A DNA stretch of 64,000 nt, taken from Prorocentrum cordatum. Its lineage: Eukaryota. The position numbers and the translations under genes were made by a program. The notes beneath the pieces are model-generated. The model saw only the letters and a list, made by a program, of their open reading frames with translations. It made no database searches and was not told the DNA's origin. The stretch is taken from contig CAUYUJ010000015.1 of the NCBI GenBank assembly GCA_963575745.1, positions 186,001 through 250,000 on the forward strand, in the 5' to 3' direction. Below, in pieces: positions 1-64,000 of this stretch; positions within the stretch are counted from its first letter, which is position 1, and every line of letters starts with the position of its first letter.

Positions 1-246
1 GCAGAAGGCAGCCCGTGGCGCGAAGCGCATGCGAGAGATGGGGTTGGGCCTCTCTGGGGCCTTCCAGAGCGGAGGTCGCTCAAGACCGAATGGTCAGCAC
101 GGTGTCAGAGACCAGAGCCCACGGCGTCAAGGCAAGAGCTTGCCGTGCCCAAACCTGTCTCCTCCCTGGGTCTTTCACGCCTGGTTCGGACTGTGCTGGC
201 GCCCTTTTCCCATATCGGTGGCACTTTCGATGTGCACCGCACCGGT

Positions 247-312
247 CCTCCTCCTCCTCGTCCTCTCCTCCTCCTCCTCCTCATCCTCCTCCTCCTCCTC
301 CTCCTCCTCCTC
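247..312. repeat. (CCT)n microsatellite
   Basis: Direct reading of the cct triplet run. Confidence 0.95.
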
Positions 313-649
313 CACAATTGCTCAATATGAGAATACTCTCCCTCTTCCCCTGATGGCGTCCGGGTGATGGCCGCGCACTCTCCGCGTACTGTTTTTGTAC
401 ACACAGGATTCCCGGGAAATCCCGGGAAACGACTCTCGCTGAGGCGCCGGCGTCATTGTTTCCCAAAATGCTGCTCTCGTTGAGGCGCCGGCCTCATTTC
501 TGCTCCCGAATCGTCCCGAATCGTGCTCCCGCTGCAGCGTGGGCCTCATTTTCGGATCGGTGTTTGGCCTCCGTCGTTCAGGATGGCGTTCTCGCCCCAG
601 CGCGGGCCTTTTTCTCGCGCGCCCATCCGCCCGCCACCACCGCGCCGCA

Positions 650-880
650 CCGCCACCACCACCACCACCACCACCACCACCACCACCACCACCACAACCA
701 CCACCAGCACCAGCACCAGTACCACACCACCACCACCAGCACCACCACCACCACACCACCACCACCACACCACACCACACCACCACCACCACCACTACCA
801 CCACCACCACCACCACCACCACCACCACCACCACCACCACCACCACACCACCACCACCACCACCACCACCACGACAACCA
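650..880. repeat. (CAC)n microsatellite, imperfect
   Basis: Direct reading; explains the poly-H/T/P ORFs. Confidence 0.95.
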
Positions 881-1090
881 CGCACACACGCACGCACGCA
901 CGCACGTGCACCACCACCCACTACGCACGCGCGCGCGGAGCCACAGGTCCGCTACGACACGCGTCCGCGGATAGAGAAAATCAGCGCCATGGTAAGGGAT
1001 GGGAGGGAGGGGTAGGACGTCAGATATGACGCGAGCGCACCTAGCTTGTCCTCCTCCTCCTCCTCCTCCTCCTCCTCCTCCTCCTCCTCC

Positions 1091-4000
1091 CTTGGACCCC
1101 CTCTTCCACGCTCTCGAGCGAGGGCTGCCTTGTGAGTGACCCTTTGTCCCTTTTGAAGGTGGAGGGTCTTCGTTTCTCGGAGCTCTGGGGCTCTGGCAGC
1201 GGCGCTGCCCCCGACGGCGTCTTCGCGGACCATCTCCCCCGTCTGTCTGCCGGGACATCTCTAAATCGTATAAGGAATCCTCGGCTGTCTCCCTTGACGG
1301 CTTTCATTGTAGGCATTTTTCTTTGCTCTCGGACGCCGCTCTCAATTGCCTGAGTGCCAGTTTCTCCGTCATGGAGGCGGTGGGCTGCCTTCCCCCTCAG
1401 ATTTCGGTTGTTCTTCTGGCACTTTTGCCTAAACCGACTGGAGGTTACAGGCCGATTGGGGTGTTCTGTTCCTGGTTTAGAGTCTGGGGCCGCTGTCGGC
1501 GCCCCCTGGCCCTGGACTGGGAACAACAATACCCCAGAAGGTACTGGGCTGCCGGTCAGTTTCGGGGCGCGGCCGATGTGGTTTGGAGGCAGGCCGTCAC
1601 GGCGGAAGGATGCATTGCGAAGGGCAAAGCTTCTCTTAGTGTGTTGTTCGACCTTCGCAAGTTTTATGAGAACATCTCGTTGCAGGAGTTGGAGGTGCGA
1701 TGCAAGAAACACGATTTTCCTTTTGCTGTGGCCCGTCTTTGTATTTATGCCTATCGATGTGGTAGATTTCTCTGTCTTGGGGGGTGGCTCGAGGGGCCCT
1801 ATTTCTGTCTCAACGGCGTCAACGCAGGGTGCTCGATGGCGACCTCCTTCATCAGAGTGTTTTGCCAGGACGGGTGCGATTCCTTATCCCCCCTTGAAAA
1901 CTTCGATTTGGATGTGTATATTGACGACCAGGGCCTCTCCGTTACCGACACCCCTTCCAAGGTCGTGAAAACTGTCGTCCGCGGGGCCATGGAGCTCCAT
2001 GATGTGGTTTCCAAGGCTTTCGGGTGCAGCCTCGCCCTCGACAAGACGGCCGTGGTGGCCTCTAGCAAGGCGATTGGCGAAGAAGTGGCCTCCCGGCTCA
2101 GCTGTTTAGGAGGGCGGTTCACCAGCAGTGCCGTCAACTTAGGTGTGGACTACACCGCAGGCCGAGCTGTTCGAGTCGGCGGGCGCTGCGCCCAGCTTAA
2201 GCGCAGACTGGCCAAAGCCTCCAGGGCCTCCAGGAGGCTCAAGCGTCAGAACAAGGTCTTGTCCCGTTCTCAGGCGCTCAAAGTTTTCTCGGCTGGGCCT
2301 CTTACTGGGGCCTCATACGGTTCAGAGGTCACCAGCATTAGTGATTGGGACTTGTTGTTGTTGCGCAGGCGAGTGTTTTCTGTCGTGAGGCCGACCTCGC
2401 AACTTCGTTCGCTGACGACTGCGGCGTTGCTCGATTTCGATCCGTGCTGGCGCACGGCCACTGCTCCCATTGTCCGTTGGTCTAAGGAAATCTGGTTATG
2501 CCAGACTGGTGCGTTCCAGTGGGCCCTTCCGCTCACTACCCTCCGCCAGGCTTGGCAATCGGTGTTCGCCGATCAGACCTGCTCCTGGAGGAGAGTTGCT
2601 GGGCCAGTGTCCGCGCGTCGCATGAGCTTGGTGCGGCTTGGGTGGCAGATGGATGATTTTATGACCATGCGAGATGACCGTGGATTCCTTATCCCTCTTG
2701 GGACTGTTTCCCCGGCGCTGGTGAAACTCTTGGTTCGGGACGGGTATTTCAGAATGCTCGAGCGCGATTCTGGCGAAAAGCGCGGCATCCTCCCCCGCAT
2801 TTGCTATGACATTGTTCGTGAAGCGTTGAATAGTAAGAACTACTCGGCCTTACAGAAGGCTCGCATCAGGGCTTTCGCCACGGAGGCTTTCTTCACGGGA
2901 TCTGGAGCGCGATGTAAAGGATATTTGGTCGACGGGCTTTGTCCGTTTTGCGGAGCTCTCGATACCATCTTCCACCGGCTTTGGGAATGCACCCACGAGC
3001 CAAACGTGGCGCTTCGATCGGAGCTCGTTGATGATAGCACGGTGGCTGCTGCTTTGACAGCTAAGGACTCCGATGACAGCAACGATGTGTTCCTTTTTAC
3101 TTCTGGGGCTTTTCGCCATCCCGCCGACTCCTACCCTCGGCCCCTTACCGAGTCGGATGATGGCCCGCACCTTGTGTGGCACCGACAGGATAGTTTGCAC
3201 CCTCGGGGACATGTTCCTGGGACTGAGATGTGGGGTTCTCTTTTTGTGGATGGCAGTTGCACGAAACATCCTGTCCGGGAGCTCTCCCGAGCCGCCAGCA
3301 GCGTTGTGATGGTTGACGATGCTGGAGATGCCGTCGCCGAGTTTCGTGCTCCCGTCTGGGCTCCCTATCCTCAGACTCCCCAGTCGGCCGAATTCAGCTG
3401 CCTGACGTGGGCCACGGTGCTCAGCTCGGCCGCTTTCTCTGTTTTCTCCGATTGCAGTAACGTTGTCAAACAAGCTTGTCGCCCAAAGGTTGAACAGTTT
3501 TCGGGCAAACGACTGTATTCAGCGGCGTTCTTGCAGATATACGCTCAGGGAAGTGCTCCACCGACCGATTGCGTCAAGGTCGCCGCTCACCGTGACATCG
3601 ATGAGGCCGGAATCGACGGCACGGAGCGTTGGCGGAGACTTGGCAATCACCATGCGGATTTGGCGGCGAAGCACGCCACATGTATACACCCGCGAGACGA
3701 GTCTCGCCTGGAGGTCATCGACAAGCAGGTGAAGTATGCTCGCGAGACGATTCGTCTTGCCGCGAATGTGCTCCATCTATGGCCCGACGTGGACCTATCG
3801 ACGGCGGAGAGGATGAAGTGCACTCCTGCCGCGACAGCTGTTTCGGGCCACCGTTGGGAACGATGGGGGAGTATCTGGAGGTGCGCCGTGTGTTTACGCG
3901 GGAGCCGTGCCGAGCAGCCACCTCGAGGTACTTGCCCCCAAGACTCCCCGCTGCACGCTTCGAGACAACATGCTTTAGAGCATCGCACAATTGCGTTTGA

Positions 4001-4474
4001 TTGCAGCGACGGTTCGGTTTTATTCATCTGCGCGCGTTGCAAATGTCACAGCAGCGGCGGACAGATCCGAGGCCCGGCCCAAAAGTGCCAGCCTCCGCCG
4101 TTTCGTGCTGCCAAGTACGGGTGGAATGCTCTCTCCAAGGGACAGCATCCGCATTTCAGGCAGCAGCAAGCAGGGGTGAGGGTCTATACGGACAACCTCA
4201 TGCCATGTTTCTGTCTTTCCTCCTCCCCTTCCTCCGTCCCCCTCCTTCCACCAGTCGGTCGCTCTGAAGCTCAGCAGTTTTCGAGTGTTGTGTCCAGCCT
4301 CCGCATGGAGGAAGACTCGCAGCCTTTGATTCCGGCTGTTGGTCAGAAATGTCTTGCTGACGTCTCGGCCTGACCCATTTCTTGTTAAGGCACTGGCACC
4401 TCCCTCCGTTGCTAGTGTGGCCGCCTGTTAGTCAGGCTCTGGAGGCGCTGAGCGTGGAGCCCAACAACAAAAAT
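1091..4474 (+). mobile_element. 5'-truncated non-LTR retrotransposon (RT + RNase H) between (CCT)n tracts
   Basis: Contains the 1016-aa RT ORF. Ends in a short A-rich tail CAACAACAAAAAT (~4462-4474). (CCT)n at 1049-1090 and 4475-4537. Confidence 0.85.
1323..4373 (+). CDS. Non-LTR retrotransposon polyprotein: reverse transcriptase, Zn finger, RNase H, C-terminal Cys/His motifs
   Basis: RT motifs LPKPTGGYRPIG, FDLRKFYE, GVNAGCS, YIDD, NLGVD; CPFCGALDTIFHRLWEC; RNase H motifs FVDGS, QSAE, FSDC, KVAAH, GNHHADLAAK. The frame continues upstream (SKSYKESSAVSLDGFHCRHF from ~1260) with a probable frameshift near 1250, so the listed TTG start is probably not real. Confidence 0.9.
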   Translation: MLSDAALNCLSASFSVMEAVGCLPPQISVVLLALLPKPTGGYRPIGVFCSWFRVWGRCRRPLALDWEQQYPRRYWAAGQFRGAADVVWRQAVTAEGCIAKGKASLSVLFDLRKFYENISLQELEVRCKKHDFPFAVARLCIYAYRCGRFLCLGGWLEGPYFCLNGVNAGCSMATSFIRVFCQDGCDSLSPLENFDLDVYIDDQGLSVTDTPSKVVKTVVRGAMELHDVVSKAFGCSLALDKTAVVASSKAIGEEVASRLSCLGGRFTSSAVNLGVDYTAGRAVRVGGRCAQLKRRLAKASRASRRLKRQNKVLSRSQALKVFSAGPLTGASYGSEVTSISDWDLLLLRRRVFSVVRPTSQLRSLTTAALLDFDPCWRTATAPIVRWSKEIWLCQTGAFQWALPLTTLRQAWQSVFADQTCSWRRVAGPVSARRMSLVRLGWQMDDFMTMRDDRGFLIPLGTVSPALVKLLVRDGYFRMLERDSGEKRGILPRICYDIVREALNSKNYSALQKARIRAFATEAFFTGSGARCKGYLVDGLCPFCGALDTIFHRLWECTHEPNVALRSELVDDSTVAAALTAKDSDDSNDVFLFTSGAFRHPADSYPRPLTESDDGPHLVWHRQDSLHPRGHVPGTEMWGSLFVDGSCTKHPVRELSRAASSVVMVDDAGDAVAEFRAPVWAPYPQTPQSAEFSCLTWATVLSSAAFSVFSDCSNVVKQACRPKVEQFSGKRLYSAAFLQIYAQGSAPPTDCVKVAAHRDIDEAGIDGTERWRRLGNHHADLAAKHATCIHPRDESRLEVIDKQVKYARETIRLAANVLHLWPDVDLSTAERMKCTPAATAVSGHRWERWGSIWRCAVCLRGSRAEQPPRGTCPQDSPLHASRQHALEHRTIAFDCSDGSVLFICARCKCHSSGGQIRGPAQKCQPPPFRAAKYGWNALSKGQHPHFRQQQAGVRVYTDNLMPCFCLSSSPSSVPLLPPVGRSEAQQFSSVVSSLRMEEDSQPLIPAVGQKCLADVSA

Positions 4475-4711
4475 CCTCCTCCTCCCCCTCCTCCTCCTCC
4501 CCCTCCTCCCCCTCCTCCTCCCCCTCCTCCCCCTCCCGCAGTTAGTCGCCCCACCCTTCGCGAATGAGCTGCGTGCGCGGTCTCCAGCCATGGCGCAGGC
4601 GACCACGCGCACCGCTGCGAGCTGCGGCGGGACGGGCGTGCGTGTCCAAGACGCCTGCGCTGTGCCGCCGACCCCCCAGAAGAGTCGGGGGATGGAGAGA
4701 CCTCCTACCCT

Positions 4712-4860
4712 GACACGTCGATTAAGGAATTGGCAGTTTTCGGCTCGCGAGGGGGCGTTGCGGCCGTCATTTTTGCGGGTCCTGGTCCGTCGGTTTCGGT
4801 CCCAGGCCGTTTTCCCTAAGGGGAGGTTTACTAGAGGGAGGTTTGTTCACCGCCGAATGG
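4712..4860 (+). repeat. Dispersed repeat, copy 1 (copy 2 at ~46200-46350)
   Basis: Both begin TGACACGTCGATTA..GAATTG....TTTTCGG and share GCGGCCGT.ATTTT and AGGGAGGT.TGT.CA. Confidence 0.7.
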
Positions 4861-7109
4861 GCGGCTTCCGACGTTGTAGTTGTGTGCCACCTCCCCTCGT
4901 TCTGCACGCGTGTGGTTGTTGCTTATTCGTCCGCCTCTTCCTCCGCTTCTGTTGCGGGGTTTCTTGGAGCATCTTGCAGGTCCAGGAGGCGGCCTCTCGG
5001 AGCCTTCTCAAGACGTTTTGGGGACCTTCTTGAGGCTTCTCAGGGACCCCTTCAGGTATGTGAGGGGTCTTTAAGGCAACCTTGTGGGACAAGGTTTCCA
5101 AGGCCACTGCTAGATGCCCCCTTTCGGGCCTCGCTTGGAGCCCTCTCTCTTTCTCTTGGGCCTCTTTTGCCGCCTTGGAGGCTTCGTGGGCCTTCTTGCA
5201 GCTCTCTTGGGCAGTCTCCGGGCCCTCTTGGGGGCCCTCTTGGGCCATCTTGGGCCGATCTGAGGGCCCGTTAGGGCCGTCGAGGATTTTCAGAAGCCCG
5301 ATAAGGCCGGAACGCGAAACTCATTCAAAGACTTGCCTCTTACGTCCTGTGGGGATCTTGACCTCTTGACGCCCTGTTGGGATCCTCTCGGGGCGTCTTG
5401 GGGCGTCTTGTGTGTTCTTGAAGCCTCGCCGGCGTGTTGAAGCCCTTCTGGAGCCATTTTTGGAAGGCAGCATGGTAATCTTGCTGTGGAGGGCGGATTT
5501 GGAGGCTCCAACGGCCGCAGAGATACGTCGGCGAGCTCGTACCCCACCCCAGGCCCCCGCCACTCTTGGATTTTGGAGCCCAGGGGACGGGGAAAGGGGG
5601 ACGAGGACAGCTAAATGTCTCACAGACCTTGTCACCCTCGGCAAGCAGAGATCGGGGGACTATGTGACAGACTGCGCGGGTGTGAGCGCACTGAGTGCCA
5701 CCTCTGCAGGCGAGAAGAAAATGACTATCGAAATCGAGATCTATTGACGCCAGTCCTCCCCTGTTTCCTAATGCGACGGACAGCAATAGCAGCAGAAGTC
5801 GCAAACATACAGTCGGTATTCGCACATAGTAGCACTAGTAAGACCCATGGTGCAGGCAGCAGCGCACGGGATGTTATGGCAGCAGAGGCAGCTGTGGTGG
5901 CAGTCGCGGTAGTAATGGTAGTGCTAGTGGTGGTGGTAGCCGAAGCTTCTTCTCCCAATCCGGCCTCCTGCTTCACTCTCCTCCTACCCCCCCTCCCCTC
6001 TCGCCACGATTGTGGGTGGGACCTGCGCGAAAAAAAGACGCGGGGAGGGAGACATTCAAGAAGGGAGAAGAAGCTCTCTCTCTCTCTCTCCCGCTCTCCC
6101 GCTCTCCCTCGCGCGGCCGCGGAGCCCGGGCGGGCCGTTCCGGAGCGGGCCTCGCCTCCAGCCCACCGCGGAGGAGACCTTCGCAGACCTCTGGCAGCAC
6201 AAAGGGAGCTGAATTCGGAGGCCCGGAGGTTGGCACCAACACCAGGATCGGCAGTGTGCCTCCACCGAGGGCAGCTGGTCCCAATCTCGGTGATGGTGGT
6301 ACTACTTGGGCTTCCTAGGCGGTCGGGAGATTACACCAACACCAAAATCCAGGATCCTCCTCCCCTGGTGAACGCAACCCCTTGTTTTGGTGTCGGTGTC
6401 CATTTCCAGCCCTCCAATCCACGGAACGTGTTTCCCAAATCTCCTGCTTCCAGATGCCGTCTCGAGGCCGCGGAACCATCAGATCATTCCCCGCGGCGAA
6501 GTATGGAAAGTCGTGGTGAGGGTGTCGAGGGCGCGGGGGCCCGTGCAGGAAGAAGAGGCTGCATTTGGGCATCCAGGTGGGTTTCGCCCTCCGCAGAAGG
6601 CCCTCGGGTTTTTTGGGGGGGGGTCCGGAGATTTCCGAGGGCCCGAGGGCTCCAGGGTGCTCTAGGGGGGCCGGTTGGCTCTTGGGATGGAGGGCGGCAG
6701 CAACGGGCCAGCCACAAGTAGGGTGCTCCAGAGGGGCCATCGTCGTCGACGAGCCGAACCCTCAGATCTGGGGGTCATGCAATTACTCGACGTGGGGATG
6801 ACCGTTTTTTTTCAGACGTCTGAGCAAGGAGGCGTCTGAATGTGATCAATTCTCAGTACGAGCGGCTGAGTACGAGGGAGTCATGAGCGGGTCTGTGCGG
6901 GACTAAACTTTGAGTGTCAGTTGCCGAGTGTGGCAGCAGGCGGCATTCGCGACCGTCCGCTCTTGGCATCGGGCCAGGTTCGACGCGGCGCGCTGCTGTC
7001 CTGCCGGCGCAATTCCAACCCGTCCAGCGATCTCTGCGGCATCCGCCACCGTTGTCCGCTCGCGCTCCTCCAAGCGGCGCTCCCCATCTGCTGGAAAATG
7101 TCGGTCTCT

Positions 7110-7520
7110 ACTCGGCTCTGCTGGTCTCCTGATCTGTGCTGGTCACTGCCAGAATCGGCTGGTCTATGCTGCTCTTGCTGCTCTCTGCTGGTCCTCGCTG
7201 CTCTCTGCTGCTCTCTGCCGCTCGCTAATGGTCCCCGCTGCTATCTGCTGTTCTCTACTGATCTGCGCTGGTCTCTGGCGTTGTACATTATGTTGGTCCC
7301 TGCTGGCCGCCAGTGGTGAACGCTGGTCTCTGCTGCTCTCTGCTGTTCTTTTCTGCTCTCTGCTGGTACCTGCTGTTGTCTGCTGGTCTCTGCTGGCCTA
7401 CGGTGCTCTCTGCTGCTCTCCGCTTTTCCCCGCTGCTCTGTACTGCTCTCTACTGCTCTCTGCCAGTCTCTGCTAGTCCGTGCTGGTCTCTGATGGTCTC
7501 TACTTATGTCTGCTAGTGTC
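7110..7520. repeat. Low-complexity CTG/CTCT-rich degenerate tandem repeat
   Basis: Recurrent ctctgctg / ctggtctc units. Confidence 0.8.
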
Positions 7521-7539
7521 TGTTGAGTTCTATTGACAG

Positions 7540-9440
7540 CACTAGCGAGATTTCCGCGGGCCTGCCGCTGCTCTCTGTGCTACGTTGCTCGACTTAGGCT
7601 GGAAGCCTGTGCAAGTTGATCTGTGGACGGTCGAAGGCAAAGCCCCTCTTCGATCGGATCATGTGGATTTCCGCTATCATGCCACATCCTGCGTACGTGC
7701 CAGCTTCTCTGCCTCCGTCTGGTCCTCTGCGCCTCAGCACTGGTGTGGTCAAGGCCTCGAGTCAGGCGCCGACGTCGCCGTCTTCAGGGCCAAGCACCAG
7801 GAGTTTATCAAGAATCGAGATTACACAGGAGCTGCTCTCTTGACCGCGATCGTGGTCGGCGGCTGTTGGCCTGGAGGCCGACCCCATGATGCAGGCTACC
7901 TCACGCTCGGCAGGTGCTTCCGTTGTGGAGATGATATGGGGACCCCGTTGCACCGCCGCTGGGCATGTCCGTCAAATGCGTTCCTGTCCGATCCTAGCGC
8001 TGTCCGATCCCAGCGCTGCGGACTGCGAGTACCTTGTCTCCCAGGCCCTGGAGGCCGATCCTCATAGCGTTTTCTTGACACGTGGACTCCCAAGCCTGGG
8101 TGCCACATGCGGGCACTTGAGGCGGCGTCCACGAGAGCTCGTCTGAACTTGGGGTGCCTTTCGTGGGTGGCATCAGGTTGTTGGAGGCACGCGGGGCCTC
8201 GACGGCTCTGGGGGGCGATGTGCGACGGACAAGCGTCTGCGACGAGGCGGGTAGCCGATGGTCGCCGTGGATACCCCTGAGGGGCTCGACTTTCAGCTGA
8301 ACGCTATTATGTGTGGTGCGCTGGGGCTGAGGCCCGCCGGGCCAGGCGCGGGCCGGCGCGCCGCTTCCCCCCCCCCCTCCCCTCTCCCCCACCCTTTCTC
8401 CCGCGCCGCCTCCCCTTCGTTCGTCTGTCGTCTGTCGCTCGTTCGTCGTGTTGTGCCACTGGGCTCCGTCATCGCTGATAAAAAAGTGTGGTGCGCTACC
8501 TGCTCCTGAACAGTCCAGTCCCCGTGCTGGGTTCTATGCGTTTCTCATCGTGGCTGTGCCTACTGAAGGTGATATATTGTGATCGTTTCATTACTTACCT
8601 CTCGTGAAGGGTTTTTTGGCAGCCACGAGCTCAGGTTGTTTCTAGCAGCAAGATGCTCGATCTGTGGTCTCTGATCTGGCGTGCGTTCGATGATCGCGGC
8701 CCTGGTCGCGTCGCGGTTCTTTGGGCTAGAAATCATTATTCGGCCCAGCAGAGGGCCCAACTCGCCATTAGTGGGAGAGGATTTGTTCCTGAATTGGCGT
8801 GCTGATTTCTTTGCAGGACGGGCTGCTGGTCAGGCCTCCCCATCTCTGGCCGCGGCTGACCCCACCCAGTATGTTGATCGCCTCACCTCCCACACGCTTG
8901 ATCGCCTGATGGCGGTCCACAGGGAGGTGGTGCAGGAGAATCCACGTTGAGCTGCTGACAGGCTCGGCCGCCCACCGCCTCGCCCAGTCCCTCTTCCTTC
9001 GCTTCTGGTTTGCAAGCAGAGGTTCAGGAGCGCTGGCCATAAGCCCTGTCGGCGCCGCTCGTGCAGTCAGTGTCAGGTGTGCCAGCGTCGGTTCACCCTG
9101 AAGGGCCAGGTTCAGGACTTTTGCCCAGGTCCCTGTCTGGGCCCGCCTCTCCTCTCGGCCGACCCCCTTTCCGCCACCCCTTGTGCCCAGGATGTGCCAA
9201 CAATCGTTTGAATGGCCTGCGGGGTGTTTTGTACTATAAGCGCTGTGGTGCCTGCGCCAGTGCGGATGTTCAGAGTCTTGCGCTGCATTGCAGGACTGAC
9301 CGTCCTCCCTCTAAAGCAGGTAAGGGAGTGCTGCCCAGGCTGGCAAGGGGGCTGCCCCCCAAGAGTGGTGGTAAGTTTTCGCAGGCCTGAGTCTGCCACG
9401 TGCCCAGGATTGACCTGGTCCCCACGCGCTTTCTCATCTC
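7540..9440 (+). pseudogene. Decayed 3' half of an RT-RNase H non-LTR element related to 1323-4373
   Basis: CFRCGDDMGTPLHRRWACPSN (7585-8067) parallels CPFCG..DTIFHRLWEC; C-terminal YKRCGAC...LHC (9061-9390); broken frames; ends in a cct-rich tract at ~9445-9490. Confidence 0.65.
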
Positions 9441-9614
9441 ATCTCCTCTCCTCCTCCTCCTTTTCCTCCACCTCCCCCCCCTCCTCCATTCCTTTCCTTA
9501 TAATGAAATCCTCCCTGTCGCACCCCGAAGGTGTGCCAAGCGCGTCGCCTGAGACATCCTCACCGTGTATGATCCTGAAGCTGAAGAAGTTGCACCAGCT
9601 TCACTGATGGAGGG

Positions 9615-10190
9615 CAAGCCGCTTTCAAAATGTGGCTCTCGCCTTAGCGCCGCGCACACTCGTATTAAGATGTAGCAAGAGTTATCTGTATTGGGGGCGG
9701 GCCGTTTTCAAAATGTGGTTTTCGCTGTAGCGCCGCGCACACTCGTCTCAGAATTCTGCATGAGTTTCACGGATTGATGGCAGCTCCTTTTCAAAATGTG
9801 GCTGTCGCCTGAGCGCCGCGCACATTCGTTTTAAGAATGTGCAGAAGTTTCGCGGATTCGCATGGCTAGCGTACCACAAACAGCATTTTGGAACGATTCT
9901 GGATTGTCAGCAACAGTTGCGCTGATTCGCGGCGTTGACGTCCCGAGAGCATTTTTCTGGCACGATTCAGGATCGTCAAGAAGCAACAGTCATGTTGATT
10001 CGTGGCGTTGGGGTCCCAGAAAATGTTGTTCGGACACGCTTCAGCATCTTCATACGGTTGTCTCCCAACGGGGCATTTCCCCCGTGAAAATGAATCTCTT
10101 AGGGACCTATGAAGAGGGTTTGGAGGGAGGGTTTATTCCAGCATTTTTGATGAGTCTTGGGTTTGCACTGGTCCTCTCCTCGTCGCTTCG
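9615..10190 (+). repeat. Dispersed repeat family A, copy 1 (internal ~83-bp subrepeats)
   Basis: TTCAAAATGTGG..TCGC..AGCGCCGCGCACA at ~9624, 9707, 9790; 3' block ATGAAGAGGG...GAGGG..TTTATT shared with copies at ~28.1, 39.6 and 55.4 kb. Confidence 0.8.
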
Positions 10191-10899
10191 CTCCTCGCCT
10201 CCCCACTCATCCTTTGTCTCCTACTACGGCCGCTGCAGGCGTCGAGCGGCGCTGGGTGGCGTTGGGTGGCCATGGGTGGCCTGAGTGGCGAGGAGTGGCG
10301 CCAAATGATGCAGAGTGGCGTTGGGTGGCGTTGCGTGGCGCTGAGTAGCTCCTGGCAGTAGCGCTGGCTGGCGATGAGTGGCGCTGATTGGCGCTGCGTG
10401 GTGCGGTATTTTTTTCTGCCCGCGTGGCCGTCACGCTGCCATTTCACGCGAAACCTGCAAGGGCAATTCTAACATTGGAAGCCGGTTGAAGTGAAGGTGA
10501 GAAATCAATGTTGGCGTCCTCAGAAGAACCGGAGTTGACCATTCGATTAGTGACACCCCCCTTTGGGATCTGAGGATTCGCACCCTAAAATATGCAACAG
10601 AGTCCCATTCGATGACATATATATATATATATATACAGTTGTTCGGAGGCGCGCCGAGTTACCCAAATCAACTAACCTTTTTTCATTTATCATAACCCCT
10701 TCTCCTCGCCTGCTCGTTTCTTCATCCTGTGTGCCAAGCGTTTCACCATCATCAATATCACCAACGTCATCCTCCATCGTCCTTACGTTGACATGTGAAC
10801 TCAAGTTCGGAGCGACGAAACTGATCTTACTCCCTGAAGCTAACATCTCCTGGCTTACGTTGAAGGTCTTGCTTTCGGCGGACGTTAGGGCAGCATAAG

Positions 10900-12560
10900 A
10901 TGCACCAAGCGCGAGCACAAGTGCAAAGTGTGCGGGTCGTGTCGAGCACGTGGGCCCGCGATTCGCATGATCTCTTCGATTTCGAGGCCACAGATTTGCA
11001 CAGGAAGATTTTCACCGCCCTGAAGCCGGCGGTCTGCGTGCGCACTGGCACCGACGTCCAGATGGTGATCAGGGGCAACGATAGGGGGGATAGGCATAGG
11101 GGGGAGGATGCATCGACCCCCAATCGCCCATTGATCGCGGTTGGGCCCCGATAGCCCCAACCTGCCCAGGAAGGTGCGGATTCACTATTCGGAGGCCTAT
11201 CGCCGATCTATCGACGACGTATCGCCGATTCCAGGTCGATGCATCCCCCCCTGTGCCCATCCCCCCCTATCGTTGCCCCTCAGGTGAGTGAGCACGTGCC
11301 AGTAAACAACATGTACGACCCCCTTTTGCGGCTGGCCCAGAAGGACGGAGCCTTCTGGGTGGACCGGGCCCCCCCGTCGAGCGGCTCCAAGAAGCTCTGG
11401 CTGGTGGTCCGTGACATGCCCTCCGGGGCCCACCACCTCCAGGAGGGCGACGTCATCAAGCTCGGCCGCTTCAAGTTCCGCGTGCGGCAGCTCGTCGGCT
11501 CCGGCGAAGCGCAGCCAGAGTTGAAGCTTGACGATTCTAGCTCGGTGTGCCGCGTAAACCCAGGGGGCGAGACGGAGCTGGCGCAGACACTCTGTCGCAT
11601 CTGCTTGCTTGAAGGACCAGGTGAGGGCGATCCCCTCATCTCGCCGTGCCTTTGCAAGGGCTCCATCGAATACGTCCACCTCGGCTGCTTGCGGCACTGG
11701 ATCCGAGGGCGTTTGAACCTCTCAGACTCCACTGGCGGCTCCTACTTCTTCCGGCCTCTGCCGTGCGAGCTCTGCAAGGCTGTCTATCCGACCTACGTGC
11801 AGAACGATGCTGAGCCGCAGCCGATGCCGTTGGTGGAGGTGCCATGGACGAAGCCGCCCTTCATCGTTCTAGAGAACATGGTCCGCGACTCTCAGCAGCA
11901 CGCCTGCCGCGGTCTGCATGTTATCTCGCTGGCGGAGAAGGTGCTGAAGCTGGGCCGAGGCCACGAGAGCGACGTGCGCATCGCGGACGTGTCGATCTCC
12001 CGGTGCCACGCCATGATCCGATTCCAGCACGGCCATTTCCAGCTGGAGGACAACAACTCGAAGTTCGGCACCCTGGTCGCCATGAAGAAGCCCCGCCTCC
12101 TGGAGCCGGGCCAAGGCTCGGCGGCGCGCACAAGGAGGGAGCGCGGGCAGGGGGCGGCCTTGAAGAAGGTGGGGGGGGGGCCTTTCTCAGATGCCCCCCC
12201 GGCTTCTAGGAGGCCTTCTCTGAAGCTCTCGGGCCCGTTAAGAGAGGGCCACCGGTTTCGAAGAAGCCCCCCCTCCGCCGTCTTGGAGGGCCACCTTTCT
12301 CGCGCCGCCCCCCTTCCAGCGCGCCGCGAGAAGGCGTGTCCATCCAGATGGGCCGGACGGTGCTCTCCCTGTCGGCCCAGACCGACGTCGAGTCCCTCGA
12401 GGCGCCCACGCCGATTCGCCACGGCCCTTCCGGCGGGGCCGCGGACGAGCGCCAGCTCCGCCTGGCGCTCCTCAATCGTTTCAGTGGCGCGCGCCCCGAC
12501 GGCTGGACCACGGAGCACCCTGGCGATGCGGCCCAGCTGCCCGGCGAGGCCGACGAGTGA
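10900..12560 (+). CDS. FHA / RINGv (C4HC3) / FHA domain protein, putative E3 ligase; exons 10900-11064, 11284-12115, 12334-12560; 407 aa spliced
   Basis: Exons sum to 1224 nt with an open frame from ATG to TGA. RINGv CRICLLE..LISPCLCKGSIEYVHLGCLRHW..CELCK; FHA LKLGRGHESDVRIADVSISRCHA..DNNSKFGT; LQEGDVIKLGR. Splicing restores the FHA end (GQGVSIQMGRTVL). The N-terminal TWARDSHDLFDFE resembles alveolate FHA-RING proteins (from recall). Confidence 0.88.
11065..11283 (+). mobile_element. Introner-like intron 1 (GT-AG, 219 nt): ~50-bp TIRs, 5-bp TSD GGTGA
   Basis: Left end AGGGGCAACGATAGGGGGGAT..GGATGCATCGACC is the reverse complement of right end GGTCGATGCATCC..CCCCTATCGTTGCCCCT; GGTGA at 11064-11068 and 11283-11287. 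Confidence 0.88.
12116..12333 (+). mobile_element. Introner-like intron 2 (GC-AG, 218 nt): degenerate TIRs, TSD AAGG(C)
   Basis: AAGGC at 12113-12117 and 12331-12335; ends CTCGGCGGCGCGC / GCGCGCCGCGAG, with weaker inverted similarity extending ~70 bp inward. Confidence 0.78.
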
Positions 12561-15500
12561 GCTGGCTTTTGGCACCCGATCTCGAGCGCAGAATGCTGTG
12601 GCAGCATTCCCTGGAGCAGCTCGACTCGGGGCAGGCATCGCTCGCTTGCCGCTTTGGGAGGCAGCGTGTCCCAACGTGCCCTCCCCCTTCATGCACCACT
12701 TTGGTGGACTATTCATGTCGCTCTTCGGCCTCATGTTCTGATTCCGCCCTCTTGACTCCCTATATTTCGTTATCATCCGTATCATCCTCTTCACCCGCAT
12801 CTTTACTTCTCCGCCAGATCTGAGACCGACCATCTCACCACGCACAATCGTGCGCTGTATTGAGCGCCAGCTCGCATGTCTGGCATCAGATTGCTGGCAG
12901 GCATATTTGCCATGGTCTCTTAATGTAGGTTTCTAGCTAGACTCTCTCTGTTCCTGCTTCTCTTGCCCAGGGTTCGATTCAACATCGCTGAGAGGGCGCA
13001 CAACATCCTGGCGCATTTTGTTGCCATCCCTTCGCTGGAATAGAATCAGCAGTGGGCCACCCCAGGTCCCGCTGCCGCAGAACTCCCCGCGAGCTTGAAA
13101 GAGCCAGATCCTTGCATGTGCTTGCTCTTGTGGGCGCCGCGCAATGGGGGGGGGGACGATAAATGGGGGGCAGCGAGGGCTGCAGAAAAGGGGCCCCTCA
13201 GGGCACCTAAAGAAGCCCTCCAGGGCCCCCCAGAAAGGGCCTCTAGGTCCCGAGGAGTGCACCTTTCCTTCCCCCCCAGAGCGCCACGCAGCTCTTGCTC
13301 TGAAGGCTTCCCTGACGGGAATGCAGACTCGGGTTTCGTGGCCGCGCCCCGCTCTCTGCTCGCCTTCGGGCCCCTGGAGCGGAGGCGCGCGCCACGCCAT
13401 CCGACCGCCCCGGAGAAGGCAGCAGAGCCCGTCGCGCTGCCAGCAGCGTCTGTGCACGGCCAGCCTTGGGGGGCTCGCTGCGCCGACGTGCGCCAGCAGC
13501 TCATAGCTGCCCCGTTGCGCCCGTGCTGAAACGCAGCACGTGCCGTGCTCGAAATGTACGTGCTGACACGCTGCGTATCGGCTCCGCATGTCTTGGCATC
13601 GCTCGGACATGTGGATTTTTCCTTCGACCAGGACCGTCGAGGAGCATCCTTTATCATTTGGCGAAAAAACCACGCACGAAACCGAAAAAAACACGGGGAA
13701 TGGACGTCCGAGCGATGGCGAGATGTGTTGGTTCACACTTTGGCGAGCGCGTCGCGCCAAGCGTGCCTTTGCAGTCTGCGCCCCGTGTCGACACGCCACG
13801 TGCCGCGTGCTGCGCGTCGGGGCAGCTGCGGCCAGCGGTGGCAAGCAAAGCAGGGACGCGCAGTGTGCGCACCAGCTGGCTAAAGAGAAGCGCCAGCGGC
13901 GAGGGGCATGATGAATGTTTGACTCTCAGCCTCACTGGCCCATACGGAAGCGATGCCCGGGCGAGCTGTCGAAAGAGCAAAGTAGAGAAGCAGGATCGCC
14001 GTGGAACAGCAAGGGGTTGGCCATGAAACCGACGTTGGAACCAACTCGAGCACCTCTAACCATGTCTTAGGAGGAGGAGGAGGAGGAGGAGGCTTGGGAA
14101 CCTGTTGGAGACCTCTTGGAGCCAGCGTGGGGCTGCCGGCCCTTTTGGATGCATGCCAGTCCCTCTCTCGGGGCTCTCTTTGGGGCCCCGTTTGGGAAGC
14201 GTCGGGCCGGGAGAATCGGCCCGCGGCCCGGGCCCACATGGACGTCGCCGCCTTGATTCTGACGGCTTCTCTGACGCACTTTCTTTCTCCAGCAGCCTTG
14301 ACACTTGTGTCATGCTGCTGTGCATACAGTGTGTTTGTGGGGGGGAACCATCGGGCCTTCTTGGAGCCATTCTGGAGGCAATCGACCCAAGAAGGATAGT
14401 CCCTCATCAATTTGCGCTGCCCCTCTGGAGTCAGGCATTCGTGGGGTGCTCTTCTGGGCCCATCTTTTAGCTATCTTAGGCCTCGGATGTCCACTGGAAG
14501 CGAAAAGGCGAGAAGGCAAACATCACGAATCGTTGACAAACCCACGTTGTTCGACGATCGTGTCCTATCGAGGACATCGTTGAGAGGCTCCGTGGCTACC
14601 TCGGTTTGTCCTGTGGCGATCTTGGGGTCTATTGGAGGCTTGCTGGAGACCATCTTGAAGACCATATTGAATGAAGTGTAACCATGTTGCGCAGTCTTGG
14701 ATAACCATATTGGTGCTGTCTCAGGCCTTCTCGGACGCCCCCTTGCCTTGGGGAGCCACGGTCCAGATCCCGGGGGAGGGGGGCAAAAGGAGGGGTAGAC
14801 CCCTTCCCGAAGAGGAAGAGGGGGGTTGGAAGGCAGAACCCGCTAAGACACCTACGCACAGAGGTGGTATTCCGAGCAAGCATGGACACCCTCCTCTTTC
14901 ATTTTTAAGTTTACCTTCGCACTGATCTTTTTCAGACCTCAGACGCCGTGAATGTTCCATGACGCGGGTCCCCGGAGATCTCTGCCCTTTCTCTGGGGTT
15001 TACCTTTTTCACCTCGAGTTTTTCTTGGTTGCGGGACCCACAGAGGCCGAAATTAGGGACAAATGACCGTCCCGATTGTTTCAAGGCGTCGGAGGTCTGG
15101 GTCTGATCTTGTAGGGTCGACCTTCGGTCGACCACGGCGCCGTGTAGTGCAAATCATATGTTCCGCGTCCTCTGCCTCTGCGCAACTGCCAGCGGTCCCG
15201 CCAGGAACTCAGGGCGGTCACATATTTTGCCTTGTCAGCTCCTGGTAACGCCCAAGACCTCTGGCGATCCGAAGAAGTCGAGCCCGGTTTTTTTTTATAC
15301 TTTTCGGCTTTGTGGGTCTGGGGCCGTCAAAGCAAAAGTCAGGATGGCAAGGTGTTCCCCCAGAAGGGCCGTCGGAGGTCTGGGTCTGACTTCTCTTGCG
15401 CACCCCTCGCCCTCGCAGGGCAAGCCAAGGGACTTGGCTCGACCTGCGATGAGAACGGTGGGCGGATGCGCGCTTAGGCGACACGGAGACCTGAGGCTCG

Positions 15501-16974
15501 GGCATTCGGTATATGATCTAGTAAATTATTGTCCCCATGGCAGCACCGCTCAGTTCTGGCTTGGCGTCACGTCACCCCCTCGTGTGAGAGCCGCGATCCC
15601 TTCCCATGCGCCCCCTCCTGCCTTTGAGCCCCCACATACACCCCTGCATCACTCGTTCGTCGCGCGCCGTGGCGCCACGCAGTGGCCACTGCATGCTTTT
15701 AACTGGTGGATCGGCGGCTTCTAATCTGAGGTCCGAGTCGTACGAAAATCACATCACAACGTCGTGGTAAAATCACTACCAGAGCTTGGGAACCAATCCT
15801 TGAACGCATACGGATTTTCTTGATGGATCGCTGTGTGGAGGTCCTGGGCCCCAAACAGGACAAAGCGCCCGTGGACATGTGTTCACGACCCCCAGATCAG
15901 AGGAATGCGGGTGTGGTGAAAGTCGCTAATGTAGTGGTTGCGAATGAAAACGCTGCTGCCAGTTCTAACGCTGGGCATTTGGCGGCCCAGTATGTTCGAA
16001 TAGTGTGCCCCCTGATCTCTCGACCCCTTCCTTGGGCCCGGTTTTGCATCCCGAGTTTTCTGCGATGCCCCCAGGCCCGAAACCAGTTTCCAGAGCCCCA
16101 CACGGGCGACGCAACAACATGGATCGTTTTCGCCGACGTTGGCGCGTAAGCTGCCGACGTAAGACCGCGCGAAAGCGCCCTGGTCTCCAGCGTAGCATGC
16201 CGCACTGTCGGCCCGCGTAAGCCACCGCGTAAAGTCGCTACGCCATCTCGCGTAAGACGCGAATTATTTTGGTCGGCCACATGGCGAAGCGGCCGTCCCG
16301 ATCTGTTCGAGCCGCCCGACGTCTGCGGCTGCCCTCTTCTATTGCGTCCTCGCTCCCGATCCTTCTCCTCCTCCTGCTCCTCTTACTGCTGCTATTGTTC
16401 CGCCTCCTCTTCTTCCTCCTCCTCTTCCTCCTCCTCCTCCTCGAGGATCTGGGCTATGGGGTCTATGGGGGCCTTCCACAGGACCCCAGAGGCCTCCAGG
16501 AGCCTCCAGACAGGCGTCGGAAACAAATCTAGCGAACCCTCGTTCCACCTCACCTTCCCCCTTCACCCATGGTCAACGTTGGCGGGGGATCTGATTTGCA
16601 CTTCGCATCTGTCGTCCACCAGCGCGCCAATTTCGAAGTTCGGGGAAGATGGGGGCGTTCCCTAATTCTTTCCGCTTGCCAGAGAACTGCAGGAATTTGT
16701 GGGGACCTCGGGAGATCCCGTACATTTTCAGAGGCAGCCACCTCCTGCCCCATCCTGCCCTTTCTGTTCTGCTCTTCAAGCGGTCCACGTCAAGTGAGCA
16801 GAGTCGCCTCAGCACGCCCGGGGCGCAGCTTCGCGCCAGGCCCTGCACGATCGATCGCCGCCCACCAGCCAAGGACAGCCGCCCTCCCCCGGACACCCCT
16901 CCCCCCCCCCCGTCCTCGGAGTCGCGTTCCTGCCCCCTCCCCGGGACGCCTCCTAGTCCCCCTGCGGCATCCGC

Positions 16975-17037
16975 CTCCTCCTCCTCCTCCTCCTCCTCCT
17001 CCTCCTCCCCTCCTCCTCCTCCTCCTCCCCCTCCTCC
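16975..17037. repeat. (CCT)n microsatellite abutting the SL relic
   Basis: Direct reading. Confidence 0.95.
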
Positions 17038-17059
17038 GCCGTAGCCGTTTTGGCTCAAG
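17038..17059 (+). other. Dinoflagellate spliced-leader (DinoSL) relic
   Basis: GCCGTAGCCGTTTTGGCTCAAG matches DCCGTAGCCATTTTGGCTCAAG at 21/22; ATG follows at 17060. Confidence 0.9.
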
Positions 17060-20000
17060 ATGCTCGCTGCCCGTGGCAGAGTGTGGATACTGCCAGTCCG
17101 CGGCAGGCAAGGCTGTTCAGCCTGGCAGTTTTTCTTAGCTTTCACTGCGGGGTTTGGTCCCCCACACACTTGAGACTTCACTGTTGGTTTGGATTTCTGC
17201 CTAGATCGCTTGACAGGTAGACAGGGCACAGCTCACTCACTATTGAAAGTTTTAGTCGCGACGACCTTTTCGCTCCGGCGCCCGCACTGCCACAGTGGTA
17301 CTTGGTGGCAAAACAGCGTGGTTGCGCGTGGCGGTGGTCGGCCGACCCTTTGTCTGATGACCGTGATTCTGACACAAATCGCAGTCGCAGCACACCCATT
17401 CCTGCAGGCGTAGGTAGCTGCGACCCGAGGAAGGCGACAAGATTACGAATGCCACGATCACCGACGCTATGGACGCTCCAACCGTGACGGACGCGACCAA
17501 GAACGTGATGGCGACGATCGTAAACATAAGAACGGACGACTACGAAAGCGCCAGTTCGGACGTGCCGGCCCCCCTGCTGTTGCTGCTGCTGCTGCTCACT
17601 CCAGACGTCGTCCCCCCTGCCGCAGCTCATCCTGCTGCTCCTCTCACACTTCGCGCTGCCCATCGCCTCGAAGAAACATGGAGATGGGCACCGTGAGGGT
17701 GTTGCCTGTAGTGATTCACGTGCTGGTGGGTCTTCCATTGGTGTCACGGCTACATCCATCGGAACTGACCGCTTGCAAGCTAATGATCCATGGCGAGGCG
17801 ATTCTGACGTGCAGTGGATGGAATAACGTTTTCCAGCTGCTGTTCGTGTGGATGCAGAATCCATTCGCAAGGCCGCTGCTGTCTCTGCTGCGTCTGCTGC
17901 AGCTGCGGCGGCGACCGACCAGCTGCAGGCCATCGCTGGAGAATTGCGTACCACCTTCATGCAGGAGCAAGCGCGCACGAATCGGCGACTGGACGCATCT
18001 GCACGCGGGTTTAATAAGATACGCCAGCGTCAGGGGGCGGCGGCAGGTGCCCAAGCGACAATGCGTTCTGAAGTGGACGACAAACGCAGGCAGCTCGTCG
18101 CATCAGAAGCGCAGCTCCCATTTGACATCGGCAACCTCGCGAACTTGCATCGGACCATCGACCCGCTCATCTTCTGTGTGGGCATGGCGGCGCCCGCCGC
18201 TCCTCAGGCTGTCCGTGATGCTCTTGCTTCATTGATCAGTGACGCGAAGCTTCAGAGTGATCGCGTGGAACTCATCGGTGACGTCGTGACAAGGTGTTTC
18301 ACCGCGCGAGAATTGGACTCCAAAGCCGAAGCCAGTGGCCGCGCTATTGCATTGGTCAGAGGATTGCGCACTTCATCTGGATGGCGATCATTCACGGTGC
18401 TCTCGTCCGAGAACGCAGTTGCCCCCAGGCGCGCGTCGACTGACAGGAGCCCCAAGATGGTGCGAGGTGAAGTCCAGGCCAAGCGGATGGGCAAATTGTT
18501 GGGAGCGAAATGCCCTGCTCTCACGCGGCGGTGGCGCCGGCGTGCGAATTGCCAGATCTTGACCAACAGCGCCACGCGCCGCCAGCTGCCCCCCCCACTG
18601 CGAGATGAATCCGCGTGCGTCATCACGCAACCAGCCAGTTCAACATTGACCAAACGGCAGTGGGCGCAGACTGCCCAGCAGCGTTCTTGTCGGCCGAGGC
18701 CCAGCGGTTTGGGCGACATGCTCTGGGCCCCCGGGGGGCCGCACCAACGCGATGCAGCATCTTGTCTTCGCCCCCCTTACTGGAATGCACGCGGCTTCCT
18801 GCGCGTCGCCACTCGCAAACGGGAAGCAAGGATGTGACTGTTAGCTGAATGCATGAGACAGCGGTACCGCATCATTCTTCAAGAGGTTCGTGGAGACGAA
18901 CTACGATTGCAGCGTTTGGCAGATGAGAATCCGTATTCCCACGATTGTCTTCCCTCAGCTTCCGTCGTTTCGGCCGGTGGCGTTGCGTTTCTGGTGCTTG
19001 GGCATCCGCGACGCTCCTTTGTGCCTGACGCTCAGGAACCAGCATGCAATTCGCAAGTGATTGTTCCTGGCCGCGCGGCCGCTCTCTCGCGCCCCCCCCC
19101 CGCCCGCCCCCACTGCTTGCGCGCGGTCAGCATGCGCGATCGCGAGCTTTCCGCAGCTGGTGCGCGCGCAATCGATCCATTCCGGCCCCAGCAGGTCGCG
19201 CGCGCGAGACAGCATGTCTACGACAGCCGCCCCCTCTGCGACCCGCGCGAAGCCGCGGCCCAACGCGGTCGACGGGCCGCCCCCCGCCGAGACGAAGGCA
19301 GACGCACGCTTCGCCGACCAGGCGGCCCCGCCCGGCTCCGCGGACGAAGACGGTCTGACGCGTAGAGCCAGGGGGATCGCGGGCCCCGGCCCGCAGCTCG
19401 GCGGCGGGGACAAGAGCGGTCAGAAAGCCGGCGAGGGCGGGGCGAAGGCGACGCGGGGGCGTCGCGCTGATACCCTCGCCCACAAAGCGGCCTTGATGGA
19501 GCAATCTCTGAAGAAGCTCAAGGGCGAGCTCAAGCCGCCGGCCGAGCTGCATCGCCGACGCGAACCTGCCCTGCCCACGAAGATCCGCAGCTTGCCGGCC
19601 ATGGTCGACTCGAGTGGCACGGTTCCGATTCACGCGCAGATTGCGGCGCAGCTGGAGCCGCCGGTCGCCCCGCCAACCCCGCCGCCACCGCTCCTCGGCA
19701 GGTGGCGTCGACAGCCCGCGCCCCAGCATGCAGCGGCAACTGCTTCGTCAAAACCTTCATCGGGATCACGGACTTGGCGCGAGCTCGCCGCGCATCCCTG
19801 GGGCGGGACGCCTGCATTATAGGCGATTGGAATTCGAGACAAGCCGATCACCACTCCCGCCGTCATAGCCCGCGCCCCCTTCCAGGGGCCGGCCAAAGTC
19901 GAGAAGTGGTTCCAAGCCGGCGGCGCGACCGCGGCCTGCACCCCTGTCGCGTTCAATGAAAAGGCCACAGTCCTGGGTACCACGTCCCGGGAGGTCCTCG

Positions 20001-21890
20001 CAGACTAGGGCGGCGTGTTCCGACCCGTCCTGGCGACGTTCAAGGAGGCCGGGGAGGGGGCCCCAGGCCTCTCGGCCCTTCCCGCGGGCATCGCCGACGA
20101 CGACGCGAACGACGGCGCTGCTGGCCCGCCCCGCGCGGCCCGCCCGACCGTCAGCAGGGGCTTCGCAGACGACGATGTCTTCGCGAAGTGCAGATCCAAG
20201 CTCGCACAGCTGGTGGGCAACTTCTTCTCATAGACAGATTGTCAGCACGTCCTGGAGACGCGGGCGGCCATCGCCTGCGACACCGAGATCGCGCGCGCGG
20301 CCCTCGCGCGCGCCACCGCCCCCGACGAGCCCCCGAATGCCCCCCCGCCCCCTCCGGCGCGACCTTCAACCCGCAGCGCGGCAAGCTCGCGCCGATCTGT
20401 TCCCGCCCAGATGCCACCGAGACCGATTCCGATCGCCAGGCGCGCGCGCGCGCGCGCCAGGGCCGACCGGGCTGGCGGAGGTGTCATGTGCCGCCCTAGC
20501 GGCGCTGCCCCACTTGGCGTCTTCCCAGACAAAGACGGCGCGGCGGCAGCGGACGTTGCCGCGCAGGGCCGCCGTCGGCGCATCCAGCGAGGGCCGGGCG
20601 CGCGCGGGCGACGCCGCGAAGGCGACCGCGGACTGCGGTTAAAAGCGCGCGACGGACGCGCGCCCGGCAGGCCGCAAGAGGCGGCATTTCCGCGGCGGGC
20701 CCCCGACCGCCGTCGCGGGCGACCGCGCGCCGGCGTTCGCTGGCGGGGCCTACGTCAGCCTGGCCCGCGCGCGGCCGCAAGAGCGCGGGGGGCAGGATAG
20801 GAGCCGCAAATCGCAGGGCGCCTGGGGCCCCCCCCAGGCGCCAGCCGCCCCTGAGCCCATGGGCGCCGACGACACCGCTGAAGACGAAGAGTTTCCCCGA
20901 CAATGGCTTGCAGGAGCACTTCCCGTCGAGTCGGCCGCCGACGCCGCCGGCGCCCCCGCGGGCGCTGTTCGCGCGGCCGCCGGGGCGGCCCGCGAAGAGG
21001 ACGAGGCCCATTGGAGGCTTGACTTCACCGAGCAGGAAATCGGGAGGCAGCGGTGCAGTTTCTGTCGCGTCGCCCATGGGCGACCGCAAGCCCCCCTCGA
21101 AGCCGAGGTCCCCGAAGGATCTGCTATGACCCAGGGGGCGTCTCCAGGCGCCCCTTGCGCGCCCTCGCTGCGGCCGAGCTCTGGGGCACCCCACAGACGC
21201 GCAAGCTCAGGGAGAGCTCGCCCCTCCCGACCGAGACTGCCAAGGCAGGCGCCCCTGCCGCCGCGATCGCAGCCCGCGCTGCAGCCGCGGCCACTCGCGC
21301 GGCCCATGAGGTCTGGAAGCACGCCAATCGCGGCCGGGCCTTCTATCTCCTCCTTCTCCTCCTCTTCTTCCCCCCCCCTCCATCTCCGAGTGCTTCCGCG
21401 CCTTCGGCGAGGGTTGGGTCCTCTGCAGCGACCGAAGGGCTAGCGTGGCCACGGGCGCGGCCTTGGCGCTCGAAGGGAGTTCGCAGCCCTCGGCCCCCGC
21501 GGCCCTGGTGCCACCTGCCCTGGCCGAGGAGGTAGGCGGCGCCTTCGCCGCGCTTGCGCGCGACGTGTTCAGAGGCAACGATGTCTACTGTTGCAGACGC
21601 TGCGACTCCCATTGCGCTGCGGGCGACGTCCGCAAAGTGAGAGAGCTTGGCTCGAGGCGCGAAGGGCTCTCGCCCAACGAGTCCACGCGCCGCGACCGGC
21701 AAGACGCGATCAGGCGAGTCGAGAAGGGGCTGGCGCCTCGCGCCCGCCGCGCCCCAGTGGCGCTGCTCCCGCAGGTTGGCCCCTCTCGCAGCCACGCGGC
21801 GCGATGATCGACCATGTCGTGATTCGCTGCCGCTCCGTGGCCGGCTGGTGGCACGGCGTCTTCTATGACGGGGCGCTCGCGTACATGTAC
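17038..21890 (+). mobile_element. Decayed SL-headed LINE-like element (ORF1-like region plus APE endonuclease remnants), probably with nested insertions; 3' boundary uncertain
   Basis: Coiled-coil-like ORF at 17848; APE-like motifs YWNARG (~18780), IILQEVRG (~18870), CIIGDWN (~19815); many frameshifts. Confidence 0.55.
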
Positions 21891-22479
21891 CGGGGTCCTT
21901 GCGAATTTGTTTCGCAAATATTCTTGGGAATCTTTTTCAAATTAAAATCCGACCCCCCATCCCTCCAAACTCCGCCGCAGGCGCCCAGAATAATAATAAT
22001 TTCAAATTGCGGCAGCACCCCCAAATTGGAAGCATACCCCCTGGATTTGCCCAGGACCCCCCAGGAATCTTAGGGGCCCTGACGGATTCCGATGGATTCT
22101 GCTGGTTTCTGGAGCCCCGTCCTGGAGGATCCCTCCCTGGACGCCCTCTTGGAGCCGTGTCGGGCCGTTTTGGGAAGCCGCTTGGGCCGTCTCGAGGCCA
22201 TCTTAGGTCGTCTTGCGTCTTGGGCCGTCTTGAATCGGTATTGGGCAATCTTGGCGGCCCTGGTGGCCTGTTTGGGCCAGGTGGCAGTCATCTTGGATTC
22301 CTCGGAGGGCGCCAGGGGCATGTCTCGGCGCCGCATTTTGGACACCATCTGGTATCTGGAATCCAGATGACTGCCACCTTGGATTCCTCGGAGGGTGCCG
22401 GGCCATGTCTCGGACATGGCCCGGCACCGTTCGGCGCCGCATGTCCGTGCATGTTTCGGTGGCAGTCATCTTGGATTCT

Positions 22480-25400
22480 TCGGAGGGCGCCGTATGGAAA
22501 ACGTATTGAGTGGCAATGTATCGCCTCATGTTGAGGCCCAGAATGCAAGTGAAACAGTTGTTTTTCTCAACCAGTTTTCTGGTGACCCCCCCCTTCGTGG
22601 GTCACCTGGTGTGCTTGCGCCGTATCGAAAACGCATTGAGTGGCAGTGCGCCGCCTCATGTTGAGGCCCAGAATGCAAGTGAAACAATGGGTTTCTCTCA
22701 ACCAGTTTTCTGATGACCCACCCCTTCGTGGGTCACCAGGTGTGCTTGCGCCGTATGGCAAACGTATTGAGTGGCAATGCATCGCCTCATGTTGAGGCCC
22801 AGAGAGCAAGTGAAACAACTGTTTTTTCTCAACCAGTTTTCTGGTGACCCACCCCTTCGTGGGTCACCTGGTGTGCTTGCGACGCATGGCAAATATATTG
22901 AGTGGCAGCGCATCGCCACATGACGAGGCCCAGGATGCAGGTGAAACAATTGGTTTTTCTCAACAAGGGGTTTCTGGTGACCCACCCCTTCGTGGGTCAC
23001 CTGGTGTGCTTGCGCCGCATGGAAAACGCATTGAGTGGCAATGCATCGCCTCATGTTGAGGCCCAGAATGCAAGTGAAACAATTTGTTTTTTCCAAACCA
23101 GTTTTCTGGTGACCCACCCCTTCGTGGTTCACCTGGTGCGCTTGCGCCGTATGGCAAAAATATTGAGTGGCAATGCATCGCCTCATGTTGAGGCCCAGAA
23201 TGCAAGTGAAACAATTGGTTATCCTCAACCAGTGTTCTGGTGACCCACCCTTTCGTGGGTCACCTGGTGTGTGTTTCGCCGTATTGAAAACGCATTGAGT
23301 GGCAATGCGTCGCCTCGTGTTGAGGCCCAGAATGCAAGAAAAACGATGGGTTTTTCTCAACCAGTTTTCTGGTGACCCACCCCTTCGTGGGTCACCTGAC
23401 GTATTGAATGGCAGCGCATCGCCTCATGACGAGGCCCAAAGTGCAAGTGAAACAGTTGGTTTTTCTCAACCAGTTTTCTGGTGACCCACCCCTTCGTGGG
23501 TCACCTGGTGTGCATGCGCCGCATGGAAAACGTATTGAGTGGCAGTGCATCGCCACATGACGACGCCCAGGATGCAGGTGAAACAATTTGTTTTTCTCAA
23601 CTAGTTTTCTGGTGACCCACCCCTTCGTGGGTCACCTGGTGCGCTTGCGCCGTATGGCAAACGTATTGAGTGGCAGCGCATCGCCTCATGACGAGGCCCA
23701 GAATGCAAGTGAAACAATTGTTTGTTCTCAACCAGTTTTCTGGTGACCCACCTCTTCGTGGGTCACCTGGTGTGTTTGCGCCGCATGGAAAACGCATTGA
23801 GTGGCAATGCGTCGCCTCATGCTACGGCCCAGAATGCCAGTGAAACAATTTGTTTTTCTCAACCAGTTTTCTGGTGACCCACCCCTTCGTGGGTCACCTG
23901 GTGTGCTTGCGCCGTATGGAACGTATGGAAAACGTATGAGGTGGCAGCGCGTCGCCTCATATTCATGCCCAGAATGCAAGTGAAACAGTTGTTTTTTCTC
24001 AACCAGTTGCTGGTGACCCACCCCTTCGTGGGTCACCTGGTGTGCTTGCGCCGTATGGCAAACGTATTGAGTGGCAGTGCCTCGCCTCATGTTGAGGCCC
24101 AGAATGCAAGTGAAACAGTTGGTTTTTCTCGACCAATTTTCTAGTGACCCACCCCTCCGTGGGTCACCCGGTGGGCTTGCGCCGTATGGCAAACGTATTG
24201 AGTGGCAGTGCTTCGCCTCATGTTGAGGCCCGGACTGCAAGTGACATATTTGGTTTTTCTCAACCAGTTTTCTAGTGACCCACCCCTTCGTGGGTCACCT
24301 TGTGTGCTTGCGCCGTATGGAAAACGCACTGAGTGGCAATGCATCGCCTCATGTTGAGGCCCAGAATGCAAGTGAAACGATGGGTTTTTCTCAACCAGTT
24401 TTCTGGTGACCCACCCCTTCGTGGGTCACCTGGTGCGCTTGCGCCGTATGGCAAACGTATTGAGTGGCAATGCCACGCCTCATGTTGAGGCCCAGAATGC
24501 AAGAGAAACAATTTGTTTTTCTCAAATAGTTTTCTGGTGACCCACCCCTTCGTGGGTCACCTGGTGTGCTTGCGCCGCATGGAATACGTATTGAGTGGCA
24601 GTGTTTCGTCTCATGTTGAGGCCCGGAATGCAAATGAACCACTAGGTTTTTCTCAACCAGTTTTCTGGTGACCCACCCCTTCGTGGGTCACCTGGTGTGC
24701 TTGCGCCGTATGGCAAACATCTTGAGTGGCAGTGCATCGCGTCATGACGAGGCCCAAGATGCAGGTGAAACCATTTGTTTTTCTCAACCAGTATTCTGGT
24801 GACCCACCTCTTCGTGGGCCCCCTTGTGTGCTTGCGCCGTATGGAAAACGTATTGAGTGGCAATGCATCGCCTCATGTTGAGGCCCAGAACGCAAGTGAA
24901 GCAATTGGTTATCCTCAACCAGTTGTCTGGTGACCCACCCCTTCGTGGGTCACCCGGTGTGCTTGCGCCGTATGGAAAACGTGTTGAGTGGCAATGCGTC
25001 GCCTCATGTTGAGGCCCAGAATGCAATTGGAACATTTTGTTTTTCTCAACCAGTTCTCTGGTGACCCACCTCTTCGTGGGTCACCTGGTGTGTTTGCGCT
25101 GCATGGAAAACGCATTGAGTGGCAATGCGTCGCCTCATGTTGAGGCCCAGAATGCAAGTGGGTTTTTTTCTCAACCAGTTCTCTGGTGACCCACCCCTTC
25201 GTGGGTCACCCGGTGTGCTTACGCCGTATGGGAAACATATTGAGTGGCAGTGCGTCGCCTCATGTTGAGGCCCAGAACGCAAGTGAAACCATTTGTTTTT
25301 CTCAACCGGTTTTCTGGTCACCCACCCCTTCGTGGGTCACCCGGTTTGCTTGCGCCGCCTGGAAACGTATGGAGTGGTAATGCCTCGCCTCATGTTGAGG

Positions 25401-26720
25401 CCCAGAATGCAAGTGAAACAAATTGTTTTTCTCAACCACTTGTCTGGTGACCCACCCCTCCGTGGGTCACCTGGTGTGCTCGCGCCGTAGCGAAAACGCA
25501 TTGAGTGGCAGTGCGTCGCCTCATGTTGAGGCCCAGAATGCAAGTGAAACAGTTGGTTTTTCTCAACCAATTTTCGAGTGACCCACCCCTCCGTGGGTCA
25601 CCCGGTGGGCTTGCGCCGCATGGCAAACGTATTGAGTGGCAATGCCTCGCCTCATGTTGAGGCCCAGAATGCAAGTGAAACAGCTGGTTGTTCTCAACCA
25701 GCTGTCTTGTGACCCACCCCTTCGTGGGTCACCTGGTGTGCTTGCGCCGTATGGCAAACATACAGAGTGGCAGTGCGTCGCCTCATGACGAGGCCCAGGA
25801 TGCAGGTGAAACAATTTGTTTTTCCCAACAAGTTCTCTGGTGACCCACCCCTTCGTGGGTCCCCTGGTGCGCTTGCGCCGTATGGAAAACGTATTGAGTG
25901 GCAATGCATCGCCTCATGTTGAGGCCCAGAATGCAAGTGAAACAAACTGTTTTTCTCAGCCAGTTGTCTGGTGGCCCACCCCTTGGTGGGTCACCCGGTT
26001 TGCTTGCGCCGTATGGAAAACGTATTGAGTGGCAGTGCATCGCCTCATGTTGAGGCCCAGAATGCAAGTGAAACAATTGGTTTTTCTCAACCAGTTGTCT
26101 GGTGACCCACCCCTTCGTGGGTCATCTGGTGTGCTTGCGCCGTATGGAAAACGCATTCAGTGGCAATGTGGCTCAATGGGTCACCTGCTTGCCGTATTGA
26201 GTGGCAGTGCATCGCCTCATGTTGAGGCCCAGAAAGCAAGTGAAACAAATGGTTTTCTCAATCAGTGTTCTGGTGACCCACCCCTTCGTGGGTCACCTGG
26301 TGTGCTTGCGCCGTATCGAAAACGCATTGAGTGGCAGTGCGTCGCCTCATGTTGAGGCCCAGAATGCAGGTGAAACCATTTGTTTTTCTCAACCAGTTTT
26401 CTGGCGACCCACCCCTTCGTGGGTCACCAGGTGTGCTTGCGCCGTACGGCAAACGTATTGAGTGGCAATGTTTCGCCTCATGTTGAGGCCCAGAATGTAA
26501 GTGAGACCATTGGTTTTTCCCAACCAGTTCTCTGGTGGCCCACCCCTTTCGTGGGTCACCTGGTGTGCTTGCGCCGCATGGCAAACATATTGAGTGGCAG
26601 TGCGTCGCCTCATGACGAGGCCCAGGATGCAGGTGAAGCAATTTGTTTCTCTCAACCAGTGTTCTGGTGACCCACCCCTTCGTGGGTCACCTGGCGTGCA
26701 TGCGCTGCATGGAAAACGTC
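22480..26720. repeat. Tandem satellite, ~131-bp unit, ~32 copies
   Basis: Unit GAGTGGCARTGCATCGCCTCATGTTGAGGCCCAGAATGCAAGTGAAACAATTGGTTTTTCTCAACCAGTTTTCTGGTGACCCACCCCTTCGTGGGTCACCTGGTGTGCTTGCGCCGTATGGAAAACGTATT repeated head to tail; no variable spacers. Confidence 0.97.
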
Positions 26721-26769
26721 CAAGGTGGCAGTCATCTGGATTCCTCGGAGGGCGCCGGGCCATGTCCTA

Positions 26770-27315
26770 GGGATTCCTGAGGTTCCCCTTGGGGTTCCTT
26801 AGGGCGCCCTAGGGATTCTTGGGGATTCACCAGGGATTCCTAAGAAGCCCCGAGGGAATCCGAAAGATTCCCTGAGGACCCCGCAGGATCCCCGAAGGAT
26901 TCCGGAGGATTTCCGAAGGGATTCTTTCGGTGCGCCGAGAGATTCCTCCGGATTCCCGAGGGGCTCTTGAAGATTCCGCTTTGAATCCCAAGGATTCCGC
27001 AGGGATTCTCTTGGATTCCCGAGGGGGCCATAAGGATTCCCGAGGGTTTCTGGAGTCCGCGGGAATTCTTAACGACACGTTAGGGATTCCAAAGGATTCC
27101 TTAGGGATTCCTGACGATTCCCAAGGGATCCCTCAGGATTCCCTTAGGATTCTTGAGGAGCCCTTAAGGATTCCTAAGGATTCCCTAGGGATTCCTAGGG
27201 ATGCCCTCGGGATTCCTTAGGATTCCCTTGGGATTCTTGTGGATGCCCTAGGGATTTCTAAGGATTCCTTAGAAATTCCTTATGGATGCCCAAGGGATCC
27301 CCAAGGATTCCCAGA
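26770..27315. repeat. Degenerate ~11-bp minisatellite (GGGATTCCTTA-like)
   Basis: Recurrent ggattcc cores. Confidence 0.85.
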
Positions 27316-28069
27316 GTCTGCCCCTCGCAGGCCGCCCTTCACAGGCTTCCATAGGCTTCCCCCGATAGGCTGTCCCCCACCGGCAAATTCAGGGAAACCC
27401 TCCTTGCCACCCGCCCAGCCAAGAATAATTTACGTTGCGCGCCTCAAATTCACCCTCCATGCTAAAGCAGCAGGACCGCGCACGCCAAGAATAATAATTT
27501 GAAGCTTTTATTCTTCTTCGGAAATTTCAGGGTTACCTTGTAATTTCAAGCCCCAGGCCAGCCCCAGAATAATAATAGTGCATTAAATTTTGTTTCAGAA
27601 CGTATTGAGATTCCTGGGAAATTCGAAGGTAACCTTCGAATTTCCCCCAAAACCCAAGAAGAAGTAGCTAATCGATAGGGTTAAATGATAATCAGCGCCC
27701 CGTCATCGTCTTCTTCGGCGGCAGCGCCTGCTTCGTCGGCGGCGTGTTGGCCTACGTCGACGCGCCCCTGGCCCTCCTCCTCTGCGAGCGGGTTTTGTTC
27801 CACTCTGTCCTCGACCTTGCCCTCTCCGCCATCGCGGCGTGAGGGCGCCGCGCTGTCGCTCGTCGGCCGCCCCCGCGGCCGCTAGGGAGACTCGCGCGAG
27901 GCGCCGCGCTCCCCCTCCATCTCCTCCTCCTCTTTCTCCTTCTCTTTCCCTCTATCTGCAACTCGTCCCTGTCGCGCCCCGAGGCCGGTCGAAAGGGCGG
28001 CCCGCGCGCTTCGCTTCAAGTTGCTTGCCGCTTATGATCTTGAAACTTGAGTCACGGCAACAGTCTTAC

Positions 28070-28665
28070 ATATTGATGGCGAGTGGTTTTCAAAATGTCG
28101 TTCTCGCCCTAGCGCCGCGTGCATTTTTTGAAACAAGCAGCAAGATCTTCACGGATTGAGGGAAGGTCGTTTTCAAACATTGGATGTCCCATGAGCGCCG
28201 AGCATGTTCGTCTCAAACAGTTTGCGCGCGTCTTACGGGTCGAGAGCGGATTGTTTTCAACGCGTCGTTATCGCTTGAGCGCCGCGCACACTCGTTTCAA
28301 ACATTTGCCGAGTTTGATCGGCTTTCCCTGGCCAGCGTATCAGATTCTGCACTTTCTCACAACTCAGGACTGCTAGGGCGCAGCAGTTGCCATCATTTGT
28401 GGTGTGAAAGTCGCATGGATATGTTTTGGCACGATTCACGATCGTCAAAGAGTAACAAGTAGGTTGGTTCGTGGCGCTGGCGCTGGAGTCGTGAGGATGG
28501 TGTTTTGACGCGCTTCAGGATCTTCAAACAGTTGTCTCACAGCGGGGCGATTTCTTCAGTGGAAACGAACTTCTGTAGGGGCCCATGAAGGGGACCTCGG
28601 ATGGAGGGTTTATTCCAACATCGTTGATGAGTTTTGTGTTTACGCTGGTCCTCCTCCTCCCCCCC
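28070..28665 (+). repeat. Dispersed repeat family A, copy 2
   Basis: Same TTTTCAAAATGT..CTCGCC.TAGCGCCGCG subrepeats and 3' ATGAAG.GG..GGAGGGTTTATTCCA block; followed by a cct-rich tract. Confidence 0.8.
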
Positions 28666-29282
28666 TTCCTCGTCCTCCTCCCCATCACCCCCATCATCAC
28701 CCTGATCCTCCTCCCCGTAGGTTTCTTTGCTTTCCTCCTCCATGTTTTCCTCTTCTTCGAATTATTAGTATTTGTGTTCCTTCACCTCCTCTTCTTCCTT
28801 TTCCTCCTCCTCCTCCTCTTTCTCCTCCTTTTCCGCCTCCTTCTTTTCCCCCCTTCCTCAGGCTGAGATCGCTGGGTGGCAGGACCGGGTGATGGCGCTG
28901 TTTGGCCGCAGGCGGCGCGACGGACAGGACGCGCGACGTCCCCGCCCGGTCTTCGAAGGCCCCCTTGGGCTTTCGAAGGGGGACGGCGGGGTGGCCGAAA
29001 TTCCCTTTTCCCCGAAGATCTTAGACGTTCTGTCCATCAAGCGTGTCGCAGAATCTGGGGCCTGCACCAGCTTGTTTTCTTTCGTTGGTGTCTTACGTTT
29101 CACTGTTCAAACAATTGTTGTCTGCGTCTGTCTGTCTTGGAAGGGCGGGATTTGTCCGCCCTGGCCGGCGCGTGCTGCAGGCAACGTGGTTGAATCAGTC
29201 GGCGTCGCGATGCAAAAAAACAAATTAGTTTGGCGAAGGACCCTACCATATGCAGTTGTGAGTACCGTCTCTGTGAGCAACG

Positions 29283-30240
29283 CATTCGGTGGAGCTCCCT
29301 ATGGGGCCACGAAATGCTGTCCTGGGTGGGGAGACGCATGCGAATCCAGCCACTGGGGCCTTCGGTGGAGCTCCCTATGGGGCCACGAAATGCTGTCCTG
29401 GGTGGGGAGACGCATGCGAACACCCTCAATGGGGCCTTCGGTGGACCTCCCTATGGGGCCACGAAACGCTGTCCTGGGTGGGGGAGACGCATGCGAACAC
29501 CCTCAATGGGGCCTTCGGTGGAGCTCCCTATGGGGCCACGAAGCGCTGTCCTGGGGTGGGGGAGACGCATGCGAACACCCCCACTGGGACTTTCGGTGGA
29601 GCTCCCTATGGGGCCACGAAACGTTGTCCTGGGCGGGGGAGACGCATGCGAACACCCCTACTAGGGCCTTCGGTGAAGCTCACAATGGGACCACGAAACG
29701 CTGTCCTGGGTGGAGGAGACGCATGCGAACACCCCGATTTGGGCCTTTGGTGGAGCTCCCTATGGGGCTATGAGACGCTGTCCTGGGCTGGGGAGACGCA
29801 TGCGAACACCCTCAATGGGGCCTTCGGTGGACCTCCCTATGGGGCCACGAAGCGTTGTCCTGGGTGGGGGAGACGCATGCGAACACCCTCAATGGGGCCT
29901 TCGGTGGAGCTCCCTATGGGGCCACGAAACGCTGTCCTGGGTAGGGGAGACGCATGCGAACACCCCCATTGGGGCTTTCGGTGGAGCTCCCTACGGGGCC
30001 ACGACACGCTGTCCTGGGTGGGGGAGACGCATGCGAACACCCCTACTGGGGCTTTCGGTGAAGCTCACAATGGGACCACGAAGCGTTGTCCTGTGTGGGG
30101 GAGACGCATGCAAACACCCCCAGTGGGGCCTTCGGTGGAGCTCCCTATGGGGCCATGAAGCGCTGTCCTGGGTGGGGGAGACGCATGCGAACACCGCCAC
30201 TCTGGCCTTAGGTGGGGCTCTCTGTGGGGCCACGAAACGT
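29283..30240. repeat. Tandem minisatellite, ~76-77-bp unit, ~13 copies
   Basis: Unit GGGGCCTTCGGTGGAGCTCCCTATGGGGCCACGAAACGCTGTCCTGGGTGGGGGAGACGCATGCGAACACCCYCAMT. Confidence 0.95.
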
Positions 30241-30269
30241 GTGAGGGGTGTGACGACATGGGCGGTGGG

Positions 30270-30385
30270 GACGATGATGGTGACGATGATGAGGAGGATG
30301 TGGATGAGGATGATGCTGCAGATGATGATGCTGATGGATGATGGGTGATGGTGATGATGGTGACGATGGTGTAGGGAAAGGGAGG

Positions 30386-30423
<38 letters not shown>

Positions 30424-30424
30424 T

Positions 30425-30492
<68 letters not shown>

Positions 30493-30663
30493 GTGATGGT
30501 GATGGTGATGGTGATGTGATGGTGATGGTGATGGTGATGGTGATGGTGATGGTGATGATGGTGATGATGTGATGGTGATGGTGATGGAGGGGAGGGGAGG
30601 AGGAGGAGGAGGAGGAGGAGGAGGAGGAGGAGGGAGGAGGAGGAGAGGAGAGGAGAGGAGAGG
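30270..30663. repeat. (GAT)n/(GGTGAT)n followed by (GGA)n microsatellites
   Basis: Direct reading. Confidence 0.95.
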
Positions 30664-31194
30664 AACGCGGGGCGCTGTCTCTTCAAAACGAGGACTCAAC
30701 ACCACAGGATGGTTGGGAAACAAATCTTAGACGTTCTGTCTGGGGCGACTGCCAGTTTGCAGTGGCCCCCCAGCCTCGGGGTGCTCTCGGGCATGTGCGC
30801 CTCGCCGAAGGCAGTCTGGGGGCGCTCGGATTTTCCCGGGCAGCTGAGGCCCAATCAATGGCCCGCGAGCCACACAGCCAGGAAGTCCTTATTGCGCCTC
30901 GTCGACTCTGCCTGAAGATTGGCTCTGTCCAGAGCACCCTGGGATTTGTTTATATTCCTCCTCCGCCTCCTCTTCCTCCTCCTTCTCTTCTTCCTCCTCC
31001 TCTTCCCCCTCCTTTTTCTCCTCCTCCTCCTCCTCCTCCTCCTCCTCCTCCTCCTCCTCATCATCATCATCATCAGAATCACCATCATCATCCCTGTTTT
31101 TCTCCTTTCTCTCATCCTCCTCCTTCTCCTCCTCACGGGGGAAACATCACGGGCTGCAGATCAAGGACGACAGCAGGGGTATCATCAAAGCAGC

Positions 31195-31700
31195 ATGCGT
31201 GTCTTACTCCGGTCATGGTGTGTTCGGGTCTCTGGTGTCATGCACCGGCAGCCCGAAGGATGACATCGAAAAGACGACCAGCGCCATATACAAGGCATAC
31301 TTCAAGACCTCCCGCCTGCTCACCAACCAAAGCTGGATCTGACGCACCGGGCAAAGTTCATGAATCAAACGGCATTGGGGATCATACGATCAAGATCCGC
31401 TACATGGTCGCCGTCGCGGCACGTGTGCGAATTGCTGGACACATGCCATACAAGATGGTTGACCATGATGGCAGACATTAGAATGCAGCCTGGGGAGACT
31501 TTCAAGAAAGTTCGCATCAAGAAGGGCCCACATTACGAGGAAAGCGAAGTTGGAACAGTGGTCGAAAGTATGTTCATGCTCATAATAAACGGTATCATGG
31601 CGTCAACATATCCAACGTGCCCTGAAAGCGTAGCACACCGAACAATCATTTGCCAGGGCCCTGAGTGGGTGGCGAAGCGGCGGCAACACACATTCGACAC
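31195..31700 (+). pseudogene. Possible decayed Hint (Hedgehog/intein-like) domain fragment
   Basis: LIINGIMASTY...VAH resembles the Hog C-terminal block (VVNGVxASCY..AH); upstream ACLTP and RIAGH lie in another frame. Confidence 0.3.
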
Positions 31701-33229
31701 GAGAAACGCACGGGGTAGGGCGTTCAGATACGATAGTTCTGGATGGACAAACCAAACGGCATGAAAGACCAGGATACTACGACTGTTAGCACAAATTGTA
31801 AAGGAATCAATAAACATCAAAGTCATATTTCCAGAAGTTCGTAACCAAGAGCTGAGAGAAAGGGGAAAGTCAGGTAGCAAACCCGCCTTGAAGGGGGACC
31901 TCCTCCTCCTCCTCCTCCTCGTCCTCCTCCTCGTCCTCCTCCTCCTCCTCCTCGTCCTCCTCCTCCTCCTCCTCGCCCTCCCCCCAAAGATGCCCCGCAA
32001 AGAAACCCCCGCCCCGCTCCCATGCGGCCGACGACCCGCCCCCACGCCCAGGCTCGCCGCGCCGCCGCAGTGGCCGCCGCCGCTCGGCCTCGCGCCCACG
32101 CCCGCGCTCGCGCTCGCGGTCGCCAGCGCACCCGCCGGCGGCGCCAGCGCCGCCCTCTCCGGCGGCCCCGCCAGCCCCGCCCACGCCGCCAGCGCCGCCG
32201 ACGCCGCCGCGGGCAACGCCCAGCGAGCGGCCGCCCTGCCGCAGCAGCGCCCGCCGCAGGTCCCCGCCGTCATCGCCCTCGCGCGCGCGCCCGCGCTCGC
32301 GCTCGCCGCCGCGGCCGCCAGCGCCGCGGGGGTCGACCAGCGAGCTGCCGCCGCGCCCCGCAGAGGGCCAGCGTTCGCCGGCGCCGCCACTGCCGCCGGC
32401 GCCGCGGGCTTCGTCCCGCCCAGCGGAGGGCCAGCGTTCGCCGGCGCCGCCGCGGCCGCCGCGGGCGTCGTCTGGCGAGCGGCCGCCGCGCCCCGCGGAG
32501 GGCCAGCGTTCGCACAGGCCGGAACGGAAGAGGAGGAGGAGGAGGAGGAGGAGGAGGAGGAGGAGGAGGAGGAGGAGGAGGTTGAGGAGGAGGAGGGTGG
32601 GTCGCGGAATGTCGCCGCCGCCGCTCCGTTGTCTGCCTTGCCGATGCCTTGCTCACCCCGCGGCCGTCTTGCACAACGCTGTCGTGGACACCACAGACAC
32701 GTAGTCTTGCAGGGAAGTGCGCAGCAGCAGCAGCAGCAAGGCTGGCTGCGCGCAAACAGTGGTCGGCGCGAAGGGGACGGGCGGCATTGATTGTAACGAA
32801 GGCCGGGGGGGGCTTCTGTAAAGGAATGGGGCTTCTGAGAATTCCCCAGGCCCTTCTGAGAAGCCCCTTTCTTCTAAGAAGATCCCCGCTGACTTAGAAG
32901 GCGCTGCCCCCTTCGCGCCGCCCCCTTCTTCGCGCCGCCAAAAGACGGGCCATAATATAGCCCAGCACACCATTGATGATGCAATGGGCATTCCCCTCCC
33001 AGGCTCCATCGTCGTAAGGCACTGCTTGCGCTCCTGCGCACTACCCCCCACCCGTGTGATTCTCGTTAGAAAGTATGAGCTGCAGGATAGCAAACTGTGA
33101 AGAAGCTTCCAACAAGAGCTCGGGTTCGCAAAAAGAAACGCCTTCCATCTGGGTAGCTGTTGAAACTCATAGCTTCAGAAAGTATGATCAAAGCGAGGGG
33201 CCAAACGGTCATTCACTGGTCCTGGGAGC

Positions 33230-34870
33230 GTGGCTGAAGTTGGGTTCTGCGGTGCGGAGTGTTGTTGTACTGCTGCCACGTGTTTTCTGCTCTTATCCCA
33301 CCTCTTGCTACTCTCTCTCGTGCTCCATGCTTCTCCCTCCCCCATTGTTCCTTCCTTCTGTCCGTCTTCCCTTCTTTTTTCAGGGGTAGCACCAAATACG
33401 CGCGGCTGGCAAATAAGATATACCCCCAAGGGGGGAAGATCGAAGACGAAGAGGGCGGGTATCGCGAACAGATAAGAGCGAACAGTTTCGAAACTAATGT
33501 TGTTGCGTTATTGTTGGATTATGATTTCTAACGAATAATGCTTGTTGGTCCCCCTGCCCGGTGAACATTGTGTCTTTCAATGAAAGTGCTCCTCTCGGGC
33601 TCGCACCCTGCTTTTTATCAGGGAACGGATTCCTTATCAAATTGGGTGGCTCCCGGCTTTCAACACACATAACAACGACTATAATTTTAAGACTGTTCGG
33701 TCCAATCTGCTCGCGTCCCATTCAACACGTGTATCCCAAACCTTTTGATACCCGCCTTCTTTGTCTTCGACGTACACCCCTGGGGGTATATTGTTCTTAC
33801 CTGCCACTTGCATTTAGCGCAGCCCTTGAAACAGGGGAAGAGAGGACGGACGGAAGGAGGAGGGTGAAGGATGTAGCACGAGAGAAATTAGCAAAAGGGG
33901 GGCTAGGAACAGAAAACACTTGGCAGAACCAGACGGGCAGATCGGGTGGGCAGATCCAGGTGGGCGGGTCGGGAACGCGGGCCCACGCGGCCAGGTCGAT
34001 CAGGCCGGCTGTTGAAGCGTAAAGCTGCATGAGTCGCGAGGAAGCCTCGAACGATAGCGCGATGCCCAAGTAAGCCGTGAAAAAGGCCAGCGCGGGAGCG
34101 TGATTCCTGAGTCTCGAGAGCGCAGCGTCATAATACATTGCGATGAAGTCCCACGCGAGAGTGCGATTCCCGTTTAAATTTTGAGGGGGTCCCGCGCGAG
34201 AGCGCGATCTTGGAATACATCGAAAGGAAATACCAGGCGGGAGCCGTTGATGCTGTAGTTTGGAACCCAACAACGCAGCTTGCTGGCAACAAGGTTTGCC
34301 TGATAAAAACATGGTGCGAGCCCCGGAAGGAGCATGCTGATTAAACATGTTCAGTGGTCACCCGAAGGGGATATCGACGATAATTGATGAGAAATCAGAA
34401 TTCAGCGGCTCCCGCTTGATATATCCTGACAATGTACGTTTGGTTTCTTTGAGGATCGCGCTGTCGCTCGAACCTTCCTTGCCATTCATTTTCGATTGAC
34501 GCTTCAGCGACCCGCCCGCTCGACCCGGCCGTATGTGCCCGCCCGCCCTACTTGTCCGTTAGGGTCTGCCCGCCCGATCACCCGCTTGGTTTTGCCGCTA
34601 GTATTCCTGATCCGAAATCTTCACCTACAAATGTCTATCGCGTTCCATCCTTCCCCGTCCCCTTTCATCCTCCCTTCCTTCCCCCGTTTTAGCGGTTGCG
34701 CCAATTACGCGCGGCAGGTCATTGGGGAAGGTGCCCCCCGAAGGGGGGCACGATCGAAGACGAAGAGGGCGGGTATCGGGGGTCTTGGATACACGTGAGA
34801 CAAGTTCCACGCGAGCAGATGGGCGAACAGTATTAAAATGATTGTCGTTGATATTGTTGTCGTTTTCGTC
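33230..34870. repeat. Three copies of a ~300-370-bp element: + (33230-33520), - (33660-34022), + (34497-34870)
   Basis: GATCGAAGACGAAGAGGGCGGGTATCG at ~33438 and ~34752; its approximate reverse complement GATACCCGCCTTCTTTGTCTTCGA at ~33747. Confidence 0.75.
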
Positions 34871-34895
34871 GTCGTCTTGGTCGTCGTCGTCATCG

Positions 34896-34917
34896 TCCGT
34901 AGCCATTTAGGCTGAAG
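34896..34917 (+). other. Dinoflagellate spliced-leader relic
   Basis: TCCGTAGCCATTTAGGCTGAAG matches DinoSL at 20/22; ATG follows at 34918; preceded by a (CGT)n tract. Confidence 0.8.
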
Positions 34918-37900
34918 ATGGTTTCGCCCCGTGGCAAGGCACGGATACCGTTGGTCCAGGGCCAGCAACCAGGACCCATTTCCCACGCCTTCCTCGCGCC
35001 CGCGAGGTCGAGCTTCATATCCAACTGCGCACCGCCATGGTTCCTCATCTTCGCGAATTTTGTGACGGTGGTGGCTCGCATGGTGGCAGCGGCCCATCCA
35101 TTCGCAGACCGTGGTGTGCAGTGTGGCCATGGAGACAATAGCAAGGAGGAGGAGGCGGAGGCGAGCAGTTACGTGGACAGAAGGCCTTTTGTCCGAAGTG
35201 CGGCAAGTGGTTCTTCACGGATCGGGTCGCATCGGAGAGTTTTACGCGCAAGTATGGCGCCAGCAGAAGAGGGGTGGAACCACCAGGAGGATCGGGGGCG
35301 GTTCACGCAGTTCGCGAACGTAACGACGGTGACTGGCCAATCCTTGGGGTTGGTGTGCCTATCCAGCGAAGGAAGGTTCTTCATGGAGGAGGACAAGGCG
35401 GCGGACCCAAAGGAGCCAACCAGTTGACGTTTTCAGAGGTTTCCCTGGCGCAATTGCTCGAGCTGGCAGCGGCCAGTGCGGGCGGCAAGCAAAATCAGCA
35501 CCTCTGCGAGATCTTGGCAGCGGCAGCCCAGTACCAGCAGCAGCAGTGCAGCACGCCCCTGGTACACATGACGCGCTGCGGGCTGCTGAGGATCGGGCTC
35601 AGAATGTACAGACGGTGCAAATTAACACATATCGGCGACGGGAGCGGTTCAGAGACGAGCTACGGCAAACAGAGTATGCATGACCTGGCAGTGCGCAGCG
35701 CAGACGTGGCCGCTGCCGAAGACGAAGTCAAAGCGGAACGTCAGCGTCGCCCACTCGGAGGAGCAGCAGCGGCAGAAGCAGCGCGTGGCAAGCCCCAGCG
35801 ACCCTCATTCCCGATTGGCGCCCCCTTGGAGGATCGAGAAGCGCAAGCATGGCTACGTCGCAGTGGTGAAGGAGACAGGCAAGGCAGCCTCTGCGGAGGC
35901 GGCAGGGAATCTCAAGCAGCAGCGTCAGCAAGAGGTCGAGTTCATGGAGCGCACCCAGAAGCAGAAGCGAAGGGTCGGCGACCCTGCCGATCCACCAGTG
36001 GAAGAGGAACCACAGCCAACGCCAACATAATCGAGAAACGGCAGGCCAGCGCCCACAGCGCAGTCGAAGGCGCAGCAGGCGTTGCCCCTGCGGGCGCCAG
36101 CGCCAGCGCAGCTCCTGCATCGCCCTCTGCTGAGGCGCTCACCGAGAAGGAGGCGAAGGATAAGAGGGAGCTGGCAGCAGCAGTGGAGGCAGCGCGGGCA
36201 CGCGCGAAGGCTGGCGGCAGCGCGCAGGTATCATAGCCGCAGCATTTGCATTCACAACCTCTCCACTTGGGGACCGAGGAAGCGGATCGAGTCGCTCATG
36301 GACTCGGTGCCCATCGCCCCCGCGGCGCACGTCGGGGCGGTGGGCAGCAAAGATATCCCAGAGCACCTGGACTACAAGGGCTCGGAGGCGCTGGTCTCGC
36401 CGCCCCAGCAGAGCGCGCGAGCGGAGCGTGCAGCGCGCCCTCATCTTGCCGCGCGGTCATTGCGGCGCCTCGCTGCGAAGAAGGTGCAGGTCGTCGGGCG
36501 GAGGCTGCTTGACGAGGACTGGTCACCAGGGCCGATCGACATCAAGGATATGGTAGCGATCACACGGAGGTGAAAGGGTCACTCAGTCTTCCTGGCCGGC
36601 ACGCGCCTCGCCCCACCGTCGGGGCGAAGGGCGGGGGCCGAGCCGGGGTGGCGAGGCTGGCGGCGATCGCTCGTGGACGCGCTGGGCCACGGGTCGCAGT
36701 TGGCGACTGGGGCACGGAGTTGGCGCGAGCTCGAGCAGGCGGGCTGGATCGGGGTGCTCGACGCGGCGGCGCGCGCGCCGACGGGCGCGCAGCGCGCGTG
36801 CGCGCGTGCGCGCGGGGCCCGGCGAGGATGCTCGACTACGCGTTGTGTTCCGAGCCTTTCCAGCGCATTCTGAAGGAGGTGGTGTCGGACCAGACGGGCC
36901 CAGGCGACCGCTGCGGCGTCGGGCTCCATCTTCGAAGAGAGACGGAATCTGCGCTGATGAGAACGCCCACCCCCCCCAGGCCGATGCCCTTACCAGACGC
37001 GCCGAAGAAGAAGAGGACGCCAAACCCAACAGCAAGCGGCCAAAACAGGAGGCGAAGAAGGAACATCAGCAGAGAGCTGTAACGAGGGCTTAGAGTGCGC
37101 AGCGGGGAACTCGGAGCTTCCGGTTTCTGCGCTGCCCGCCCTTCCAGGTGCGAGGAGCCATGGGTTTGAGCGCGCCCGCTGCAAGGACCTGCCCAACGAG
37201 CGCAGGGTCGCAGACGGCGAGATGGAGGACCTGTTCGGCGGCAACGAGACCAGCGAGGACGTCGGGGAGGCCGGCGGCCACGGCGAGCAGGAGGCCGCGC
37301 AGAAGGTCAAGCGCACGGCCGAGACGGTCTTCGATTTCCCAGCGGGTCAGCGCGACGCGACCTGGCAGCTCGAGATCGAGCAGGCGCCGCGGGGGGGCCG
37401 TCGTTCCTGGAGGTCACCACCCGACTGCATCAAAGGAACGGCGTCCGTCCAGTTCGACCCGTTCGGCGTCTGCGTGTTAGGCGCGGATTTCGGAGCGTGG
37501 GTTCGCGCTGCCGAGCAGCGCTACGTGGGCGTGTTAAAGGTCGAGCCCACGGAGAGGCAAGCTCTGCAGGGGCGGTATAGCCGCTTGCTTCACCGCCCGG
37601 GCCATGCGCATTGGTGACAACGTCGCGTGCGAGATGGGCCCGCCTATCTCGCGGCGGGGCGCGCTGTCGCCCAACCCGGTCGAGCTGCATCGCCGAGAGG
37701 AGAAGGGCGCCGCGGGCAGCGCCTCCTGGCCCGCGTCGAGGCCGCGAGCGGGTCGATTCCCAGCGGCGGCATCGTCGAGATGACAGGCAAGCAGAAGCGC
37801 GAGTGGAGGGCGGCCTTGCGCGGGATCAGCGGCTTGAGCCCCGCGCAGTTTCAGCGCCTCGGAATCGCAGCCGCGGCCGCTGCAAGGGCGGGCGAGCGCG

Positions 37901-39405
37901 CGGAGGCGCGGGGGGGCGCCCGGCAGCGGCAAGCTACACTGACGCGCGCGGGACAAGCTGGGGCGCGTCAACGAGGCCAAGATGGACGAATGGGCCGCGC
38001 CCAACATGTTCGAGCACGCGGACGCGAAGGGCGCGCAGTAGAAGAAGAAGCAGTGGGCCAGTAACTACGCCAGGGCCACCATTTTGGACAGGCTCGCGGA
38101 TGCCAGAGTTGCGGCGCTCGAGGAGGAGTGGGCCCCCGTCGCCACGGGGCGCCTCGACTTCGCGATCGACGGCATGGCGGAGAGCAAGGCGAAAGGGCGT
38201 CGAGCAGATGGGGGGCCTTGGGTCACAAGTGGCTTCCTCCAGGCGCGAGGGAGGAGCTCCTCGACATCTTCGCGAAGGTGGAGAGCACGGGCGCGTGGCC
38301 TCGGCAGCTCCTGGCCACGCTTGTCGGCCTCCTTCGCGAAGACGCCAGGGGCGATCGAGCGATAGGGCCGCTGTCGGAGGCGATGGAGATCTGGCCCAAT
38401 ATCAGGAGCGAGTGCACCGTCGATTGCGCGAAGCACGTAGCAGGCAGGCGGGGCGCCGCGGTGGCGGGCGACAGCGCTCTCGAGGAGGCTTTGTTTCGTT
38501 CGTCCGCCGACGAGGTACTGGAGCGGACGCCCGCGCGGGCATGCGCTGTCGCCGCGCTGAGGGACCTAGCCGAGTTCTACGACGCGTTTGAGCCCATCCC
38601 CATCATGGACGAGGCGCCGCTCAGACTTGGGCCCCCCTGTCCGCACTTTGCGCTTGGAGATGCTGAGTCGCTGGGGCGCTCGGCTCGTCAGAGAGGGGGC
38701 GGCGCGCGCGGGGCCCATCGCTCCCGGTCGATCGATTTGCGCCGGTGCTCGTCGAGGCATCGACTTCGGCAGGGTGGCGCTCTACGCGACGCGACGCTGG
38801 AGAAGGCCGGCAGCAGGTGCCTGCAGGTGTTAGCGCGCTCGCGGGTGGGCGACGTCACGACGAGGATCGAGGGCTCGCGGTTCGAGTTGGCCAAGCAGCT
38901 CGCAGCGCCCGGCGTTGACTTCGCGACGGGCGCCAGGCAGGCCAAGCTCGCGCCGTCGAGCAAGTCTGCCCCGATCGACAACGACACGGGCGCGGCGAAG
39001 GAGGTGTCGCTCAAACTGAGGGCGCGCAACATCACGGTCAGGGCGAAGAGCCAGGCGCCCGTCTTGGGCATCGACAGGGGCCGCAGAATTTGCGGCGGCA
39101 AGCGCGCCGAGCGCGCTGCTCGCGCTGGTCGGCAGGCGGCGAAGGCTTTGAAGATGGCGCGAAGCGGAAGGAGAGCCAGAGACGGAGCAAAGCAGGCCGT
39201 GCAGCGAGGGCCCTTGCCTCGGGCGGCCTGCGCCTGCAAGGTCGGCATGGCCCCGAGCACGGGCGCGAAGTGGAGGCGCAGGCTCGCATCGATGGTGGCC
39301 CCTCGATTTAGGGGCCGCTTCCTTACGACGCTGCTGCAGCTGGAAATCGGGTCGGGCGGCCCCGCGTTCGGTTCGGTCTTCGCGATGCTAGACTCGTGGA
39401 TGTAG
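34896..39405 (+). mobile_element. Decayed SL-headed LINE: ORF1-like region, APE endonuclease and RT remnants, related to the 1323-4373 element; 3'-truncated
   Basis: APE-like IHNLSTWG (~36250), VGDWG (~36700), MLDYAL (~36830); RT-like GDRAIGPL, DLAEFYD, SRVGDV, VLGID in ORF 38128-39405, colinear with the intact RT. Confidence 0.72.
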
Positions 39406-39589
39406 TTTTTTTTTTTCTTCCGAGTATGGCTCTAACACTATCGCCGCGTACATCCGTTGTAAAAGTCTGCAACAGTTTCAAGGGGTTGTATGGGCACGTC
39501 CCCGGAATGGCACGGCGCGACTAAGAATTGTCAGGACGCAACGATCACGTTGCTTTGCGGTGTTGAGGTCCCAGGAAAAGTGTTATGGC

Positions 39590-39830
39590 ACAGCTTCGGA
39601 TTGTCAGGACGCAACAATCACATTTATTGGCGGCCAAGACTGGCGTTCTGGCGCGATTGAGGGTTCTCCGACGGTTGTCTTCAAACGGGGCAGTTCCCGC
39701 TATGCAAGCAAAGTGTTATAAAGACTTATGAAGAGGGAATTTTGAGGGAGGTTTTATTGCAACATCGTTGATGCGCCTTCGGTCAACTTTGGTTTTCCTC
39801 CCCGTCCTCCCGGTTCCTCCTCCTCGTCAT
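39590..39830 (+). repeat. Dispersed repeat family A, copy 3 (3' part), followed by (CAT)n at 39842-39920
   Basis: ATGAAGAGGGAATTTTGAGGGAGGTTTTATTGCAACATCGTTGATG matches copies 1 and 2. Confidence 0.7.
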
Positions 39831-39841
39831 TCTCCTCCTGC

Positions 39842-39921
<80 letters not shown>

Positions 39922-41184
39922 TCCCGCCTGCTCCTCCTTTTCTATTCCGCTGGCCAGGAGCCGGACACGGACGCGGCACGCCCGCGCGCCTTGGAGGATC
40001 CGCTGTGTGGCGTCGACGAGGTTGACGACGACGTCGACTACTGACGACGGTTTCCGAAGGTTTTCGGATTTGGGGAGGGGGGGCGGTGGGCTTCCCAGCA
40101 ATAGTGCCTCGCCGAGAGCCTTCCGAGAGGCTTCCAAACCTGTTCCGCAAGGTGCTCTCAATGGTGCCCTTGTGATAAAACGTGGTTTGCATGATGTTCG
40201 ACAGCGATGGCCCCGTCGATGTTGAGAAATGGAATATGGATGTAGAGTGGTACTCAATAGCGTCATGGATCCTGGCCCTGTCTTGGCATTCCGGCGCTAA
40301 AACCGGATGGTACTATATGAGATTGTCAGCCGATGCAAGATGTTGCAACATTGGCGATTGTGCTCAAATCATGGCCGTCAGTTTAAAAGAGACAATGTCG
40401 AAGTTACCTCCGGAATTTGAGGAGTTCATCAGTAAGCTGTAGCAGGTGATCCACTGCACGCAGTGTTGCTGATTGAGCGGAGCGGACGCTGACATTTGGC
40501 CGAATGGCCAAATATATCATGAACATTGTGCTGAGGCGCAGAAGTGCCTACATGCAATACATCCTCATCCTCCCCCACTCCCCCCTCCTGCGCCTGTCAT
40601 CCTCCTACACTTCATCCATTCCCATGTTGCTCCCCGGGGTCCTCCCCTCCTGCAATCCTGCTCCTCCCCTTCTCTTGCTCCTCATCCTCCTCAATTTCTC
40701 CCCCCTCCTTCCCTCTGTTCTACCTTTTAAGCACTTCTCTTCCTGTTTGTACCCGCATCCCTAAGACGTGCCATCCAGAGTTGTCAAGGCCTAGCACCTT
40801 GCTCGTGAGTCCTGGACAGCGCGCTACGCATGCAGGCTGGGCGCTGAAAGGGGATGGGCCGAAGGGGGTGTGCGGCCTTCTGAGAAGACAGAAGACTTCT
40901 TTGAAGCCCTCTTGTCTTCTGGTACGCCTCCTTCGAAGCCTCCGAGCCTTTCGAAAAGCACACCCCCTGTTGCGCGCCGTCACTAACCTTCTCTGTCCAC
41001 TGTTCGTCGGCGGCTCTTGAGCGCTCGATGGTTGCGCAGGCACGCGGGGGCGCCCCGGCTTGCTCCAGCCCCAGGAGCACGCGGCGAAGCCGCACCCGCA
41101 GCTTCCGGCGACGGCGACGATCGTTGCCCCGCGCTGCCAGGACAGTGCTTCGGGGGAATATCGGGATTCAGGCTGGGGCAGTGA

Positions 41185-41388
41185 CGGTGATGGTGGTGGG
41201 CATGATGACGATGATGATGCGATGGAGATGTTGTTGATGAGGTTGATGAGGTTGATGTGTATAGTGATGTTGATGGTGATATTAGTGGAAGTGATGATGA
41301 TGATGATCATCATCATCATCATGATGATGATAATGAAGAAGATGATGATGATGATGATGCTGATGCTGATGCTGATGCTGATGCTGAC

Positions 41389-41446
<58 letters not shown>

Positions 41447-41470
41447 CTGATGATGATGATGATGTTGGTG
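41185..41470. repeat. (GAT)n microsatellite, imperfect
   Basis: Direct reading. Confidence 0.95.
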
Positions 41471-42619
41471 GCATGTAGGTGTTGATATTACGGTTGCGAA
41501 AGATGACGATGGTGGTGTTTATTTGAACGGCTTATTGTTAAGGCGTCTATATCGAGGACGCCTCCGGCGAATCACCGCTACCCCTTGCCTTTTAGAAGCG
41601 CCGATGTGGCTGAACGGTGTCGCCACAGCTTGGACAAGCTATCGGAGGATGAGAAGGATAGTAAGGCCTCTTGGGAGCCTCTTGGGGCAGTGTCAGGGCC
41701 TCCTGGGAGATTCAGGGGGGGGGGGCTCGTGGAGGCCTCTTGGGGGCCTCCCGTCTCAGGGAGTTGCTGACCCGTCTGACGGCGTCAGAAGCCGTCTTGG
41801 GGGCCTCCTCGGGCCGTCTTGGAGCTCTCTGGGGGCCATCTCCTCTGGGGCCGTCCTGCGCCATGTTGGGATCATCTTGGGCCGTTGGCGCTTTCGTTCG
41901 ATCCCGGCGAACGAGCCATGCGCCGAGCCCGCGCGGGGCACCGCTCCCAGGCGAAAATGCGCACGGAGCTCGGGCGGGGGCGACAGGTCGACCCCCGCGC
42001 GTGCCCCCCAAAACTGGCGAGCTTCGGGCGAAATCTCCTCCTCCTCCTCCTCCTCCTCCTCCTCCTCCTCCTCCTCCCCCCTCCTCCTCCTCCTCCCCCT
42101 CCTCCTCCTCCTCCTCTGCGCGACGCCAGGGCGCTGAGCTGCATCCTCGCCCGCTCGCGCGTCGACGAGAGTGGCCGTGCGGAAAAAAAGTGTGCGCCGT
42201 GCCCCCGCGGGAGCCCATCAGGAGGGGAAAAAACACACAGACACAATTAATCGTCGATTCCCCAGAAAATATGGGAAAATATGGGAAGTGGGGGGGAAGA
42301 CAAAAACCCAGAAAATATGGAAAAATATTGGGAATATTTTTATTTGTGTGTATTTATTTGTGTGTCCTGGGGCCCCTTCAGCCCAATGCTCCAGAAAACG
42401 GAGCGCAGCGCCAGGGCGAGAGCGACGCTTCGGCCTCGCGTGCTGGATGTGCGCCCCGCCCCGCCTCCTGCCGCGCATCCTGCAACATGGGCGACCCGAC
42501 GTCTATGTCAGGGCGACATTGGTGCTGTAGCCTCTGGCATGCAGGACGGGACCATCCAGATCGGGTCGCTATCGGCTGGCCAGGTGGCAGAACGACAGCA
42601 TATACGAACACGGAATACG

Positions 42620-45135
42620 GATTGATTAGAGCAGGTAGAGTGGAGAAGAGCAGGGCAGCGCAGAACAGGGTAGAGCAGAGTAGAATACGGTAAACGGTAG
42701 AATAGAGACGGGCAGAACAGAGTTGGGCAGAGTAGAGTAGAGCCCACCTCAGCTGGTCCAGTCCACACGAGTCCTGTCTATTTCAGTTCACCCCGGGTCA
42801 GTCTTCTGGTATATATACGCACGGTTTATTATGTGTCCGCATGGTTTCCTCTGTATCTGATTGGCTTCGTCTGCTATCCGCGTGGCTTCCTCTGTATCCG
42901 CATGGTTTCCATTGCTATTCACATTAGAGTATGGTAGAGCAGAGTAGAGTCAAGTAGACAAGAGTTGATGGGTAGAGTCGAGCATAATCGAATAGAGTAG
43001 AGTAGGGTAAGGCGGAGTAGAGCAGGGTGGTGTTAAGGAATGGAGTCAAGTAGGATAGGGTATAGTAGGTGTAGGGTGGAGCAGGGTGGGAGTAGAGCAA
43101 AGTAGAGACGGGTCGAGAAGATTCGAGTAGAGTAGGTTGGGGCATATGGTAGGATAGGGTAGGGACGAGTAAGGTAGGGTAGAGTAGAGCAGAGCAGATC
43201 AGAGTAAGGCAGATGGTGGAGTGATGTCGGGTATACGAAGGCAGAGTCGAGTAGTGCAGAGAAGAGTTGAGTAGGAAAGAGTAGAACAGATGAGTAGAGT
43301 ATAGCATAATAGAGTAGAGCACAGTAGAGTCGAGTAGAGGAGAGAAGAGCATACTAGAATAGGAGAAGAGTGAGCAGAACATGAGTAGGGAATAATAGAG
43401 CAGGAGTAGAGTGGATTAGAGTAGAGTGGGGTTGAGTAGAGTGGGGTTGAGTAGAGTAGGGTCGAGTCGAGCAGAGTAGGGTAGACTTGGACAGGTGGTG
43501 GAGTAGAGTTGGTAATGCTATGAAAGGGTAGGGTACAGTAGGGCAGGGTACAGTGGAGCAGGGCAGGGTAGAGTACAGCAGAGTAGGTTAGGTTAGGGCT
43601 GAGTAGGGTAAGGTAGAGTAGAGGAGGGGGGCAAGGCAGACTAGAGTAGAGTAGAGTAGGGTAACTGGTCGAGTAGAGTCAGGTACATAGGAGAGAAAGG
43701 TGGAGTAGAGTCCACCCCAGTCCAGTCGAGTATACTCCAGCCCAGTCTACGTTAGTTCACTCGAGTCCACTTAATTTCAGTCTGCTAATATGTTTGTGGT
43801 CTGCGCTGGCTGATCTGTTCGAATTTCATGTGGTGCGCAGGAGTTTCACCAACGTGGCCAGGCAGGCGTGCGGGAAGAGCGCGCCCACCAAACCATATGA
43901 TTCACGCGTTCTCCAACTCGGCTTGCTTGTAGCATCCCCAGCCCAATGCACATAGAGAACTGCTCCACTGCCCCCCCTCCATCCACCCTCCCAGTTTGTC
44001 TTAGCACTGCACTGTCAAATTATCCCAAAGGCACATTATGCGCCCTTGCGCGGGTCAAACTGTCCCAACCCAATGGTTCTTTCCGTATCAGCATGGTTTC
44101 CTTTGCTACCTGCATTGCTTCGTCTGTATCCTCATGGCTTCCTCTGCTATCCGCATGGCTTCCTCTGTATTCGCACGGCTTCCTTCTTGCATCCGCATGA
44201 TTTCCTCTGTATCCGAGTGGCTCCCTTTGCATCTGCATGGCTTTCCGTGTCCAGTCGAATGGCGTTCCAACGCTCGCACAATAATCGTCAAACTTGGGAA
44301 TAGAGTATGGGCGTAGATTGGAACAGAGTAAAGTAGTGCAGAGCAGGGTGGATCAATCGAGTCAAGAATAATACATTAGAGTAGAGCATAGCAGAACAGA
44401 GTAGGGTAGAGTAGAGTGGAGTAGAGTCGAAGCGAGGAGGTGACAGTAGAGCAGAGTAGAGAAAGGTACATGAGTCACGTAGAGCAACTTAGAGTTTGAT
44501 AGAGTATAGTTGGCTAATTTTGAGTAGAGTGGAGTAGGGGCGGTAAGAGAGGCGAGCAGAGTAGAGTAGAGTAGAGTATATTAGGCGTGCAGTTGGCTAG
44601 AGTAGGGTAGAGTAGGGTAGGGTAGAGCAGGGTAGAGTAGAGCAGGGTAGAGAAGAGTAGGGTAGCTGATAGAGTAGAGCTGGGTGCATTACACTATCAT
44701 AGAGTAGAGCTCATTCGAGCAGGGTCGAGTAGGACTCGAGTAGAGTGGAGTAACGTCGAAGCGGAGAATAGAGCTGAGCAGGAGCAGAGTACATTAGCAG
44801 TGGAGTAGAGTCGAATCGAGTAGAGTAGAGTATAAGTAGAGTGTAACGAAGTATGGGAGAGTAGAGTCGGATAGAGTAGGGTCGCGTAGGATAGAGTATA
44901 TTAAGGTAGGATAGGGTAGAGTGCAGTTGGCTAGAGCAGAATAGAGTAGAGTAGAGGGTCGGGCAAGTGGTAGGGTGAGTCGAGTCGAAAAGGATAGGGT
45001 AGAGTAGTGTAGATCGGAGTCGAGTCCACCCCAGGCTAGTCCAGTCTAGCCCAGTCCAGTCTACTTCAGTGCACTCCAGTCCGCTTCATGCCAGTCTGCT
45101 CGTCTATCTATCCGCATGGTTTCCTCTATATCCGC
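42620..45135. repeat. Composite satellite: degenerate (GAGTA)n blocks alternating with CCAGT-rich linkers and 20-bp CCGCATGGYTTCCTCTGTAT units
   Basis: GAGTA-type blocks at ~42620-42740, 42925-43710, 44300-45025; 20-mers at ~42837-42910, 44085-44240, 45110-45135. Confidence 0.85.
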
Positions 45136-45629
45136 AGTGCCTCAGGGAGCCCCAGGAAGTTCCGGAAGGCGGCAGGAGGCACGAGGAGGCCCCAGAGGCC
45201 CCAGAAGGCTCCACGGGGCCCCAGGAGGTCCCAGGAGGCTCCCAGAAGACCCAAAAGGCCCCAGGAGGTCATATGGTCCATCGCGCGGGAGGGAAGGAGG
45301 AGGAGGAGGAAGAAGATGAGGAAGAGGAGGAGGAGGAGGAGGCGGAGGAGCGGGAGGAGAAAGAAGGAGAGGAGAAGGAGGAGAGGGAGGAGTCACGAGG
45401 ACGAGCAAGAGGAGGAGCAGGAGGAGGTGAATGATCAACAAGCAGCGGCGGAGGAGGAGCAGGAGGAGGAGGGAGGGCAGAGGGAGGGAGGAAATGAGAT
45501 TGGGGGAGTAAGTGGAGGAAGGAGAGGAGGAGGAGAACGAGGAGACCAAGACAGGCGATGGGACAAGGACCAAGGGACAGGAGCCCAACAACACGAGAAA
45601 GGAGCGAGGGGAAGATGGGACAAGACCAG

Positions 45630-48600
45630 TCGTGACTTTGGGAGTATGAGCCTTGGCCGCGGCAGCCGCGGCAACAGGATTCGACATGTTGAAACCTGGC
45701 CGCGGTGGGCCAGCCGTGCATGAGAAATTTGAGCGCAGCAACTGAACGGGCAACGGTGAACGAGACGAGGATGGCCTCAATCTCAGGCCATGGCAAGTTA
45801 CGAGCATCTCTGACAGTGACCGGAAGCTATGACGCAAGCCGTTGGCAGAAGGTTCCAGCTAGACATTCGGGGTGGAGCCGTTCCCGCATAGCAAGAGGCA
45901 CGATTCTTTGGATTCGACATCGCTGGTCGCTCTGGATGGAGATGGTCTGCTGGCGGAGGGAGTCGAGAGCAGCACGAGCAGCGGCAGACAAGCTCACCCT
46001 CGGAGCGCGGGGCGAAGTGATCCGACCATGTCGAAGCTCTTGCGGGAGACCGCTGGAGGCCGCAACCAGGGATTCGGCCAGAGCGGGTTGCTTCCAGAAG
46101 GATGGGCAGAAACGATGAAATGGTAGATTGGCAAGAGAAGCTTCATCCTGCTTCCTAGGAGCAGCCGCTTTCATCGGGGCTGGACAGAACCCCCAATAGT
46201 GACACGTCGATTAGTGAATTGTCCGTTTTCGGTTCTCGAGAGGGCGCCGCGGCCGTTATTTTCCAGGCTTGCGCCCGCCAGGTTTGGGCCCGAGGTCGTT
46301 TTCACTAAACCACGTTTTGCTAAAGGGAGGTCTGTCCATCCCCGATTTCAGCTGCTCAAGTACTTGTGGCCAGATGTCCAGCGTGGATCTGCCAACGCAG
46401 ATCAGAGAAGCGCGGCACGTGGACGCCAAGCAGTGGAACTTGGGGCCGCCCCACGGTCGAAAAGATAGCTGGCCTGATCGTGGGGGCGCACAGTGCGGGA
46501 TCGTTTAAAGGACGGGCGGTGGCACTCTCTCGGCGGGGGAGGTCGCGAGGGGGGGAGGGAACTGGGCGACGTAGGCTAAGACGCTGGCCACTCTTGAGTC
46601 ATTAAGGTGCGAGGCGATCCCAGCAGGAGCACCCAGAGAAGCAAGAAGGAACCCGCGGCCAACCCATTTAGCGAAAGGCTCTCCCCGTAGTCACCGAGGG
46701 CCCCGACCGAAGGCCTAAGCATTTCAATTGGTTTCGGAAGGTGGATTCAGTCCACGACGACACGTTCGCCTGAATCCAAGAGCCATGCTCTGCCGCCACG
46801 CTGTCCAAGAACTGCTCGCTGAGAGGGACCGCGACACACCTGCTGCGCTTTAGAATCAACGACGCCACATGTGTGGCGACACGAGATATGCTTGCCAAGA
46901 TTTTGAGGGCCGTGATCTGTCTGACGGCAGCCCCCACATCACCCGCGCAGGCACGAACGACCCCGAGTCCACGATCACCCATGCGCTGCTTCACGCCCTG
47001 GATGAATGGGTCAGCAGCGATTGCAAACAGATATCCAGAACCAGGGCGCCCCTGAATGATGCCACTCAGCACGTTGAAAAGAACGACCACCTGAGATGAG
47101 ACAGCTGCATAGCAGACGACGCCATGGTATATCTCAGCCACGAAGAACAATAACAGTGATGGTCGCGTGCAAGATCTCAGTGCCACGCGCAGCCTATCGT
47201 GAGCCATCCTGGGGAAAGCTGCGCCGCAGTCGTAGCTCGCCAGTGCCGGCGCGAGCGATATGGCCGAGGGGTCCGCCGAAAAAACCTCGCACAGCCGCCC
47301 AGCTCAACCGCGTTTTGGCCGAAGCTTCGCTCCAGGACAGAGCAGCGCGGATATCGCGCAGACATTGAGGGAGGGCGCGAGAGACGACGGAAGCCAATGG
47401 AGGCGATCAGCTTGTTATCTGGCGTCTGCAGACCTAGAGGGCGTAGACTGCTGGCAGGGCGGGCGCACTTTCCAGACCCGCTCTCATCTTCTTCAGCAGG
47501 TTCGGAAACGAAGACGCCTAGGAGGGAGTTGCATCCTAACAGCGCGTGGTCACCCAAGAGTTGCCACCAGCAGGCGCGGTCCACAATGTCGATTGAGCGA
47601 GGGGCAGCCTTCCAGGCCGAGTGCGGAATGCTGCCAGGTCCTGGGGCAGACTCGGAGACGCTCTGAAGCGCCCCCCGGAAGTCCCGGATCCTGGGCGGCC
47701 CCAAGTCGGGGGGGGATGTCGGGGGGGATCCGCTCGAGGTACTAGGCGGCTGCATCTGCGTCGATGTTCTCGCGATGGAACACCCCGCCCCAATGTTCCG
47801 ATACCCCATCCCTGATCTCTGTTTGTTTCGAAACGATGTGTTGGCCAATCCTCGCCCCCGAGAGGCGCGGCCCGCGGTCGAATGGGGCCCGCGGACTCGA
47901 TCGCCGAGATCAAGCTCGAAGCCGACGGCGGGCGCGCGCCAGCTTCGCGGGGGCCGACAGCTCGGACGTGCGACGCCTTTTTTCCTCTTGCTCACTCTCT
48001 GCGCCACCCAGCTGCAGGGGGTCGAGCAACGCGCAGAATTCGCCGCGCATGCGGATGGAGAAGCAGGAGATGGATAGGCCGAGGCCCCCAAACTCTTGCC
48101 AATCATCGCAATGTAGAAGCTTAGCATCGCCCTGGAAGTCTCGGCGCCAAACCGATCTAGCAATGGCACGCAGTAGTCGGATATTAGGTTTGGGGTCTTT
48201 CGCGTTCTCTCTGAAGAAACTGTCGCGAGCCCTTGGGGCACCCTCTTGCGCGACTCCTCTGCGCGCGCTGAACTCGAGGGTGGTTGGGGGGGGGGGGGCT
48301 GCCTTGCCAAGGTTGTCTTAGGCAGCGATGACACATTCACGGAAACGAGGGCGTTGGAACAGATGACGAGGAACAGGTTGAGAGTCAGGATCAGGAGGAG
48401 GGCGAAACAGAAGCACAGCTTGAAATGCAACATGATTTGAAATCCCTCTCCGTAAAAAAGCCTCAGGAGTCTCCATCGTGGAGGCCGCGATCGACATGCG
48501 CGGGATTTGCCAGCTCGGGTCCGAGAGAAAATTCCTGCCGATTTCCGAGGCATGAACGAAAGTCATGTCATTGCGCGCGTGGTCGCGCGGATCGATGCCG

Positions 48601-49300
48601 ATCGCGGTTCCCGAGGTCGACCTCCAACCCGCCCCGTGCGAGCGACGCCATTCCTGCGCAGCCGGCGCGGGCGCAAAACTTGGCGGGGGCACGGCGGGGC
48701 ACGGCGGCTCGCTCGAGGCATTCAAGTCGCCAGCCACCGCCACGGGATAAACATGAGGAGAGGAACGAGCCAGCGCCAGGGACGCGTTGATCCTGTCCGC
48801 GATGGATCGGACTTCTTCTGCAGAGAGCTCGAAGTTGTGAGTGTTAACGTTCGTGGATGGTGACTTCGTCTGAGCACCCGCTCCGCCGCGAGCCTAACTT
48901 CGCGCGGGCATGCAAAGCTCTGCCCCGCGCCAGAGCGATGCCCGATGCTGACGATGCCACCCCGAACCCTGCCGCCGAAGCTGGGGAGGGGAAGAGAGTA
49001 GCCGCGCCATCTTCTCTCCTGGATTCGAACGCGGAGAAGTTATTCTGAAACTCATGGTTACTGAAGTGGAGAAAGTCACGCATGTCCTTGATCGATCCGC
49101 GAGTCTCCTGGACTGCGATAAACTGAAACCCCGAAGGAGGGGGCGGAGGTAATCCTGTTTACCAGAGCGGACGCGGGGTTCGCGATGAAAGGGAGAGCGG
49201 GCATTCCGCACGCAGAACTGAATTCGCATATTCTGAGAAGAGGTAGGAGGAAAGAAGCCAAACAGAGTGCTAAACACTCCACTGCGCCTCCTGGCTGGGG
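45630..49300 (-). mobile_element. Decayed L1/Tx1-like LINE (APE + RT + C-terminal Cys motif), interrupted at ~46195 by a dispersed repeat
   Basis: Minus-strand motifs AGDLN, ISNHV, SAPGPGSIPHSAW, LRPLGLQTPDNK, SGIIQGRPGSGYLF, RACAGDVG, LKCLG, HGWPTAARFQ..CCRGC. Confidence 0.75.
46200..46350 (+). repeat. Dispersed repeat, copy 2 of the 4712-4860 element
   Basis: Starts TGACACGTCGATTAGTGAATTG; colinear with 4712-4860. Confidence 0.7.
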
Positions 49301-49534
49301 CCGCTAATGAAGTCCCCGAGATGGTTGCCGATCGTCTCGCGGTCGACGCCGAGCTCCTCGCAACTGCGGCGGCCCCGCTCCGCCGCGGGGGGCTCGGCGC
49401 CCTTGGTGGTGGTGCGAAGCGACGGCTTCCAGGGGCATGAAATCTCTCATTGGTCTTGCCCATCCGTCTCGCGCTCCGCTGTCCACGCTTGCCGCTGCCA
49501 CTGTGGTGCGCCGCGCTCTCCGCGCTGGCCGCCC

Positions 49535-50860
49535 CATCCTAAACCCTAAATCTGTAATCTTATGATTACTTGACCCTGGACATCTTGGCCCCATACGCCC
49601 CTATGGCATCCGAACTCCTGCGCCCGACCATCCCTTGCAAAAAATATCATTTCCTGGCAACCCTGGATGTAAACCGGCACCATCCCTTACAACAGATACG
49701 ATTTCTTGATCATGCGTGCTGCAAGCCCTCGCCATCCCTTGCAACACATATTATGTCCTGATCATGCGCGCTGTAGACCCTCGCCATCCCTTGCAAAACA
49801 CATTATTTCCTGGCGCTCATACACCTATGAGACTTTCTTTAACAAGGAAGTACTTTCTAGGTCCCCGAAAGTTCTTCATGGTAGGGTGGCTTGCGGGTGG
49901 GACTGGCAGCCACCGCAAGTGGGCTCCTAGGCAAAAGGTGATCAGCTGCAGCAGAGCTTGTAGACCCTAGACCCTAAACCCTAACCCCATACATTCTTAA
50001 TCCTAACATTACTAAACCCTGAACACCGAAAAAACGGGTACATACGGGTACATACGGTAACATACGCCTCGGCCATGTAAACCCTCGCCATCCCATGCCA
50101 AAAAAAAGATTTCCTGATCATGCGTGCTGTAAACCCTCGCCATCCTTTGCAACAAAGATGGTTTCTTGATCATGCGTGCGGGAAACCCTCGCCATCCTTG
50201 GCAACAAATATTAGTTTCCTGACGCTCATACACCTATGAGACTTTCCTTAACCAGGAGGTACTCTTAGGTCCCCGAAAGTTCTTTATGGTAGGGTGGTTT
50301 GCGGGTGGGACTGGCAGCCACCGCAGGTGGGCTCCTAGACAAAAGGTGAGCAGCTGCGGCAGAGCTTGTAGACCCTACATCTCTAATCTTATGATTACTA
50401 AACCCGAACATCCTGGTCTCACGCCTCCTGGTGTCCATCCAACTTCCTGCACCCTACCATCCCCTGCAAACAATACGATTCCTGGTAGCTATCGGATGTA
50501 AACCGGCGCCATCCCTTGCAAGCAATACGATTTCCTGGTCACGCGTGCTGTACCCTCTCGCCATTTCTTGCAACACAGATTATGTCCTGATCATGCGTGG
50601 TGTAAACCCTCGCCATCCCTTGCAACAGATATGATTTCCTGACCATGCGTGCTGTAAACCCTCGCCATCCCTTGCAACAAAGCTGTATTTCTACACCTAT
50701 GAGATTTTCCTTAACCAGGAAGTACTCTCTAGGTCCCCGAAAGTTCTTTAAGGTAGGGTGGCTTGCGGGTGGGACTGGCAGCCACCGCAGGTTGGCTCGT
50801 AGGCAGGAGGTGATCAGCTGCGGCAGAGCTTGTAGACTCTAAACCCTAAACCCAAGCCCC
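49535..50860. repeat. Three tandem ~400-470-bp units with internal ~48-bp subrepeats and telomere-like CCCTAAA junctions
   Basis: Block CACCTATGAGA..AGGTCCCCGAAAGTTCTT..GGGACTGGCAGCCACCGCA..GCAGAGCTTGTAGAC occurs three times; CCTAAACCCTAA at ~49538, ~49972, ~50839. Confidence 0.85.
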
Positions 50861-51229
50861 CCACTTTCGGGGGCGGCTGCCGACCTGGTCGCGCCCGCCG
50901 CGGCAGTCCAGCGGCATCGGGCAGAGGCGCCGAACGAGGCGCGGAGACCTTCGGCGCGCGGGCACGCGCGAGGAGATGGGGGAGGGGAGGGGGGGGGGGA
51001 GGAGAAGGAGGCGAGAGGGGGAGGAGGGGGGAGGAAGAGGGGGGGGGAGGAAATGGGGGGGGAGGAAGGGGGGGAGGAGGAGAAGGAGCAGGAGGCGAGA
51101 ACCTTCTGGGAGCTTCCGAGAGCCTCGAGGGTGGAATTACGGCGTAGGGGCGCCAGGGGGGGAAGGGGCAACGCTGCGCCGTACGGGGTAAATTGTACAC
51201 TTGTTTTCAGCCGCATTGAAGGGCGTTAC

Positions 51230-52390
51230 AGGGTAGAGTAGAGGAGAGCAGGGTAGGAGCAGAGTAGAGCTGGAGCAGAGTAAAGATGAGCAGAGCATGA
51301 GCAAAGCAGAAGAAAGTATAGCACAGGCGATTAGAGTGGAGCAGAGTAGAGTCGACTAGGATTGAGCAGAGCAAGGTAGAGCTAGGGAAGATGGTAGAGT
51401 ATAATTGGTTCGAACAGGTTAGAGCAGAGTAGAGTAGAGCATAATGGAGCAGAGTAGATAAGAGTATAGCACGGTAGAGTTGAGTAGAACAGAGCAGGGT
51501 AGAATAGGGTAGAGTCGAGCAGATTAGAGTAGGGTAGATGGTAGCGCACCGCCAGAACGAGAGTAGAGTAGAGCAGAGTAGTACAGTAGATCACGAGCAG
51601 AGTCGGGCAGGCAGAGTCGAGGAACGTCGAGGTGGAGTAGAGCTGAGCATGAGCAGAGAACAGTAGCAGTGAGGTAGGGTAAAATAGTTTAGAGTGGGGC
51701 AGGCTAGAGTAGAGTAGGTTCGGCTTGGGTCGGTAGAGTATTGTAGGGTAGAACAGAGTAGGGTAGGACAGAGCAGGGTAAACGGTAGCGTCGAATCGGG
51801 TAGAACAGGGTAGAGTAGAGCAGAGCAAGGTTTACGGGAGTAGTGTCCACCCCAGCCCAGTCCAGTCTACGTCAGTCAACCGCAGTTTTCAACATTTCTG
51901 CTTTCTTGTTAATCTATCCGCATGGTTTTCTCTGCGTCCGCATGGTCTCCTCTGTATCCGGAAGGCTTCCACTGCTACCCGCATGGCTTCCCCTGTATCC
52001 GCATGGCTTCCTCTGCCATGCCAATGGCGTCCTGTGGTTATCCCATTCGCGCCCCAGCAATCGTCTAGCAGTCGTGGGTGGAGGTGAGTAGAGCAGAGTA
52101 GTTCCGAACAGAGAAGAAGAGACGAGTACATCAGAGCAGACTAGAGTAGAGTAGAGTAGAGTAGAACAACGTAGAGTATAATAGAGTAGGGTTGGCAGAG
52201 GAGGGTAGGGTAGAGCAGAGTTGGAGCAGGGCAGGGCAGATTAGGAACAAATCAGAGTACAGAAAAGTATATTAGAGTAGGGTCGAGTAAGATAACGTGT
52301 GGAAGGGCAGGGTCGAATGGAGTACAGCGAAGTAGATCAGAGTAGAGTACGGTGGAGTAGTGCAGAGCAGAGTAGAGTAGAGTAGGGTAG
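51230..52390. repeat. Second locus of the (GAGTA)n / 20-bp composite satellite
   Basis: Same order as at 42.6-45.1 kb: GAGTA block, GTCCACCCCAG.CCAGTC linker, CCGCATGG 20-mers. Confidence 0.85.
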
Positions 52391-55384
52391 ATGGTCAAGT
52401 GCCTCAGATGGTTGATTCGTTGCCACTGTTACAAGCTATGCATCGTATCGCTAGGGCGAGCACGTGGTAAAACCGAACAGGGTGAGGCTCCGCGACTCTC
52501 GTCCACAATTTGCCGAAGTTCTGGTATACCCCCGTAAACACGATGTGGGTGGGGCTTTTTCTGGAGTAGCTACATATTCTTCCGCGTCCTTGGCAGAGGG
52601 AGGGCGACTTCAGGGAAGAAACGGAGGCCCAGATCTGGACACGGGTTCTCTTGCGCTACCGAACCCCGAAACTACACGAGCCAGTGATGCAACAGTGGCT
52701 GCCGGATCGTTTAGACAAGCGTTGTAAAGGATGGGGTCAGCCATGTCCAGACGGCCTCTGGGATCCCCATGGCCGCTGGGGTCCTGACTCCGAGACAAGC
52801 CTGGTCCATTCGCAAACAAAGTCTGAACTGAGAGTTGCTTCCCGCGCAGGCCTCTGAGGCCCGAGGCTCGAGGTTATCAGTGTCCCACTTGAGAGCTACG
52901 CTGGAGGCGGCGCCAGCTAGAGCCTGGAGGGGCGTGGCGTGGCGGGTTTGGGGCCAGGTGCGGCGAGAGATGCCAATCCAGACACCAGCAACCATGCCAC
53001 TGGTAATCCATCCAGACAAGGTCGTCTGGATGACGCGGCGGTTTAAATCAAACTAGGGCTGCTTGTATATATCGACAGACACAGCTGCAAGGCCATGGGC
53101 TCGCGTTGGCTCAGACATTCCGGCCTCACCGGCCTCATTCGGAAGGCGGTAGCGGAGCCCACAGCCCGCCTCCAAGCTCGGCGAATCCTGACACTCACCA
53201 CTCTCCCAATCAGCACCGGGCCATCGCCAGGCACAGCGCCTGTGGGAGCGGCGTGCCGCCTTCGAAGATGGCGGCCAGCAGCGCGGGCGCCTGGCAGTAG
53301 CCACTTCGGGCAGTCGCGGAGGAAGACGACATCTTCGAGCGCGACGCTCTGGTCCCGGGCCCCCGCAAAGCACAGGTTGTCCACGTACCACGCTTGCGCG
53401 TCGTCCAGGCCCGAGGTCGACGGCCAGCCTAGCTTCGATTTCTCGACCCACCCTGAGAAGGCATGCGTGCGCTCGCAGAAGCCATTCCGATTCGCGGTCG
53501 CGGCCGAGCGGCACTCGAGGTGCGCGTGCTGGGGTAGGCCCGGGAGGAGCGCCACGCGGCGCGACGACGTCCGGCGCCGGGGCCTCCTCGCTGCGGCAGC
53601 TGCCGCCAGGGGGCCCCCCAGCGAGGTCGTCCAGATCCACGAGGTCCTCGCCGACGCGCGCGCCCGGCAAGGGGCCAACCGCGCGGGGGTCGGGGAAACC
53701 AGGATGATGGGCAGCAGCGCGATGCCAAGATAGACTTACGGGCTTCTACTAGCCGTCGGTCGGAAGAAATGGGCAGAAACATGAAGTAGGAAGGCGTTGG
53801 AAGTAGATTGGGTTTCCGCCCGCTCCCTAAAGAGAACGGAAGAGGGGAAAACCACTCGACTCTTTGAAGTAGGAAGGGGCCTAAAGTAGATTGGGATCTG
53901 GGCATCCAAAACTGCCTCCTTTCAACGACCGGCGCGTATGGTTCAAGCTAGCCGAAGAAGAGGGCCCCAGAAACTCCCGGATGGTTCCGAAAGGCTCTCA
54001 GAGCGAAAGACCGCCAAACTATTCGTGGTTGACTCTTGCCGTCATCGTCGCTGTCGTCGTCGTCGCCGTCGTTCTGATAGTCCTCCTCATCCATCTCGTC
54101 CTCCTTAGAGTCGTCCTCGATGAGGGGCAGCAGCGCGATGCCCATCCCCGGCAGTTGGGAGACGCCCGCCATCGTCTTGCAGCTTGATGTCGTTGCGGCT
54201 TCTGGTCGGGTTGTCCGTTGGGGTCCTTTCGGGCGAGATCCAGCGAACACTCGCATGAAGACGGCAGGCAAGAATCAGGGCCGCGATCTCTCGAATAATA
54301 TCCCGAATCTGACGGGCCATCGAGCAGCCCTTGCCAACTGCCAGAAATCGAGGCCCACGCTGTCGACCAGGGCTGGCCGATGGCCCGTTTGTCCCGTGGA
54401 GCGCGGCGAAGGGGGTTCGAAAGGGTGAGGTCCTCAAGACGAGTGCACGCTGGGCCCCGCCATGGAAATTTTCCCGCAATGTGCCAGGCCGCTGGGCCGG
54501 TGAAAGAAGCGTCGACCGTTTCACAGATCCTCAGGAGCTCGCTAGCCTGACGGATGTTGCCTAGCATACAGTGTGGGCGCGCATCAAGAAACCGTATACT
54601 TTTCGTCAGGGTATCCTGGGTTCCTTCGCTCCGCGCGTTGCGCGGCGACTTCCCGCAGCCGCTCAAGGAGCTGCTGCGTTCAGGGTGCTCCTGGATTCCC
54701 CTCCGGTGCACGTCGCGCGCGGGCTTTCAGGGTTGGGTTTCTTGCGAGGGCTTCTTGCGGCCGCGCCCGCCAAGGGTCGGGTTTCTTGCGCGCGGTGGCC
54801 CGCAATGCCCGGCGGGCTCCGGGATCCGCCAGCCTGCGGCCCCGCGGCCGCGGCAGGGGCGGCGCCGTGCGCGCCGACATTCTCTGCGGGGGCGGCGGCC
54901 AGGAGCACCGCGAGCAGCCGCGCGCGGGTCGGCGTCGGAGGCGTGGCTCGCGAGCCGCGGCCGCCCCGTTCTCGCAGCACCATCTCTCCGCCGCTCGGCC
55001 CCGGCGGCCGACCGGTTCGGGAGGGGCGGCGCGCGCGCTCGCCGCGGCCCCAGTGGGCGGCGCCGATGGCAGCAGGTAGCGTCGGCGAACCAGCTGGAGT
55101 CGGAGTGCGACGCCAGCGCGGGGGGAAAGGTCCTGACCAGCGTCATTTCAGTCACCGCTCCATCCCACAGACGCCGCATCTGGTGCCTGGAGGCCCTGAC
55201 GAAGGCGCAGGCTGCGCGACAGATGGAGGCCGAGCGTGCAGCAACACGAGCCCAGTCGCATATCCCAGCACTACTTTCCAAACCTGGCCTGAGCAGCGGC
55301 CGCGCCAGGAAGTCATGCGGATAGCGCTCTCGCATGGGAGGTCCTCGCATATCAGCTCCAGGACCCTCCCAAGGATGTCCCACC

Positions 55385-56100
55385 AGAGGTGGAGGACGAG
55401 GAGGATGAGGACCCGTGAAAGCCCAAGACGCATCAACGGTATAAGCATTCCCACCAAGTTCCCTCTTCACAGGTCCCTACAATAATTGGTGCTTCATTGC
55501 GGGAAGTGCCCCATTGGAGGACAACCACCTGAGAATTCTCAATCGTGCCAGAGCACCATTCCCGTGACTTCAACGCCTCGAATCAATGTAATTGTTGCGT
55601 CTTGACAATGCCAATTCGTGCGAGAACACCGTTCATGGTACGTCAACGCCCCGAATCAATGATACGGTTGTGTCTTCACGTCCTAAGTCGCGCCAGAACG
55701 CAATTCCTGCAAATTTCGACCGTTCGAATATGTGGAGCGGCTGCAAGTTGGAAACGAATGCGTGCGGCGTTCAGGCGAGAGCCGCCTCTTGAAAACCAGC
55801 CGCCCTCCATGCCTGAAGCTGCTGCAGACGTTGAGGACGACTCTGCGCGGCACGCGGGCGAGAGCCGCATTTTGAAAAGGCCCGCCCTCCGTCCTGGAAG
55901 CTTGTGCAAACGCTCCAAAACGAACGTGCGCGGCGCTCCGGCGAGAGGCACGCTTTGAGAAGGGCCCGTCCTCCACCTCCGAAGCAGATGGCAATGTGTA
56001 AGGCGAGCGCGTGCGGCGCCAAGTCGGGAGCCACATTTTGAGAACGTTCCGCCCTGCATCCTTGAGGCTGCTGTGAGGTTCAAGCTCCAGGGCCAGACAT
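55385..56100 (-). repeat. Dispersed repeat family A, copy 4 (inverted)
   Basis: The reverse complement contains GGGACCTGTGAAGAGGGAAC..GTTGATGCGTCTTGGGCTTT and CAAAATGTGGCTC subrepeats. Confidence 0.7.
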
Positions 56101-57474
56101 GGTGAGGACGTCGGAGTCTCAGGCGACATGCCCAGCCCGCCCTGCTGACGCGCCTGGGGGTGCATATGGGAGGGGCTGTTTGCAAGGAAAACGGATTGAG
56201 GAGGAGGTAGAGGGGGAGGAGAAGGAGGAGGGGGAGGAGGAAGGCAACGACGTTGAACACGACTAGGACGAGGACGGAAGGAGGGGGGAGAAGGGAGCGC
56301 AGGAGGAGGGAACATGAGAGGTTGGAAGAGGGGCGAAGCACCCCTCCCTCAAACAAAACTCGGTTCACCATCCTTCGACCCTTGATCCCCGATCGACCCT
56401 CTATCCTCGATCGGTCCTCCTTCGACCCTCGAGCTTCAAACGGCCCGATCACGTTAGATCTTCAGTGCATCGTTGCCCGATCCCTCGAGGGAGGCTTGAA
56501 GAACGATCGTTCGATCGATCCCCGATTCTCGCCGGACCCTCGAAGGGGTGGATCCCGTTCCCCTTAGATCTTTAATGCATCGTTGCCCGATCCCTCGAGG
56601 GAGGGTCGGAGATCGATCGTTCGATCGATCCCCGATCCTCGACCGACCCTCGAGGGGGTGGAGGTGGGCCAGGGGCTGCTGGGTGCCCGCGGCCCGCGCA
56701 GGCCCGAGCTGTCCCGCCAGCATGTGTCCGTCAGGGAGATCAGGCCGAGCCCGCCCCCCCCCTCCCTCGAGGGGGGGGCAGCGGTGAGGAGGGAGTGTCT
56801 CGTTCAGAGAGCCTCCTCCTCCTCCTCCTCCTCCTCCTGCTCATCCTCCTCGTCCTTCTCCTCCTCCTCCTCCTGCTCCTCCTGCTCCTCCTCCTCCTCC
56901 TCCTCCTCCTCATCCGCGTCCTCCGCCTCATTATCCCCCTCATCATCCTCCTGCTCCTCCTCCTCCTCCTCCTCCCCCACCTCCTCAGGGCAAGGAGCCT
57001 GGTGCAGCGCAGGTTGTGAGGAGACCATTCAGCGGGATCCGAGGGCTGATCGTTCGTTCGCCCGTCCGTCCGGTATTCCTCCTCCTCCTTCTCTTCCCCC
57101 TCCCCCCCACCATGGAGGAGCAATAGTGAAGGGAACCCAGGAACCAGGAATTGCCTGAAGGATCATGTTAGTTAGTAAGTGCGAGCGGGAGTCATACCTA
57201 GCTACAACATAGTTATAACTAGTTAGGCGTTTGCCTTGCACGTCTGTTTGTTGAGCTCTTCATGTTGCGTTTGTATAATAACTCGAGTTCAGAAGTAGGG
57301 GAATCTGATTGGGCTCTGCAGTGATCTGGCATCCTCTCGCATGGCATGCCGTGGACTTTGTCCAACCGAGGGCACACGGCGATTCGCAAAGGTGAAGATT
57401 TGCAACACCGAAAGTTGTATTCAATTGGGCAAGTACACGTGGTGTCGTCTTCGATTCACGCGCGGACAAGAACA

Positions 57475-58640
57475 CTACATGGTCTGAGTCTTGTACGAAG
57501 GCATTGAAACACTATCGGTAGCATCGACATGTTTAGTAAGCAACCTTAGCACTTGCGCATGCGACTCGTCGTCGTCGCACACCACGTGGAACCAAACTTG
57601 CACTGCTAAATGATCGTTGCGAAACCCCGAAAGCACGATATCACTTCGCCTGATGCGCCCATACGCTGTGTGGGCTTCTATGATTGAGGCGGTGTTCTGC
57701 GTACCAGGACGCATGCATTCCAACGCATTCAGCAACTTCTGTGTTACTGTAGTGGCGTCTTCAGACCTACTGAGATGCGCAGGGTCTTCAAGTCGTGAGC
57801 GTGCCGCGCCGTGAGTTGCACCATTAAGGCCTTCTCGGGCCGCTGCTTGCACATGTGGTATTGAGAGAAACGTTTTGCAAACTTGTGTTTGCGTTCCTGG
57901 ACGAAACAGCTCAGCGACCCATGCCGTTCAAATGTGGTTGCTGAATGGGTAGACATGTGATGCTTATAAACCCAGTACCGTTCACCGTAGGCCTGCAGAT
58001 GGCAGCGAAGATGTTTCAACACAGCTGCCTCGATCTGCGTGGTAGTGCAAGGAATGCGCCGCGCAGCCGCGATTGTCTAAACAACGACGTCTTGCAATGC
58101 CAGCATGCTTGATATCTGGGGGCCACTGCATCGGCTGCAGGCAGCCTGGCAGTGGCTTGCCGCATGTATCTACACACTCAGGTAATATTGAGAGCTCCTC
58201 CGAAGCACCCGCCTGGAGCTCAATTGTTTTCCACGCCTTGGCTTCCGAATGATGTTCGCTGGGCCACGTCCACTTGATGAAATGGTCATGCAAGTCAGTT
58301 GCATTGCATCACACAGCTTCCTGAACGCCGCATGCTCTAGCATTGCTCGCACTTCGCGGTCGAAGACACTGCTTACAAAATAAATGCGCATCCGATCGAA
58401 ACACAGGAAGGATGCAACCATAGACCTTAAACCTGGGTCCAGTGCTACGTGCTCAAGGTGGGGCTTCCGCACCTTCAGCTGAGTGATGGTCGCGCACTGC
58501 CCCACTGGGTATCCACCTCTTTGATGTCGCTCCCACTCGGGGCGAAGCCGCCCAAGAATCGCGAGGATGATCGTGCCGTCATTTCTGAGGATCTTGGAGT
58601 TGTCTAAGCGTGTGGCTGACACGTACATACCCGACGCATC
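57475..58640 (-). pseudogene. Decayed DNA transposase, CACTA/EnSpm (CMC)-like
   Basis: FDRMRIYFVSSVF (cf. DxMHxxxxG) and KHHMSTH..GSLSCFVQERKHKFAK (cf. KxHxxxH..xFxxERxxxxxK), in several frames. Confidence 0.55.
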
Positions 58641-58779
58641 GCACGCAGTGTGATCTGATTTTTACTGAACAGCTCTTGCTGATAGGTTTCTAGTGGTCTC
58701 AAAAGAGAACATCATGACTCCTCAGGGGGCCGCCGAAGCCCAAATCGCTTGGGACATCCTCGCGAAATCGCCCCTGGTG

Positions 58780-59090
58780 CTCCCAGAACTCCACTCCCGG
58801 GCCGCATTTTGGATGCCCGGAGCCAGCTGTAGGCCACTTCGTGCTCTTCGACTTCCCAGAACTCCATTCCCGGGCCACATTTTGGATGCCCGGAGCCAAC
58901 TGTAGGCCACTTCGTGCTCTTCGATTTCCCAGAACTCCATTCCCGGGCCACATTCTAGATGCCCGGAGCCAACTGTACAAGTTCCCAGAATTCCATTCTT
59001 GGGCATGATTTTGAATGCCCGGAGCCAACTGTAGGCCACTTCGTATTCTTCTAGCTCCCAGAACTCCATTCCTGGGCCACATTTTGAATG
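58780..59090. repeat. Tandem ~73-bp repeat, ~4.5 copies
   Basis: Unit CCCAGAACTCCATTCCCGGGCCACATTTTGGATGCCCGGAGCCAACTGTAGGCCACTTCGTGCTCTTCGA. Confidence 0.9.
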
Positions 59091-59094
59091 CTAA

Positions 59095-59415
59095 GGCAGG
59101 CTGATGCTGCGGCCGAGGCAGGCTGAGGCTGAGGCAGGCTGAGGCTGAGGCCGAGGCTGAAGGCAGACTGAGGCTGAGGCTGAAGCAGACTGAGGCTGAG
59201 GCTGAGGCAGGCTGAGGCTGAGGCTGAAGCAGGCTGATGCTGAGGCAGGCTGAGGCTGAGGCTGAGGCTGATGCAGGCTGAGGCTGAGGCAGGCTGAGGC
59301 TGAGGCCGAGGCTGAAGGCAGACTGAGGCTGAGGCTGAAGCAGGCTGAGGCTGAGGCTGAGGCAGGCTGAGGCTGAGGCAGGCTGAGGCTGAGGCTGAGG
59401 CAGGCTGAGGCTGTG
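59095..59415. repeat. (GCTGAG)n / GCAGGCTGAG minisatellite
   Basis: Direct reading. Confidence 0.95.
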
Positions 59416-61319
59416 ACTGCGACTGCCGTTACCGCTGCGACTGTCATCGCGAATGCGATTACGACTGCGAGAACAGCAGATTTCGACAACTGGATTTTCA
59501 TCTGAATCTTAAGGGGAATGCTTTCATATATGCTTCTACACATCGCTGTTAGGTTGCTTTGCCGGGATAATTTGTTGGGAACGCTCCGGCGCAGAGCGCG
59601 AGGCTTCGAGCCGGCGCGTCCCCTATTCACATGCAATTCCTGCGGCGTTTCTTCGTCGCTCATGACACGAGGCAACTTCGCGACAATCGTCGCGCGCGGC
59701 GTGGCGTCGCCGCCCACGGACACGTCCAACGGAACACCGCTTGTTTTACACTTAGCGCCACCCGCCCTGTTGTGTTTTTTTTTATTTTTATAAACATGAC
59801 ATTTATATTCAGCTTGATGGATTGCCCAATCCTACCTGGCATGTCTTTTATCTCGTCACACCGCGCGGTGCTCAGCGCGAACCACGCGTCTTCGTTAGAT
59901 TGGGGAGTCATCAATTTCAGCGGCGCTCCAATGCATAACATCGACCCCGCGACAACCCTTGCCCTTCGAGGGGGTCGCGCGGCTGGTCCCATCAGATTAA
60001 GAAGTAATGCTCCATAATTCGGTCATGGGGCATGGGCGCACTTGAAGTTGGCGGCGCATAGACTCCCTGAACGGCTCGGTCGTCTTGCCGCGCGAACAAA
60101 GACACGGCCCAGGCTTGCGCGCCCAATTGCCGAGTGCCATGCCATTGCCCAGCGGCGCGCGCATGCAACTCAGAACGGTGCCATGCACATTCTCTTTGTT
60201 GGCGACATTTGTTTTCGCGCGCCCTGCGCCGCGAACTGCGCGGGATCTCGCTTGGCCAGCCATGGCCCCGCACATATTTTTAGGTAGGCCCACGGCGGCA
60301 AGTCCGCTCGCAGACGCGGACGTTCACCGTTGTGGGCGGGCACAAATCGGCCACGGTTGCGCGTAGGTCGCGCGCGCGGCAGTGCGACGCGACCGCGTTC
60401 GCAGGCGCGGGCCATCGCGCCGTCGCGCGCCAGGGTTGCGCGTCGCGGGGGGGGGGTCGCTGCCCCGCGGCGCGTGCGCTTCGCAGGTGATTTGCTAGCG
60501 CCGGGGTTGCGTCGCCGCGGGGGGGGGTCGCTGCCCCCGCGGCGCGTGCGTTTCGCAGGCGATTTGCATTTGGAGGAGGCGCCGCGCGCGCGCCCCGCGC
60601 GCGCGCGCGCGCGGCGGGTGCCTCCCTGGCGCGCGGCGGGTGCCTCCCTGTCGCCCCGCGCTCGGGTTTTGAGCGTGGGGCGCGCCGCGCGCGCGCGCGC
60701 GCCGCCGCCGTCGTTCGCGGGCTCCTCCTCTCCTCCTCTCCTCGCGGGTCGCCTAGTCTCTCTCTCGCTCTCTCCTGCTTGCCTGCCCTCCGTGCTCGTC
60801 CCTCGTGGCCTGTTCGCTCCCCCGCTGCTCGCTTGTGCTCGTTGCCCGTCGTGCCCTGCTCGTGCGCCGTGGCTGCCCCTGCTCTTCGCTCGCCTGCGCG
60901 CCCTTGTGTTTGCTCGTCGCCGCGTCCTTTTTCGCGTCCGCCTTTGTCGTCGCCTTGTCGCCCTCGCGTTCGGCTGTCGCTGTTGCCTCGCGTGGGGTCG
61001 TCCCGGCTTGTGCTTGTCGGCGTGCTTGCTCGCTCGCTCGGCGTCCCGCTTGCCTCGCTTTTCCCGTCGCCGTCGCCCCTGCGTGCCCCCTTTGCTTTCC
61101 CTTCCGCCGCCTGCCGCTTGGCGCCTGCCTTGCTGCTTCTGCCTTCGTGCCTGGCGGTTGCCTGCTTGCCTGCCTGCTCCCTCGTCGTTTTGCCGGTGGC
61201 TCGTCTCCCTCTTGGGCGCAGGCCCTCGCTGGCGCGGGCCCTGTGGGCACTTCGCTCGCGTCGCCTTGGCCTTTCGGCCAGGCTGCGTGCCAGGCTCGCG
61301 GCAAGGGCGCTCCTGGTCT

Positions 61320-62090
61320 CGGGTAAGGCGCAGGCCCCAGGGCCAAGTTTCGCGTGGGGGAGGGCGCAGGCCTTAGGATCCCTGTGTTTTGGGTCGGGCG
61401 CTGGCCCCAGGACCCTATCGCGCGCAAGGGGGAGGGCGCATCCCGTTGATCCCTGTCTTGGGTAGGGCGCAGGCCCCAGGGCCCGATGGTCCGAAGGGGG
61501 GAGGGCGCATCCCGTAGATCCCTGTCTTGGGTAGGGCGCAGGCCCCAGGACCCAGTGGTGCGAAAGGGGGAGGGCGCATCCCGTTGATCCCTGTGTGTCG
61601 GGTAGGGCGCAGGCCCCAGGACCCAACTGTGCGAAAGGGGGAGGGCGCATCCCGTTGATCCCTGTCTTGGGTAGGGCGCAAGCCCCTGAACCTCGTCTTG
61701 CTGGGCACCGCTCTCCTCGTGGGTCGGCCCGCGGGCCTTGTCTCGGGCAGGGCGCTGGCTTCTGGCTCCTCGTCTTGTGTGGGGGAGGGCGCTGGCCCCT
61801 GGTGCCGTGTCTTGGGTAGGGCGCAGGCCCCAGGAGCCAATCGTGCGAAAGGGGGAGGGCGCATCCCGTAGATCCTTGTCTTGGGTAGGGCGCAGGCCCC
61901 AGGACCCATTTGTGCGAAGGGGGAGGGCGCATCCCGTTGATCCCTGTGTCGGGTTGGGCGCAGGCCCCAAGACCCCGTCTGGCTGGGCTCTGGCTTCTTC
62001 TTGGGAGAGCTCCCGGGCCTTCTCTTGGGTTGGGCGCAGGCCCCTGGTCTTCCCCCTCTCGTGAGGGGCGCAGGCCTGGTCGCCACCTCT
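61320..62090. repeat. Tandem ~69-71-bp repeat array (about 8 copies plus partial copies)
   Basis: Unit GGGTAGGGCGCAGGCCCCAGGACCCA...GTGCGAAAGGGGGAGGGCGCATCCCGTTGATCCCTGTCTT. Confidence 0.9.
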
Positions 62091-62190
62091 TGGGGTCCCG
62101 CGCAGTCTCCGTCCTGTGCGCGCTCGCACCGGCAGCTCGCCGAGTTCGGGCGCCCAAGCTGTCTCGCGCCGCGCGGCACCGCTCTTCGCG

Positions 62191-63745
62191 ATGGGCGACC
62201 TCGGCAGTTTTCTTGGCGCCTTGGACGGCGCGTCGGCGCACGAGGCCGGTTGGCTCGAAGCCACGGTGACCGCGCTCAAGGGCCAAGGTGTGGTGACGAT
62301 CGCCGATTTAGAGGGCGCGGCATTCGAGGGTTTCTCTTTTGCCGACAAGGAGCTCGACGCCGCGCAGAAGCGCCTCGTGCGCGCGGGGATCGCCGCGGCG
62401 AGCACGCCGGCGCCGGTGGCTGGGGGCTCGGCGGCGGCCGCCCCTCCAGCGCCCTCGGCGGCGGAGAACGCGGCCGCCCTCTTGGCCGCGCTCAAGACGG
62501 GCACCAGCGAGGCGCAAGCGATCTCGACGCGATCTCGGGCTCGCGTGGCCCCGCGCGGCGCGTTCGCAGGAAAAGCCGGCCCGCGTACTCTTGGGCCCTC
62601 TCCTCGGCAAGGCGTCGCTGGCCAACCTCCCGCAAGAGTTCTGGCCCAGGCGCGCTCGCGCGCGCGCGCGCTGGTTCTCGCATCTGGTCCCGTGCGCCGG
62701 TAGCTCCGACATGCTTGACGCGTTGAACGCGGAAGTCTTGAAGCGGCAGAAGAAGGAATCCAGCGAGGAAGCGCGCGTCTTCCTGTACTCGGACATCCGC
62801 AAGTGGGTGCCCGAGTGGGCCCGCTCGGGCCCTCGCGATTTCGAAGAGGAGGCTGACGGATCGTCCGGCGCCAGCAAGGACATTCGTGACCTCGCCAAGG
62901 CTCGTGCCGCGCGCGCGTTGCCTGGCCCGCGCGCGGGCGCTCGCCCCGCAGGAAGTGGCGGCGGTGAAGAAAGGGCCCGAGAAGAAGGCCTACTTAACCC
63001 TCTGCCAGTGGCAACTGGCTTGGAACCGGCGCCACCTGCCCGTCGCGCGCCCCCCCCGCGCGCCTGCCTGTTATCGCGCCGCGCGCGGCAGGTACATGGT
63101 CGCGCTGGTCGCCACGGGCCAGCTCACGTGGGCTGAGGTGCAGGCGCATCGCGACAACTGCTTGATGGTGGCGGTTCAGGCTGCGCGCGCGCGATTTCTC
63201 GTCGCTCTCTGTTCGCCGCGCGTTGCCGCGCAGGCGGCGGCCTCGAAGCGCCGCGTGCACCTCGGTATCGTGTACGACGAGGAGGCGCGGAAGGCGCGCC
63301 CCTGCGTTCATGCTTGCGCGGCGCCCTGCTTCTGTGCCGGCGCGCGGCAGCTATGGGCCGAGCAGCTACGCTCGGGGGACCCAGATTTCAAGCTGGGAAA
63401 GACGATCCTGCGGGTCGACCCGCGCGCCCTACAGCTGGCGCGGGATGCTTGCGACAAAGAAGACGGCGCCACCCACGCGACGGCGAGCGTCGCGCCGCGC
63501 GGATTCGCTTCTGCCACCTTTCTCCGCCGTTTCCGCGCGCGCAGGCACCGGCGGCCCGCGCTCCCGAGAAGGCGCGCGGGGCGGGCGGCGCCAGCCAGCC
63601 GTGGCGCGCCGCGCAGAGCTGGAGCAGCGGCTCCTGGGGCAGCGATTGGCCGAAGGGCCAGAAGCGCGAGCGCTCGTGGGGCAGCGATTGGAAGAAAAAG
63701 GACACGAGGAAGGCACGGACGCCGCCGCGCCCGGCGCAGCGCTGA
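62191..63745 (+). CDS. Spliced ~384-aa protein, Gag-like (possibly DIRS/Ngaro ORF1); exons 62191-62511, 62570-62649, 62704-62899, 62952-63028, 63092-63179, 63234-63293, 63351-63482, 63545-63745
   Basis: Seven GC..AG introns of 58, 54, 52, 63, 54, 57 and 62 nt join four ORF frames into one 1155-nt frame from ATG to TGA; motif W..AWNRY..A....W.....H...GIVYDEEARKLWA. Confidence 0.65.
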
Positions 63746-64000
63746 GCGCCGCCCTGGCAGGGCGCGCGCGAGCCCCCGTAGGGGTGGAGCCCCTTCAGCC
63801 GTCAGAACGGCTCGCGCGCAAAAGCCTGCCTCCGCCCGCGCCGGGTCGGGGCCGCGACCCGGGCGCGCCCGATAGTTCTACGCTTTGTCGCTAAAAATGG
63901 CCCCGTGCGCCGTGCGCAGGACCCCCACTCGCGTGCTGGGACATGCCGCGTGCGCTGTTGCCGCGGAGGCCGCTTCGCTTTCCGCGCCGCGCTGCGAGTG

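Follow-up and report, generated by a model that had tools for sequence, protein, structure and literature searches.

A probable Introner-type, MITE-derived intron in a dinoflagellate FHA/RING-CH gene

The origin of new spliceosomal introns is an old question, to which Introner transposons provide the best-documented answer. The introners of Aureococcus anophagefferens and Micromonas pusilla, studied by Huff et al. in 2016, are reportedly non-autonomous DNA transposons. Within the dinoflagellates, such introns have been published for Polarella and Symbiodinium (bioRxiv 10.1101/2020.10.14.339549) as well as for Amoebophrya (PMC7789003). As described in the former study, dinoflagellate Introner-like elements are flanked by target-site duplications (TSDs) of 3-8 nt, and their splice sites may lie in the TSD, in the element end or across the junction of the two; class 12 of Polarella carries a 5-nt TSD of the form NAGGH or NNAGG and draws its 3' splice site from inside the TSD. 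For Amoebophrya, it has been proposed that the intron hairpin draws the exon ends together (PMC7789003).

In the strict sense of the term (Roy 2020/2023; Gozashti 2022, 2025), an Introner is a family of transposons responsible for many introns, recognized by many similar copies that mostly coincide with introns, by the hallmarks of terminal inverted repeats (TIRs) and TSDs and by a lineage-specific or polymorphic position. The pattern definition of an introner element (Farhat 2021, PMC7789003), which was also used for Prorocentrum cordatum (Dougan 2023), asks for inverted repeats of 8-20 nt, no more than 30 nt away from each end of the intron, and for 3-5-nt direct repeats that overlap both exon/intron boundaries. 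Introner elements are described as prevalent in P. cordatum, with 2.4% of introns (Dougan et al. 2023, PMC10666404), and the passages of that report devoted to them give pattern-search counts only, without families, TSD registers or splicing mechanism. With only counts at hand for Prorocentrum, an element with a TSD register, a tip asymmetry and proof of splicing, such as the one described here, would offer a useful seed from which to assemble families across the genome.

Intron 1 of an FHA/RING-CH gene, located within the window (the whole 64-kb stretch of DNA that was analysed), is an Introner-type, MITE-derived intron (Table 1). The original prediction placed here a 214-bp element with GGTGA on both sides, and this element is present at the predicted positions, with TIR arms that reach ~57 nt each once two small indels are allowed. 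To the base, intron 1 contains element 1 and one GGTGA, and nothing more. The TIR directly adjoins the TSD, and its perfect core, in which 19 of 19 positions pair, begins at the third base of the element; its left arm starts 6 nt into the intron, and its right arm stops 3 nt short of the intron's 3' end. Aligned globally to its own reverse complement, element 1 pairs over most of its length. The tip sequence of element 1 is TCAGGGGCAACG.., and position 2 is the sole mismatch within the first 15 nt of the tips: the left tip reads TCAGGGG, whereas the right tip reads CCCCTCA in place of the CCCCTGA of a perfect repeat, such that the 3' end of intron 1 becomes CAG, a detail that the prediction had also captured. 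Judging from its composition, the C/T-rich right arm may act as a pyrimidine tract before this acceptor. The RNA fold of 11064-11287 reaches -129.8 kcal/mol (z = -8.8; none of 200 shuffles as good), with a predicted helix that begins 2 nt past the GU and holds the acceptor G within its last pairs. Reading-frame translation revealed no ORF >65 aa in element 1.

Table 1. Coordinates of the elements, introns, repeats and exons of the FHA/RING-CH gene within the window
Feature	Coordinates	Strand	Length	Description and basis
Exon 1	10900..11064	+		ATG at 10900; ends ..GTDVQM; translation, homologues, RNA contigs with 0 mismatches
Left TSD of intron 1	11064..11068	+		GGTGA; bases 2-3 are the GT donor
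Intron 1	11065..11283	+	219 nt	GT..AG, phase 0; element 1 plus one TSD copy
Element 1	11069..11282	.	214 bp	Non-autonomous TIR element, MITE-like, near-complete hairpin; sequence, self-alignment, fold
Left TIR arm of element 1	11069..11131	+		G-rich; perfect core 11071-11089
Right TIR arm of element 1	11221..11282	+		C/T-rich; perfect core 11262-11280
Right TSD of intron 1	11283..11287	+		GGTGA; first G completes the AG acceptor, GTGA opens exon 2
Exon 2	11284..12115	+		VSEH.., RING-CH (RINGv) and FHA domains; Pfam, homologues, RNA contigs
Left direct repeat of intron 2	12113..12117	+		AAGGC; sequence; joint ambiguous over 5 letters
Intron 2	12116..12333	+	218 nt	GC..AG (chosen among 6 equivalent cuts), phase 1
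Second element	12118..12330	.	213 bp	Hairpin-forming; inverted repeats 71-79% over 19-35 nt
Right direct repeat of intron 2	12331..12335	+		AAGGC; sequence
Exon 3	12334..12560	+		TGA stop at 12558-12560

The RNA junction 11064 -> 11284, at which 219 nt are skipped, is present in contigs from four of four public runs, which come from four studies. The contig joint is recorded at 11063/11283 with five ambiguous letters and zero mismatches, and moving the cut by +1 gives GT..AG. Of these runs, X9 is recorded as a polyA RNA library, X1 is RNA by guess, and X5 and X12 are unlabelled. Retroposed copies are common in dinoflagellates; if any of X1, X5 or X12 were DNA, the joined form would exist as DNA too. 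Contig depth inside intron 1 and intron 2 is nil in all four runs, save for one unrelated 31-nt piece within element 1; because the data are contigs, we use the joints alone as evidence, and not the missing cover inside the introns. The joints support the anticipated origin of both splice sites, with the donor GT supplied by the left TSD and the acceptor composed of the last base of the element and the first G of the right TSD. The reading frame runs through ATG (11062-11064) to GT (11065-66) and resumes after AG (11282-83) with GTG AGT GAG CAC, such that removal of 11065-11283, that is, of the element and one TSD, restores ..DVQM|VSEH.. in frame. This scarless excision of 219 nt, likewise foreseen, is seen in all four runs and agrees with ten of ten homologues. 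These data support that element 1 forms the whole of intron 1 and is excised exactly as predicted.

The spliced CDS of the host gene comprises 1224 nt (407 aa + stop), with Pfam matches in exon 2 to RINGv (2e-12) and FHA (1.9e-11). Homologues of the gene begin MHQ../MHR.. and read ..GTDVQM, and the spliced protein aligns with dinoflagellate homologues gaplessly at both intron junctions in 10/10 cases, although these homologues are proteins or transcripts, whose contiguity across the intron 1 site would look alike whether or not their DNA carries the intron. The closest named homologue is that of P. cordatum, with 87% identity over the exon-2 part (BLASTP) and 82% across the whole spliced protein. 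There are orthologues in Polarella, Breviolum and Durusdinium (P0052, P0067 and P0091) as well as a P. cordatum paralogue, which encodes P0007. A tblastn search of the 64-kb window yielded no paralogue with a possible empty site. We note that the gene contains only one other coding intron, intron 2.

The build of intron 2 is the same as that of intron 1, namely a 213-bp hairpin-forming element together with one copy of a 5-bp repeat, and the inverted repeats of this second element are weaker than those of element 1. The joint of intron 2, at which 218 nt are skipped and the frame is restored, is found in contigs from two of the four runs; the contigs of the other two, X9 and X12, do not reach the region and lack the joint. 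Global alignment detected no sequence similarity between the two elements (z = 0.9 in both orientations, relative to 300 mononucleotide shuffles).

The way of intron making seen at intron 1 is already known in dinoflagellates, and the locus leaves the picture for Polarella, Symbiodinium and Amoebophrya unchanged. It is rather an unusually clean worked example, in that the cut is confirmed by RNA, the protein is scarless and both coding introns are alike. The elements of Polarella glacialis and Symbiodinium, as described by Roy et al., are likewise non-autonomous TIR elements with short TSDs that are spliced out together with one TSD, and their 5' splice site derives from the TSD, as in intron 1; GT, GC and GA donors all occur among them, and a G follows the acceptor. 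The host organism here differs, being Prorocentrum-like, and the comparison is one of descriptions only. Introners are known to make introns in algae and dinoflagellates, as the original prediction pointed out, and intron 1 follows this published mechanism, with the donor taken from the TSD and the acceptor spanning the boundary. Both introns share with Polarella class 12, as characterized in that study, a repeat of 5 nt, and the AAGGC of intron 2, with its GC donor, fits NAGGH. This contrasts with the GGTGA of intron 1, which fits neither class 12 motif and is accompanied by an AG that spans the element/TSD boundary. The Amoebophrya introns described in PMC7789003 are similar in that they form hairpins, have inverted repeats at their termini and carry direct repeats of 3-5 nt astride the exon/intron boundaries, but are mostly non-canonical with highly variable boundaries, whereas the introns here are canonical GT-AG and GC-AG. 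Aureococcus and Micromonas introners, compared by description only, differ from element 1 in lineage, element sequence and TSD length.

Intron 1 also shows the features of the pattern definition that underlies the P. cordatum counts, since it is spliced in four of four runs, contains a 19/19 inverted repeat and has GGTGA across both boundaries. It resembles the introner-element-bearing introns counted in PMC10666404 for P. cordatum, also the closest named organism here; the G+C content is similar too, with 59.7% reported there for the P. cordatum genome and 53-72% per 2 kb in the window. With respect to the strict sense of Introner, the structural hallmarks are present: either end of intron 1 bears a TIR and a TSD, the element and the TSD provide the splice sites, and the element leaves together with one TSD.

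We propose that a 214-bp MITE (a non-autonomous DNA transposon of the cut-and-paste type) with ~57-nt TIRs entered a coding exon of the FHA/RING-CH gene in a Prorocentrum-like dinoflagellate, where the pre-insertion site would have read ..CAGATGGTGAGTGAG.. and the target would have been GGTGA. A staggered 5-bp cut, once filled in, would have left GGTGA on each side, such that insertion of element 1 gave rise to a complete intron in one step. The GT of the left duplicate would have become the 5' splice site, and the 3' splice site would have been formed by the last A of the element and the G that opens the right duplicate, with the C/T-rich right arm placed where a pyrimidine tract belongs. Pairing of the arms may, in addition, bring the two splice sites together at the base of a single long hairpin. 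Since splicing takes out the element and one duplicate (219 nt), the mRNA would be identical to that of the pre-insertion gene. The second intron would have been made likewise by an unrelated 213-bp element, with AAGGC as the 5-bp duplication and GC-AG as splice sites. That intron 1 was created by element 1 appears to us close to certain, and that the element in addition belongs to a multi-copy Introner family appears fairly likely. We regard the explanation as a whole, encompassing insertion, splicing mechanism, second intron and Introner-family membership, as likely.

The insertion could also have been a one-off event, in which an ordinary MITE, from a family that usually resides in intergenic DNA or in existing introns, hit a splice-competent GGTGA by luck and was tolerated because GGTGA gave the GT and completed the AG, so that the element was spliced; no intron-generating family would then be involved. 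In line with this, further copies were found in none of the collections searched. The 64-kb window contains no second copy of element 1, as judged from a 19-mer search with <=3 mismatches and from blastn with word size 7, which returned chance-level matches of 11-23 nt only. The 19-mer core matches its own two arms alone (0.03 matches expected in 64 kb; at least two matches in 0/100 shuffles). Viral contigs yielded 0 matches to element 1, and prokaryote genome contigs 0 matches to both arms with a gap of 150-180 nt. Four loci (L001-L004) that matched the 18-nt TIR core in JGI metagenome contigs were rejected as chance, each having 18-23 nt matched, no second arm and a G+C of 0.45-0.73. The metagenome, viral and prokaryote collections are, however, devoid of dinoflagellate genomic DNA, so the missing copies are weak evidence and say little against a family. 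The sole hint of a multi-copy family is one 157-nt RNA contig of run X9, 30/31 nt of which agree with the left arm of element 1; it may stem from a second copy of the family or from a paralogue left unspliced.

The empty target ..ATG|GTGAGT.. already resembles a strong 5' splice site, and the splice-competence could therefore be due less to the element than to the site. Against such a lucky hit, the arms render the 5' end rich in G and the 3' end, which closes with CAG, rich in pyrimidines, and an Introner signature has been counted in 2.4% of the introns of P. cordatum (PMC10666404). Moreover, the other intron of the gene has the same build of an element and a 5-bp repeat, and a general process is more likely than two strokes of luck in a CDS of 1.2 kb. 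We consider a one-off insertion rather unlikely.

The structure could alternatively have been superimposed on an old inherited intron, with the inverted and flanking repeats stemming from a later MITE insertion whose remainder was lost, or from chance. The G|GT part of the direct repeat is indeed expected from the splice consensus: three of the five letters of GGTGA match the dinoflagellate consensus AG|GH given in bioRxiv 10.1101/2020.10.14.339549, so the GGTGA duplication alone is weaker evidence than its length suggests. Speaking against an old intron, the interior consists, to the base, of the element and one repeat copy, and the TIR begins right behind the repeat. In addition, a count of exact inverted repeats of at least 15 nt, spaced 60-1500 nt apart and flanked by a direct repeat of at least 5 nt, gave no such TIR-plus-TSD structure in 30 dinucleotide-shuffled windows and 37 in the real window, of which 36 lie in ATC/GAT microsatellites (39.8-41.5 kb) and the remaining one is element 1. 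We consider an old intron highly improbable.

It is equally doubtful, and in our view very unlikely, that the hairpin is mainly an intronic small-RNA precursor of the miRNA or hairpin-siRNA kind rather than merely a transposon relic, since its long, near-perfect stem and a weak Rfam match to plant MIR1858 (RF04119; 40.9 bits, E 6.4e-05), which would suit a precursor, are set against a score far under the RF04119 gathering score of 137, the generic scoring of long hairpins on such models and a TIR and TSD that account for the hairpin fully; all Rfam matches were sub-threshold.

Window-wide scans provide the surroundings for these structures. In a sliding fold, both introns belong to the more strongly hairpin-forming stretches (G+C-corrected z = -2.7 and -2.2), and the top ranks are occupied by a 21-bp repeat array at 26.8-27.3 kb. 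A TIR-plus-TSD scan with an 11-nt seed returned 67 raw rows, nearly all of them due to a 131-bp satellite, to microsatellites of the ATC/GAT and CCT/GGA types or to GC-rich DNA around 60.4 kb. An apparent 70-nt TIR at 31896-32593 was rejected as (CCT)n facing (GGA)n. A relaxed scan (5-nt repeat, arm identity of 21/30 or more) gave 104 rows, all in repeats, and was discarded because its low-complexity filter removed element 1 too.

Beyond the insertion of element 1 itself, we tentatively raise the possibility of an undescribed, perhaps still active Prorocentrum Introner family, mobilized by a transposase with a 5-bp-staggered cut and of a design suited to intron creation. The G-rich outer arms of its members would yield a 3' pyrimidine tract in either orientation, and, through the asymmetric tip (C vs G at position 2), only one of the two orientations would provide a good CAG acceptor. 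If this were true, such a family, together with the second element, would make 5-bp-TSD transposons a main engine of ongoing intron gain in a bloom-forming dinoflagellate with a genome of 4.75 Gb.

Intron 1 of the FHA/RING-CH gene consists of a terminal inverted repeat (TIR) element together with one copy of the direct repeat that flanks it, and nothing else. The element (element 1), which measures 214 bp between two GGTGA copies that form the target-site duplication (TSD), starts with TCAGGGGCAACGATAGGGGGG and ends with CCCCCCTATCGTTGCCCCTCA. A repeat search revealed a perfect inverted repeat of 19/19 nt, beyond which the arms are 90% and 81% complementary in registers one base apart. When the first 70 nt are globally aligned with the last 70 nt in reverse complement, ~57 positions pair well, with two small indels; set against its own reverse complement, the element pairs across most of its length. 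Close to the tips, only position 2 is mismatched (a left-hand C against a G in the right tip's reverse complement), so that CAG is read at the 3' end. The GGTGA copies, the 214-bp TIR element and the tip mismatch giving CAG, as claimed in the original prediction, are all present in the sequence.

Coordinates of the introns, their elements and other repeats in the window
Feature	Coordinates	Basis
TSD GGTGA, left copy	11064-11068	read from sequence
TSD GGTGA, right copy	11283-11287	read from sequence
Element 1 (214 bp)	11069-11282	
Perfect inverted repeat of element 1	11071-11089 and 11262-11280	repeat search
Intron 1	11065-11283	contigs
AAGGC direct repeat	12113-12117 and 12331-12335	sequence
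Element 2 (213 bp)	12118-12330	
Intron 2, phase 1	12116-12333	contigs
131-bp satellite, ~32 copies in total, units 86-87% matching	22487-26719	
Array with partly palindromic, GGATTCCTAAG-like units of 21/11 bp	26766-27312	
77-bp tandem repeat, 12.4 copies, 88% matches	29285-30239	
(CCT)n opposite (GGA)n	31899-31974 and 32526-32596	
(TCA)n opposite (ATG)n	39842-39921 and 41202-41464	

Across the 64 kb, the 19-mer with up to three mismatches allowed matched nothing but the two arms themselves (0.03 expected), and two matches arose in 0/100 shuffles. A scan for exact inverted repeats of at least 15 nt, 60-1500 nt apart and flanked by a direct repeat of at least 5 nt, returned 37 cases in the window, namely 36 ATC/GAT microsatellite artefacts (39.8-41.5 kb) and element 1, and 0 in 30 dinucleotide shuffles. 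The RNA of 11064-11287 is predicted to form a single long hairpin (-129.8 kcal/mol, z = -8.8; equalled by 0/200 shuffles), the helix of which starts at 11068, two bases past the GU, and includes the acceptor G 11283 within its last pairs, which would place both splice sites at the base of this stem.

The 1.8-kb gene stretch is partly present in 20 of the 24 sequencing runs listed, with shares of at most 0.69, the ceiling expected from exons without both introns. Four runs from four studies were examined: X1, RNA by guess; X5 and X12, of unrecorded kind; and X9, recorded as polyA RNA-Seq. In each, one contig of 645-674 nt spans 10850-11063 and 11283-11682 with 0 mismatches, omitting 219 nt. Five letters at the joint fit both sides, and the cut at +1 has GT..AG ends, which defines the limits of intron 1. 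Thus, the spliced junction predicted at 11064/11284 is carried by contigs of all four runs; intron 1 is excised exactly, and the mRNA is that of an uninterrupted gene. This evidence consists of contigs, three of the four runs being without RNA certification. At 20-135 million letters the runs are small for a genome of several gigabases, which argues for transcriptomes, but the joined contigs might still stem from an intronless DNA copy. No other joint touching the intron 1 site was found in the contigs of the four runs, so there is no trace of donor use for the CAG/GTGAGT that the insertion made at the acceptor. This motif, left exactly at the acceptor (11282-11292), is a perfect consensus donor.

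Upstream of intron 1 the frame has its ATG at 10900 and reads MHQARAQVQSVRVVSSTWARDSHDLFDFEATDLHRKIFTALKPAVCVRTGTDVQM; from 11284 it continues as VSEHVPVNNMYDPLLRLAQKDG.., where RINGv (Pfam, RING-variant; 2e-12) and FHA (1.9e-11) domains are encoded. Joining 10900-11064, 11284-12115 and 12334-12560 yields a 1224-nt frame of 407 aa with a single terminal stop. The resulting protein aligns gap-free at both junctions with 10/10 homologues; the P. cordatum homologue P0007 has one additional residue four positions past junction 1, and P0091, one of the homologues from Polarella, Breviolum and Durusdinium, has one residue fewer two positions ahead of junction 2. The nearest homologues have ..GTDVQM(V/L)SEH.., in agreement with the scarless ..DVQM/VSEH.. 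that had been predicted. The exon-2 part recovered 682 proteins with E <= 0.001 among 1317 candidates from a large protein collection, of which the best 120 provide the homologue details. Among the matches listed, the top proteins are 85-90% identical and lie on 1.4-kb contigs, and all rows with a named organism are dinoflagellates, the best being Prorocentrum cordatum (87%), with further matches to Polarella glacialis, Durusdinium trenchii and a Breviolum gene model. The G+C content of the window (53-72% per 2 kb) is consistent with the 59.7% reported for P. cordatum (Dougan et al., PMC10666404), and the source is probably a Prorocentrum-like dinoflagellate. Within 12021-12036, an X5 contig of depth 395 (~3x the depth of contigs matching exactly) has 4 differing positions; it is transcribed from an allele or a paralogue that is nearly identical.

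The exon 2 frame is lost after ..LLEPGQ, and the conserved continuation GVSIQMGRTVLSL.. is found ~220 nt downstream in a different frame. Contigs of X1 and X5 (2/4 runs) skip 218 nt here with 5 ambiguous letters, while those of X9 and X12 end short of the region. Among six equivalent cuts, +3 alone yields a known dinoflagellate boundary, GC..AG. The 218-nt intron 2 is exactly the 213-bp element 2 plus one AAGGC copy. The inverted repeats of element 2 match at 71-79% over 19-35 nt, and a sliding fold places it with the window's stronger hairpin-formers. Comparison of elements 1 and 2 gave no sequence similarity (z = 0.9 in either orientation, 300 shuffles); the size and the 5-bp repeat that they have in common hint at a common transposase without showing one.

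Elements of this type are known from other dinoflagellates. Roy et al. (bioRxiv 10.1101/2020.10.14.339549) describe Symbiodinium elements with 4-nt TSDs, one copy of which provides the 5' splice site, and an inverted repeat ending at the 3' splice site. For Polarella they report 12,253 introns derived from such elements and 15 element classes with TSDs of 3-8 nt, some in registers that place a splice site across the element/TSD boundary; AAGGC of intron 2 matches the NAGGH target of class 12, where both splice sites are drawn from the 5-nt TSD. The introner definition of Farhat et al. (PMC7789003), inverted repeats of 8-20 nt plus direct repeats of 3-5 nt, was applied to P. cordatum by Dougan et al., who assigned 2.4% of introns to it and concluded that introner elements are prevalent in free-living dinoflagellates. 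The inverted and direct repeats of this pattern are all present at the ends of intron 1. Introners were classified across eukaryotes by Gozashti et al. 2025, the main text of which has 0 occurrences of Prorocentrum, and among the matches listed for 'Prorocentrum' and 'introner' in full-text literature, elements of the genus are reported only in the genome paper. Intron 1 is an added, well-documented case of an introner type already known.

The anatomy of the element and its exact excision in 4/4 runs support the proposal that intron 1 is a transposon-created, precisely spliced intron. We infer that GGTGA in ..CAGATG/GTGAGTGAG.. was cut with a 5-bp stagger by a cut-and-paste transposase, which inserted the element there, and that subsequent repair duplicated GGTGA. 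The left TSD copy would provide G/GT, whereas AG would comprise the last A of the element and the G of the right copy. The C/T-rich 3' arm may act as a pyrimidine tract and, given G-rich outer arms on the left, would be C/T-rich in either orientation; the tip asymmetry would yield CAG in the present orientation and GAG in the opposite one. Pairing of the arms could juxtapose the splice sites, as Farhat et al. proposed for Amoebophrya introners. The empty target site is already similar to a strong donor, in keeping with the idea of proto-splice sites that Roy et al. discuss.

No second copy of element 1 was found in the 64-kb window, and we estimate that in a multi-gigabase genome even a large family would yield just one copy per 64 kb. 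Viral and prokaryote contigs, collections without dinoflagellate genomic DNA, contained no copies, and four JGI metagenome contig matches, from a collection likewise without such DNA, were at chance level. A 157-nt low-depth contig from the polyA run X9 has 30/31 nt in common with the left arm (11073-11103) and is unlike it on both flanks; it represents either a further, diverged member of the family within a different transcript or a paralogue that is unspliced. The perfect TSD and TIR core hint weakly at a recent gain, although splicing or coding constrains three of the five TSD bases. Transib-type elements typically have a 5-bp TSD, but the tips of element 1 are presumably unlike Transib termini.

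Elsewhere in the window, the 131-bp satellite includes variant stretches with periods of 109, 171 and 302. The (CCT)n and (GGA)n tracts flank a very GC-rich 550 bp, and both this pair and (TCA)n/(ATG)n, complementary trinucleotide microsatellites that face each other, pass for long TIRs in repeat scans. In the sliding fold, the 21/11-bp unit array ranks first for hairpin formation in the window.

Follow-up and report, generated by a model that had tools for sequence, protein, structure and literature searches.

Dinoflagellate introns begin with GT, GC or GA, and GC donors are common and efficiently used (Roy et al., bioRxiv 10.1101/2020.10.14.339549). The usual splice context in these organisms is AG|G at both junctions, and a conserved GH is found just 3′ of the acceptors (Roy et al., bioRxiv 10.1101/2020.10.14.339549). 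For Polarella glacialis the same preprint describes 15 classes of introner-like elements (ILEs). In class 12, the acceptor is taken from the duplication, the donor comes either from the duplication or from its terminal G together with the C at the element's start, and most donors are GC. In the ILEs of Symbiodinium and in Polarella classes 4 and 5, the target-site duplication (TSD) is 4 nt long, CT stands at positions +5/+6, and the element itself ends in the acceptor AG (Roy et al., bioRxiv 10.1101/2020.10.14.339549; Gozashti et al. 2022, PMC9860276). Families that “co-opt both” splice sites, families that “carry 5-prime, co-opt 3-prime”, and the use of GC-rich donors are described by Gozashti et al. 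2025 (PMC12130899), and Prorocentrum is absent from 12 of the 14 supplementary files of that study. For Prorocentrum cordatum itself, introner-type patterns have been reported in 2.4% of introns, in 8,934 genes (Dougan et al., bioRxiv 10.1101/2022.07.25.501386; PMC10666404). In P. cordatum and Amoebophrya, the criteria are an inverted repeat of 8-20 nt and a direct repeat of 3-5 nt near the intron ends (PMC10666404; Farhat et al., PMC7789003). The P. cordatum survey, in its available text, is pattern-based, gives neither families nor splice frames, and may list the gene described here. Published work on dinoflagellates already covers the mechanism, the splice frame, the GC donors, the coexistence of many Introner families and the occurrence of several of them within a single gene.

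Here we describe an intron in a 64,000-nt stretch of P. cordatum DNA (the window), in which a forward-strand gene at 10900-12560 encodes RING-variant (PF12906) and FHA (PF00498) domains. The second intron of this gene works like an Introner and very likely is one. It shares inverted and direct repeats near its ends with the introners surveyed in P. cordatum and Amoebophrya. As in Polarella class 12, the acceptor of intron 2 would be drawn from the AGG of the duplication and, on a 4-nt boundary, the donor from its terminal G plus the C of the element; the likeness is by description only, and class 12 duplications are 5 nt long (NAGGH/NNAGG), whereas AAGG has 4 nt, although the longer repeat AAGGC does fit NAGGH. 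As in the Symbiodinium ILEs and Polarella classes 4 and 5, the element has, on its best boundaries, a 4-nt duplication and CT...AG inverted termini. Those elements, however, are spliced from a GHNN donor to the AG of the element, whereas the duplication here starts with AA and splicing is shifted by 3 nt; the register of the Symbiodinium type and of classes 4 and 5 would read AA..AG at this locus. The AGGH frame of Polarella classes 13 and 14 (a 4-nt duplication with AG|G) formally fits if the duplication is taken as AGGC, with termini that pair worse. The host gene has only two coding-region introns, both transposon-like and RNA-supported and with opposite recruitment of splice sites, which suits it as a teaching and test case of intron gain in P. 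cordatum; no concept is changed by it. The coordinates of all parts are collected in Table 1.

Table 1. Parts of the host gene, of the element in intron 2 and of its relatives, in window coordinates.
Feature	Position	Strand	Basis
Coding exon 1	10900..11064	+	ATG at 10900
Intron 1 (GT-AG, 219 nt); another TIR element, GGTGA direct repeat	11065..11283	+	219-nt skip in 4 of 4 runs
Exon 2, RING-variant (PF12906) and FHA (PF00498) domains	11284..12115	+	domain matches
Left AAGG copy of the putative 4-nt target-site duplication; the intron would start at its last G	12113..12116	+	sequence
Intron 2 (218 nt, phase 1) of the RINGv-FHA gene; probable donor GC, acceptor AG	12116..12333	+	contig joints, register, protein identity
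Non-coding MITE-like element, 214 nt, termini CTCG...CGAG, long imperfect hairpin	12117..12330	+	inverted ends, fold, shuffles
Left inverted-repeat arm, G-rich, core 12117-12129	12117..12181	+	self-match
Right inverted-repeat arm, C-rich, core 12319-12330	12266..12330	-	self-match
Terminal AG of the element, possible in-frame alternative acceptor (tandem GAG/AAG); 215-nt intron, one extra Glu	12329..12330	+	sequence, frame
Right AAGG copy; AG at 12332-12333 is the probable acceptor, and exon 3 would begin with the last G	12331..12334	+	sequence
Coding exon 3 to TGA stop	12334..12560	+	blastp against homologues
Decayed full-length relative of the element, flanks AAGG and AAGA	32742..32941	+	nhmmer, shuffles, fold
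Partial, more decayed relative; CATG on its left in the MAFFT register	40833..40987 (approx.)	+	nhmmer

The host gene and its spliced product

Once 11065-11283 and 12116-12333 are removed, the coding sequence is 1224 nt long and encodes 407 amino acids without an internal stop; removal of the second of these stretches gives ...LLEPGQGVSIQMGRTVL. The spliced protein is identical to CAK0788247.1 at 407 of 407 residues, so the public gene model already removes intron 2. Two of the three source labels of that record name Prorocentrum cordatum and one names Polarella glacialis; apart from this mixed label, the named source organisms among the best 120 of 662 homologues are all dinoflagellates. The G+C content of most of the window, 53-65%, is in line with the 59.7% of P. 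cordatum (Dougan et al., bioRxiv 10.1101/2022.07.25.501386).

Among the same best 120 of 662 homologues, exon 3 is matched by 103 in blastp and the tail that read-through would add is matched by none. The distance from the SKFGT motif to the QxGR motif points the same way. It is 23 residues in 111 of the 120, 22 in 3 and 24 in 2, and the pattern is absent from the remaining 4. An intron of 218 nt gives a spacing of 23 residues, an intron of 215 nt would give 24 and thus the spacing of 2 homologues as against 111, and read-through loses the motif altogether. Two further P. cordatum proteins are similar to the spliced one, CAK0858060.1 over 358 aligned residues and CAK0896035.1 over 334, and the sequencing runs described below contain two or more paralogues of the host gene.

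We also considered whether the host gene might be a retrogene, on the strength of a candidate relic spliced leader at 10785-10805, 95 nt 5′ of the ATG. It matches at 14 of 21 bases, a score that 71 of 2000 shuffles and 8 of 254 window tiles (its own tile counted) also attain, and we set it aside as too weak. Farther upstream, at ~9600-9860, 3-4 tandem copies of a unit of ~85 nt (TTTTCAAAATGTGG...GCGCCGCGCACA) can be made out by eye.

Transcripts and the splice register

Transcripts were assessed in the assembled contigs of 4 runs (X1, X5, X12 and X13) out of 24 listed; these are contigs and not raw reads, and rare isoforms would drop out of them. Of these, X12 is recorded as RNA, X1 is guessed to be RNA, and no type is recorded for X5 and X13. 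The best of the listed runs contain 0.58-0.68 of the sampled words, the share that the absence of both introns would lead one to expect. An exact skip of 218 nt, joining 12112 to 12331, is found in the contigs of three of the four runs, at depths of 20.1 (X1), 158.9 (X5) and 6.28 (X12). By sliding, this joint is equivalent to the junction 12115/12334 that the initial annotation had put forward. Depth over 12201-12270 is zero in all four runs, and the contigs of the flanking exons differ from the window by 0-1 letters among those listed. A second 218-nt joint occurs in X1, X5 and X13, in the last of these as the sole type. We read it as belonging to paralogue transcripts because, in X1 and X5, it has the same depth as the variant letters, and these paralogue transcripts are without the insert. 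Both 218-nt joints carry the mark “between: not known” from the run tool. Introns of 215, 221 and 224 nt, all of them in frame, were considered as well, and none of the three is among the joints listed for the assembled contigs of the four runs. The 218-nt stretch is an intron, exactly removed from transcripts. The annotation's proposal of a 218-nt GC-AG intron whose removal restores the reading frame is borne out by the skip in three of four runs and by the identity with CAK0788247.1, with a qualification as to the register.

The 218-nt skip can slide over five bases of direct repeat, so the contigs fix the length of the intron and not its register. The six equivalent registers have the ends AA..AG, AG..GA, GG..AA, GC..AG, CT..GG and TC..GC. 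We infer GC..AG, at 12116-12333, because it is the sole register of the six that combines a known dinoflagellate donor (GT, GC or GA) with an AG acceptor. The AG at the end of the element itself (12330) is likely passed over by the splicing machinery because it is followed by AA, while the AG|GC at 12333 has the downstream GH.

The element in intron 2 and its relatives

The sequence features on which the initial annotation had built its proposal are present. AAGG stands on both sides of the element and the direct repeat extends to AAGGC (12113-12117 and 12331-12335); the inverted ends, described there as CTCG(G), are also real, in that the element starts CTCGGCGGCGCGC and its right end, read on the other strand, is CTCGCGGCGCGC, with one indel between the two. 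The imperfect inverted match runs for ~63 nt at 73%, and its end-to-end score was equalled by 12, 0 and 0 of 2000 dinucleotide shuffles over 15, 30 and 65 nt, respectively. As RNA, the 218 nt fold at -134.3 kcal/mol into one long hairpin (z = -4.8), and none of 200 shuffles was as good. The lengths add up without a spare base: 214 + 4 = 218, that is, the intron consists of the element and one copy of the repeat. Since AG|G at both junctions is the splice consensus, only 1-2 bases of the repeat exceed that consensus, and the repeat alone is weak evidence of a duplication.

A search of the window by nhmmer with the element alone returned two relatives, one at 32745-32937 (E 4.3e-7, model positions 5-210) and the other at 40841-40956 (E 9.2e-5). 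A resemblance to 32760-32945 had been suggested from the sequence, and it extends over nearly the full length of the element. Aligned with the element over 233 columns, the copy at 32742 shows 143 identities, 38 mismatches and 52 gap columns (~61% identical). It has the best non-self score of 3187 windows, none of 500 local-composition block shuffles scored as high, and it folds alone with z = -4.65. No Pfam-A match above the curated cut-off was found around 32742-32941 in the stop-free forward-strand frames tested. Its left end reads AAG|GC and its right flank contains an AG (32943-32944), so this copy, if its site is transcribed, might be spliced as a GC-AG intron in the register of intron 2. 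On the MAFFT register, the first C of the element is common to the left ends of both relatives; for the copy at 40.8 kb, a register with AGG before CT was dropped when the alignment gave a better one with CATG. With two decayed relatives in a 64-kb window, the element is, judged by its sequence, part of a dispersed MITE-like repeat. As the arms are ~73% complementary and the relatives ~61% identical, the insertion is not necessarily recent. In one contig of X13, 255 unrelated letters are followed by sequence that matches from 12115 on, with GG at the left end of the copy, and depth is found at 12131-12200 in X5, X12 and X13; both observations are consistent with the left arm being present at other loci.

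No second intron of the element's family and no near-identical copy of it was found in the 64-kb window, in a metagenome pattern scan or in viral contigs, and neither a transposase nor an empty genomic allele was seen. Within the window, family candidates at ~13.1, 19.4, 20.9 and 62.9 kb were discarded, none of them reaching an nhmmer E of 0.4 with either query. The metagenome scan with both ends gave no blastn match to the interior of the element among the at least 120 loci listed; among the matches listed, the interior scored -69 at best (shuffled maximum -79, self score 378), and 4 of 142 had flanking repeats of at least 4 nt. We read these as chance GC-rich matches, and the single viral-contig match to the left-end pattern as chance too, unrelated beyond the pattern. 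A scan of the window for terminal inverted repeats (TIRs; 7-nt seeds, 40-nt arms, score of at least 34) found intron 1 and missed both the element and the 32742 copy, and is therefore insensitive to imperfect arms.

Comparison with intron 1

Intron 1 has strong inverted ends by the shuffle test. Its best boundaries are those of a 5-nt GGTGA duplication; the GT donor lies in the left copy, and the acceptor is a hybrid of an A of the element and a G of the target. In intron 2, on its own best boundaries, it is the donor that is hybrid, and the acceptor lies within the right copy of the duplication. The description of intron 2 as roughly the reverse of intron 1 thus holds on the best boundaries of each, and its placing of the acceptor in the right duplication and of the donor at the junction between left duplication and element holds on the 4-nt boundary. 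Aligned with each other, the two elements reach global scores of 7 and 3, and 329-425 of 500 block shuffles scored as high; by this comparison they are unrelated in sequence beyond composition. From the initial view that two different TIR families had given one gene its introns by two splice-site strategies, the unrelatedness of the elements and the opposite recruitment of splice sites stand; the family of intron 2 is a putative Introner family. Contigs of X5 and X13 contain variant copies of the intron 1 element (11081-11290) with shared differences at 11258-11259, suggesting that the family of intron 1 is present in other transcribed loci.

Origin of the intron

Intron 2 likely arose from a 214-nt non-autonomous DNA transposon (MITE). 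A transposase encoded elsewhere would have inserted the element into coding sequence and duplicated AAGG in doing so. The donor, AAG|GC, would then have been formed jointly by the final G of the left duplication and the first C of the element, while the AG inside the right duplication would have become the acceptor, AG|GC. By removing the element and 4 nt, the spliceosome would restore the original codons exactly.

Three other accounts have to be set against this one, of which the mildest is a variant within the transposon origin and no challenge to it. The same transposon might have other boundaries, either with a 5-nt duplication AAGGC (NAGGH) and an element at 12118-12330, or with AGGC as the duplication; no hybrid donor would be involved, and on the 5-nt reading both splice sites would be drawn entirely from the duplication. 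The direct repeat does span 5 nt, no indel is needed to bring the two arms into register on the 5-nt reading, and the 32742 copy is compatible with it, its repeats being AAGGC/AAGAC where the 4-nt reading has AAGG/AAGA; a repeat of 4-5 nt at this locus and AAGG/AAGA there is what the two full copies have to offer. The termini, however, pair best of all the boundary options tested when the duplication is AAGG (4 perfect terminal bases, score 14), as against AAGGC (none, score 10) or AGGC (2, score 10), and the C shared by the left ends of both window relatives also speaks for an element that begins with it. A 4-nt duplication is favoured over a 5-nt one on these grounds, and we regard the other boundaries as unlikely. 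Still less probable is an ordinary, older intron, whose ends would pair merely through the skew between a G-rich start and a C-rich end and whose repeat would follow from the AG|G consensus. The AG|GH at both junctions is indeed the dinoflagellate norm (Roy et al., bioRxiv 10.1101/2020.10.14.339549), the arms are imperfect, and no close copy was found in the searches above. Such an intron would nevertheless have to account for terminal pairing that beats 1988-2000 of 2000 shuffles, for a full-length relative 20 kb away that outscores all 500 shuffles preserving local composition and forms a fold by itself, and for the fact that the intron has no bases outside the element and the repeat.

That the insert is not spliced at all, and is either read through as a 500-aa ORF or marks this copy of the gene as a disrupted pseudogene, is scarcely credible. 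An open frame at 11155-12741 does span the insert, and read-through as the 500-aa ORF was the outcome that the initial annotation had set against its own proposal. The contigs skip the 218 nt and none of them covers 12201-12270, the flanking exon contigs are all but identical to the window, and the homologues match exon 3 and not the read-through tail.

If, then, intron 2 arose from a MITE that duplicated AAGG, one may speculate, at long odds, that the transposase of the family itself prefers an AAGG/NNGG target, a ready-made proto-splice site. Of the four left ends seen, two have AAGG, three have GG and one, that of the copy at 40833, has CATG, and the 32742 copy has no recognised gene around it. 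Were the preference real, insertions in the sense orientation would become scar-free GC-AG introns without selection picking the site, and the built-in terminal AG of the element would remain a silent tandem acceptor. Targeting of AGG proto-splice sites, if true, would also bear on whether the proto-splice bias reflects insertion preference or selection.

Other features of the window

Two near-perfect copies of the dinoflagellate spliced leader lie on the forward strand at 17039-17059 and 34897-34917 (20 and 19 of 21 bases, respectively), with an ATG directly after each. The stretches 3′ of the two copies are related, at 80% over the first 40 nt and with weak tblastx matches further on, and no Pfam match was found in any of the 29 stop-free forward-strand frames tested there. 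They may be decayed retroposed elements headed by a spliced leader. Another compact gene can be recognised by eye at ~62170-63750 on the forward strand, with several short (~50-70 nt), GC-rich candidate introns that have GC or GT donors; Pfam gave no match there in the 6 frames tested, and tandem repeats of ~60 nt lie upstream of it at ~61.4-62.0 kb. The TIR scan also returned a 368-nt inverted-repeat element at 33421-33788, with ends TACCCCCA...GGGGGTA and TA-rich flanks, whose left arm resembles, by eye, sequence near 34735-34770. More inverted-repeat or repeat-rich stretches came from the same scan at 46173-46346 and 26822-27222.

Follow-up and report, generated by a model that had tools for sequence, protein, structure and literature searches.

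Introns should be lost when an element is copied through RNA, and retroelement genes are therefore normally intron-free. The gene at the right end of the DNA analysed here (the window, 64,000 nt) raises the question of how far that expectation holds, as the original prediction read it as the Gag of a DIRS/Ngaro-type element split by seven very short introns. We found that this gene is likely to be ORF1 (Gag-like) of a tyrosine-recombinase retroelement, with seven spliceosomal introns that use the G/GC..AG/G signals of the host, in a Prorocentrum cordatum-like genome.

The seven GC..AG segments of 52-63 nt, each after an exonic G, on which that prediction was built were all present (Table 1), and in five of the seven the acceptor is followed by another G (AGG). 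Their removal leaves a coding sequence of 1155 nt from the ATG at position 62191 to the TGA at 63743-63745, and thereby reproduced the 384-aa protein previously assembled from four ORFs: the introns of 58, 52 and 62 nt, which are not multiples of three, bridge the frame shifts between the listed ORFs. Four of the seven segments are in frame and free of stop codons in the coding frame. Intron 2 ends in TAG, the stop that closes the exon 1 frame, and is open in the exon 2 frame. The acceptor of intron 7 (63544) was recovered by spliced alignment, with a donor that shifts with the reference used, and the tail motif of exon 8 recurs in P0009, P0016, P0019 and P0026. From sequence, the exon-intron structure of the predicted ORF1 gene could be shown, the boundaries of intron 1, placed only by frame logic within a poorly conserved linker, being the least certain of the seven.

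Table 1. Features at the right end of the window (positions in the 64,000-nt stretch)
Feature	Position	Strand	Description
Tandem array	61316..61975	.	69-nt unit x 9.4, 74% matches (Tandem Repeats Finder); self-BLAST
ORF1 (Gag-like) gene	62191..63745	+	8 exons, 7 introns; 384 aa after splicing
Exon 1	62191..62511	+	321 nt, 107 aa
Intron 1	62512..62569	+	58 nt, GC-AG, phase 0
Exon 2	62570..62649	+	80 nt; product alignable to intronless gag of L001 and L004
Intron 2	62650..62703	+	54 nt, GC-AG, phase 2; exact by spliced alignment to L004 gag
Exon 3	62704..62899	+	196 nt
Intron 3	62900..62951	+	52 nt, GC-AG, phase 0; frame-bridging; exact with P0018 as reference
Exon 4	62952..63028	+	77 nt
Intron 4	63029..63091	+	63 nt, GC-AG, phase 2; exact with three references
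Exon 5	63092..63179	+	88 nt
Intron 5	63180..63233	+	54 nt, GC-AG, phase 0; exact with P0018
Exon 6	63234..63293	+	60 nt
Intron 6	63294..63350	+	57 nt, GC-AG, phase 0; exact with L001 gag (one of two alignment runs), L004 gag and P0018
Exon 7	63351..63482	+	132 nt
Intron 7	63483..63544	+	62 nt, GC-AG, phase 0; bridges frame change
Exon 8	63545..63745	+	201 nt; W/G/S-rich basic tail ending RTPPRPAQR, then stop codon
Start of downstream region, continuing into pol and recombinase in P0003	63917..64000	+	27/28 residues match

The gene has close counterparts in P. cordatum. Exon 1 is 92-96% identical to the N-termini of P0001-P0005, and 94-96% to those of P0001-P0003, which are labelled as P. cordatum; the GC content of the window is 60.0%, and the mean given for the P. 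cordatum genome is 59.7% (excerpts of PMC10666404 / PMC12130899). The same excerpts report that GC is the commonest donor class (51.4%), that AGG makes up 79.7% of acceptors and that the mean intron length is 4709 bp. The emphasis originally placed on GC-AG introns was therefore only partly justified, since the dinucleotide itself is an ordinary splice signal in this organism, whereas the tiny size of the introns and their retroelement setting are odd. All seven agree with the dinoflagellate signal, i.e., a GT, GC or GA donor and an AG acceptor that is usually followed by G.

The G/GC..AG motif alone is weak evidence for introns, because 101 such segments of 48-67 nt can be fitted into this GC-rich stretch. 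Spliced alignment with P0018 as the reference recovered introns 3, 4, 5 and 6 exactly, together with the acceptor of intron 7, at a score of 285 versus 227 and 206 for decoys; a second run scored 204 versus 170-181, with introns 4-6 exact. When the aligner was given decoy dinucleotides, roughly the same inserts were cut out with shifted boundaries. In relatives that lack the segments, namely P0018 and the gag ORFs of L001 and L004 (which have no introns), junctions 4, 5 and 6 are crossed gap-free, as is junction 2 in L001 and L004; at junction 3 the alignment of P0018 and P0023 continues, interrupted close by, where the sequence is variable, by a gap of two residues. Specifically, intron 4 is missing from P0018, P0031, P0037, L001 and L004, intron 5 from P0018, P0036, P0026, P0031 and P0025, and intron 6 from P0018, P0023 and P0035, with L001 and L004 contiguous at that site.

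Composition and divergence separate the two kinds of sequence as well. GC by codon position was 0.69/0.43/0.84 in 118 exon codons versus 0.82/0.75/0.77 across introns 4-6, read in frame as 57 codons, and A accounted for 5% of intron bases versus 17.6% of exon bases. Comparison with paralog P0009 gave identical residues at 90/92 exon-coded and 19/32 intron-coded positions, and with paralog P0010 at 72/74 and 32/49, that is, 97-98% identity for exons versus 59-65% for intron stretches. Gaps in both comparisons were confined to the intron stretches, and intron lengths differ between paralogs by non-multiples of three with the exon frames kept. Several ORF calls run through the segments: intron 1 is read through in a shifted frame by P0004-P0008 and P0090, and intron 7 in frame by P0009 and P0016; P0008 is back in frame beyond introns 1 and 2, P0090 is out of frame in exon 4 but in frame in exon 5, and P0012 is out of frame in exon 6. 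The gene models P0001-P0003 likewise retain some segments as coding sequence. P0090 (385 aa) was considered as a spliced product and rejected as an unspliced read-through. In the one sequencing run covering the stretch (X1), contigs crossed the introns at even depth with zero joints, behaving like DNA; runs X2 and X3 yielded no contigs here, and no RNA run was found to contain the stretch.

As to the protein, no Pfam family matched four exon pieces, P0001 or P0003. The window protein is without a CCHC motif, and its basic tail occupies the place of the CCHC knuckles of its relatives, for example in the gag tails of L004 (zf-CCHC, E 7.8e-4, 19.9 bits versus a cut-off of 20.8) and L014 (three C-x2-C-x4-H-x4-C motifs, by eye). 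The predicted model of the L001 gag contains a helical core with pLDDT >90, for which no solved or viral fold was matched (best Foldseek PDB hit E 0.16; VIA-align (wide) Z 4.3; BFVD E 0.054). As this confident core had no match, the name Gag depends on gene position and on the knuckles in relatives. A probable role of the protein is to bind and package nucleic acid by means of the basic tail. The homolog alignment took in 14 of 31 matches, and no further copies of gag or of this family's pol were found elsewhere in the window. In ESM Atlas, the closest clusters were unnamed proteins, mainly of Basidiomycota, at 0.96, which we note as a lead only. An N-terminal domain common to Gag exon 1 and the recombinase ORF, seen by eye, was unsupported (E 0.35-0.43), and P0034, a 1769-aa repeat protein (E 1.3e-4), was dropped as a chance match.

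Downstream of the gene, 255 nt of the window follow the stop codon, and the pol and recombinase of this copy would lie past the window's end. The last 84 bases match P0003 just past its Gag part (by eye; not among the tblastn matches). In P0003, a gene model of 1346 aa, a Gag-like part precedes a region resembling pol and recombinase; the pol part shares 45% identity with the uninterrupted 1258-aa ORF P0040, and the recombinase was recognized by alignment. Being a gene model, P0003 could fuse neighbouring genes. Its Gag-Pol join was rejected as real splicing and treated as a gene-model artefact, because canonical splice sites on the window sequence failed to reproduce it. Pfam searches of P0039 and P0040 returned no family, and PDB sequence searches with P0003 and P0040 found nothing. 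The P. cordatum model P0039 has VGD where P0040 has VDD, suggesting that local copies may be decaying. The other RT ORF of the window (1140-4373) was considered as part of the element and found to be unrelated to this family.

Gene order could be followed further in 37 related metagenome loci, with no host assigned, that were found by a scan with the pol alignment. In 12 of these loci the 17 Gag-family queries found a match, which in every case shared the strand of pol and preceded the RT-like and tyrosine-recombinase ORFs; most of the remaining 25 hold too little upstream sequence. A word-index search with the gag profile added only five close relatives of L001. These alignments show that the window protein belongs to a family sited upstream of putative RT and recombinase ORFs, so that gene order speaks for a Gag of the DIRS/Ngaro type, independently of the motif on which the original prediction drew.

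The RT assignment is consistent with matches of RVT_1 to 9 of 33 locus ORFs, all below the Pfam cut-off (best E 1.8e-6, 28.3 bits versus 29.6), and with the FRYVDDFF of the RT consensus; an RT profile matched no PDB sequence. RT_RNaseH matched 2 of the 33 ORFs weakly (E 0.08-0.09), and there are conserved stretches, SDNTGAE and DLPSR, which we take to resemble RNase H motifs. The recombinase model (L004:3055-4431) matched Cre (Foldseek E 9.5e-7, prob 1.00), followed by XerH, the Tn1549 integrase and XerA, among 32 matches at E <= 0.001, and the recombinase profile matched box II of Cre (residues 266-316, E 0.013); a tyrosine recombinase fold is thus confirmed in the model predicted for this relative. 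No methyltransferase family was among the Pfam matches of P0039, P0040 and the 33 locus ORFs, and no protease or DDE integrase matched the element ORFs. Inverted repeats of at least 40 nt were found in none of L004, L015, L016 and L034. Three contigs showed end-to-end direct redundancy, as expected of tandem or circular units (L004, period 6444; L015, 7591; L034, ~9001), and two of the three carry introns.

Introns proved to be widespread in this family. Across 21 loci, the genes for RT and recombinase contained 135 putative introns of 45-80 nt (median 59 nt), with GT (83), GC (48) or GA (4) donors; G was present at -1 in 105/135 and after the AG in 112/135, neither being imposed by the aligner. 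Intron numbers range from zero in L001, L003, L004 and L029 to about 16 in pol plus recombinase. Common positions were reference aa 630-632 (9/21 loci) and aa 601 (6/20) in the RT and aa 225 (5/15) in the recombinase; in gag, intron 4 has the same position and phase as an intron in L016, and an intron of L015, L016 and L034 lies 4 nt before the site of intron 6. Of 17 reconstructions, 11 gave ORFs free of stops and a multiple of three in length once the introns were removed, for example ORFs of 1923 nt in L015 and 1569 nt in L023 (RT/RNase H genes, 7 introns each). With decoy splice signals the aligner called 112-121 "introns" versus 128 with real signals, and because decoys yield about as many calls, the inserts of the family are robust and single boundaries are not. 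From these comparisons, many family members could be shown to carry predicted short introns in all three genes, with some positions in common and proteins intact after removal. Among 142 introns, similarity was found only at the same position of related loci and none across positions, and no copies of the seven introns occur elsewhere in the window except (GC)n runs. The idea of introners was rejected, as no multi-copy intron family was seen and hairpins were no better than shuffles (fold z-scores -1.1 to +0.9).

The tandem array, which ends 216 nt upstream of the start codon, had been likened to an element UTR. The array is real and lies just upstream, and it may belong to the 5' non-coding part of the element. 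L034 and L004 also have tandem repeats in non-coding spacers.

Elements of the Ngaro/DIRS1 type have the layout gag, RT/RNase H, tyrosine recombinase; DIRS1 has inverted terminal repeats and an internal complementary region, and Ngaro has split direct repeats. The present family shares this order and the lack of a protease or DDE integrase match, and it resembles Ngaro in the absence of a methyltransferase domain; it differs from DIRS1/PAT, in which that domain follows RNase H, and from both types in its many spliceosomal introns and in that their terminal repeats were not found in the four relatives. The methyltransferase domain is named for DIRS elements in PMC9940879. SymbioDIRS, as described in excerpts of PMC5890265, is similar in coming from a dinoflagellate, in encoding RT and RNase H together in Pol and the tyrosine recombinase in another ORF, and in an RT too divergent for Pfam models. 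However, its copies were annotated with intronless gene models and presented as genes lacking introns, some with a DNMT domain, whereas here ORF1 has seven introns and no methyltransferase matched; the word "gag" occurs 0 times in the text, and the two elements are compared by description only. In the same excerpts, de Mendoza et al. (2018) used intronlessness to separate transposon copies from host genes in Symbiodinium.

Other known systems combine introns and mobile elements in different ways, and the short introns of dinoflagellate introners, for example, show a similar recent gain and loss; these are transposons turned into introns (excerpts of PMC10666404, PMC12130899), whereas here the introns lie inside the transposon. 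No intron-bearing tyrosine-recombinase retroelement was found described in the open literature, subscription journals and supplements being outside the scope of the search. Penelope-like elements have a telomerase-like RT and are not known to carry a tyrosine recombinase or a Gag. Arkhipova et al. in 2003 reportedly found that spliceosomal introns are kept by these elements. The abstract of PMC4209133 describes them as retroelements whose genomic copies keep spliceosomal introns, a likeness to the present family, which differs in having many introns per element over all genes.

If the gene is ORF1 of an element with the layout gag, RT/RNase H and recombinase, then Gag could be produced only once all introns are spliced out of the mRNA, three of them being frame-shifting; as copies keep introns, new ones would stem either from a full-length transcript that escaped splicing or from DNA mobilized by the recombinase, and intron-free relatives would be descendants of reverse-transcribed spliced RNA. 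The view that many introns in a retroelement gene are unexpected was upheld, as the trait spans many family members and is hard to square with RNA copying. One might suppose that the element is real and that its intron-bearing lineages multiply as DNA without an RNA step, through recombinase circles, tandem amplification or segmental duplication. The redundant ends of L004, L015 and L034, two of them intron-bearing, would fit this, and a unit could retain about 20 introns through an RNA step only if that RNA escaped splicing altogether. We nevertheless hold it unlikely, since the RT/RNase H genes of the intron-rich L015 and L023 are intact after intron removal, implying selection on the RT, and since the mosaic presence and absence of introns among relatives fits occasional copying of partly spliced RNA.

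Domestication, in which a Gag-like gene was captured by the host and gained ordinary host introns after mobility was lost, seems to us distinctly improbable. It would account for the frame being intact after splicing, the conservation of exons between paralogs, the annotation of these paralogs as ordinary P. cordatum proteins, the VGD at the RT catalytic box of P0039 and the failure to find terminal repeats in four relatives. However, P0003 still joins gag to pol and recombinase, with the window matching the continuation; the introns, at about 59 nt, are far from the host mean given above; and complete tandem or circular units (L015, L034) are full of introns in their RT and recombinase genes too, so that domestication of one gene is insufficient. 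That the segments are not introns at all, the locus being a decayed pseudogene with short GC-rich insertions and GC..AG ends by chance, is hardly credible: the number of chance candidates in the region, the four in-frame and stop-free segments, the models P0001-P0003 that keep some of them as coding and segment folds no more stable than shuffled sequence are compatible with it, but exactly these seven segments restore a single frame, match the gapless junctions of intronless relatives, lack codon periodicity, evolve faster and contain indels, and have 135 similar counterparts of narrow size range in relatives, with unimposed G/GY..AG/G signals.

The reading as ORF1 of a tyrosine-recombinase retroelement may extend to a whole lineage of active dinoflagellate elements that transmit dozens of minimal (~59-nt) introns in gag, pol and recombinase, which we put forward as a tentative possibility. 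If true, one transcript would have two fates, as spliced mRNA for proteins and as splicing-immune genomic RNA for copying; introns would be gained and lost inside the mobile element itself; retroelements would carry short introns and possibly give rise to them; and sister elements without introns would mark the copying of spliced RNA. In practice, such intron-bearing elements escape transposon searches with intronless models or Pfam domains and are annotated by gene predictors as proteins of the host, as happened with P0001-P0003. A family with zero to about 20 short introns per member is a natural series on the escape of genomic RNA from splicing, and it bears equally on the spread of recombinase elements as DNA and on intron gain and loss.

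The seven GC..AG segments of 52-63 nt after an exonic G, which the original prediction had placed in a Gag-like gene, were found as described. Downstream of the ATG at 62191, all seven have GC..AG ends and a preceding G, and five are directly followed by G. As had also been proposed, the 58-, 52- and 62-nt segments bridge the frame changes among the listed ORFs; removal of all seven leaves a single frame of 1155 nt encoding 384 aa, with a TGA stop at 63743-63745. The upstream tandem array was located at 61316-61975 (69-nt unit x 9.4). Further arrays lie at 58781-60884 (73-nt x 2.7, 72-nt x 2 and others), with AGGCTG x 57 at 59098-59413, and T is in strong excess over A in 60001-62000 (AT skew -0.42). 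GC content is 60.0% over the whole window versus 72% in 62000-64000. A near-identical copy or allele in X1, a DNA-like sequencing run, carries a 2-nt deletion within intron 2 (62657) and has 3 of its 10 substitutions inside the 57-nt intron 6 (63310-63345). Elsewhere in the window, a 1077-aa open frame at 1140-4373 (+), matching RVT_1 above the cut-off (E 5.5e-7, 29.9 bits) and RNase_H weakly, is another retroelement, with no relationship to the recombinase family described below, and an open frame at 11155-12741 (+), which encodes RINGv (E 4.8e-12) and FHA (E 9.1e-11) domains, is probably a host gene exon.

Proposed introns of the Gag-like ORF1 (window coordinates)
Feature	Position	Strand	Length
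Intron 1	62512-62569	+	58 nt
Intron 2	62650-62703	+	54 nt
Intron 3	62900-62951	+	52 nt
Intron 4	63029-63091	+	63 nt
Intron 5	63180-63233	+	54 nt
Intron 6	63294-63350	+	57 nt
Intron 7	63483-63544	+	62 nt

The dinucleotide pattern by itself is not beyond chance, and 101 G/GC..AG segments of 48-67 nt are possible in this stretch. Four kinds of evidence lift the seven segments above chance: segment-free relatives, spliced alignment, composition and evolution. A phmmer search with the read-through of 62952-63482 returned 31 proteins, of which 14 were aligned; one match, P0034, was discarded as a chance hit. In the alignment, P0018 (45% identical) has no gaps across junctions 4, 5 and 6 and a 2-residue gap in a variable stretch near junction 3, and other members are without one or two of the seven segments. 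The uninterrupted gag ORFs of two metagenome loci, L001 and L004, continue across junctions 2, 4, 5 and 6. Using P0018 as the reference, a protein-to-DNA spliced aligner written for this analysis gave introns 3-6 exactly and the acceptor of intron 7, scoring 285 versus 227 and 206 for decoy splice signals. With distant references, decoys score almost as high as real signals, so that the inserts are robust but the precise placement of their boundaries depends on the splice signals. Exons have GC fractions of 0.69/0.43/0.84 at the three codon positions, compared with a flat 0.82/0.75/0.77 in the in-frame segments, and A content is 17.6% versus 5%. Compared with the relatives P0009 and P0010, identity is 90/92 and 72/74 for exon residues versus 19/32 and 32/49 for intron-coded residues, with gaps confined to the segments. 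In P0008, P0012 and P0090, which are ORF calls from other copies, the frame is lost and then regained between exons, indicating that intron lengths vary by non-multiples of three while exon frames are kept.

Exon 1 shares 94-96% identity with three proteins labelled Prorocentrum cordatum. Table 2 of PMC10666404 gives the donors of this genome as GT 24.7%, GC 51.4% and GA 23.8%, with AGG accounting for 79.7% of acceptors and introns averaging 4709 bp. Since GC and AGG are so frequent, GC-AG introns with a flanking G are ordinary in P. cordatum; seven GC donors of seven have a chance of about 0.514^7 = 0.009, assuming independent introns. The true oddity of the window introns is their size of 52-63 nt.

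The reading of the protein as a retroelement Gag is supported by gene order, both in P0003, a P. cordatum paralog, and in 12 of 37 metagenome loci. P0003 is a 1346-aa gene model in which a homolog of the window protein precedes a long region sharing 45% identity with the contiguous 1258-aa ORF P0040; translation of the last 84 bases of the window agrees with the start of this continuation at 27/28 residues. Scanning the pol alignment against metagenome contigs yielded the 37 loci, and 17 Gag-family tblastn queries matched the 12, on the pol strand every time. The match is 5' of pol in L001, L002, L006, L007, L014, L016, L022, L033 and L034, and between the recombinase and the following RT in L004, L015 and L018. 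The contig ends of L004 (1-9326), L015 (1-7732) and L034 (1-9079) are directly redundant, with periods of 6444, 7591 and ~9001 nt, the terminal 141 nt of L015 being identical to its initial 141 nt. Because these units are tandem or circular, the order is gag, putative RT/RNase H, recombinase throughout, and the elements, intron-bearing ones included, exist as head-to-tail arrays or circles. No terminal repeats were seen in L004, L015, L016 or L034. In L001, gag (445-1551) and RT (1555-3915) share a frame and are separated by one stop codon, as are RT and recombinase in L005 (2-2248); these junctions hint at stop-codon read-through.

No Pfam family matched the exon pieces or the paralogs P0001 and P0003, and the conserved helical Gag core, although modelled confidently, matched no known fold in Foldseek PDB, VIA-align or BFVD searches. 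The L004 and L014 Gag tails carry two or three CCHC knuckles; in the same place the window protein has a W/G/S-rich, basic tail. A PRTPPRP-like motif is conserved at the end of such tails, after the W/G/S-rich repeats, in the window (63545-63742), P0009, P0016, P0019, P0026 and P0035. RVT_1 matched 9 of 33 locus ORFs, all slightly under the cut-off (best E 1.8e-6, 28.3 bits), and the RNase H assignment likewise rests on sub-threshold matches; the RT consensus contains FRYVDDFF, and Symbiodinium DIRS RTs are likewise missed by Pfam models (de Mendoza et al., PMC5890265). The third ORF was modelled as a tyrosine recombinase fold, with Foldseek matches to Cre (E 9.5e-7), then XerH, Tn1549 integrase and XerA; the recombinase profile matched Cre box II at E 0.013.

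Introns recur across the family. The pol/recombinase HSPs of many loci are fragments in differing frames, with 30-100-nt spacers ending in AG/GT..AG/G. With the L004 proteins, which lack introns, as references, the spliced aligner predicted 150 introns in 21 loci, 135 of them of 45-80 nt (median 59 nt, interquartile range 55-62.5; donors GT 83, GC 48, GA 4). Of these 135, 105 have a G before the donor and 112 a G after the AG, neither preference being imposed by the aligner; decoys gave similar intron counts but lower total scores (26008-26212 versus 27226). Positions recur at RT reference aa 630-632 (9/21 loci) and aa 601 (6/20) and at recombinase aa 225 and aa 255 (5/15 each), and introns resemble one another in sequence only at equal positions of related loci (L007/L010, L013/L016). 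Of 17 reconstructions with the introns taken out, 11 are ORFs that lack stops and have a length divisible by three, while the other six contain either a single stop (three) or a single frameshift (three); L001, L003, L004 and L029 have zero introns. In gag, window intron 4 coincides in position and phase with an L016 intron, an intron common to L015, L016 and L034 sits 4 nt from window intron 6, and another position is common to L007 and L015.

The analysis shows a Gag-like ORF1, apparently untranslatable without splicing, in a gag-RT-recombinase family with evidently inherited introns, and we consider it likely that the window gene is the intron-split ORF1 of such an element. Spliced mRNA would then yield the protein, while unspliced RNA, or DNA circles handled by the recombinase, would give rise to new copies; active spread through unspliced RNA is a tentative suggestion. 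The intron-free relatives may be products of reverse-transcribed spliced RNA.
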